DNA of 37,705 nucleotides from an uncultured Lachnospiraceae bacterium (GTDB taxonomy: Bacteria > Bacillota > Clostridia > Christensenellales > UBA1242), in contig CAYQCO010000002.1 of NCBI GenBank assembly GCA_964416085.1, forward strand, positions 1 to 37,705, in the 5' to 3' direction. Below the pieces are notes generated by a model. That model was not told where the DNA came from and did not search any database. It saw only the letters and a list, made by a program, of their open reading frames with translations. The translations under genes were made by a program, and so were the position numbers. This document shows, in pieces, positions 1 to 37,705 of this stretch. How positions within the stretch are numbered: the first letter of the stretch is position 1; every line of letters starts with the position of its first letter.

Positions 1-29
1 AAAACTGCACAAAATAAACAGGGGGAAAT

Positions 30-1151
30 ATGAAAACAAAAAACAAATTTATTATCATTGCACTGGTATGTTTAATCACCATATCAAGTGTATGGGCAGG
101 GAGAACCTATGCCTATTTCAATGCAAACAGCAATGCCAGCGGAACAATCACAATGGGGACATTGAAGATTGATAGTTTAAAGACCAAGGACAATGCGGAA
201 ATCAACTGGAATATTGACGGAGTGGTCCCAAATCAAGAGTTTGGTGGCAGTTACAAGGCGGTTGTAGATAGCGACATAAATTATTATACTAGGATACTTT
301 TTAAGGCCACAGTAACTCCAAAAACGATCAAAGAACACTCAACAAATTGCGCTGACCACGTGGACAATGATATAGATATTTTGAGCATTGCAGTGAGCGG
401 AAGCGGTGCGACCTATGAAGAATATGGCAAAGATGATGACGGCAACACAATTTATTACAAAATGAGCCCAACAACACCAAATAAAAGCTCAACAACAGAC
501 GAAAATTTCAATATAAATTTAAAGGTTCACGACTGGGTTGGTGATGGCGGTTGTGACTATTATATGGGTGCGACTATTAATATCGGTGTCAAAATCGAAG
601 TCATCCAAGCGGATTATTTAGAGAGCAACACCACAGGTACAACCTACACTGATGTCACCGCTATCCACAACAAGTGGACAAAGAGGGCATATGAGGTGAC
701 TATAAGCGATAGCTGCACGTTATATTATGCCTTAGATGGTGAAAATGAATTGCATACTTTATCAGTAGGCGAGACGATAGAATTAAGTGTAAATAGCAAA
801 ATATTTATTGCAATGTACACAGATTATCTTCCTGACGATTATTGGACTATTGAAGAAAACGTGTTGTTTGCAGAACTCTGGGAATATTCATATGCACGTT
901 ACACAACAGAAAACATAAATAGGGGGTCTACTCAAAATTTAACAAACGATATAAAACAGACGGCTATAACAAACATAGAAAAAGATAATTATGATAATGT
1001 CGGGGGGCCTCCTTGTGATATGCGTGTAACGATTTATATAAATGATATTCGCGCTTGTAATATAAGAGATTATGTATCCAGGATCAATACATATTGTTTG
1101 CTTCCAATATATGAAAAGACAACGATAATATTTGATTATGGCTCCGTGTAA
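30..1151 (+). CDS. Secreted TasA/camelysin-like protein with a SipW-dependent-type signal peptide and a long uncharacterised C-terminal extension
   Basis: 373-aa ORF with a GGGGG RBS at 21-25. The N-terminus has basic residues, a hydrophobic helix, then WAGRTYAYFNANSNASGTITMGTLKID. This resembles the A-x-T-x-A-x-F-[STN] motif plus the following GTL strand of TasA/CalY/camelysin-type SipW substrates. A strong terminator follows at 1192-1220. Confidence 0.6.
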   Translation: MKTKNKFIIIALVCLITISSVWAGRTYAYFNANSNASGTITMGTLKIDSLKTKDNAEINWNIDGVVPNQEFGGSYKAVVDSDINYYTRILFKATVTPKTIKEHSTNCADHVDNDIDILSIAVSGSGATYEEYGKDDDGNTIYYKMSPTTPNKSSTTDENFNINLKVHDWVGDGGCDYYMGATINIGVKIEVIQADYLESNTTGTTYTDVTAIHNKWTKRAYEVTISDSCTLYYALDGENELHTLSVGETIELSVNSKIFIAMYTDYLPDDYWTIEENVLFAELWEYSYARYTTENINRGSTQNLTNDIKQTAITNIEKDNYDNVGGPPCDMRVTIYINDIRACNIRDYVSRINTYCLLPIYEKTTIIFDYGSV

Positions 1152-1191
1152 AATGTAAATATAGCAATTTAAATCCTACGCAAATAAAAAA

Positions 1192-1220
1192 AGGCCTAGT
1201 ATAACTAGGTCTTTTTTTTC
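1192..1220 (+). terminator. Rho-independent terminator
   Basis: Stem AGGCCTAGT / ACTAGGTCT (9 bp, one G-T wobble), 3-nt loop, then a T8 run. Confidence 0.75.
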
Positions 1221-1251
1221 ACACAAAACCGCATTCGGCATATAAAATAAT

Positions 1252-2037
1252 ATGTCAAGATTAATAGAAGAAATGATAAAACAACATTCAAATGGACAAT
1301 ACGAATTGCCGAGTGACCAGCAAATTGGATGTGACATAGCAATAGGGGATAAAGTGTATGAAACACGACCAAGGTTTAGCGAATTTTCTATTGATAGTGA
1401 AGTATTGTTAAGTTATATTTACAGAAAACTAGGACTAAGCAATCCGCAAGCAATTCCAATCAAAACAAACGGCAAAACAGGGGTGATGAGCGAAAAAATT
1501 TGTCACGGCAAAGACTATATTCACGATGAAATGAATAGATACAGATATGGATATATGTATTTTGACAATTTAAACGAAGCCAGCAAAATTCACACGTTTT
1601 GGGACAAAGGAATGATGGATAGTTACATAAAAATCTCGCTTGCGGATATGATGTTTTGGATTCAAGACAGATATCCAGCCAAGTTGTATGTAAAAAGGGG
1701 TGGCAAATTGGGGATGAAAGAAGTCGTGCCAACAGGTTTTAGTTATCCAAGTGTTTTGGTCGATTATTTTGATTATTATGCAATGCAACCATTTTATAAT
1801 GGAGTGTATCAAAAGGAAGAAGCAAGAGAAGAATATAAAAACAACCTAAAATCTTTCAATTTTAAGCAATATATGACACCAAAAGAGTTTTTAGGTATTT
1901 GTTCCAAGATTGACATAAAACGTTGCGCAAATGAAATATTTGAGCGATATAATTATAGATTAAATCCAAAGTTTGTGGACTTCGTGGACAAAATTTTTAC
2001 ATCAAGTTGTGAAGAATTTGAAAAACTAAACAAATAA
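1252..2037 (+). CDS. Hypothetical protein (aromatic-rich, no motif recognised)
   Basis: 261-aa ORF bounded by terminators at 1192-1220 and 2044-2075. No family signature that I recognise. Confidence 0.55.
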   Translation: MSRLIEEMIKQHSNGQYELPSDQQIGCDIAIGDKVYETRPRFSEFSIDSEVLLSYIYRKLGLSNPQAIPIKTNGKTGVMSEKICHGKDYIHDEMNRYRYGYMYFDNLNEASKIHTFWDKGMMDSYIKISLADMMFWIQDRYPAKLYVKRGGKLGMKEVVPTGFSYPSVLVDYFDYYAMQPFYNGVYQKEEAREEYKNNLKSFNFKQYMTPKEFLGICSKIDIKRCANEIFERYNYRLNPKFVDFVDKIFTSSCEEFEKLNK

Positions 2038-2043
2038 TTTTGG

Positions 2044-2075
2044 GGCAAGTGACAAAAATCATTTGCCTTTTTTTG
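2044..2075 (+). terminator. Rho-independent terminator
   Basis: Stem GGCAAGTGA / TCATTTGCC (one G-T wobble), loop CAAAAA, then a T7 run. Confidence 0.65.
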
Positions 2076-2113
2076 TAATATGATTTACAATAAGAGAGTT
2101 AAAAGGAGAAAAT

Positions 2114-4750
2114 ATGAAAAAATACGTTTACTTATTTAGTGAAGGTAATGCTCAGATGAGAGAACTCCTTGGCGGAAAAGGTGCCAACTTGGCAGAAATG
2201 ACAAGAATTGGTCTCCCAGTGCCACAAGGTTTTACTATTTCAACTGAAGCATGTACACAGTATTACGAAGACGGACGTCAAATCAACCCAGACATTCGTG
2301 CTGAGATTATGCAAAACATCGAAAAGATGGAAGCAATCACTGGCAAGAAGTTTGGCGACAAGGAAAATCCACTTCTAGTTTCTGTGCGTTCTGGTGCTAG
2401 GGCTTCTATGCCAGGAATGATGGACACAATTCTTAACTTAGGCCTAAATGAAGAAGTTGTTGAAGTTATTGCCAAGAAGTCAGGCAATCCAAGATGGGCA
2501 TGGGACTGCTATCGTAGATTTATCCAAATGTTCAGCGACGTAGTTATGGAAGTTGGCAAAAAGTATTTTGAAAAACTTATTGACCAAATGAAAGAACGTA
2601 AAGGTGTCGTTTATGACGTAGACCTTACCGCTGATGATTTGAAAGAACTCGCTCGTCAATTTAAGGCTGAGTACAAAAATCAACTTGGGAAAGACTTCCC
2701 AACAGACCCAAAAGAACAACTATTTGAAGCAATCAAAGCAGTATTCCGTTCTTGGGACAACCCACGTGCCAACGTTTATCGTATGGACCACGACATCCCT
2801 TATTCTTGGGGAACAGCAGTCAATGTTCAAATGATGGCATTCGGCAATATGGGCGAAACATCAGGAACTGGTGTTGCGTTTACTCGTAATCCAGCAACTG
2901 GCGAAAAAGGTTTGATGGGAGAATTCTTGATGAATGCACAAGGTGAAGACGTTGTTGCAGGTGTAAGAACTCCAATGCCTATCGCAAAGATGAAAGAAAT
3001 TATGCCAGAATGTTATGCTCAATTCCTAGAAATCTGCAAAACTCTTGAAAATCATTACAGAGATATGCAAGATATGGAATTTACTATCGAGGACAAGAAG
3101 TTGTATATGCTTCAAACTCGTAATGGCAAAAGAACTGCTGCCGCTGCAATCCGTATTGCTTGCGACCTTATCGATGAAGGAATGATTAGCGAAGAAGAAG
3201 CATTGATGCAAATTGATGCAAAAACTCTTGATATGCTACTTCACCCAACATTTGATGCAGAAGCACTCAAAGCGGCTGACAAAAACAATGTAATCGGAAA
3301 AGGTATCGCTGCATCTCCGGGTGCTGCTGCCGGCAAAGTTGTGTTTACCGCTGAGGATGCAGTTATTCACGGCAAAAACAAAGAAAAAGTCGTTCTTGTT
3401 CGTCTTGAAACAAGCCCAGAAGATATCGAAGGTATGAAATATTCACAAGGTATCCTGACTGTTCGTGGTGGTCAAACATCTCACGCAGCCGTTGTTGCTC
3501 GTGGAATGGGAACTTGCTGCGTTTCTGGTTGTGGCGAAATCAAAATGGACGAAGAGAACAAGTGCTTTACTCTTGCTGGCAAAACTTATCACGAAGGAGA
3601 CGAAATCTCTCTTGATGGTTCAACTGGTAAGATTTATGACGGAGCAATCAAAACTGTTCCTGCTGACCCAAACAGCGGATATTTTGGCAGAATTATGAAA
3701 CTTGCTGACAAATATCGTAAATTGGGAGTAAGAACCAACGCTGACACGCCAGCAGATGCAAAACGTGCTGCTGAACTTGGCGCTGAGGGTATTGGTCTTT
3801 GCAGAACAGAGCATATGTTCTTTGACCCAGACAGAATTGGTGCATTTAGAGAAATGATTTGTAGCGATACTGTTGAAGAAAGAGAAGTTGCTCTTGCAAA
3901 AATTGAACCTATGCAACAAGCAGACTTTGAGGGCTTGATGGAAGCACTTGAAGGCAAACCTGTTACTATTAGATTCTTGGATCCACCTCTTCACGAATTT
4001 GTTCCTACTGACGAAAAAGATATTGAAGCATTGGCAAAGACAAAAGGCAAAACAGTTGCTCAAATCAAGCAATATATCACTGATTTGCACGAAACCAACC
4101 CAATGATGGGACACAGAGGTTGCCGTCTTGCAGTTACTTATCCTGAAATTGCAGCAATGCAAACAAGAGCAGTAATCAAGGCTGCTATCAATGTTCAAAA
4201 ACGTCACCCAAATTGGAATGTAGTTCCAGAAATTATGATTCCATTGATTGGCGAAATCAAAGAATTGAAGTTTGTTAAGAAAGTGGTTGTAGAAACTGCT
4301 GACGCAACAATCAAATCTCAAAATGTCAACTTGAAATATGAAGTTGGAACAATGATTGAGATTCCTCGTGCAGCACTTTTGGCTGACGAAATCGCTGAGG
4401 AAGCAGAATTCTTCTGTTTCGGAACAAACGATTTGACTCAAATGACATTTGGATTTAGTCGTGACGACGCTGGAAAATTCTTGCCTGCATATTATAGCAA
4501 CAAGATTTTTGAAAGCGATCCATTCGCTCGTCTTGACACAAACGGTGTCGGCAAACTTATGGATATGGCCGTAACTCTTGGCAACAAGGTTAGACCAAAT
4601 CTTCACTGCGGAATTTGTGGTGAACACGGTGGCGACCCATCAAGTATTGAGTTCTGTCACAAGATTGGTTTGAGTTACGTTTCTTGCTCACCATTCAGAG
4701 TGCCAATCGCAAGACTTGCTGCTGCTCAAGCCGCTATCAAAAACAAATAA
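2114..4750 (+). CDS. ppdK: Pyruvate, phosphate dikinase
   Basis: 878 aa. N-terminal ATP-grasp signature LLGGKGANLAEM, phospho-histidine swivel motif GGQTSHAAVVARGMG, and C-terminal PEP-utilising TIM-barrel motifs (CRTEHMFF, FFCFGTNDLTQ). AGGAG RBS upstream. Confidence 0.97.
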   Translation: MKKYVYLFSEGNAQMRELLGGKGANLAEMTRIGLPVPQGFTISTEACTQYYEDGRQINPDIRAEIMQNIEKMEAITGKKFGDKENPLLVSVRSGARASMPGMMDTILNLGLNEEVVEVIAKKSGNPRWAWDCYRRFIQMFSDVVMEVGKKYFEKLIDQMKERKGVVYDVDLTADDLKELARQFKAEYKNQLGKDFPTDPKEQLFEAIKAVFRSWDNPRANVYRMDHDIPYSWGTAVNVQMMAFGNMGETSGTGVAFTRNPATGEKGLMGEFLMNAQGEDVVAGVRTPMPIAKMKEIMPECYAQFLEICKTLENHYRDMQDMEFTIEDKKLYMLQTRNGKRTAAAAIRIACDLIDEGMISEEEALMQIDAKTLDMLLHPTFDAEALKAADKNNVIGKGIAASPGAAAGKVVFTAEDAVIHGKNKEKVVLVRLETSPEDIEGMKYSQGILTVRGGQTSHAAVVARGMGTCCVSGCGEIKMDEENKCFTLAGKTYHEGDEISLDGSTGKIYDGAIKTVPADPNSGYFGRIMKLADKYRKLGVRTNADTPADAKRAAELGAEGIGLCRTEHMFFDPDRIGAFREMICSDTVEEREVALAKIEPMQQADFEGLMEALEGKPVTIRFLDPPLHEFVPTDEKDIEALAKTKGKTVAQIKQYITDLHETNPMMGHRGCRLAVTYPEIAAMQTRAVIKAAINVQKRHPNWNVVPEIMIPLIGEIKELKFVKKVVVETADATIKSQNVNLKYEVGTMIEIPRAALLADEIAEEAEFFCFGTNDLTQMTFGFSRDDAGKFLPAYYSNKIFESDPFARLDTNGVGKLMDMAVTLGNKVRPNLHCGICGEHGGDPSSIEFCHKIGLSYVSCSPFRVPIARLAAAQAAIKNK

Positions 4751-4833
4751 TACATTGAAAAATTTTCATTGTAGTTCGCTTATTTGAAAATTTGACAATT
4801 TTTACAAAGTCGTAGTTCGCTTAAACTTTGTTG

Positions 4834-4866
4834 AAAAACACCAAGCGTTAAGTTTGGTGTTTTTTG
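4834..4866 (+). terminator. Rho-independent terminator downstream of ppdK
   Basis: Stem AAACACCAA / TTGGTGTTT with a 9-nt loop, followed by a T-run at 4861-4865. Confidence 0.65.
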
Positions 4867-4874
4867 TTGGGGCA

Positions 4875-4956
4875 GGGGGCAGAAGTGCGTGCGTAAGCAC
4901 GCCGGTCGCCCGTTAGGGCGACAAACGGTTGCCTTGCAACCGTTACTTCTGCCCCC
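4875..4956 (-). repeat. GC-rich four-way-junction structured repeat, copy 1 (inverted relative to copies 2 and 3)
   Basis: Closing stem GGGGGCAGAAG (4875-4885) / CTTCTGCCCCC (4946-4956) encloses three hairpins: GCGTGC-GTAA-GCACGC, GTCGCCC-GTTA-GGGCGAC and AACGGTTGC-CTT-GCAACCGTT. The strand label only records orientation relative to the other copies. Confidence 0.85.
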
Positions 4957-5030
4957 GTCATCTCGCCTTACAACTAGATTATATAAAACTAACATATAAA
5001 ACTTACACCCAAAAAATATTCAAAAAATAC

Positions 5031-5059
5031 TTGCCAAGAGCAAATATCTATGTTATACT
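5031..5059 (+). promoter_or_regulatory. Sigma-A-like promoter candidate
   Basis: TTGCCA, 17-nt spacer, TATACT, about 30 nt upstream of the ATG at 5088. Confidence 0.4.
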
Positions 5060-5087
5060 AATGACCTAACTAAAAGGTAGGTAAAAA

Positions 5088-5633
5088 ATGATATTTGATT
5101 TTTTTGAATTTGATGAATTATACAAATTATATGGATATGCAGCACAAAATACAAAAGAAAGTTTGATTGCAGAAAAATTGACACAAAACCGCAACAAATT
5201 TCAAGAAAAATATAATCTAGAAATATTGGGATACAACGCTTTTATGTCTTTTATGCCAACTCTTTTGCCACAAAAAATTGCAACAGAATTAAAAAATCGT
5301 GGACATAATGTCACATTGCGCCAAGATATTAGACTTTCAACAGTTGACTTCAAAAGGATGCTCAGTGCTTACAACGCTTACAAAAGGGATAGGATAGTGC
5401 CATATATGATGGCAAATATTATGTCAAAATTTTTGTTGGCTAATGGCAGTTATTATTTTGATGCAGATGATGAAAACAAGGCAGTGGACTATGTCAATGC
5501 GTTTACAAATGCTTGCCAAAGTTTGTATCACGACTCAATCAACTATGCAATGATTGATTATGTTAGACCGGGTGACCCACAGTATGTCGTAAAAAGCAAT
5601 GACAAAAAAGACACAGAATTTCACCCTTATTAG
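5088..5633 (+). CDS. Hypothetical protein
   Basis: 181-aa ORF with an AAGGTAGGT RBS-like sequence at 5073-5081. No recognisable motif. Confidence 0.55.
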   Translation: MIFDFFEFDELYKLYGYAAQNTKESLIAEKLTQNRNKFQEKYNLEILGYNAFMSFMPTLLPQKIATELKNRGHNVTLRQDIRLSTVDFKRMLSAYNAYKRDRIVPYMMANIMSKFLLANGSYYFDADDENKAVDYVNAFTNACQSLYHDSINYAMIDYVRPGDPQYVVKSNDKKDTEFHPY

Positions 5634-5642
5634 CAAATTTAG

Positions 5643-5672
5643 TTGACAAAAACCCAAACTTTGTTTTACAAT
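5643..5672 (+). promoter_or_regulatory. Sigma-A-like promoter candidate
   Basis: TTGACA (5643-5648), 18-nt spacer, TACAAT (5667-5672). It is followed by an AAAGGGGGA RBS and the ATG at 5691. The ORF-track TTG start at 5643 is the -35 box itself. Confidence 0.5.
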
Positions 5673-5690
5673 ATTAGAAAGGGGGAAGTT

Positions 5691-6218
5691 ATGCACCACG
5701 AAAAGTATAACTATTCAACATCGACAGTCCCAACATTAAAACGTAAAACACGTTGGAGTTGTGTCTTTGCATTGCTTATGATAGCAATTATGTTTTTGGA
5801 GATATATCTTTTGCTTGATGCTCACAAGTCAAAAATTGACCTGTCCCTAGCAGAAAATATTGTAAGTATTGCAACAATGATATTTGCACTATTGTTTGTT
5901 TTGATGCAGATTGCAGAGATTGCCAAATGTGTCGCGATAATCAAAAAAGTTAAACAAAACGGTTATGTCCAAGCCAGCACTTTGCTTATGAATTTTGACA
6001 AAAAAACATCATTCGGCAATGTGTTTAGATTGCTAGAATATATTTTGTTGTTGATTACAATTATAGGTGTGGTTGGTTTTGCAACCTACTCAGTTTGGAA
6101 TTATGTGTATTCTTCAACAATCAACTATTATTTGCCAGTATTTTTGGCAGTTTTGCTTTCAACATATTATAGTTGCAAAAATGTTGAAAATATGTATGCA
6201 CTCAAAAAAGGATTATAA
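5691..6218 (+). CDS. Small integral membrane protein (about 4 TM helices), function unknown
   Basis: Start moved to the ATG at 5691 (strong GGGGGA RBS at 5681-5686). Four hydrophobic segments, e.g. WSCVFALLMIAIMFLEIYLLL, IVSIATMIFALLFVLMQIA, LLEYILLLITIIGVVGFATYSVW and YYLPVFLAVLLSTYY. Confidence 0.6.
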   Translation: MHHEKYNYSTSTVPTLKRKTRWSCVFALLMIAIMFLEIYLLLDAHKSKIDLSLAENIVSIATMIFALLFVLMQIAEIAKCVAIIKKVKQNGYVQASTLLMNFDKKTSFGNVFRLLEYILLLITIIGVVGFATYSVWNYVYSSTINYYLPVFLAVLLSTYYSCKNVENMYALKKGL

Positions 6219-6220
6219 AA

Positions 6221-6246
6221 AAAGCACTTAAACAAAGTGCTTTTTT
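6221..6246. terminator. Bidirectional terminator between convergent genes
   Basis: A-run, stem GCACTT / AAGTGC with loop AAACA, then a T-run (AAAAAAAGCACTTAAACAAAGTGCTTTTTT). It lies between the stops at 6218 (+) and 6248 (-). Confidence 0.6.
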
Positions 6247-6247
6247 G

Positions 6248-6784
6248 TTATTCTTCAATAATTTTTGAATACACTTGCTCATAAATTGTAGGGGCAAGTT
6301 CTCTCCATTTTTTGCAAGCAACAATCGCATTATGTCGTGTGTCTGACTTGATAGATACACTAAATATTGAGTCAGTAGTAAGCGGTTCAAGTATTTTCAA
6401 CTCAACAGTATAACTTCCGTCAATCGCCTTGTAATAGTTGCCTATGTATTCTTGATTACGTTTGAAATGAAGTTTGTTTTCAACCGAAAACTTTGATATA
6501 TCATTGCGCATACTTGCAGGAATTTTTGTAAAAAACTGTGACAGACATTCACGCCCAGCAACTGTGATATTGTATCTGTTTTCATTGTTAAAAGTGTTAG
6601 GCTTATAAATAAACTTGGCTTCAAGCAACTGAAAAAGTAGGTCTTTGCAATCCATATAATTAATCCAGTTGTTTTGACTGCAACAAATTTCAAGTATTGA
6701 ATTTTCTGTCAAAGGGATTTCCATTTTGTCAAGAACAAACAAAAGGATTAATTTGTTGACAGTATTATCGGCTACAAACTCCAT
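6248..6784 (-). CDS. DUF4364-like protein (putative winged-helix regulator)
   Basis: 178 aa. The N-terminus NKLILLFVLDKMEIPLTENSILEICCSQNNWINYMDCKDLLFQLLEAKFI resembles, from memory, the conserved N-terminal region of clostridial DUF4364 proteins. Assignment not verified by HMM. Confidence 0.5.
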   Translation of the reverse strand: MEFVADNTVNKLILLFVLDKMEIPLTENSILEICCSQNNWINYMDCKDLLFQLLEAKFIYKPNTFNNENRYNITVAGRECLSQFFTKIPASMRNDISKFSVENKLHFKRNQEYIGNYYKAIDGSYTVELKILEPLTTDSIFSVSIKSDTRHNAIVACKKWRELAPTIYEQVYSKIIEE

Positions 6785-6801
6785 AATTTCCTCACAAGTA
6801 T

Positions 6802-6830
6802 ATAATAGCAGAGTTTCGCATTTTTTTCAA
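6802..6830 (-). promoter_or_regulatory. Sigma-A-like promoter candidate for the 6784 minus-strand gene
   Basis: On the minus strand: TTGAAA, 17-nt spacer, TATTAT, about 17 nt upstream of the start codon. Confidence 0.35.
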
Positions 6831-6889
6831 GAATAAAATGACTATTTTTTCAAAAATTTTTCAACTTTTATAAATTCTTTGCAAATTTC

Positions 6890-6918
6890 TTGCATAGTAT
6901 GACAAAAATTGTTATAAT
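6890..6918 (+). promoter_or_regulatory. Sigma-A-like promoter candidate
   Basis: TTGCAT, 17-nt spacer, TATAAT, 15 nt upstream of the ATG at 6934 (AGGTGA RBS). Confidence 0.45.
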
Positions 6919-6933
6919 AAATTAGGTGATATT

Positions 6934-7614
6934 ATGGAAAATAATGAATTAAAAGATTTTAATACCGCTTGTGATGACTTTTTAAACGGCAAATACATTT
7001 TGGCCGAGAGCAAAATCTCTTCAATTTTGTTGACTCTTTCAAAAAACAACAAACTCAAAGATATTGTAGCAGAATGTGTCAACAATTACAACTTTTCAGC
7101 CGCTTTTGATGAGGCGGTTGGGGACAACGGAATTATTACTTTGCCACAAGATGCCAAGGGAATAATTGCATTTTCGTTTAGTTTGCTATACAATATTGAC
7201 GTAAAAAATATTGATTTTTATGACTTTTTGACCGCGTATTACAACTTTGACGAACTAAACAATATGGGCAGTTTTCAACTTTTTGCCAACAATATTGTGC
7301 TTCCGTTCAAAGAAGCAATCAACAATGTCTATGAGAGAACTCACGTGCTTGTGGATAGCGATGACTATCAAAACAATATTTACAACAAATTGAAGAAAAT
7401 TTGCACAATTCACCTTGATGACCTTGACCAGTTTAGACTTCGTGATGTAAATAAAGAAGAACTTGCAACACTCTTAAATTGTATGATAACCGCTTGCGAA
7501 AACAATGACAAAAATGTCGTGTATGCCTTGCTTATTGGTTTTGAATATTTTTGTGTGTCCAACAAAAGAACACGAATTATTTATGAGCAATTCAAAGAAT
7601 GTTTTGAAAACTAA
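6934..7614 (+). CDS. Hypothetical protein
   Basis: 226-aa ORF with RBS AGGTGA. Divergent from the DUF4364-like gene. No recognised motif. Confidence 0.55.
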   Translation: MENNELKDFNTACDDFLNGKYILAESKISSILLTLSKNNKLKDIVAECVNNYNFSAAFDEAVGDNGIITLPQDAKGIIAFSFSLLYNIDVKNIDFYDFLTAYYNFDELNNMGSFQLFANNIVLPFKEAINNVYERTHVLVDSDDYQNNIYNKLKKICTIHLDDLDQFRLRDVNKEELATLLNCMITACENNDKNVVYALLIGFEYFCVSNKRTRIIYEQFKECFEN

Positions 7615-7685
7615 ATCAAACACATATTAAAATGTGCTTAAAATTAGACAAAAACGCATCAAGAGTGTATTAAGATTTTAAAATA

Positions 7686-8678
7686 TTAAACAAAAATACA
7701 TACAATCAATGTGACAATCATTGCCCAAATACCTTGACAAAATTTTTGAAAAAGGTAGGTGGGCTTTTTTATGCTTAATTCTTGCATAAAGGTTGTGCTT
7801 TGAAAAAACACACTAAACCCACCAAAACCAATAAGAAAACTGACAAATGGCAACACAATTTTTACATTTAAACCCAAACTTGCAACATCAACGACACCAC
7901 GAGTCATTTCAACAATGCCATTGAGTAGCACACAAATTGTATTTTCTTGCCCATTCAAAAAAGGAATTTTGCAAACAAGATTGGAGAAAAATGGAATAAT
8001 ACTCAAAAAATTCAACGCATCAATCAAAACGTATGCCAGCACAATGTATCCGCCTACAAGCAAAATTGAATTGACACTATCAATCATACTGTCCGCCAAA
8101 ATATTTTTTGACCTGTGTGGCACACGGATAAGTATTTTGTCGTCAACTTTGCCGTATTTTTGCCTAAAAACAAGACCATTAATAATTGCGGACATAATAT
8201 GACAAAACAACAAAATATATCCAATTTTTATGCTATGAAAAACTGCAATTCCAACTGTTCCAACAACAAACATTGGCCCAGAAACCGAGCAAAATGCCAA
8301 CATTTTTTTGGCTGAAATTTCATCAAGTTGTCCATTTTTGTGTGCATCGCAAACAAGTTTTGCCCCAACTGGATAACCAGAGAGCAAACTTAACAAAAAA
8401 ATTTTGCCACCGCCGTTTACTCCAAAAAGTTTTTTGACAAGTTTGTCGAGCAGGGGAATGTCGTCAATATCAAGCAAAATCAAAAGTCTGGTCGCCACAA
8501 AAAATGGAAATAATGCAGGCAAAATATTAAAAAACCAAACATTTAAACCATCCAAGCAGGATTGCATATAAATATTTGGGTTTGAAATAAACAAAAGTAT
8601 AAAAATTATAACAAAAACACACAATAATCTGTTTGACTTTAATATTTTTGACATATATAATTGTATTATTGTTTTCAA
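7686..8678 (-). CDS. ylbJ: Nucleoside-recognition-domain membrane protein, YlbJ-like (sporulation integral membrane protein family)
   Basis: 330 aa and polytopic. Motif region LLSLLSGYPVGAKLV plus overall size and topology resemble YlbJ-type proteins. The start could be the internal Met at 8654. Confidence 0.6.
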   Translation of the reverse strand: MKTIIQLYMSKILKSNRLLCVFVIIFILLFISNPNIYMQSCLDGLNVWFFNILPALFPFFVATRLLILLDIDDIPLLDKLVKKLFGVNGGGKIFLLSLLSGYPVGAKLVCDAHKNGQLDEISAKKMLAFCSVSGPMFVVGTVGIAVFHSIKIGYILLFCHIMSAIINGLVFRQKYGKVDDKILIRVPHRSKNILADSMIDSVNSILLVGGYIVLAYVLIDALNFLSIIPFFSNLVCKIPFLNGQENTICVLLNGIVEMTRGVVDVASLGLNVKIVLPFVSFLIGFGGFSVFFQSTTFMQELSIKKPTYLFQKFCQGIWAMIVTLIVCIFV

Positions 8679-8697
8679 GATTTTATAACAAGGGGTA

Positions 8698-9489
8698 ATG
8701 ATGAAAAAATTGGCTTTGGTTTTAGGCGGTGGCGCCGCAAAAGGTTTTGCTCATATTGGAGTGTTGAAAGTGTTAAATGAATACAACATAAAACCTGATT
8801 TGATTGTTGGCACTTCAATGGGTGCAGTTGTTGGCGGTGCGTATGCAAAAGGGATAGGAATTGACAAACTTGAAGAAATGTCAACCAGTTTTTCTATGCG
8901 AAGAATTAGGGATATAAGCATAAAAAGTATGCTAAAAAAAGGTTGTCTAATGCGTGGAGTAAAACTAAAAAAATACGTCAAAAATCTTTTGGGCGACACA
9001 AAACACGAAGAGTTAAAAATTCCATTTATTGCAGTTGCGACAGAGATTGCAACAGGCAAACAAAAGAACCTAAAATCTGGCCTTGTTTGGCAAAATGTTT
9101 TGGCAAGCAGTGCAATGCCTGCTGTTTTTCCTATGATAGAAATTGACGGCAAAACATTGTGCGATGGGGGTATTATGGACAATTTGCCAATAGATGTCGC
9201 AAGAAAATATATGAAAAATGCAATTATTTTGAGCATAGATGTGATTGGTGATTATCCAAAACAAGTGGAGCAAAAAGGCATAAAACTTATGACCCAAATT
9301 ATCAATATGAGCACACTTTATATGACCCAACTTGTCGACACTTCATTGTCTGACTTGAACGTCAAAATAACTCAACCAGAAATTCAACAAATGGATTTTT
9401 CAAAAAAGGCGACAAAGCAAGCAATAATCAATGGCCAAAACGCAATGAGAAAAAATATTGCCAAACTTCAAGCACTTTTGGATGCCTAA
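8698..9489 (+). CDS. Patatin-like phospholipase
   Basis: Oxyanion motif GGGAAKG, nucleophile elbow GTSMGA (G-x-S-x-G) and catalytic Asp motif DGG (CDGGIMDNLP). Confidence 0.85.
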   Translation: MMKKLALVLGGGAAKGFAHIGVLKVLNEYNIKPDLIVGTSMGAVVGGAYAKGIGIDKLEEMSTSFSMRRIRDISIKSMLKKGCLMRGVKLKKYVKNLLGDTKHEELKIPFIAVATEIATGKQKNLKSGLVWQNVLASSAMPAVFPMIEIDGKTLCDGGIMDNLPIDVARKYMKNAIILSIDVIGDYPKQVEQKGIKLMTQIINMSTLYMTQLVDTSLSDLNVKITQPEIQQMDFSKKATKQAIINGQNAMRKNIAKLQALLDA

Positions 9490-9545
9490 AAATAAGCAAC
9501 TCTACTGATAGTAGAGTAAAATTTGCAAGAAAAAATAAATTTTAG

Positions 9546-9574
9546 TGGACAAATTTTTTATTTTTTAATACAAT
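9546..9574 (+). promoter_or_regulatory. Sigma-A-like promoter candidate for pta-ackA
   Basis: TGGACA, 17-nt spacer, TACAAT. A GGAGAAAA RBS precedes the ATG at 9600. Confidence 0.4.
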
Positions 9575-9599
9575 CATAATACACAAAAACGGAGAAAAA

Positions 9600-10574
9600 A
9601 TGAAAGTATTAAATGACATATTAAATCGCGCCAAAAATAAAAAAGGTTGCATTGTTTTGCCAGAAGCAAATGTTGACCAAAGAGTTTTGAGCGCTACAAA
9701 AATTATTGCAGAAAAAGAATTAAGCAATCTTATAATTTTTGGAAAGAATGAAGAATTTTCAAAAGAGATTGTTGAGAGCCCATTAATCAAAATTATTGAT
9801 TTGGACAATTTCCAAGAAATTGACAATATGGCAGTCGCACTTTTTGAGTTGAGAAAAAACAAAGGACTCACTCTTGAAGGGGCTTATGAATTGTTAAAAC
9901 AACCTATATACGTTGCGTGTATGCTATTATATATGGGTTATGCTGACGGACTTGTTGCTGGTGCAAAATACACAACCAGTGACACTCTTAGACCAGCGCT
10001 TCAAATCATAAAAACTGAGCCGGGCAAAAATCTTGTTGCAGGAAGTGTGTTGCTTGTTAGAGAAACTGCTCCTGAGACACTTTTGTTTTGCGACGCGAGT
10101 CTCAACGAAAATCCAACAGCCGAACAACTTGTCGATATATCAATAGGTGGGGCTGAATTTGTCAAAAATGTTTTGGGATTAGAGCCAAAAGTTGCATTCT
10201 TGTCTTATTCAACTTTGGGTAGCGCAAAAAGTGAGTTGGTAGAAAAAATGCAAACCGCTTGCAAACTCACCAAGGAAAAATACAAAGAATATTTGATTGA
10301 TGGTGAAATGCAATTTGATTGTGCGGTGGACAGAACAACCGCAGAAAGAAAGGGGATAACAACAAGCGTTGGTGGCAATGCCAATGTTATGGTGTTCCCA
10401 GATTTGAATTGTGGCAATATTGGTTACAAAATTGCCAGCAGATTAGGTGGTTATACCGCAATAGGTCCGATTATGGTGAATTTCAAGAAACCAGTCAACG
10501 ACCTATCTCGTGGTTGCACAATAGATGAAATAGTGGCAACAGTTGCTATTACAAAATTACAAATTAAGGATTAA
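9600..10574 (+). CDS. pta: Phosphate acetyltransferase
   Basis: 324 aa of the short Firmicute Pta type. Conserved segments IVLPE, GLVAGA, SLGSAK-like TLGSAK and VFPDLNCGNIGYK. Directly upstream of ackA. Confidence 0.92.
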   Translation: MKVLNDILNRAKNKKGCIVLPEANVDQRVLSATKIIAEKELSNLIIFGKNEEFSKEIVESPLIKIIDLDNFQEIDNMAVALFELRKNKGLTLEGAYELLKQPIYVACMLLYMGYADGLVAGAKYTTSDTLRPALQIIKTEPGKNLVAGSVLLVRETAPETLLFCDASLNENPTAEQLVDISIGGAEFVKNVLGLEPKVAFLSYSTLGSAKSELVEKMQTACKLTKEKYKEYLIDGEMQFDCAVDRTTAERKGITTSVGGNANVMVFPDLNCGNIGYKIASRLGGYTAIGPIMVNFKKPVNDLSRGCTIDEIVATVAITKLQIKD

Positions 10575-10583
10575 GGAGAATTT

Positions 10584-11777
10584 ATGAAAATTTTAGTTAT
10601 CAATGCAGGAAGTTCATCATTAAAAGCACAACTTATTGACTCAAAAACTGGCAAAGTTTATGCAAAATGTGGTTGCGAAAGAATTGGAGTTGGCAATTCT
10701 TTCATCAAATTTGAAAGTGACAAAGGCAAGGTTAAAGTAGACTACGAAATGACTGAGCACGGCCAAGCAATCAAAGGTCTTATCTCTTATCTTTTGAGCG
10801 AAGAGTATGGATGTATCAGTTCATTGAGCGAAATTGACGCTATTGGACATAGAATGGTTCACGGCGGCGAAAAGTATATCAAACCTTGTTTAGTTACTGA
10901 AAACGATTTGAAAAAATTGGAAGAATTGGTTCCACTTGCTCCACTTCACAATCCAGCACATATTTTGGGTATGCGCGCTTGTATGGAAGCAATGCCTGAC
11001 AAAAAAAATGTGGTTGTTTTTGACACTGGATTCCACGCAACAATTCCAAAGAAAGCATATATGTATGCTATTCCTTATGAATTTTATGAAAAGAACAAAA
11101 TTAGACGTTATGGCGCTCACGGCTCTTCACACAGATATGTTAGTGAAGTGTTGAGTGAAATGCTTGGCGGTCTCCAAGGCAAAAAGGTTATCTCTTGTCA
11201 CCTTGGAAACGGAAGTAGTATCACTGCCATAAAAGACGGCAAAAGTATTGACACATCTATGGGATATACTCCACTTGCTGGTGTGGTTATGGGCACTCGT
11301 TCTGGTGACGTTGACCCTAGTGTTTTGCAATCAATTTGTGGAATCAAAAATTGTTCTATTGATGAATGTTTGACAATCCTCAACAAGCAATCTGGATTGC
11401 TAGGAATTAATGGTGAATCTAGTGATATGAGAGATGTGGATGCCAATCTTGACAAACCACTTTACAAATTAAGTTTTGATATGCTTTGCTATTCTATCAA
11501 AAAATACATTGGTGCATATGCAGCAATTATGAATGGCGTTGACCATATTATCTTTACTGGTGGTATTGGTGAAAATGACGAACTCGTTAGACGTGAAGTT
11601 ATGCGTGATATGGATTATCTTGGCGCTCAACTCGATGAAGACAAAAACGACCACATTGCTCGTGGCACTATCGAAAATTTGTCAGCACCAAATTCGCGTG
11701 TTCAAATTTGGCGTATTCCTACTGATGAAGAACTCGTTATTGCAAGAGACACTGAAAGACTTGTAACAAAAAAATAA
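10584..11777 (+). CDS. ackA: Acetate kinase
   Basis: MKILVINAGSSSLK N-terminus, GHRMVHGG, HNPAH, RYGAHGSSH and IFTGGIGEN motifs. Confidence 0.96.
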   Translation: MKILVINAGSSSLKAQLIDSKTGKVYAKCGCERIGVGNSFIKFESDKGKVKVDYEMTEHGQAIKGLISYLLSEEYGCISSLSEIDAIGHRMVHGGEKYIKPCLVTENDLKKLEELVPLAPLHNPAHILGMRACMEAMPDKKNVVVFDTGFHATIPKKAYMYAIPYEFYEKNKIRRYGAHGSSHRYVSEVLSEMLGGLQGKKVISCHLGNGSSITAIKDGKSIDTSMGYTPLAGVVMGTRSGDVDPSVLQSICGIKNCSIDECLTILNKQSGLLGINGESSDMRDVDANLDKPLYKLSFDMLCYSIKKYIGAYAAIMNGVDHIIFTGGIGENDELVRREVMRDMDYLGAQLDEDKNDHIARGTIENLSAPNSRVQIWRIPTDEELVIARDTERLVTKK

Positions 11778-11815
11778 CAATATCCCCATCTTCCCAAATT
11801 ATTTTTCAAAAACAG

Positions 11816-11844
11816 TTGACAAACCATTAAAATTGTTGTAAGAT
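11816..11844 (+). promoter_or_regulatory. Sigma-A-like promoter candidate for rpmF
   Basis: TTGACA, 17-nt spacer, TAAGAT, about 55 nt upstream of the rpmF ATG. Confidence 0.4.
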
Positions 11845-11898
11845 ATACTCGTAATTTGTATCTTGCGAAATTGCGAGAAATATCAACGGAGGTTAAAA

Positions 11899-12090
11899 AT
11901 GGCTGTTCCAAAAAGAAAAGTTTCTAAGTCTAGAAGAGATAAAAGAAAAGCAAACTGGAAAATTTCTGTTCCAAGTTTAGTAGAATGTCCTCATTGTCAC
12001 GAGAAGAAGATTGCTCACCAAGTTTGCAAAAACTGCGGTTATTATGACGGTGAAGAAAGAATTGTTGTAGACAAAGAAAAGAAAGATTAA
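11899..12090 (+). CDS. rpmF: 50S ribosomal protein L32
   Basis: MAVPKRKVSKSRRDKR N-terminus plus zinc-ribbon CPHC...CKNC. GGAGG RBS at 11888-11892. The ORF-track start at 11863 is an upstream extension. Confidence 0.93.
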   Translation: MAVPKRKVSKSRRDKRKANWKISVPSLVECPHCHEKKIAHQVCKNCGYYDGEERIVVDKEKKD

Positions 12091-12091
12091 G

Positions 12092-12120
12092 AAAATTCGG
12101 GCAAAACCCGAATTTTTTTT
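12092..12120 (+). terminator. Rho-independent terminator after rpmF
   Basis: Stem AAAATTCGGG / CCCGAATTTT with loop CAAAA, running into a T8 run. Confidence 0.8.
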
Positions 12121-12130
12121 GTTGTTTGTT

Positions 12131-12158
12131 TTGAATGTAGAACAAATTGTGATATAAT
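12131..12158 (+). promoter_or_regulatory. Sigma-A-like promoter candidate with extended -10, for plsX
   Basis: TTGAAT, 16-nt spacer ending in TGa, then TATAAT. Confidence 0.45.
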
Positions 12159-12175
12159 ACTATCGGGAGAAGATT

Positions 12176-13186
12176 ATGAAAGTAGTAGTAGATGCGTTTG
12201 GGGGAGATTATGCTCCAAGCGAAATTATTGATGGATGTATAAAAGCATTAAACGAAAATCCAAAACTTAAACTTGTTTTGGCTGGTGACAAAGACCAAAT
12301 TACAGAATATTTGCAAAAAGCAATGTTTGCGTCTGACCGTATGGAGATTGTTCACGCGCCAGATATTATCACCAATGAAGAGCAACCAGCAATGGCTATT
12401 AGGACAAAAACCAAATCGTCAATAGTTGTGGCTTATGATTATTTGAGAAGCAACGACAACTGCGTTGGTCTTGTTTCTGCTGGCTCAACAGGTGCAACTT
12501 TGACTGGTGCAGTGTTGAAATTGGGCAGAATTCAAGGCGTAAGCCGTCCAGCCCTTGCTCCACTTTTGCCAACACTCAATGGACAAAATATGATGCTTTT
12601 GGACGTGGGGGCCAATGTCGATTGCAAGCCTATCAACCTTGTTCATTTTGCTCTTATGGGAAGCGAATATATGAAGTCAATGGGAGTGGAAAACCCAAGA
12701 GTTGCACTTCTTAATGTTGGCACAGAAGACGAAAAGGGCAACGAACTTGCCAAAGAAGTTTTTGGACTGTTGAAAGAAGAAAGCAAAATTAATTTTGTCG
12801 GCAATGTTGAAGCAAGAGATATCTTAAAAGGCAATGTGGATGTGGTTGTTGCTGACGGTTTTGCTGGCAATGTTTGCTTAAAGACAGTTGAAGGAACAGT
12901 TGAACTTTTGATGGGAATGATAAAGAGCGAAATCAAAGCAAGTGGTTGGGCAAAAATCTGTTATGCTATGGGGCTCAAAAAACCATTCAAAAATATTAAG
13001 GCAAGAATGGATTATAGAAAGGTTGGCGGTGCTCCACTTTTGGGTGTAAGCAAAATTGTTGTGAAATGTCACGGCAACAGCAGAGCAGACAGTGTTGCAA
13101 CAGCAATCAATCAAGTGGTTACTTTGCACAAAAACAAAATGATAGAAAATATTTCTAAGGTAGTTATCAATGAAGAAAACAACTAA
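12176..13186 (+). CDS. plsX: Phosphate acyltransferase PlsX
   Basis: 336 aa. MKVVVDAFGGDYAP N-terminus, SAGSTGA, VADGFAGNV and CHGNS motifs typical of PlsX. Confidence 0.95.
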   Translation: MKVVVDAFGGDYAPSEIIDGCIKALNENPKLKLVLAGDKDQITEYLQKAMFASDRMEIVHAPDIITNEEQPAMAIRTKTKSSIVVAYDYLRSNDNCVGLVSAGSTGATLTGAVLKLGRIQGVSRPALAPLLPTLNGQNMMLLDVGANVDCKPINLVHFALMGSEYMKSMGVENPRVALLNVGTEDEKGNELAKEVFGLLKEESKINFVGNVEARDILKGNVDVVVADGFAGNVCLKTVEGTVELLMGMIKSEIKASGWAKICYAMGLKKPFKNIKARMDYRKVGGAPLLGVSKIVVKCHGNSRADSVATAINQVVTLHKNKMIENISKVVINEENN

Positions 13187-13841
13187 GCAATTTTTCGATT
13201 TGTTTAATTCTTGTGATGAAAAATTAAAAGATATTGCATTTACTCATTCGAGTTATGCCAATATGCACAAGGCCACAAGCAATGAAACTTTGGAGTTTTT
13301 GGGAGACAGCGTGCTGTCTCTTTGTGTGGCTGACTTTTTGTATAAAAATTGTTCTTATAACGAAGGAAAGTTGTCAAAAATCCGTTCAACTTTTGTTTGC
13401 ACAGATAGTTTGAGCAAACTTGCCAAAGATATGGAACTTGACCAAAAAATTAAGTTGGGAAGAAGTTTTAAATCGCACGATGTGTCAAATGCTATGCTAG
13501 AAGATTTGGTTGAGAGTATGATTGCAGTAGTTTATTTAAGTAAAGGTTTGAAAGAAACTCAAAAATCCGTCATTGAAATGTTGGAACTAAAATCCGCTCT
13601 AAAAAAAGGTATAAAAGCCACTGACTACAAAACTGAATTGCAAGAACTTGTTCAAAAGAACAAGGACAAACTGGAATATATTGTCACAACTTATACAACC
13701 AAGGGCGGACAAACCAATTTTAAGGCCGGAGTGAGAATAAATGGAGAGTTCTTTAAATACGGAACCGGCTCAACCAAAAGAGAAGCAGAACAAAATGCAG
13801 CGAGATTGACGCTCAAAAAAATAGAGAAGGACAAAGAATGA
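13170..13841 (+). CDS. rnc: Ribonuclease III
   Basis: RNase III signature ETLEFLGDSVL, FTHSSYAN, and a C-terminal dsRBD (GSTKREAEQNAARLTL). Overlaps the plsX end by 17 nt. Confidence 0.93.
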   Translation: MKKTTKQFFDLFNSCDEKLKDIAFTHSSYANMHKATSNETLEFLGDSVLSLCVADFLYKNCSYNEGKLSKIRSTFVCTDSLSKLAKDMELDQKIKLGRSFKSHDVSNAMLEDLVESMIAVVYLSKGLKETQKSVIEMLELKSALKKGIKATDYKTELQELVQKNKDKLEYIVTTYTTKGGQTNFKAGVRINGEFFKYGTGSTKREAEQNAARLTLKKIEKDKE

Positions 13842-14353
13842 TAATTTCAAAAGATAACAAAAGCAAATTGCCAAAAAAATTGTTGCCCAAGAAATGCCAA
13901 GCTGTTGTTAGTTTTTTGTCATTTATTTCTAGCGATGACGACATAGGGATTGTTTTGTATAAAAACAATGATGAATACTTGCCAGCGCATTTTGTTTTTG
14001 ATGTTGAAATGCACAAATTAAAATGCAAAACGGTTGACGAATTGATAGGTCAAAGTTATGCTATTTTTGACAACAACAGAAATTACATAAAACTTGCCAA
14101 AGAAAAATTTGAAGAAGAGTTTTTGACAAAAATTGTGGCAGATGACGAAAAAGACATTTTTGAACTTGTAATGGAAAATGAGCGAGTGGTGCTCAAAAAA
14201 CATATTATTTGTGTCATCAAGTCTTGTGAAGAAATTGAACATTTGATAAACCCTGAATTTGTGAGAGATTGCAAACTTGTGAGGCTAAACGAGTTGGAAA
14301 ATGATTGTAATATTGCGGAATATTGCCTTGAATTTTTGTGTGCGGGGGAATAG
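13838..14353 (+). CDS. Hypothetical protein, translationally coupled to rnc
   Basis: 171-aa ORF. Its start overlaps the rnc stop (ATGA). No motif recognised. Confidence 0.5.
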   Translation: MIISKDNKSKLPKKLLPKKCQAVVSFLSFISSDDDIGIVLYKNNDEYLPAHFVFDVEMHKLKCKTVDELIGQSYAIFDNNRNYIKLAKEKFEEEFLTKIVADDEKDIFELVMENERVVLKKHIICVIKSCEEIEHLINPEFVRDCKLVRLNELENDCNIAEYCLEFLCAGE

Positions 14354-14356
14354 GCT

Positions 14357-14440
14357 GGGGGCAGAAGCAACGGTTGCAGAGCAACCGTTTGTCGCCCTTG
14401 CGGGCGACCGGCACGCCTTTCGGCGTGCACTTCTGCCCCC
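14357..14440 (+). repeat. GC-rich four-way-junction structured repeat, copy 2
   Basis: Closing stem GGGGGCAGAAG (14357-14367) / CTTCTGCCCCC (14430-14440) encloses AACGGTTGC-AGA-GCAACCGTT, GTCGCCC-TTGC-GGGCGAC and GCACGCC-TTTC-GGCGTGC. About two-thirds G+C by hand count (57 of 84). Confidence 0.9.
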
Positions 14441-14471
14441 GTATACGCCAAAAAACAACAAAAATTGCAAC

Positions 14472-14518
14472 AAATTTCGTGTCTAGGGTCAAATTTGCTA
14501 GACACAAATTTTTTTTTG
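14472..14518 (+). terminator. Rho-independent terminator ending the plsX-rnc unit
   Basis: Stem AAATTTcGTGTCTAG / CTAGACACAAATTT (one bulged C) with an 11-nt loop, running into a long T-run (14509-14517). Confidence 0.7.
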
Positions 14519-14554
14519 TGCTATTATTTATGAGAATTGAAGGGGGATTATATT

Positions 14555-14755
14555 ATGTTGTTTGAACCACCAATTGATGAATTGATAAAAAAAGCCGGCA
14601 ATGCTTATATTGCCACTATCATCATTAGTGCTAGGGCAAAAGAATTGGAAAACAAAATTCCTGCTTTGTTGCAAGGATCATCCAATCTTGCCATTGAATA
14701 TGCTGCAAAAGAGTTGTATCAAGGAAAAATCAAGGCTGTCCCTCAAAACAAATAA
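14555..14755 (+). CDS. rpoZ: DNA-directed RNA polymerase subunit omega
   Basis: 66 aa. MLFEPPIDELIKKAGNAYIATIIISARAKEL matches the omega pattern (PSID-L, Y-L, A-RA-QL). AAGGGGG RBS at 14540-14546. The stop overlaps the priA start (TAATG). Confidence 0.8.
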   Translation: MLFEPPIDELIKKAGNAYIATIIISARAKELENKIPALLQGSSNLAIEYAAKELYQGKIKAVPQNK

Positions 14756-16932
14756 TGATTGCGGAAGTTGTTGTTGACATATCCAACGACTCTGTTGATA
14801 GAGTATACGATTATGTCGCGCTTGATGACACTGTTGTAGGCACTCGCGTAAAAGTGCCTTTTGCTTCAAGGCTCGTTTTGGGTTATGTCCTAAAACTTAA
14901 AAATGACAGTGATTGTGATAGTTCAAAACTAAAAACTATCAAACAAAATTTAGACCAATTTCCTTTGATAAAACCAGAATTGTTAAAAATGACCGAGTGG
15001 TTGTCTAGTCGGTTTTTTTTGCGTAAGGCAGATGTGTTCAAATTGTTGTTGCCTTCAATAATTAGAAATGACCTTGTAAAAGACAAAATCAAAGAAATTT
15101 TGTCACTTAATATGGATATTGATTCAGCAATAAATGTGGTTGGCAAACGTGCCAAAAGTCAACTTGGTGCGGTTGCATATTTGAATGATAACGGCGAAGA
15201 GTTGAGAACAAAAATGGCCGAACTTTTTGGCGCCAGTGCAATAAAAGCACTTATTGACAAGGGTGTTGTGTCTGTTAGACAAGAAAAGGTTAATAGACTC
15301 AAAATTGACACACAAAAAGAGCAAAAGCGTGTCACTTTAAACGCTGGACAACAAAATGCGGTTGAGCAAATAACAAATGGCAAAGGAGTGTTTTTGATTA
15401 AAGGTGTCACTGGCAGTGGAAAAACCGAAGTGTATATGAATGTTATCGAAAATGCCCTAAAAAACAACAAGACCGCCATAATGCTCGTGCCAGAAATTTC
15501 GCTCACACCACAAATGTTGAACAGATTTTCTTCACGTTTTCCGGGGATTGTGGCTGTATTACATAGCGGACTTAGTGATGGTGAAAAATATGACGAATGG
15601 AAGCGAATTTTTGACGGAGAAGCAAAGGTTGTGCTGGGGGCAAGAAGTGCTATTTTTGCACCTATTGAAAATTTGGGTGCAATAATTATTGACGAAGAAC
15701 ACGATTCAAGTTATGTGAGCGAGTCAAATCCAAGATATGCAACCGAAGATGTGGCAATTTTTAGGGCAAAATACAATGATTGTCCAGTTGTTTTGGGCAG
15801 TGCCACTCCAAAGATTGAGAGTTACAAAAAAGCGCTAGACAAAGAATTTCAACTCATTGAACTCAACGAGAGAGTCAACAATCTTGAAATGCCAGCAATC
15901 CAAATTGTAGATATGCTTCAAGAGATTATGAACGGCAACACTTTGCCATATTCAAAACTTATGCTTGCTCGACTTCAACAAGCAATAGACAACCAAAAAC
16001 AATCAATTTTATTCATCAACAGACGTGGATATGCAAGTTTTGTTATGTGTAGAGAGTGCGGATATATTGCCAAATGTGACGATTGTGCTGTGTCTCTTAC
16101 TTATCACAAAGAAGACGAAGAACTCAAATGCCATTTTTGTGGCAAAAGATATAGGATGCTTACAAATTGCCCAAATTGTAAGAGCAAAAACATAAAATAT
16201 GGCGCACTTGGAACAGAGCGAGTGTGCAGGGAACTTCAAGAGTTTTTTCCAAATGTTCCTATATTTAGAATGGACAACGACACAACAAGGGGCAAAGACG
16301 GACACAAAAAGATTTTGCAAGAGTTTTCTGCTACCAGTCCAAGTATTTTGGTAGGCACTCAAATGATTGCCAAAGGTCACGACTATCCAAATGTTGCTTT
16401 TGTAGGAATTTTGGATGCGGATGTTAGTTTATATACAAGTGATTATCGCTCAACAGAACGCACTTTTCAACTCGTAACTCAGGTGGCGGGTAGAACAGGT
16501 AGAAAAAACAATGACGGCTTTGTCGTGCTTCAAACTTATGCGCCAAAACATTATGTTTATCGCTTTGCTTCAAGTTATGATTACATAGGTTTTTATGAAA
16601 AAGAAATAAACCTTAGACAGACGACCAAATTTCCACCATATACAACAATTATTAGGATTTTGGTGAGCGGAGAAGATGAACAAAGGGTTTTGGTGGCTAC
16701 TAAAAAAATTTATGACAAGACATTGCAAATCAAAGAAAAATATGGTAATATGATAGCGTTTTTGCAAGCGATGAATGCACCAGTAAAACGTATTCAAAAA
16801 AAATATAGATATCAAATTCTTGCGCGAGTTAGTCCAAAGGACAATTTGATAGCAGAATTTTATAACGCTTCAAATATTATAGAAAAAAATGTTTCGGTTT
16901 TTGTAGAAACCAATCCAAACAATTTGAGATAA
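14755..16932 (+). CDS. priA: Primosomal protein N' (replication restart helicase PriA)
   Basis: 725 aa. Walker A GVTGSGKTEVY, DEEHD box, and a Cys-rich zinc-binding insertion (CRECG...CDDC...CHFCG...CPNC). Confidence 0.95.
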   Translation: MIAEVVVDISNDSVDRVYDYVALDDTVVGTRVKVPFASRLVLGYVLKLKNDSDCDSSKLKTIKQNLDQFPLIKPELLKMTEWLSSRFFLRKADVFKLLLPSIIRNDLVKDKIKEILSLNMDIDSAINVVGKRAKSQLGAVAYLNDNGEELRTKMAELFGASAIKALIDKGVVSVRQEKVNRLKIDTQKEQKRVTLNAGQQNAVEQITNGKGVFLIKGVTGSGKTEVYMNVIENALKNNKTAIMLVPEISLTPQMLNRFSSRFPGIVAVLHSGLSDGEKYDEWKRIFDGEAKVVLGARSAIFAPIENLGAIIIDEEHDSSYVSESNPRYATEDVAIFRAKYNDCPVVLGSATPKIESYKKALDKEFQLIELNERVNNLEMPAIQIVDMLQEIMNGNTLPYSKLMLARLQQAIDNQKQSILFINRRGYASFVMCRECGYIAKCDDCAVSLTYHKEDEELKCHFCGKRYRMLTNCPNCKSKNIKYGALGTERVCRELQEFFPNVPIFRMDNDTTRGKDGHKKILQEFSATSPSILVGTQMIAKGHDYPNVAFVGILDADVSLYTSDYRSTERTFQLVTQVAGRTGRKNNDGFVVLQTYAPKHYVYRFASSYDYIGFYEKEINLRQTTKFPPYTTIIRILVSGEDEQRVLVATKKIYDKTLQIKEKYGNMIAFLQAMNAPVKRIQKKYRYQILARVSPKDNLIAEFYNASNIIEKNVSVFVETNPNNLR

Positions 16933-16941
16933 GGAGAAATT

Positions 16942-17415
16942 ATGGCAATTAGAGATATTGTGCAACATACAGATAGTTTTATTAGAAACAAATCAAGAGC
17001 AGTAAAATATATTGATGACAAAATCATTGAACTTTTGGACGATATGAAAGAAACTGTCCTAAAAGCCAACGGCTCAGGACTTGCGGCTGTTCAAGTGGGG
17101 ATATTAAAGCGTATTTTTGTAATCAATATCAATGGAGTGTATATGGAGTTTATCAATCCAGTGATAGTTGACAAACAAGGAGAGCAATGTCAAATTGAGG
17201 GCTGTTTAAGCATCAAAAAACCTTATGCTTTTGTAAAACGCCCAGAAACAGTAACAGTTGTTGCGCTGGATAGAGCGGGCAACGAGTTTAGTTATACGTG
17301 CAGTGATTATACTGCTATTGCTGTTTGTCACGAATACGACCACCTTGACGGAGTGCTTTATATTGACAAAGTTGAAAGATATGCAACTCGTGAAGAAATG
17401 TATGGAGAAAACTAA
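16942..17415 (+). CDS. def: Peptide deformylase
   Basis: GLAAVQVG, EGCLS and HEYDHLDG metal-binding motifs. Confidence 0.95.
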   Translation: MAIRDIVQHTDSFIRNKSRAVKYIDDKIIELLDDMKETVLKANGSGLAAVQVGILKRIFVININGVYMEFINPVIVDKQGEQCQIEGCLSIKKPYAFVKRPETVTVVALDRAGNEFSYTCSDYTAIAVCHEYDHLDGVLYIDKVERYATREEMYGEN

Positions 17416-18345
17416 ATGAATATTGTTTTGTTTGGGACATCAAAGTTTAGCACTTTGGTGGCGGAAAGATTGAAGGATAGTCAACACAAAATCATAGCAG
17501 TAGTGACTCAGCCTGACAAGGTTAATGGCAGAAATGGCAAGGTGAGTTTTAATGAACTCAAAGTTTTTGCTATGAATAATAATATCCCTTGTTATCAGTT
17601 TGAAAAACTTAATCGTGACGGCGAAGAAATATTGAAGTCAATAAATGCGGACTGTTTTGTGACCGCGTCTTATGGACAAATTATCAAACAAAATATTTTA
17701 GACATTTGCCCAATATACAATGTGCACGCGTCACTTCTTCCAAAATATAGGGGCTCTTCGCCAATTCAGTGGTGCTTGATTAATGGTGAAAAAAAGACAG
17801 GCGTCACAATTATGAAAACAGAACTAGGACTAGATTGTGGCGAAATGTATTTGAAAAAAGAAATAGATATTTTGGATACTGATACAAGTGATACATTATT
17901 TGAAAAATTGGGAGTTTTGGGCGGAGATGCGATTGTTGAATTCCTTGACGATATTGATTTTTACAAGCAAAATGCCCAACCACAAAACGAGAGCGAGATG
18001 ACATATTTTCCAATGCTAAAAAAGGAAATGGCAGAGATTGATTTTGGCCTGCCAGCAGAAAAAATAGTCAATCTTATTCGCGGACTTTCAACTTGTATGA
18101 CGGCGTATTTTATGCACAACAATTTGAGATACAAAGTTGTTTTTGCGCGCCTTTTAGACCGCAAAGGAAATGCTGGTGAAGTGATTGAAGCAAGTCACAA
18201 AAATGGACTTGTCATTGCAACAAGCGACAAAGCAATTGAAATTGTAAAAATCCAACCAGAAGGGAAAGCAGTTATGGATGCCAAAGCATTTTGTAATGGC
18301 GGAAAAATCAAGGTTGGAGATTTTGTTGGAAAGGTTGGTTTTTAA
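17416..18345 (+). CDS. fmt: Methionyl-tRNA formyltransferase
   Basis: 309 aa. NVHASLLPKYRGSSPIQW formyltransferase motif. Conserved position directly after def. Confidence 0.95.
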   Translation: MNIVLFGTSKFSTLVAERLKDSQHKIIAVVTQPDKVNGRNGKVSFNELKVFAMNNNIPCYQFEKLNRDGEEILKSINADCFVTASYGQIIKQNILDICPIYNVHASLLPKYRGSSPIQWCLINGEKKTGVTIMKTELGLDCGEMYLKKEIDILDTDTSDTLFEKLGVLGGDAIVEFLDDIDFYKQNAQPQNESEMTYFPMLKKEMAEIDFGLPAEKIVNLIRGLSTCMTAYFMHNNLRYKVVFARLLDRKGNAGEVIEASHKNGLVIATSDKAIEIVKIQPEGKAVMDAKAFCNGGKIKVGDFVGKVGF

Positions 18346-18427
18346 TTTATAAATTTGATAACAATTTAAGTCAAAAAAAATGAATAGGCATAAGGATTAT
18401 GCAAAAATATAGGTTTGGTGGCCAAGA

Positions 18428-19456
18428 ATGAAAATACTTGCAGATTTTAATAAGGAAGGATTGAAGAATGAACTAAAAGATTTGCCCAAATTTAGGGTGA
18501 ATCAAATTTTTGACGCAATAATTCAAGCAAAGGATTGGAACAACACCACTATCCCAAAGGCAATTTATGAAAAGTTGCAACAAGACTATATTTTAAAGCC
18601 TGTTGAGATATTTGAGGTTTACGAGTCAAAAGACGGCACAAAAAAATATCTTTTGAAACTAACTGACAACAACATTATTGAATGTGTGTTTTTAAAACAA
18701 AATTATGGCAACACAATCTGTATGTCAACGCAAGTAGGATGTCGAATGGGTTGCAAATTTTGTGCCTCTACTGTGGGCGGACTTATTAGAAGTTTGACTT
18801 GCGGTGAAATGCTTGGTTGCATCGCGACACTAAATGCTGACAATGGAAAGTGCAACGAAAGAAATTTTTCAAACATTGTTCTTATGGGGAGCGGAGAACC
18901 ATTTGACAACTTTAATGAGGTGGTCAAATTTTTGCGACTTGTTACTGGTGAGGGATTTAATGTAAGCGAAAGGAATATATCGCTTTCCACTTGCGGACTG
19001 GTTGACAAAATCTATGAGTTTATGCGTCTTAATTTTAATGTCACACTTTGCATTTCTCTTCACGCTTCAACTGATGAATATAGAAAATCAATTATGCCAG
19101 TTGCTTTCCGCTATTCAATAAGTGAAATTGCAAAGGCGGTCAAAGATTATGCAGAATACACAAAACGCCGTGTGGTGCTTGAATATTGCTTGATTAAGGG
19201 TGTAAATGATAGTTTTGAGGACTGTGAGAGACTATCAAAAATCTTTAAGGGCATGTTGTGTCACTTTAATGTAATATGCTTAAATCCAAAAGACGATAAA
19301 TTATCCGCCACCACAAAAAAAGAAGCCTACGCTTTTATTGCCAAACTTAATGAATTGGGGCTGTCGGCATCGCTTAGAAGAAGTCAAGGCAGTGACATAC
19401 AAGGTGCTTGCGGGCAACTTCGTGCCAAGCGTCTTGAAGAAATAGAAGAAAATTAA
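18428..19456 (+). CDS. rlmN: 23S rRNA (adenine2503-C2)-methyltransferase, radical SAM
   Basis: KFRVNQIF N-terminal motif, radical-SAM cluster CRMGCKFC, GSGEP, and C-terminal GSDIQGACGQL. Confidence 0.92.
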   Translation: MKILADFNKEGLKNELKDLPKFRVNQIFDAIIQAKDWNNTTIPKAIYEKLQQDYILKPVEIFEVYESKDGTKKYLLKLTDNNIIECVFLKQNYGNTICMSTQVGCRMGCKFCASTVGGLIRSLTCGEMLGCIATLNADNGKCNERNFSNIVLMGSGEPFDNFNEVVKFLRLVTGEGFNVSERNISLSTCGLVDKIYEFMRLNFNVTLCISLHASTDEYRKSIMPVAFRYSISEIAKAVKDYAEYTKRRVVLEYCLIKGVNDSFEDCERLSKIFKGMLCHFNVICLNPKDDKLSATTKKEAYAFIAKLNELGLSASLRRSQGSDIQGACGQLRAKRLEEIEEN

Positions 19457-19458
19457 AG

Positions 19459-19493
19459 TTAGTCTATAAAAAATAATAGACTAATTTTTTTTT
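19459..19493 (+). terminator. Rho-independent terminator after rlmN
   Basis: Stem TTAGTCTAT / ATAGACTAA (9 bp) with an 8-nt A-rich loop, then a T9 run. Confidence 0.75.
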
Positions 19494-19525
19494 AAGTGTT
19501 ATAATATAATACATAGGAGAATATT

Positions 19526-20185
19526 ATGGCAAAAATTATTGTTTCGGCATCGTCACTTCCAGCAGGGAGAAATATGTCTAGTCAGTTGGAATATATCACT
19601 CGTGTGCAAAATTTTGGTGCAGATATGTATCATATTGATGTTATGGATGGCAAGTTTGTTCCAAGAGAGTCTATTGACTTCAATTATTTGGAGCAGTTGA
19701 GAGAAAATAGTGTGCTTCTTTTTGACGTTCATCTTATGGTGCAAGAACCTAGCACTGCTCTAATAAAGAAATATATCAAGTATGGGGCAAATATTATTTC
19801 TCTCCATTATGAAGCATATCAAGACAAAGATGTGTTTAAAAAGAGATTGGAATTTGTAAAGAAAAACGGATGTATGGCAAGTATTGCTATTGATGTGGGA
19901 ACAAAGGTAGAAGAAATTATGCCTTATCTAAGTCTTGCTGATATGGTTTGTATTATGGCAGTAAAAGTAGGTCGTGGCGGTCAAAAGTTTAATGATAGTG
20001 CACTTAAAAAAGCCAAAGAGATAAGAAAGGCAAACAAGACTATTCTTATTGAGATAGACGGCGGAATAAATGGAGTGACTGCACCTCAATGTGTAAAGGC
20101 AGGAGCAGATATATTAGCAGTTGGTTCGTTTATTTATGACAATGACACTTATGAAGCAATCCAATGTCTAAAAGGCAAAGCATAA
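19526..20185 (+). CDS. rpe: Ribulose-phosphate 3-epimerase
   Basis: HIDVMDGKFVP, FDVHLMV and IEIDGGI motifs of the Rpe TIM-barrel family. Confidence 0.88.
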   Translation: MAKIIVSASSLPAGRNMSSQLEYITRVQNFGADMYHIDVMDGKFVPRESIDFNYLEQLRENSVLLFDVHLMVQEPSTALIKKYIKYGANIISLHYEAYQDKDVFKKRLEFVKKNGCMASIAIDVGTKVEEIMPYLSLADMVCIMAVKVGRGGQKFNDSALKKAKEIRKANKTILIEIDGGINGVTAPQCVKAGADILAVGSFIYDNDTYEAIQCLKGKA

Positions 20186-20904
20186 TGGACAATAGATACT
20201 ATTTTGAAAAAGCAAACCAAGACACAATAGAGATTGTTGGGCAAGAATACATTCATCTTGCAAAGGTTAGAAGAGCAAGTGTGGGAGATACAATTCACGC
20301 TATATGTCTTGACGGATATGACTATGTCTTGAAGATTGACAATATAACCAAAAACAAAGCAGTGTGTAGCATTGTGTCAAAAGAACACAACAATTCTATG
20401 GATAGACCCAATATTACAGTTTATCTAGCAAGTATAAAGCAAGACGCATTAAAAGAAGCACTGGACAATCTTACACAACTTAATGCAAAAGAGATTGTTA
20501 TATTTGAAAGCGAATATACACAAGCCAAATATACCAAAGACAAAATAGAAAAGTTAAAAAACAATCTTATTCAATCAGCAAAGCAGAGCGAGAGAGCGGA
20601 TATACCAAATATTAGATTGATAGGCTTTAAGAGTATGATAGACGAGTTGAAAGCGAGTGACCTAAATATATTTGCTTATGAAAATGCAAGTGACAACTTT
20701 TTGACATTAAATATAGGGGAATACAAAGACAAACATATTTCTCTTATAGTAGGCGGAGAAGGGGGATTTGCTCCAAATGAAGTAGAACAACTTGACAAAA
20801 TATCCAAAAGAGTAAGTATGGGCAGAACAATCCTTAGAGCACCAGTGGCAGCGACTTCGCTTTTGGCTTCAACTTTATCTCTTCTTGGTGAGTGGCATAG
20901 GTAG
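20185..20904 (+). CDS. rsmE: 16S rRNA (uracil1498-N3)-methyltransferase
   Basis: RYYFE N-terminus, HLAKVRR PUA-like motif, and C-terminal SPOUT knot VGGEGGF...GRTILRAPVA. Start chosen at the ATG overlapping the rpe stop (TAATG); the alternative start is 20164. Confidence 0.82.
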   Translation: MDNRYYFEKANQDTIEIVGQEYIHLAKVRRASVGDTIHAICLDGYDYVLKIDNITKNKAVCSIVSKEHNNSMDRPNITVYLASIKQDALKEALDNLTQLNAKEIVIFESEYTQAKYTKDKIEKLKNNLIQSAKQSERADIPNIRLIGFKSMIDELKASDLNIFAYENASDNFLTLNIGEYKDKHISLIVGGEGGFAPNEVEQLDKISKRVSMGRTILRAPVAATSLLASTLSLLGEWHR

Positions 20905-20911
20905 GTGGCGG

Positions 20912-22159
20912 ATGAAGATTTGTATATTAACACTGGGATGCAAGGTCAACGAATACGAAAGTTTGTCAATGACTACGCAACTTGTCAAACTCGGTCATCA
21001 AGTGAGCAACAAATTGCAGGTGGCGGATTGTTATATTCTAAACACTTGTGCAGTCACAAATATGGCAGAGAGAAAGTCTAGACAAATGATTGCCAAAATA
21101 AAAAAAATGAGTCCAAATGCAAAGATTGTTGTTTGCGGTTGTGCATCACAACACAACAATGCTCAATTCTTTAATTTTAATGAGGTTACAAGCGTGATTG
21201 GGAATGTCGGCAAGGAAAATATCATTGAATACATAAACAACTCACACAAAGAAAATTTAAAGGATATTCCCACCAATTATACACCAATGGAGTATGCAAC
21301 CAAGACCAAGACAAGACAATACATAAAAATTCAAGACGGTTGCAACAACTTTTGCTCTTATTGTATTATTCCTTATACTCGTGGCAGAAGTAGAAGTAGG
21401 GACAAGCAGGATATCATAAACGAGATAAAACAATCCACCGCCAAAGAAATTGTAATCACAGGAATTAATGTGAGCGATTACAGGATAGGCGGACAACTTG
21501 CGCTCATTGATTTGTTGGAAGAAATTGACAAACTCAACATAAGATTTCGTCTTTCATCTCTTGAATGTGTGATTATTGATGATGAATTTTTGAAGAGATT
21601 GAAGAGTCTAAACAATTTTTGTCCATTCTTTCATTTGAGTTTGCAATCGGCTTGCAATTCGACTTTAAAAAGAATGAACAGACATTACACGATTGAAGAG
21701 TATATTGAAGTGTGCAAGAAAATTAAGGATTATTTCCCACAAAGCACAATTTCTACTGACCTTATTGTTGGCTTTAAGGGTGAAACAGATGAAGAGTTTA
21801 ATGAAACAGTTGAAAACTTAAAGAAAATCCCATTTGCGTTTATTCATATTTTCCCATACAGCATTAGGCAGGGAACAAATGCAGAAAAATTGGGTGGTGA
21901 TGTGCCAGCCGATGTGGTAAAAAATAGAGAAGCACAACTTATTGAATACAACAAGCGAATAAAACAGCAATTTGTTTTGTCAAATTTAGGCAAAACCCAC
22001 AAAGTGCTTGTTGAAGAAAACATTGACGGATATTCTTGTGGATATAGTGAAAACTATCTCTATTGTTACATCAAGGGGGATATCAAAGAAGGCGAAATTG
22101 TGAGTGTAATTCCAACACAAGAATTTGGTGACGGAGCGGTGTGCGAAATTGCAAAATAA
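20912..22159 (+). CDS. mtaB: tRNA (t6A37) methylthiotransferase MtaB, radical SAM
   Basis: MKICILTLGCKVNEYES UPF0004 N-domain, radical-SAM CNNFCSYC, and a C-terminal TRAM-like domain. Follows rsmE as in Bacillus (yqeU-yqeV). Start placed at the Met at 20912. Confidence 0.85.
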   Translation: MKICILTLGCKVNEYESLSMTTQLVKLGHQVSNKLQVADCYILNTCAVTNMAERKSRQMIAKIKKMSPNAKIVVCGCASQHNNAQFFNFNEVTSVIGNVGKENIIEYINNSHKENLKDIPTNYTPMEYATKTKTRQYIKIQDGCNNFCSYCIIPYTRGRSRSRDKQDIINEIKQSTAKEIVITGINVSDYRIGGQLALIDLLEEIDKLNIRFRLSSLECVIIDDEFLKRLKSLNNFCPFFHLSLQSACNSTLKRMNRHYTIEEYIEVCKKIKDYFPQSTISTDLIVGFKGETDEEFNETVENLKKIPFAFIHIFPYSIRQGTNAEKLGGDVPADVVKNREAQLIEYNKRIKQQFVLSNLGKTHKVLVEENIDGYSCGYSENYLYCYIKGDIKEGEIVSVIPTQEFGDGAVCEIAK

Positions 22160-22269
22160 AGTGCTTTTTGTTGCAAGATTTTGAAAATAATTTAAAAAAT
22201 TGAAAAAAACTTGGCATTTTTGCTTTAAGTTTTTTGAGTTTTAAGATATAATAACATTAGGAGAGAATT

Positions 22270-22605
22270 ATGGAAGAATGTATTTTTTGCAAAATCAAAT
22301 TTAATGAATTGCCATCAACAAAGGTTTATGAAGATGACAACTTTTTTATCATAAAGGATATCAATCCTATGGCAAAAATTCACCTTATTGCAATTCCAAA
22401 AGAGCATTATAGTTCACTTGATATGCAGACAGAAAAAGGGGCAGAACTCTTTGGCAGGATTATCAACAAAATTGCCAATCTTCAAGATGAGTTGGGTCTA
22501 AGCAATGGATATAGACTTGTTATCAATCAAGGCGAAGATGCAGGTCAATCTGTTCAACATTTGCATATTCACATTATGGGCGGCGAAAAGTTGAAGAATT
22601 TATAA
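22270..22605 (+). CDS. HIT-family (histidine triad) nucleotide hydrolase
   Basis: 111 aa. CIFCKI N-terminus and the HLHIHIMGG histidine triad. Confidence 0.9.
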   Translation: MEECIFCKIKFNELPSTKVYEDDNFFIIKDINPMAKIHLIAIPKEHYSSLDMQTEKGAELFGRIINKIANLQDELGLSNGYRLVINQGEDAGQSVQHLHIHIMGGEKLKNL

Positions 22606-22630
22606 TTTTTGCCAAATTCGTCAAAAACTC

Positions 22631-22659
22631 TTGACAATATCATTTTTTGTGGGTATAAT
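22631..22659 (+). promoter_or_regulatory. Sigma-A-like promoter candidate for rpsU
   Basis: TTGACA, 17-nt spacer, TATAAT, located inside the ORF-track N-terminal extension of rpsU. Confidence 0.55.
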
Positions 22660-22695
22660 AGACAAGAAAATATTTGTCAAGGTGGTGAATTTAAG

Positions 22696-22884
22696 TTGAG
22701 TACAGTTAGAGTTGGAGAAAATGAATCTATCGAAAGTGCTATGAAACGTTTCAAACGTAAATGTCAAAAAGACGGCATTATTGGTGATTTGAGAAAAAAA
22801 GAACAATATGAAAAGCCTAGCGTAAGAAAAAAGAAAAAGAGCGAGGCTGCTAGAAAACGTGCTATGAAAAAGAGCAGATATTAA
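22696..22884 (+). CDS. rpsU: 30S ribosomal protein S21
   Basis: (M)[27 protein letters not shown]...KKSRY matches the S21 pattern. TTG start at 22696, 6 nt after the end of an AAGGTGGTGA RBS. The ORF-track start at 22609 would read through the promoter. Confidence 0.88.
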
Positions 22885-22888
22885 TAAG

Positions 22889-22911
22889 AGTCCCTTAGGG
22901 GACTTTTTTTA
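22889..22911 (+). terminator. Rho-independent terminator after rpsU (first of two in tandem)
   Basis: Stem AGTCCC / GGGACT, loop TTAG, then a T7 run. Confidence 0.7.
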
Positions 22912-22943
22912 GACAAACAGTGTGAAATGTTTGTCTTTTTTTA
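22911..22943 (+). terminator. Rho-independent terminator (second of the tandem pair)
   Basis: Stem AGACAAACA / TGTTTGTCT with an 8-nt loop, then a T7 run. Confidence 0.7.
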
Positions 22944-22965
22944 TGCTTAAAATTGCAATTTTGTT

Positions 22966-22993
22966 TTGAATAAATTTGCTCGTGTGATATAAT
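22966..22993 (+). promoter_or_regulatory. Sigma-A-like promoter candidate with extended -10, for pcrA-ligA
   Basis: TTGAAT, 16-nt spacer ending in TGa, then TATAAT. Same layout as the plsX promoter candidate. Confidence 0.45.
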
Positions 22994-23008
22994 AGTTTTG
23001 GAGAATTT

Positions 23009-25270
23009 ATGGATTACAAACAATTATTAAACGATGCACAATATGAAGCGGTTATTTCAACAGAGGGTCCAGTTATGGTTAGTGCTGGGGCTGGCAGTGG
23101 CAAGACAAGAGTGTTGACTTATAGAGTATCATATTTGCTCACAGAATTAAATGTTCCCGCACACAATATTGTGGCGATTACTTTCACCAACAAAGCAGCC
23201 AATGAGATGAAAGAACGTATTGCGAAATATGAAGAGTCTGGGAGAGATGTCAATGTTTCAACAATACATAGTTTGTGTGCAAGACTGCTTAGAACTTATG
23301 TAAGTTTTTTGCCAGAATACAAAGAAAACTTTTCTATCTACACAGACAAAGAGCAAAAGCAAGTTTTTAAAACTGTTTTTGAGACAATGGGAATTGACAA
23401 AACTGAAAGTCAGTTGAAAGACAAAATTCAAAACCATTTTTACAAAATCAAAAACGATTGTTTGGATATTGAAGAGTATTGCTCAATTCACAAATATTTT
23501 GCAGAAATTCCTTATGTAAAACGCTTTTTTGAACTCTATCAAAAAGAACTAATAAAAAACAATGCAATGGACTTTGACGATTTGCTCATTAATGTTTACA
23601 AACTCTTAAAGAATAATGATGATGTCAGATTTTCTATTCAAAGAAAGTTTAGATATCTTATGGTTGACGAGTTTCAAGACACCAACAACCTTCAATATGA
23701 AATATTAAAACTTATGGTTGGTCCAGACAGAAACATTTTTGTCGTGGGGGATGAAGACCAGTCAATTTATAGTTGGCGTGGCGCAAATGCTGATATTATG
23801 ATGAGGTTTTTGCGAGATTTTGCTGACACCAAAGTTGTAAAACTTGAAAAAAACTATCGCTCAACCAAAGAAATTTTGTCCAAGGCCAATGAACTAATTA
23901 AAAACAACAAAAATCGTCTTGACAAGGAACTCTATACGGACAACGAAAAAGGTCAGCCAATAGAGTATTATTCTGGCTATGAAGAGAGTGAAGAAGCGGA
24001 CTATGTTGCAAGGCATATTTATATGTTGCACAGCCAGGGAGTGCCTTACAACGAAATAGCAATTTTGATGCGACTCAATGCTCTTACTAGACCGTTTGAA
24101 GAAAAACTTTTGTCATTGAATATTCCGCACAAAATCTATAATGGTTTTAAGTTTTATGATAGGGCAGAAATCAAGGCAACACTTGCATATCTTGTGGCGG
24201 TTGCCAATCCAAGCGACAACAACAATTTGTTGAAAATCATCAACTTTCCAAAACGTGGAATTGGCGAAGCAAGTATTGAAAAATTGCAACAACTTGCCGA
24301 TGCGAAAAAATGTAGTTTGAAAGAAATTATCTTGAATTTTAGGAATGAAGATATAAAATCTGCCCTAAAAACCAAACTGGAAAGTTTTGCAAAACTTCTC
24401 GACGACATTGACCAAAAATCCAAAGAGTTGGGGCTTTATGACCTTGTTTTGTATGTTGTTGATGAAGCCAAAATCAAAGAGTCTTTTGACCAAAATGATG
24501 AGCAAGGACTTGAAAGATTTATGAATGTCAACCAACTTGTTGAGTCTATTAGAGAGTATTCTGTCCTAAATCCAGAAAGCACGATTGTTGACTATTTGCA
24601 AACAGTTAGTTTGACAGCGCAAGTGGATGAAGAAGATACAACAGGCGGTGTGGTGCTTGCAACTGTGCACGGCGCCAAAGGATTGGAATTTGACAATGTA
24701 TTTATTGTTGGGCTTGAAGACAAAATTTTTCCTATTCTTCGTGACGGAGATGATGATTTGGAAGAAGAAAGACGTCTTATGTATGTGGCAATAACTAGGG
24801 CAAGAAAAAAGTTGTATCTCACCAATGCCAAGTCAAGATTTATGTATGGCAAGAGAGAACCTTCTATGCCAAGCAGATTTTTGAAAGAACTCAAAATGAT
24901 AAAAGACAAAGCGCTGGACTATATCTCTCCATATGGTGAGTATGCCAACAAAATTTATGGCAACAAATATGATTACAAAAAGTCATATAAAGGCAATGGT
25001 GAAATAAAAAATTATGCAAAAAGCAATTTTCAATCAACACCAAAAACGTTTGGATTGGGAGAAATAAAAGGTGTCACAAAAGGTATGTCAAAATCCAATA
25101 TTGATTTGTCAAAAGCAGTGGTAGGTGCACTTGTCTATCACACAAAATTTGGTAGTGGTGTGATTGTGAATACACAAGATGTTGCGAGCAATGGGTGTGT
25201 TGTGATTGATTTTGAACTGTTTGGAAAAAAGTCTCTTAACCTTGAATATGCACCAATAAAATTTTTGTAA
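23009..25270 (+). CDS. pcrA: ATP-dependent DNA helicase PcrA (UvrD/Rep superfamily 1)
   Basis: Walker A AGAGSGKT, TFTNKAANEM, DEFQDTN, VGDEDQSIYSWRGA, KNYRS, TVHGAKGLEF and VAITRAR helicase motifs. Followed by ligA as in Bacillus. Confidence 0.92.
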   Translation: MDYKQLLNDAQYEAVISTEGPVMVSAGAGSGKTRVLTYRVSYLLTELNVPAHNIVAITFTNKAANEMKERIAKYEESGRDVNVSTIHSLCARLLRTYVSFLPEYKENFSIYTDKEQKQVFKTVFETMGIDKTESQLKDKIQNHFYKIKNDCLDIEEYCSIHKYFAEIPYVKRFFELYQKELIKNNAMDFDDLLINVYKLLKNNDDVRFSIQRKFRYLMVDEFQDTNNLQYEILKLMVGPDRNIFVVGDEDQSIYSWRGANADIMMRFLRDFADTKVVKLEKNYRSTKEILSKANELIKNNKNRLDKELYTDNEKGQPIEYYSGYEESEEADYVARHIYMLHSQGVPYNEIAILMRLNALTRPFEEKLLSLNIPHKIYNGFKFYDRAEIKATLAYLVAVANPSDNNNLLKIINFPKRGIGEASIEKLQQLADAKKCSLKEIILNFRNEDIKSALKTKLESFAKLLDDIDQKSKELGLYDLVLYVVDEAKIKESFDQNDEQGLERFMNVNQLVESIREYSVLNPESTIVDYLQTVSLTAQVDEEDTTGGVVLATVHGAKGLEFDNVFIVGLEDKIFPILRDGDDDLEEERRLMYVAITRARKKLYLTNAKSRFMYGKREPSMPSRFLKELKMIKDKALDYISPYGEYANKIYGNKYDYKKSYKGNGEIKNYAKSNFQSTPKTFGLGEIKGVTKGMSKSNIDLSKAVVGALVYHTKFGSGVIVNTQDVASNGCVVIDFELFGKKSLNLEYAPIKFL

Positions 25271-25279
25271 AGGGGAATT

Positions 25280-27244
25280 ATGAACGAAATTGAAAGAATG
25301 AAAGAGTTGGTAAAAATCTTGAACGAAGCCAACTACAATTATTATTTTTTGGACAAGCCAACAATGGCGGATATTGAGTATGATAGACTTTTGGACGAAC
25401 TTTTTGCGCTAGAAAAATCAAGCGGTGTTGTGCTTGATAATTCTCCAACTCACAAAGTGGGCGGAGACCCAGTGAGTGAGTTTAAAAAAGTCACACACAA
25501 AAACAAGTTTTATAGCCTAGAAAAAAGCCAGTCTTTTGAAGAAATTGTGGATTGGAATGATAGAAATCAAAAAATTCATCCATCTCCATTTGAACTGGTT
25601 TGTGAATACAAATTTGACGGACTTACTGTCGCAATCACTTATGACCAAGGCAAGTTTGTTCGTGCAGTTACTCGTGGCAACGGAACTGTTGGTGAAGATG
25701 TGACCGCACAAGTAAAAACTTTTAAAACCGTTCCGCTAAACATAAAATATCAAGGTTATGTGGAAATTCAAGGCGAGGGGATGATAAGGACAAGTGTTTT
25801 GGAAGAGTTGAACAAAAAACTTGAAATTCCGCTCAAAAATCCTAGAAATGCAGCGTCTGGTGCCATAAGAAATCTTGACCCAAAAGTTACAGCAAGTAGA
25901 CGTCTTGACTATTTTGCATACAATGTAAATTATATCGAAGGCAAAAAGTTTTTGACCCATATTGAAGAAGTGGAGTTTTTGAAAGAAAATGGCTTTTTGG
26001 TGCTGGATTTTCACAGGATTATCAAATCTTGGGATGATGTAAAAAATGTTATTGATGAAGTTGCAAAAAGCAAAAATTCACTAGACTTTATGATTGACGG
26101 ACTTGTGTTTAAAATCAACAATGTGTCTGACAAAGATGCTCTTGGCCACACAGACAGGTTTCCGCGTGGAGCCATTGCCTACAAATTCGAAGCAGAAGAA
26201 ATATCAACAATATTAAAAGATGTCATATGGCAGGTCGGCAGGACTGGCAAGGTTACGCCAATAGCAATTTTGGAGCCTGTTGAACTCGCTGGGGCAACTG
26301 TTTCTCGTGCAACACTCAACAATTTTAATGACATAGCAAGAAAAAATGTGAGCATAAACTCACGTGTTTTTGTTAGACGTAGCAACGAAGTTATTCCAGA
26401 AATAACAGGGCTTGCACAAGAGTTTGACGATAGCGTAGAAATAACAAAACCGTGCAGTTGTCCGTCTTGCAATTATCCTTTGGTGGAAGTGGGCGCCAAC
26501 CTTTTTTGCAAAAATCACAATGGTTGTATTGAGCAAATTGTTGACCGACTTACACATTTTGCATCACGTGATGCAATGAATATTGACGGACTTAGCGAAA
26601 AAACTATTGAGCAGTTGCACAAGGTTTATAACATTGCTTATCCTTATGAATTATATTCTTTGACGGCTGAGCAACTTGCAAAATTGGATGGTTTTAAGGA
26701 CAAAAAAATCAACAATTTGCTAGAAAGTTTACAAAAAAGCAAAAATGTCGATTGGGCAAGTTTTATATTTAGTCTTGGAATTTTGTCTATTGGCAAAAAG
26801 ACTGCATTTGTTTTGAGCAAAAAGTTTTTGAGCCTTGAAGAATTGAAAAATGCCACCCTTGAACAACTTGTGTCAATTCAAGATATTGGCGATATTGTGG
26901 CACAAAATATTGTGGACTATTTTGCCGACATAGACAATATGTTGAATATTAATGAAATGCTAAAAGCAGGTGTGAGTGTTCGCTATCCAAATTATAGCGA
27001 AAGCAATTCACAATTTAAAAACTTAAAAATTGTTTTGACTGGTGCGCTAGAAAATTTTGGAAGAAGTGAACTCACCAAAATTTTGCAAGAAAAAGGCGCA
27101 GATGTAACTTCTAGTGTGAGCAAAAACACAAATTTGGTTATTGCTGGGAGTGATGCGGGGAGCAAACTTGTAAAAGCGCAGGCTCTTGGAGTAAAAATTA
27201 TTGATGAAAAAACTTTGTTAAATATGCTTAATAACGAAAAATAG
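25280..27244 (+). CDS. ligA: NAD-dependent DNA ligase
   Basis: Adenylation motif EYKFDG, Zn-finger CPSC...C...C, HhH repeats, and a C-terminal BRCT (KIVLTGAL...). Confidence 0.96.
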   Translation: MNEIERMKELVKILNEANYNYYFLDKPTMADIEYDRLLDELFALEKSSGVVLDNSPTHKVGGDPVSEFKKVTHKNKFYSLEKSQSFEEIVDWNDRNQKIHPSPFELVCEYKFDGLTVAITYDQGKFVRAVTRGNGTVGEDVTAQVKTFKTVPLNIKYQGYVEIQGEGMIRTSVLEELNKKLEIPLKNPRNAASGAIRNLDPKVTASRRLDYFAYNVNYIEGKKFLTHIEEVEFLKENGFLVLDFHRIIKSWDDVKNVIDEVAKSKNSLDFMIDGLVFKINNVSDKDALGHTDRFPRGAIAYKFEAEEISTILKDVIWQVGRTGKVTPIAILEPVELAGATVSRATLNNFNDIARKNVSINSRVFVRRSNEVIPEITGLAQEFDDSVEITKPCSCPSCNYPLVEVGANLFCKNHNGCIEQIVDRLTHFASRDAMNIDGLSEKTIEQLHKVYNIAYPYELYSLTAEQLAKLDGFKDKKINNLLESLQKSKNVDWASFIFSLGILSIGKKTAFVLSKKFLSLEELKNATLEQLVSIQDIGDIVAQNIVDYFADIDNMLNINEMLKAGVSVRYPNYSESNSQFKNLKIVLTGALENFGRSELTKILQEKGADVTSSVSKNTNLVIAGSDAGSKLVKAQALGVKIIDEKTLLNMLNNEK

Positions 27245-27323
27245 CGAAATTTGTTTGGAAAAATTGACAATATTTGCTATAATATAGTGAATTTTAAAAG
27301 ACAAATTTTTGTCGTGGGGTATT

Positions 27324-30300
27324 ATGATTACTTTTAAACAGATAGAAATGACAGGATTTAAGTCATTTGCTGATCCTACAATAATCAACTTTGATGGGGG
27401 AATTACTGCCATCGTTGGACCAAACGGTTGTGGCAAAAGCAATGTTGCAGATGCTATCCGTTGGGTTTTGGGTGAACAATCTAGCAAATCCTTGCGTGGA
27501 AAAAGTATGCAAGACGTTATTTTTGCTGGAACAGAAAAGAGAAAAAGACTTTCTTATTGTGAAGTAAGTCTTGTTTTTGACAACACAAACAAGTGGTTCA
27601 ACATTGAATATGATGAAGTGGTAATAACCAGAAAACTTTATCGCTCAGGCGAAAGTGAATATCAACTCAACCGCAAGCCTTGTAGACTCAAAGATATTAC
27701 AGACCTATTGTATGATAGTGGTGTGGGCAAGGACGGATATTCAATTATTGGACAAGGAAAAGTTGAAGAGATTATCTCTTCAAAACCAGAAGATAGACGT
27801 TCAATTTTTGAAGAAGCAACAGGAATTGCCAAGTTTAAGGCTAGAAAAGTTGAAAGCGAAAGAAAACTCGAAAAACATAGAGAAAATCTCTCTCGTCTCA
27901 ACGATATTTTGTATGAAGTTGAGCGTAGACTTGGACCATTAAAACGCCAGAGCGAAGATGCCAAAAAATATCTTGAATTAAGAGATACTTTGAAGGATTT
28001 GGAAGTCAATGCCTATATCTATCAATATGAGCACGCAAGCGCCACAAAAGCCGAAATTAATGAAAAGAAAAAAGGCTTTAATGACAACTTGACAATCAAG
28101 CAAAATGAACTTAATTCTATGCAAATCAAATACGACCAAAATATGGAAGAAATCAACAAGATTGACAAGACTGTTTCTGATTTGCACGACAGAGTTTTGA
28201 ATATCACTATCCAAATTGAAAAGAAGCAAGGTGAAAACAACCTTATCAATGAAAGATTGGTGCACATAAAAGACCAACTTGACAGATTAACTGGCGAACT
28301 TAATTCTTTGAAAATGGAATTTAAACAAAGAGCAACTTTGCTTGAAATGGCAAAAGAAAACAAGACAAAAGAAGAAAAGGATTTAAAACTTCTTCACAAC
28401 AAGAGTGAAACATTGTCAACAGCATATTTGCAACTTATTGACACAATCACCAAGAGTGAAGGCGAAAAAGAAGAAAGTCAAAAGGTGTTTATTGACAATA
28501 TGACCAAACTCACAGACATCAAAACAAATATGTCTGCCCTTGTTGCCAAGCGTGATACTTTGAAAGAAAACTTGACACAAGACAAGTTGAAATTGAATGA
28601 ATTGGAGCACGCAAGTGTCGATTTGGAGCAAGCAGTTGTTGAGGCCGAAAACGAACTCAAAACTCAAACTAAACTCAAATCCGAACTTGAAAAATCTCTT
28701 GCTGAAAACAAAGAATTTTTGGCTGAATATAGCGACAAAATTGCAAAACTTAATGAAGAAATGTTTGCTTACAAAACGGCAATCACAAATGACACCAACC
28801 GCAAAAATATTTTGCAAAGTTTGCAAGCAAATTTTGAAGGCTATCAGTTTGCCGTAAAACGTTTATTAAAAGACAGCAGCACCAACAAGGCTCTTAGCAG
28901 TGCAATTATGGGTGTAATTGGCAATGTTATTAGTGTAAAGTCTCAATATCAGACAGCAATCGAAATTTCTCTTGGAACAGGTATTCAAAATATTATTACA
29001 AAAGATGAAGCGGATGCAAAAACACTTATTTCTTACTTAAAGCAATTCAATCTTGGACGAGCAACATTTTTGCCAATCAGTGCAGTAAAACCAAGAAGTT
29101 TGTCTGCGCGCGACAGAGGATTTTTGTCAAGACGTGGTTGCTTGGGAGTTGCTAGTGAACTTATTGATTTTGACAAAAAATTCCAGTCTGTCATTGACAG
29201 TCTGCTTGGCTCAACTGTTATTGTTGACAATCTTGACAATGCGGTCGCAATCGCAAGAGAAAGCGGTTATTCATTCAAAATCGTAACACTTGAAGGGGAT
29301 GTCTTGAATCCACAAGGCTCTATGAGTGGTGGTAGCAAAAAGAATCAAGACAGTTCACTTTTGAGCAAAGAAAACGAAATCAAACAACTAGAAAACAATA
29401 TTGGCAAAAACCAGATTTATTTGAAGTCTCTTGAAAAGGATTATGAAAAATATTCCAACAAAATTGCTGAATTAAAAACAAAAATTGATAGTTTTACAAC
29501 CAAATTGCAAGAAGTCAATGGGGTTGTTGGGTCAAAAATTTCCAATGCCGAATCATTAAAAGACAAATTCAACAATTTGAGTTTGGATATTAGGACACTC
29601 AATTCTCAAATCAATAGTGCAGAGACATTCATCAAAGATTTGCAACAAAAAATTGATAGTGTCGATATGCTTGAAGTTGATATCACAGCAAGTCAAAAGC
29701 AAGTTGATGCGTTTAGCGAAAACTCAAAATCCGCATATGAAGAATTGAAAGCAAAAAGAGAAAAATACAATCAAGAAATGACTGCAATCAAGGTTCAAAT
29801 TGCAAGTAGTGAAGAAAAAATCAATTCTTTGCAAACAGAAATTACCCGCTATGAAGCCGAGCAAGAAAACACGAAAGTTTTGATTGATAGCAAAGAAAAA
29901 GATGTTCAAAATCAAGACACTTTGTATCAAACAGCAATAAATATGCAAAAAGAAGTTGCGCAAGATGAAGAAACTGTTGCTAGCAACAAAGAACTTGAAA
30001 CTTTAAATTTGAAACTCTCTTCATTTGACAAGCACAAGGCAACAATTTTGAGTGAACTAAAAGAAATTGATGACAAAAAGAACTTGCTCAATGAAGAAAT
30101 ATCAAGACTTCAAAACAAGATATTCAATGAAGACAGCAAACTCCAAAAAGTCGATATTGATATAGAAAATATGCAAGAGCGTATTTATGAAGAATATCAA
30201 CTTACATACAATGATTGCTTGCCGTTCAAAAAGTCTGAGTTTGAAATAAAAGAAGGAATGATTGCAATTTCTAGAACCAAAGCACTCATTACATCTCTTG

Positions 30301-30929
30301 GCACTGTCAATGTTCACGCTATTGAAGAATACAAGAGCGAAGGTGCAAGATATGAAGAAATGAGTGGTCAAGTCGAAGATTTGAAACAGGCCGAAAATGA
30401 CCTTATCAAAGTTATTGATGATTTGTCAACCGAAATGCTTACAAAATTTAATGAAGGATTTGTTAGAATTAATGAAAACTTTACAAAAGTGTTTAGAGAA
30501 TTGTTTGGCGGCGGCAATGCAAGGCTTGAAATTTTGCCAAACGAAGACCCACTCGAAGCAGGCATAGAAATCAAGGCACAACCACCAGGCAAAGCAATTA
30601 CAAATATTACTCTACTCAGTGGTGGCGAAAAGACAATGACTGCGATAGCAATTTTGTTTGCAATTTTGAAGTTGAAGCCAATGCCTTTCTGTTTCCTAGA
30701 CGAAATTGAGGCAGCGCTAGACGATGCAAATATTGAAAGATACGCAAAATATCTCCAAAGATTTTCACTAGAAACACAATTTATTGTTATTACACACAGA
30801 AAACCTACTATGGAACTTGCTGATGCGTTGTTTGGTGTAACAATGGAAGAAAAAGGCGTGTCAAAGATTGTGTCAGTTAAACTTAGCGATGCAGTCAAAG
30901 TTGTAGAAGACAACGAAAAACAAGAATAA
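27324..30929 (+). CDS. smc: Chromosome partition protein Smc
   Basis: N-terminal GFKSF...GPNGCGKSN Walker A, long coiled coils, a hinge region (GVIGNVISV...), and C-terminal LSGGEK signature plus FCFLDEIEAALD Walker B. Start set to the ATG at 27324 (MITFKQIEMTGFKSF). Confidence 0.95.
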   Translation: MITFKQIEMTGFKSFADPTIINFDGGITAIVGPNGCGKSNVADAIRWVLGEQSSKSLRGKSMQDVIFAGTEKRKRLSYCEVSLVFDNTNKWFNIEYDEVVITRKLYRSGESEYQLNRKPCRLKDITDLLYDSGVGKDGYSIIGQGKVEEIISSKPEDRRSIFEEATGIAKFKARKVESERKLEKHRENLSRLNDILYEVERRLGPLKRQSEDAKKYLELRDTLKDLEVNAYIYQYEHASATKAEINEKKKGFNDNLTIKQNELNSMQIKYDQNMEEINKIDKTVSDLHDRVLNITIQIEKKQGENNLINERLVHIKDQLDRLTGELNSLKMEFKQRATLLEMAKENKTKEEKDLKLLHNKSETLSTAYLQLIDTITKSEGEKEESQKVFIDNMTKLTDIKTNMSALVAKRDTLKENLTQDKLKLNELEHASVDLEQAVVEAENELKTQTKLKSELEKSLAENKEFLAEYSDKIAKLNEEMFAYKTAITNDTNRKNILQSLQANFEGYQFAVKRLLKDSSTNKALSSAIMGVIGNVISVKSQYQTAIEISLGTGIQNIITKDEADAKTLISYLKQFNLGRATFLPISAVKPRSLSARDRGFLSRRGCLGVASELIDFDKKFQSVIDSLLGSTVIVDNLDNAVAIARESGYSFKIVTLEGDVLNPQGSMSGGSKKNQDSSLLSKENEIKQLENNIGKNQIYLKSLEKDYEKYSNKIAELKTKIDSFTTKLQEVNGVVGSKISNAESLKDKFNNLSLDIRTLNSQINSAETFIKDLQQKIDSVDMLEVDITASQKQVDAFSENSKSAYEELKAKREKYNQEMTAIKVQIASSEEKINSLQTEITRYEAEQENTKVLIDSKEKDVQNQDTLYQTAINMQKEVAQDEETVASNKELETLNLKLSSFDKHKATILSELKEIDDKKNLLNEEISRLQNKIFNEDSKLQKVDIDIENMQERIYEEYQLTYNDCLPFKKSEFEIKEGMIAISRTKALITSLGTVNVHAIEEYKSEGARYEEMSGQVEDLKQAENDLIKVIDDLSTEMLTKFNEGFVRINENFTKVFRELFGGGNARLEILPNEDPLEAGIEIKAQPPGKAITNITLLSGGEKTMTAIAILFAILKLKPMPFCFLDEIEAALDDANIERYAKYLQRFSLETQFIVITHRKPTMELADALFGVTMEEKGVSKIVSVKLSDAVKVVEDNEKQE

Positions 30930-30957
30930 TTATTCAAATTTTTGAGATACTAAAACT

Positions 30958-31542
30958 ATGTTTTGGTATCTTTTTTTTGCACTGATTGCAATTTTTTTGT
31001 TTTTGCCATTCAACACAAGGGTGAGTTTAAAACTCAATGTCCTAAATTTGTCTGGCGAGTTGTGTATCAAGATTTTTGCAATAAAAATTATAAAATTGAA
31101 GATAAAAATCAAGGGAAATTATATTTACATCACCAAAAAAGGAATAACTTACAAAGAAAAACTAACCGCAAACAATGTTGATGTGATTTTTGGAATAAAG
31201 TTTGTCATCAATTTGTATTTTAGACTAAAACTAAACGAAATTTTTGAGGCAGGGCAGTATGGGATAAAGGACAATGCTCTATCAACATCAATTTTGTGTT
31301 CAAGTTTTGATTTGCTGATAAAAAGCGTGCTTGCAAAAATCAAAAATAATAAAAAACTCTCACATATTTTTATAATTAATGGTGCAAAATATAACGAAGA
31401 TTGCTTAAACTTTAAATTGGAATGCGATTTCAATATTAATATTGTAGATATTCTTTATTCTTTTGTGTTAAGCAAATTGTCGTCAAAAGGAGTTAAGTAT
31501 GAAAGAACTAGACAAAGAGAACAAGGTGAAGAGCATAATTGA
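30958..31542 (+). CDS. DUF2953/YtfI-like membrane-anchored protein
   Basis: 194 aa with an N-terminal TM helix, then a Lys/Ile-rich repetitive beta-like region. Lies immediately upstream of a YtfJ/GerW-like gene and overlaps it by 44 nt, as in the ytfI-ytfJ pairs of spore formers. Assignment rests on context and general resemblance. Confidence 0.5.
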   Translation: MFWYLFFALIAIFLFLPFNTRVSLKLNVLNLSGELCIKIFAIKIIKLKIKIKGNYIYITKKGITYKEKLTANNVDVIFGIKFVINLYFRLKLNEIFEAGQYGIKDNALSTSILCSSFDLLIKSVLAKIKNNKKLSHIFIINGAKYNEDCLNFKLECDFNINIVDILYSFVLSKLSSKGVKYERTRQREQGEEHN

Positions 31543-31879
31543 TGTCGCTCTTGACAAAATTAGGAGTATGGTGGATGTCAACTGTGTTGTTGGCGACAGT
31601 CTGACTTTGCCAGACAACAGCATTATTATTCCAGTCACAAAAGTTAGTGTTGGATTTGTTGCTGGCGGTGGCGAATATTCAGACCTAAATGCCAAAAGAA
31701 ATAGCGCAGATTTTCCGCTCGCAGGTGGCACAGGTGGGGGATACACTGTCAATCCTATTGGATTTTTTGTCTTGAAAGACGACAAATTTAAACTTGTCCA
31801 CGCAGACAAATCTTCTGCATATTTGTCACTTCTAAAAACTATTGCAGAAATGCTAAAAAATATGAAAAAGGAAAAATAA
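31499..31879 (+). CDS. ytfJ: GerW/YtfJ-family sporulation protein
   Basis: 126 aa. IDVNCVVGDSLTLPDNSIIIPVTKVSVGFVAGGGEYS and PLAGGTGGGYTVNPIGFFVL match the YtfJ/GerW pattern. AAGGAG RBS. Confidence 0.8.
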   Translation: MKELDKENKVKSIIDVALDKIRSMVDVNCVVGDSLTLPDNSIIIPVTKVSVGFVAGGGEYSDLNAKRNSADFPLAGGTGGGYTVNPIGFFVLKDDKFKLVHADKSSAYLSLLKTIAEMLKNMKKEK

Positions 31880-31880
31880 T

Positions 31881-33050
31881 ATGAAAAAAAAATTATGGTT
31901 TTGTTATTTGATTGTATGTGCGTTGATTTTTTCCAACATCTGTATATTGTGTAATACGCAACCAAGATACACAATATATGGGCAAAGTTATGCAAGGCAA
32001 AACTACAAGGCAATGTGTGTTATGGAAAAGAACACGCGAAAAGTCCTGTATTCTTTTGACGAAAACAAATGTCTTGCCAATGCGTCAACTACAAAAATTG
32101 TGACTGCAATAACTGCTATTCAAAACTGTGACAATTTACAAGAAGAAATTGTCGTTGACAATATGTCAGTGGGAGTTGAGGGCACATCAATTTATCTTAG
32201 ACAAGGCGAAAAGTTGAAAGTAATTGATTTGCTCTATGGGCTTATGCTTAGAAGCGGCAATGACAGTGCAGTGGCACTTGCCTGCCACGTAGGTGGAAGT
32301 TATGAAAATTTTATTGAACTAATGAACAAAACCGCCCAACTTGCTGGGGCAAAAAATAGCCATTTTGCCAATCCGCACGGGCTTGATGACCCCAATCATT
32401 ACACGACTGCTTATGACTTGGCGATGATCACTTGCTATGCTCTTCAAAACCCTATTTTTAAGCAAATTGTGTCAACTAAGCAATACAAAATTGAGGCGAC
32501 AAACAAAAGTGATGTCAGATATCTCAACAACAAAAACAAACTTTTGGCTTCCCTAGACGGTTGCACTGGTGTAAAAACTGGTTTTACGTCAAAGGCTGGT
32601 CGATGTCTTGTTTCATCTTGTGAACGTGGTGGAATGGAAGTTGTTTGTGTGGTTTTGAATTGTGGCCCTATGTTTGAAGTGAGCAAAGATTTATTGAACA
32701 ACTCTTTTGTTGATTACACTTATGCTTGTGTGGTTGACAAAGACAAACCAATATACAACGAATATTATCTAAACGACACCAAAGGACAATTAAATTTGAT
32801 GGCTGACGAAAGTTTTTATTTGCCAATTAGCAATCTAAAAGATGAAGATATAACTATCAAATACAGATTAAATGAATTTTCTGGTGACGTCAATGAAGGG
32901 GAAGAAATAGGAGAAATTCAAGTATTTGTCGACAAACACTTGCAAAAAACCATAAAATTGTATACAATAAATAAAATTGATGTGTTGGAAAATGCTGACG
33001 CATTAAAATCTATACAATTACAATGGGAAGAAAAATATGAGATTAAATAA
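31881..33050 (+). CDS. dacB: D-alanyl-D-alanine carboxypeptidase (PBP5 family)
   Basis: Signal/anchor N-terminus. Active-site motifs SxxK (ASTTK), SxN (SGND) and KTG (VKTGFT). The position upstream of rluB parallels the Bacillus dacB region. The symbol is context-based. Confidence 0.8.
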   Translation: MKKKLWFCYLIVCALIFSNICILCNTQPRYTIYGQSYARQNYKAMCVMEKNTRKVLYSFDENKCLANASTTKIVTAITAIQNCDNLQEEIVVDNMSVGVEGTSIYLRQGEKLKVIDLLYGLMLRSGNDSAVALACHVGGSYENFIELMNKTAQLAGAKNSHFANPHGLDDPNHYTTAYDLAMITCYALQNPIFKQIVSTKQYKIEATNKSDVRYLNNKNKLLASLDGCTGVKTGFTSKAGRCLVSSCERGGMEVVCVVLNCGPMFEVSKDLLNNSFVDYTYACVVDKDKPIYNEYYLNDTKGQLNLMADESFYLPISNLKDEDITIKYRLNEFSGDVNEGEEIGEIQVFVDKHLQKTIKLYTINKIDVLENADALKSIQLQWEEKYEIK

Positions 33051-33762
33051 ATTTTTGGCACAAAGTGGTGTCGCTTCCAGAAGAAAATGCGATGAACTGA
33101 TTTTGGAAGGCAAGGTAAAAATCAATGGCAAAGTGGTAAAAGAACTTGGCGTTGACGTCAACACTCAAAATGATAGTGTGTATTTTGACGGCAGGAGAGT
33201 GAAGCCTGTTGCTACCAATGTGTATTTTAAGTTGCACAAACCAAAAGGCTATGTCACAACTGCCAGTGACGACAAGGACAGAAAAACTGTTTTGTCTCTA
33301 ATGCGCAATGTTCAATATAGAATTTTTCCTATCGGAAGACTTGACTATGACACAGAAGGCTTGTTGCTTCTCACCAATGACGGCGAGTTGACAAATATTC
33401 TTACTCATCCAAAAAATAGTGTTGCAAAGACTTATGTCGCAAACATTGAAGGGGTAGTGACTGATGAAGAAATCAAACAACTTTCTAGTGGTGTTGATAT
33501 TGGCGGATATGTGACAAAACCTTGTTCTGTAATTCTTCTTGACAGAGATGACAAGTCAACCAAACTAGAAATTTCTATCACAGAAGGCAAAAATAGGCAA
33601 GTCAAAAAAATGATTGAGGCCGTAGGCAAAAATGTTGCATTCTTAAAGCGAGTATCTATTGGAGAAATCCGTCTTGGCGGGCTTGCTAGGGGAGAATATA
33701 AAGAACTCAACAAAAAAGAGATGCAATATATCAACAAATTGAAAAATAGCAAATTGAACTAA
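33037..33762 (+). CDS. rluB: rRNA pseudouridine synthase, RsuA/RluB family
   Basis: N-terminal S4 domain (MRLNKFLAQSGVASRRKCDELI), catalytic motif GRLDYDTEGLLLLTNDG, and NRQVKKM. Confidence 0.87.
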   Translation: MRLNKFLAQSGVASRRKCDELILEGKVKINGKVVKELGVDVNTQNDSVYFDGRRVKPVATNVYFKLHKPKGYVTTASDDKDRKTVLSLMRNVQYRIFPIGRLDYDTEGLLLLTNDGELTNILTHPKNSVAKTYVANIEGVVTDEEIKQLSSGVDIGGYVTKPCSVILLDRDDKSTKLEISITEGKNRQVKKMIEAVGKNVAFLKRVSIGEIRLGGLARGEYKELNKKEMQYINKLKNSKLN

Positions 33763-33777
33763 TTTGCTAATTTTTTA
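33748..33777 (+). terminator. Possible weak terminator overlapping the rluB stop
   Basis: Stem AGCAAATT / AATTTGCT, loop GAACT, followed by AATTTTTT. Confidence 0.35.
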
Positions 33778-33791
33778 TATAAGGAGTAATT

Positions 33792-35021
33792 ATGATTTAT
33801 GATGTGGTGACTATTGGCGCTGGTGCTGCTGGATGTATGGCAAGTGTGGTTGCAAGCAGAAATGGCGCAAAAGTTTTGATGCTAGAAAAAAATGAAAAAA
33901 TTGGCAAAAAGTTGTATATCACTGGCAAAGGTAGATGCAATTTGACCAACAATTGTGATGTGGACGAGTTTTTAAGTAATGTTGTCAATGGCAGACAATT
34001 TTTGAATGGTGCCATAAGAAAATTCACCCCACAAAATACTATGAATTTTTTTGAATGTGAAGGCTTGAAACTAAAAACTGAAAGGGGCAATCGTGTTTTT
34101 CCGCTTAGCGACAAGTCAAGTGATGTGATAAAAGTTTTTGAAAATCTTGTAAAAGAAAATGATATAGAAATAAAATTCAATACGGCTGTAAAAGATGTCA
34201 CATATTCAAACAACCTATACTATATAAAGTGTAGTAATGGTGAAACCTACACAACATATAATGTTGTTCTTGCAACTGGTGGCAAGAGTTATACTGCTAC
34301 TGGAAGTGACGGATTTGGATATACTATTGCCAAAAAATTTGGACACAAAATCAATGACCTTAGGCCAAGTTTAATCCCAATAATTTTGAACGATGATGTA
34401 AAAGAACTCGAAGGTTTATCGCTAAAAAATGTCGAGTGCAAAATTGATGTTGGTGGCAAAAAGTTTAAAGAATTTGGCGAAATGCTGTTTACAAATGAGG
34501 GGGTTAGTGGACCAATAATTCTTACTTTGTCGGCATATATAAACAAATTTGATTTGACTGGGACTAAAATGTATATTGATTTTAAGCCAGCACTTGATGA
34601 AGAATTTTTGGACCAAAAATTGATTAATGAATTCAATCAAAATTCCAACAAAAATTTGTCCACTTATTTAAAAACACTTTTGCCAATGAGTTTTGTGCCA
34701 TATTTTATCAAAAAATCGCAAATTTTTGACAAAAAACTTTCGCAAATCAACAAACTTGAACGAAAAATTGTTCTTTCCTTATTGAAAAGATTTGACTTTT
34801 CTATAAAAATGTTGGATAATATCAACAAAGCGATTGTGACTAGCGGTGGTGTTGACCTAAAAGAAATCAATCCAAAGACAATGGAAAGCAAACTAAGTAA
34901 GGGATTGTATTTTGTCGGTGAAGTGCTTGATATTGATGCACTCACTGGCGGATTTAATCTTCAAATTGCTTTCTCAACTGGTTTTGTCGCTGGAAACAAT
35001 ATTGTTATGGAGAATTTATGA
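33792..35021 (+). CDS. HI0933/YhiN/BaiN-family FAD-dependent oxidoreductase
   Basis: Dinucleotide-binding YDVVTIGAGAAGCMAS, GKKLYITGKGRCNLTN, and C-terminal LYFVGEVLDIDALTGGFNLQ motifs typical of this family. Confidence 0.85.
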   Translation: MIYDVVTIGAGAAGCMASVVASRNGAKVLMLEKNEKIGKKLYITGKGRCNLTNNCDVDEFLSNVVNGRQFLNGAIRKFTPQNTMNFFECEGLKLKTERGNRVFPLSDKSSDVIKVFENLVKENDIEIKFNTAVKDVTYSNNLYYIKCSNGETYTTYNVVLATGGKSYTATGSDGFGYTIAKKFGHKINDLRPSLIPIILNDDVKELEGLSLKNVECKIDVGGKKFKEFGEMLFTNEGVSGPIILTLSAYINKFDLTGTKMYIDFKPALDEEFLDQKLINEFNQNSNKNLSTYLKTLLPMSFVPYFIKKSQIFDKKLSQINKLERKIVLSLLKRFDFSIKMLDNINKAIVTSGGVDLKEINPKTMESKLSKGLYFVGEVLDIDALTGGFNLQIAFSTGFVAGNNIVMENL

Positions 35022-35632
35022 TATTTTGGATATGTTTTTGCTTAATATTTTTGCCTGTTGTTATTCTTTTTCCAACCAAAGTGGTTGGCAAGAAGAATTT
35101 GCCAAAACAAAAAAAGCAAAATGTCATTCTTTGTTGCAATCACACAAGCAATCTTGATGGACCAATTCTTGATATAAGGTTGAAAAGAAAATTTTATTAT
35201 CTTTGCAAAATTGAGTTGTTCAAAAATAAGTTCATAGGCTTTTTTATGAAGAAGTTTGGTTGCATCCCTATTGATAGGGGCAGTGTAGATATTGCGGCAA
35301 TCAAAACAACATTGAAAACTTTGAACAGTGGCAAAAGTGTTGGAATTTTCCCACAAGGAACAAGGGGTGAAGAAGGAAAAATTGACGAAAATACAGTGAA
35401 AGACGGTGTTGCAATGTTTTCACTTCGCACAGGTGTCCCTGTTTTGCCAATGGTGATTGTAAAAAAGCCAAAAGTTTTTAGAAAAAATATGATTGTGGTG
35501 GGGGAACTGATTTTTCCAGACAAAGAAAGAGCAAAAGACAAAGAATACAAAGATGAATTTACAAAGCAAATTGTCACCAAACTTAATGAATTGCTTGACG
35601 AAGGAGAAAAGAAATTATGCAAGAAAAAATGA
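35018..35632 (+). CDS. plsC: 1-acyl-sn-glycerol-3-phosphate acyltransferase
   Basis: N-terminal TM segment, HxxxxD motif (NHTSNLD) and FPQGTR motif. Start overlaps the upstream stop (ATGA). Confidence 0.85.
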   Translation: MIFWICFCLIFLPVVILFPTKVVGKKNLPKQKKQNVILCCNHTSNLDGPILDIRLKRKFYYLCKIELFKNKFIGFFMKKFGCIPIDRGSVDIAAIKTTLKTLNSGKSVGIFPQGTRGEEGKIDENTVKDGVAMFSLRTGVPVLPMVIVKKPKVFRKNMIVVGELIFPDKERAKDKEYKDEFTKQIVTKLNELLDEGEKKLCKKK

Positions 35633-36636
35633 AAAATATGTCAATAGAGTTTACTCAATACAAAAAGGGTGACATAATTACTGGCACTATTGTTATGATA
35701 GGCAAAAATGGAGCCATTGTGAACATTGGCGGAATGCGTGACGGAATTGTCCCTATTGACCAAGTTGGCAAAGTTTATAAAGAAGGCGATGCAATTTTGG
35801 TTATGGTTACAGACAAAATTGATGATGCTGGCTGCATTGTGCTCAATGCACGTGATGTAAACAGAGCAATTCAACAAAGAGAAATGATAAGCGACATTAG
35901 AGTCGGCTCAACTCTTGTGTTTAAAGTAAAGGATGTGGGAACGGCTGGGCTTAAAGGCGAATTTTGTGATTATTCTGTGTTTTTGCCTTATTCGCAATGC
36001 TCAAAAGAAGATTATTTGGACAAAAACTCCTTGAAAGATAGAGAAGTTGAAGCGGTCGTTTTGGAACTCAATAGTTTGCAAAAATCTATGGTTGTTAGCA
36101 CCAAAATTTTGAAAAAGACGGTCGACCACTCCAATCTTAACATAAAGATTAATGATATCGTTGATGGAACTGTCATAAAAGTGTTTGACAAATACGCAAT
36201 AGTTATGCTAAAAGAAGGAGTCAAAGCCAAAATCAGTATTCAAGATTTGAGTTATGAAAAAGTTGGCTCAATGTCTGATGTTTTGGAAGAAAACAAAGAA
36301 TATCAATTTAAAGTTTTGGATACAAACTATGACTTGTCGCGTATTAGTTTGGGTCTAAAACAAATGAAAGAAAACCCACTTGATGCACTTTTTGATGAAA
36401 TTCAATTGGGTGATGAAGTTACTGGTGTGGTTGAAAAAATATTCCCGTCAGGTGCTTTGATTAGGCTTGAAAATGGATTGACCGCTTTTGCTCTCACACA
36501 AGAAAATAGCGAAAGAGTGAACACTGCCACGCATTATTTATATAAGTTGGGTGCAACGGTTAGTGGTTATATTTCTGCCAAAGACTTGGAAAGAAAGAAA
36601 TTAAATATCATAACCAAAAAGAAAAAACAAGATTAG
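35617..36636 (+). CDS. rpsA: S1 RNA-binding-domain protein (ribosomal protein S1-like)
   Basis: 339 aa with about four repeated S1/OB-like modules (GDIITGTIV..., GSTLVFKVKDV..., NDIVDGTVIKV..., GDEVTGVVEKIF...GALIRL). Follows plsC as in the Firmicute cmk-plsC-rpsA arrangement. Confidence 0.75.
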   Translation: MQEKMKNMSIEFTQYKKGDIITGTIVMIGKNGAIVNIGGMRDGIVPIDQVGKVYKEGDAILVMVTDKIDDAGCIVLNARDVNRAIQQREMISDIRVGSTLVFKVKDVGTAGLKGEFCDYSVFLPYSQCSKEDYLDKNSLKDREVEAVVLELNSLQKSMVVSTKILKKTVDHSNLNIKINDIVDGTVIKVFDKYAIVMLKEGVKAKISIQDLSYEKVGSMSDVLEENKEYQFKVLDTNYDLSRISLGLKQMKENPLDALFDEIQLGDEVTGVVEKIFPSGALIRLENGLTAFALTQENSERVNTATHYLYKLGATVSGYISAKDLERKKLNIITKKKKQD

Positions 36637-36652
36637 GGCTTGCCCCTAATAT

Positions 36653-36728
36653 GCTACTGTGGCTCAGTTGGTAGAGCAGTTGATTCGTAATCAACAGGTC
36701 GCCGGTTCAATCCCGGCCAGTAGCTCCA
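36653..36728 (+). tRNA. tRNA-Thr (anticodon CGU) with encoded CCA
   Basis: Hand-folded cloverleaf. Acceptor GCTACTG/CAGTAGC, D arm GCTC...GAGC, anticodon stem GTTGA/TCAAC with loop TTCGTAA (anticodon CGT), variable loop AGGTC, T arm GCCGG-TTCAATC-CCGGC, discriminator T, then CCA. Confidence 0.9.
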
Positions 36729-36736
36729 AATAGGGT

Positions 36737-36827
36737 GGGGGCATAAGCAACGGTTGCAAGGCAACCGTTTGACTTGTCCGCCTGTGGCGGACAAGGGGGC
36801 ACGCCTGCGGCGTGCACTTATGCCCCC
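36737..36827 (+). repeat. GC-rich four-way-junction structured repeat, copy 3
   Basis: Closing stem GGGGGCATAAG (36737-36747) / CTTATGCCCCC (36817-36827) encloses AACGGTTGC-AAG-GCAACCGTT, CTTGTCCGCC-TGT-GGCGGACAAG and GCACGCC-TGC-GGCGTGC. Confidence 0.9.
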
Positions 36828-36872
36828 AGTCCAACATTATAAAGAGTAAATATGAAAAAAAAGAGAAATTGG

Positions 36873-36901
36873 TTGCATAAATCATATTTGTATGATAAAA
36901 T
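36873..36901 (+). promoter_or_regulatory. Sigma-A-like promoter candidate with extended -10
   Basis: TTGCAT, 17-nt spacer ending in TGa, then TAAAAT. Overlaps an 8-bp inverted repeat ATTTGTAT/ATACAAAT (36886-36907). Confidence 0.4.
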
Positions 36902-36941
36902 ACAAATGATATAAGGTTATATCTTAAAAGGGAAAATAATT

Positions 36942-37619
36942 ATGGAAGATCTTAAAAAGAAGGAAAAAGAGATTTTGGAAAAGGAAACTAAGGAGTTTTT
37001 TACACAAGTTATCGAAGGTGTAAAAAATGGTAGTTTGGTACCAATTCTTCAAGCAAAATGTATCTGTGTAGATGCAAGGAAGGCACGTGCAGACGAGGTC
37101 GGAACAGAATTCACAACTTATAGCCAAGGTAAAGTAGAAAAAGTGTTTACAGTCAAAGAAGACACTATATTTGTAACGACACTTGATAGGAATGGTGACC
37201 CAGTTATTGATAAGAAAGGCAACAAAAACATTTATGATATGTCAGAGGCAAAGTTTAATAAAAAATACAAATTGCACAAGAATGGTCATTATGTTCAAGA
37301 CCCAACACCAATGGTTACAATTAAATTGCCAGATAGTATGATTCCTGAGCAAGGTAAAAAACTTTTGCCACCATGTTGGGGTGGGTATGATGGAACCTTG
37401 ATGAGAGGAGGTCTCATAATGTTACCATATAATCCTAAACTATCTAAATCAGAACAAATCAAAGTTTGGGAATCGTATCTAACAAAAGGCGAATTGGTTG
37501 ACTGGTATCCAAATAATGAAGCGGACACATATGCCGTTTGTGATAAAAATGGTGTATTTGAAGATCCGGAATTAAGGGGATTGTACGGACAAGGTAATTC
37601 TGACGAGTGTTTGGTTTAA
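36942..37619 (+). CDS. Hypothetical protein
   Basis: 225-aa ORF with its own promoter-like sequence. No motif recognised. Bracketed by 24/25-nt direct repeats. Confidence 0.55.
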   Translation: MEDLKKKEKEILEKETKEFFTQVIEGVKNGSLVPILQAKCICVDARKARADEVGTEFTTYSQGKVEKVFTVKEDTIFVTTLDRNGDPVIDKKGNKNIYDMSEAKFNKKYKLHKNGHYVQDPTPMVTIKLPDSMIPEQGKKLLPPCWGGYDGTLMRGGLIMLPYNPKLSKSEQIKVWESYLTKGELVDWYPNNEADTYAVCDKNGVFEDPELRGLYGQGNSDECLV

Positions 37620-37658
37620 TGAAATTTTGGTTTTGAATCTGATTATAAGAGAGTAAAT

Positions 37659-37705
37659 ATGAAAAATGTAATAATTGTAACTGGTGCATCATCAGGGCTA
37701 GGAAG
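37659..37705 (+). CDS. Short-chain dehydrogenase/reductase (5' fragment, runs off the window)
   Basis: MKNVIIVTGASSGLG is the classical SDR TGxxxGxG Rossmann N-terminus. Only 15 codons are visible. Confidence 0.55.
   Translation, partial: MKNVIIVTGASSGLG

Follow-up and report, generated by a model that had tools for sequence, protein, structure and literature searches.

The GC-rich island at positions 14357-14440 raises the question of whether it belongs to a family of structured RNAs or to one of palindromic repeats, two options that an earlier note on this DNA had named together. Our analysis favours the palindromic repeat and not the structured RNA: the family most likely consists of previously uncatalogued mobile palindromes, as opposed to a new RNA gene.

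Three GC-rich islands in an AT-rich window

Across the window (i.e., the whole stretch of DNA analysed, 37.7 kb with a G+C content of 35.7%), only three intergenic stretches of 80 nt exceed ~0.6 G+C, a tRNA aside. These are islands of 82-91 nt at 4875-4956, 14357-14440 and 36737-36827 (copies 1, 2 and 3, with 65%, 68% and 65% G+C, respectively), which confirms exactly the coordinates, the composition of about two-thirds G+C and the AT-rich surroundings given in the earlier note. They share a closing 11-mer, GGGGGCAKAAG, found six times in the window as three inverted pairs (0.39 occurrences expected), and an arm C, AACGGTTGC-NNN-GCAACCGTT, found three times (0 expected). The copies and their parts are:

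4875-4956, + strand: copy 1, 82 nt, canonical orientation; closing stem 4875-4885/4946-4956
4887-4902: copy 1, arm A, GCGTGC-GTAA-GCACGC
4905-4922: copy 1, arm B, GTCGCCC-GTTA-GGGCGAC
4924-4944: copy 1, arm C, AACGGTTGC-CTT-GCAACCGTT
14357-14440, canonical orientation on the - strand: copy 2, 84 nt; closing stem 14357-14367/14430-14440
14369-14389: copy 2, arm C
14391-14408: copy 2, arm B
14411-14428: copy 2, arm A, GCACGCC-TTTC-GGCGTGC
36737-36827, canonical orientation on the - strand: copy 3, 91 nt; closing stem GGGGGCATAAG, 36737-36747/36817-36827
36749-36769: copy 3, arm C
36773-36795: copy 3, arm B, CTTGTCCGCC-TGT-GGCGGACAAG
36799-36815: copy 3, arm A

Each copy consists of a closing stem of 11-12 bp (consensus GGGGGCA-N-AAG / CTT-N'-TGCCCCC) enclosing three perfect hairpins, bearing out in every case the four-way junction proposed earlier. 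The unit is thus a nested palindrome, with an 11-12 bp terminal inverted repeat (TIR) around three short perfect palindromes. The paired differences that had been described between copies are likewise real, namely G-C to T-A in the closing stem of copy 3, GTCGCCC to (CTT)GTCCGCC in arm B of copy 3, and GCACGC(C) to GCGTGC in arm A of copy 1. Relative to copies 2 and 3, copy 1 is reverse-complemented (arm order A-B-C vs. C-B-A), lengths differ by 2, 7 and 9 nt between copies, and no conserved ORF is present.

Folding energies of the window copies were predicted at -59 to -65 kcal/mol as RNA (z-scores of -8 to -10.5) and -39 to -41 kcal/mol as ssDNA (-8.5 to -10.8), and none of 200 shuffled controls folded as well as the element. 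Either strand folds equally well in both forms, with the same MFE and z-scores. Over 15 family members, 552 of the 555 predicted pairs are Watson-Crick and three are wobbles, with arms of 6-12 bp and variable loops of 3-5 nt. Some loops are inverted while their stems remain unchanged (GAA<->TTC between related loci L039 and L019b, GTA<->TAC between L016 and L040), and no conserved unpaired nucleotide was found among the family members, their loops and junction linkers being variable and at times even inverted.

The fold is strongly supported by covariation. As a MAFFT alignment of the 15 copies misaligns the arms, the structural alignment was taken from a covariance model; because this alignment takes in both strands and two chance hits, its counts are indicative only (97.3% paired cells vs. 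70% in shuffles, and 244 double-change cells vs. 56). Within the closing stem, position 8 covaries (A-T, G-C, T-A) between invariant neighbours.

Genomic context of the copies

The features next to the three copies are:

4833-4868, + strand: terminator-like hairpin of ppdK with T-run (ACACCAA...TTGGTGTTTTTT), directly upstream of copy 1
13838-14353, + strand: ORF of 171 aa without Pfam match, last gene of the plsX-rnc unit, its stop followed by copy 2
14349-14356, + strand: left-flank motif AATAGGCT, read directly, including the TAG stop of the 171-aa ORF
14469-14518, + strand: AT-rich hairpin GTGTCTAG/CTAGACAC followed by a T-run, terminator-like
36653-36728, + strand: tRNA-Thr(CGU), from ARAGORN and Rfam, about 8-9 nt upstream of copy 3

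Between the TAG stop of the 171-aa ORF and copy 2 there are three nucleotides (GCT), a correction to the gap of 4 nt noted before. Syntenic ORFs of 176/181 aa in the relatives' loci L099, L100 and L108 are the counterparts of this ORF, and its last five codons are GC-shifted relative to L099 (TGTGCGGGGGAATAG vs. TATAATTTTGAATAA). With AATAGGGT at 36729-36736 on the left flank of copy 3, the left-flank motif AATAGGCT/AATAGGGT may itself be part of the inserted DNA. Downstream of copy 2, the terminator reported earlier is present as a hairpin and T-run at about 14469-14515; the hairpin overlaps a promoter-like site for rpoZ-priA and is kept in relatives that lack the element. Judged from this position, copy 2 is plausibly transcribed as a 3' UTR. 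Copy 1, on the other side of the ppdK terminator (equivalents of which exist in L101 and L103), is outside any obvious transcript. Genes near the copies are all on the + strand, yet copy 1 runs opposite to copies 2 and 3.

At the window copies we found neither a promoter-like site belonging to the element nor, on either strand, a T-run 3' of the closing stem, which rules out an intrinsic terminator; in Puniceicoccales, a T-run precedes the element. A tRNA-like cloverleaf was also ruled out, as ARAGORN and Rfam call only the tRNA-Thr at 36653-36728, and an association of the family with tRNAs was rejected (just two of 15 copies have a tRNA nearby). When the three window copies, i.e., three sites only, are read in canonical orientation, a T-rich ..TTGG/GTTG motif (TTTTTTGTTGG-GGCA, TTTTTTGG-CGTATAC and ATGTTGG-ACT) stands 3-7 nt 5' of each; this motif is ancestral at sites 1 and 3.

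Presence and absence in relatives

All three sites are empty in relatives with 77-96% protein identity, and apart from the elements themselves, synteny with the window is intact. Site 1 is empty in L101-L104 (PPDK identity 96%), site 2 in L099/L100 (PriA 90%) and L108 (84%), and site 3 in L110-L113, where the tRNA-Thr is directly followed by an AT-rich spacer and hairpin. A G+C-island scan and a covariance-model search of ~182 kb of relatives' loci yielded no copy, compared to three in the 37.7-kb window. Site 2 is filled in the closest relative only (L098, PriA 96%); the element there differs from copy 2 in its terminal arm (..CCGCCC-A-CTTCTGCCCCC) and in its flank, and the L098 contig ends inside it, as assemblies do at repeats. 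The exact junctions between filled and empty sites are blurred, the relatives' intergenic DNA being too diverged. From this distribution, the window copies are probably recent, lineage-specific intergenic gains in an AT-rich gut Clostridia genome, a loss in the relatives being less parsimonious.

Related elements in other bacteria

Elements of this architecture and closing stem but with other arms were found in Puniceicoccales (Verrucomicrobiota), Oscillospiraceae and Faecalibacterium MAGs, each related MAG holding 1-4 copies with exact ends. When a covariance model was built from the Puniceicoccales copies only, leaving out the window copies, it recovered copy 1 at 47.1 bits (E = 1.4e-7, + strand only), copy 2 at 40.3 bits on the - strand and 28.3 bits on the + strand, and copy 3 at 43.2 and 33.8 bits, respectively. 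Since the related loci were retrieved by their closing-stem pattern, the conservation of this stem is partly a selection effect. With respect to flanking genes, about seven copies are in canonical orientation, six are anti-canonical and two convergent.

Two Puniceicoccales species-level MAGs have kept orthologous copies. In Puniceicoccales, two direct copies also bracket a 2.1-kb accessory segment with an ankyrin-repeat gene. Another MAG lacks this segment in its orthologous accC-lepA spacer, where the single copy resembles a 5'/3' hybrid of the two direct copies.

Comparison with known repeats and RNAs

Rfam 15 has no family over any window copy, either at the gathering threshold or at E<=10, and no match over an element at E<=1 on 8 related loci, in line with the earlier view that the shape is no named Rfam family and differs from REP/BIME, BOX, RUP and ERIC. 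No further copy with the arms of the window was recovered from 185,579 species genomes, JGI metagenomes, IMG/VR, plasmids and phages: the arm-C pattern gave 46 loci in JGI metagenomes, none with the closing stem, the closing-stem pattern gave five loci in IMG/VR, none with a triple hairpin, and BLAST against plasmids and phages returned chance-level partial matches only. A limited full-text literature search, which is not proof of novelty, yielded no description by end sequences or as multi-hairpin/cloverleaf repeats. There is no transposase, RAYT or other candidate enzyme within the 37.7-kb window, no solo end in the 8-kb related loci, and no direct repeat, i.e., target-site duplication, flanking the three window and 12 related copies.

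Among known systems, REP/REPIN sequences (mobilised by RAYT, i.e., TnpA_REP Y1 transposases, and known from E. coli and Pseudomonas, including as BIME clusters) are likewise GC-rich palindromes outside genes, located where transcription units end, and like the element they fold in ssDNA and RNA and occur in both orientations without target-site duplication. A REPIN, with two inverted REPs in a larger hairpin, is comparable to the closing stem, and REPs are also described as stabilising mRNA 3' ends in a secondary role. However, a REP is a single imperfect hairpin of 20-40 nt with a conserved GTAG or CGTC tag, whereas the element nests three perfect hairpins inside a larger palindrome and has no such tag (GTAG is absent, and the one CGTC spans the right edge of copy 1). 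REP families are also genus-specific, while the closing stem of the element recurs in two phyla.

Similarly, RNA-active MITEs (Neisseria Correia/NEMIS, enterobacterial ERIC/IRU, pneumococcal RUP/BOX) are shorter than 300 bp, carry TIRs, are intergenic, often co-transcribed and insertion-polymorphic between strains, and the hairpin formed by their TIRs can be a substrate of RNase III/E. The element agrees with MITEs in its size of 82-91 nt, its non-coding sequence, its perfect TIRs of 11-12 bp and its polymorphic insertion, as relatives lack it at all three sites and the closest of them carries it at one. It departs from them in that MITE TIRs come from a known IS, with a defined target duplication (e.g., TA) and an AT-rich unstructured interior, whereas neither duplication nor parent IS was seen here and the interior consists of three perfect GC-rich hairpins. 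IS200/IS605-derived palindrome-associated elements insert in a set orientation 3' of a short specific target, with neither TIRs nor duplication; here the T-rich motif was observed at three sites, a small sample, and the element does carry TIRs.

Short GC-rich palindromic islands in very AT-rich genomes are also known from organelles, as the GC clusters of yeast mitochondria and the double-hairpin elements of Allomyces and green-algal organelles, which have multi-hairpin folds, loop inversions and a mobility deduced from presence/absence polymorphism. These form one or two hairpins and have no sequence-conserved closing stem; the analogy is one of behaviour only, without homology.

Integron attC sites, finally, share with the element the folded ssDNA and a conserved structure with free sequence (they are imperfect palindromes of 57-141 nt), and they bracket gene cassettes, for which the Puniceicoccales 2.1-kb indel offers a comparison. 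They differ in their RYYYAAC/GTTRRRY cores, unpaired central spacer and extrahelical bases marking one strand. The element has a perfect closing duplex of 11-12 bp with another sequence, lacks the R''/R' cores and extrahelical bases, and has its window copies among syntenic housekeeping genes, and an attC site was thus ruled out; the only attC-like core is a one-sided GTCCAAC adjoining copy 3, and the window contains no integrase.

Nature and origin of the element

Together, these results make it probable that the islands form a family of small, non-autonomous, mobile palindromic DNA repeats, MITE- or REPIN-like and found in no catalogue that we searched. A mobile DNA palindrome is favoured because the stems are Watson-Crick perfect, loops invert, orientation is unbiased and sites are empty in relatives. 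The Puniceicoccales copies around the 2.1-kb segment point to recombination of DNA, and the recurrence of the architecture with other arms in distant lineages fits as well. Given these same features (552 Watson-Crick pairs vs. 3 wobbles) and the identical folding of both strands, the earlier suggestion that the paired changes reflect selection on the fold is not supported for an RNA. On the other side, target-site duplication and transposase were not found at the loci noted above, perfect pairing and covariation would also fit a structure-selected RNA that works both ways, and the subfamily of the window amounts to three copies among all genomes and metagenomes scanned.

The mechanism that we infer for the element involves mobility in trans, an enzyme class, an ssDNA intermediate and an RNA-level effect. 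Either strand, once single-stranded, would fold into the four-way junction, be it as ssDNA during replication or transposition, as an extruded cruciform or as co-transcribed RNA. The closing helix would be the part recognised by the mobilising enzyme, for which the best candidate, as with REPINs and IS200/IS605, is a HUH/Y1-type transposase that acts on ssDNA, while the arms would be required as structure only and could for that reason drift freely yet stay paired. Their perfect pairing might be upheld by selection on hairpin formation together with intrastrand templated correction. Insertion would proceed without target duplication into places where a transcription unit ends and insertion is "safe" (behind a terminator, between stop codon and terminator, or behind a tRNA). 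In transcribed copies (likely copy 2 and probably copy 3), the structure of about -60 kcal/mol may act as a 3'-end stabiliser or a substrate for a dsRNA nuclease, although such an RNA-level effect would be a side effect or exaptation and not the element's reason for existing.

It is tempting to speculate further, at what we regard as quite low probability, that the family is a horizontally spreading module shared across phyla, with the 11-bp closing helix as the site of an undescribed structure-specific enzyme acting on the four-way junction. This enzyme could be an ssDNA transposase or recombinase that moves the module with adjacent gene segments, or an RNA-binding or processing factor that uses a portable 3'-end signal; the arms would then reflect a required substrate geometry and not drift.

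A cis-acting structured RNA module is a rather unlikely reading, in which a four-way junction in a 3' UTR or tRNA trailer would block 3'-5' exonucleases or provide an RNase III/processing site, in either orientation given the symmetric fold, as a domesticated repeat; such domestication has reportedly been argued for REP and Correia elements. The position of copy 2, past a stop codon and ahead of the terminator-like hairpin of the operon, that of copy 3 directly after a tRNA with no terminator between, the extreme predicted RNA stability (-59 to -65 kcal/mol), the strong covariation and the orthologous copies retained in two Puniceicoccales species-level MAGs all fit this reading. However, these orthologous copies (94.6-97.8% identity) are no better kept than flanking intergenic DNA (94-95%), and extra purifying selection on them was rejected on these figures. 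In addition, copy 1, located after a terminator and before the next promoter, is probably poorly transcribed, G-U pairs are almost absent, and the module must be dispensable since close relatives have empty sites in otherwise identical operons. An independent small non-coding RNA gene of ~85 nt, trans-acting through its four-way-junction fold, is very improbable. A compact, strongly structured GC-rich island in an AT-rich genome is typical of structured RNAs, and its absence from Rfam would make this one new, but no copy has an attached promoter-like site or U-tract terminator, both orientations occur, conserved unpaired nucleotides are absent, pairs are perfectly Watson-Crick and close relatives lack it.

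The invariant 11-bp closing helix, with its one freely covarying position, suggests a sequence-specific protein contact, and could indicate that the element, as double-stranded DNA or a cruciform, serves a protein of the host or of a mobile element. It would then be a functionally attC-like recombination site that captures or deletes gene segments, or a site for a nucleoid/topology protein as BIMEs are for gyrase and IHF. The two direct Puniceicoccales copies around the 2.1-kb accessory-gene indel, and the hybrid-like copy of the other MAG, would fit as well, but ordinary homologous recombination between direct repeats of ~120 bp explains this indel equally; the window copies flank no accessory genes and lie in intact synteny, no integrase or recombinase was found nearby, and the attC hallmarks are missing, such that we consider a DNA site of this kind improbable. 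Chance occurrence or an assembly artefact has a negligible probability in view of the z-scores of -8 to -11, the 0/200 shuffles folding as well, the three copies against none expected, and the same architecture in independent MAGs from unrelated studies.

If confirmed genome-wide, the mobile palindrome would be a distinct form of small repeat, i.e., a nested palindrome folding into a perfect four-way junction, whose closing helix is conserved in sequence and common to gut and termite-gut Bacillota and Verrucomicrobiota. For RNA discovery it calls for caution: pipelines pick GC-rich intergenic islands in AT-rich genomes, and strong covariation here does not equal an RNA gene. Such elements break short-read assemblies, as in L098, and can start the gain or loss of accessory genes, for which the accC-lepA indel of Puniceicoccales is an example. 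They may also alter the 3'-end stability of neighbouring transcripts, and the conserved closing helix offers a concrete bait for the mobilising enzyme.

Other repeats carrying the same 11-mer

The genome scan (596 Gb) also returned other palindromic repeats sharing the GGGGGCA-N-AAG 11-mer, from Bacteroidales (with a 23-bp TIR), Chloroflexi, Gemmataceae, Bdellovibrionales, Methanosarcinales and a Clostridium/phage family. A superfamily uniting all carriers was rejected, as the 29-31.5 bits reached with the Puniceicoccales model are those of elements sharing the closing stem alone. Palindromic repeat families being so numerous in 596 Gb, several that share any one 11-mer are to be expected.

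GC-rich palindromic elements in the window

Judged by its sequence, the element is an uncatalogued triple-hairpin, four-way-junction palindromic repeat whose closing helix is conserved across phyla. The window holds three copies:

4875-4956, + strand (canonical), copy 1
14357-14440, - strand (canonical), copy 2
36737-36827, - strand (canonical), copy 3

These are the sole intergenic G+C islands in the window, the tRNA aside (65-68% G+C vs. 35.7% for the whole window). In every copy a closing stem of 11-12 bp surrounds three hairpins with loops of 3-4 nt; the 11-mer GGGGGCAKAAG occurs six times in the window, as three inverted pairs (0.39 expected), and the hairpin AACGGTTGC-NNN-GCAACCGTT three times (none expected). 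Folded as RNA, the copies reach -59 to -65 kcal/mol (z -8 to -10.5, equalled by 0 of 200 shuffles), and as single-stranded DNA -39 to -41 kcal/mol (z -8.5 to -10.8), with both strands folding equally well. Coordinates, G+C, 11-mer counts and energies confirm the earlier description of three GC-rich islands sharing a four-way-junction fold, and all the paired differences reported between copies are present in the sequence. One point of that description needs correcting: copy 1 runs in reverse complement relative to copies 2 and 3, which inverts the order of its arms.

The window covers a syntenic stretch of housekeeping genes in an uncultured gut Clostridia lineage (genes include ppdK, pta-ackA, rpmF, plsX-rnc, rpoZ-priA-def-fmt, ligA, smc, an S1-domain protein and tRNA-Thr), and its PriA finds its best match, at 96% identity, in human-gut read sets. 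Copy 1 lies directly 3' of a ppdK terminator-like hairpin and 5' of the next gene's promoter-like site, and copy 3 starts 9 nt past tRNA-Thr(CGU). Copy 2 follows the 171-aa ORF at the end of the plsX-rnc unit, with a conserved hairpin and T-run 28 nt downstream; the earlier note correctly placed it between that ORF's stop codon and the terminator-like hairpin, with the gap from the stop being 3 nt rather than a start 4 nt after it. None of copies 1-3 has a U-tract on its 3' side or a promoter-like site of its own on its 5' side.

Between the ppdK stop codon and terminator, two direct copies of GTAGTTCGCTTA (window 4771-4782 and 4812-4823; 0.05 expected by chance) are both kept in three relatives (L101-L103) despite the diverged spacer around them, and may represent a protein-binding or cis-regulatory motif.

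Searches against known families

Rfam 15 gave no match to copies 1-3, either at the gathering threshold or at E<=10, and none to the related copies from other taxa, consistent with the earlier statement that no Rfam family was recognised; membership of an Rfam family is rejected on this ground. ARAGORN called only the genuine tRNA-Thr in the window and none of the elements, which rules out a tRNA-like element, the lack of a U-tract after any copy rules out an intrinsic terminator, and the element does not qualify as an attC site. Full-text literature searches (terminal sequences; multi-hairpin or cloverleaf bacterial repeats) turned up no account of it, and scans of genomes, JGI metagenomes, IMG/VR, plasmids and phages gave no further copies bearing the window's arms.

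Elsewhere in the window, positions 24734-24830 (+), within a UvrD/PcrA-type helicase gene (23009-25270), gave a sub-threshold match over the whole length of Rfam model RF03531 (n00280; 49.5 bits vs. a gathering score of 65.2, E=1.9e-5), titled "C. difficile sRNA included into helicase gene".

Related elements in other lineages

Scanning one genome per GTDB species for paired closing-stem ends (GGGGGCA-N-AAG ... CTT-N-TGCCCCC, spacing 50-80 nt) yielded 46 loci. Twelve of these share the exact architecture, i.e., closing stem GGGGGCAAAAG(C) and three perfect hairpins with loops of 3-5 nt, with arm sequences that differ from those of the window. The carriers are four MAGs of Puniceicoccales (Verrucomicrobiota), one of Oscillospiraceae and two labelled Faecalibacterium; all twelve elements are intergenic and far richer in G+C than their surroundings.

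A covariance model trained on eight Puniceicoccales copies only recovered copies 1, 3 and 2 at 47, 43 and 40 bits, respectively (E 1e-7 to 4e-6), each in a single orientation (copy 1 on the + strand, copies 2 and 3 on the - strand), the opposite orientation giving 28-34 bits or no match. Unrelated palindromes with the closing 11-mer alone scored 29-31.5 bits with the same model, so that 10-17 bits come from the arms and a polarity can be defined for the family. In the model-derived alignment, with the caveats that it is fitted to the covariance model, includes both strands and draws on loci retrieved via the closing stem itself, 97.3% of cells were paired (vs. 70% shuffled and 39-55% slid) and 244 cells carried both-side changes (vs. 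56 in shuffles). Covariation is seen at every arm pair; within the closing stem position 8 alone varies (A-T / G-C / T-A).

Other runs of consecutive GC-rich hairpins occur in two termite-gut metagenome contigs (L066:1860-1970 and L061:240-350, 59-68% G+C), which hold the identical AACGGTTGC-NNN-GCAACCGTT hairpin within a different outer stem. Around the Oscillospiraceae family member (L012:7632-7729) there is an additional outer palindrome of 9 bp, GCGGGGAGC...GCTCCCCGC, so that the element looks like an insertion in the loop of an earlier hairpin; on the opposite strand, a tRNA-Glu is 124 nt away.

Sites in relatives and rearrangement

Site 1, the spacer downstream of ppdK, is empty in four relatives (L101-L104; PPDK identity 96%), and site 2, the ORF-to-rpoZ spacer, in L099/L100 (90% PriA) and L108 (84%). 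The tRNA-Thr trailer that forms site 3 holds no element in L110-L113, the relatives available for this comparison since the Logan short-read contigs of the nearest ones (L105-L107) stop inside tRNA-Thr. Neither a G+C-island scan nor the covariance model found a copy in the relatives' DNA, which amounts to ~182 kb with some redundancy. The closest relative, L098, is the only one with an element at site 2; this Logan short-read contig starts within the element (L098:1-18), and its terminal arm (..CCGCCC) and flank are unlike the window's.

In Puniceicoccales, one MAG has a single element between accC and lepA (L039:5737-5827), and another (L019:1756-4121) has accC, an element, a 2.1-kb segment, a second element and lepA. 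The segment, missing from the L039 spacer, carries a 196-aa ORF without assigned function and an ankyrin-repeat gene, and the two L019 copies are direct repeats, each with an extra 3' hairpin. Arm 1 of the L039 copy matches the upstream L019 copy and arms 2-3 the downstream one, so that it looks like a hybrid of the two; as read from these loci, the two arrangements differ by DNA-level recombination. Identity between orthologous Puniceicoccales copies is 94.6-97.8%, no better than the 94-95% of the intergenic DNA beside them, and so gives no hint of added constraint from the host.

Compared with element-free L099, the window's 171-aa ORF has a GC-shifted end, its last five codons reading TGTGCGGGGGAATAG (14339-14353) where L099 has TATAATTTTGAATAA (L099:9677-9691); length and reading frame are equal. 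The C-terminus and stop codon were apparently rewritten when the element arrived. The stretch GGGGGAATAGG also resembles a degenerate closing-stem half, GGGGGCAGAAG. The 90%-PriA relatives L099 and L100 (L099/L100:5109-7018 vs. window 11777-12176) have two extra genes between ackA and rpmF (97 and 538 aa, no Pfam match) that are missing from the window, the rest of the region being syntenic.

DNA palindrome or structured RNA

RNAs selected for structure are usually rich in G-U pairs, which mark the transcribed strand. Among the predicted pairs of 15 elements, 552 of 555 are Watson-Crick and three are wobble, located at helix ends or a single mismatch, and the two strands are equivalent by folding. 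Moreover, the arm 2 loop is inverted on an unchanged stem between orthologous or paralogous copies (GAA in L039:5737-5827 and TTC in L019:4030-4121; GTA in L016:3046-3129 and TAC in L040:3313-3395). These reverse-complemented loops are small hairpin inversions, the mark that hairpin inversion or template switching leaves in DNA. Relative to flanking genes, ~7 elements are canonical, 6 anti-canonical and 2 between convergent genes; orientation remains unbiased when polarity is fixed independently by the extra GCGCCC-loop-GGGCGC hairpin found 3' of the canonical end in most Puniceicoccales copies.

Watson-Crick pairing, loop inversions, unbiased orientation, empty sites and the Puniceicoccales recombination are five independent observations that point to a DNA-level palindrome over a strand-specific RNA. 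The first four, with strand equivalence, also speak against taking the paired changes, which the earlier note read as a sign of selection on the fold, as evidence for an RNA structure; of its two proposals, a structured RNA or a palindromic repeat family, the repeat family is supported and the structured RNA is not favoured. The "compensatory" changes are to be expected under selection for hairpin formation together with intrastrand templated correction of quasi-palindromes, and no RNA-level selection has to be invoked. The element is a good cautionary case for RNA discovery by covariation.

Class and proposed mechanism

Small mobile palindromes in general are well known; the architecture and distribution of this one are unusual. 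It resembles MITEs in size, TIR and insertion polymorphism, but lacks a target duplication and no parent IS was found, the 37.7-kb window having no transposase or recombinase genes. It likewise shares the behavioural features of REP/REPIN sequences, but not their GTAG/CGTC tag. By analogy, it can be described as working like a REPIN/MITE-type mobile palindrome outside every named family.

We propose that the element is a small non-autonomous palindromic repeat, in which the conserved closing helix would be recognized by an enzyme supplied in trans and the three arms would be needed as structure only. No target duplication flanks either the window copies or the related ones, and, in canonical orientation, a T-rich ...TTGG/GTTG motif lies 3-7 nt 5' of all three window copies (ancestral at sites 1 and 3). 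Given these features and a structure foldable as single-stranded DNA, an HUH/Y1-type single-strand mechanism (REPIN/RAYT or IS200/IS605-like) appears the most plausible, reasoning from three sites and analogy. Where co-transcribed (copy 2, probably copy 3), the predicted junction of about -60 kcal/mol would give the transcript a strong 3' structure, with stabilisation or directed processing as a possible side effect.
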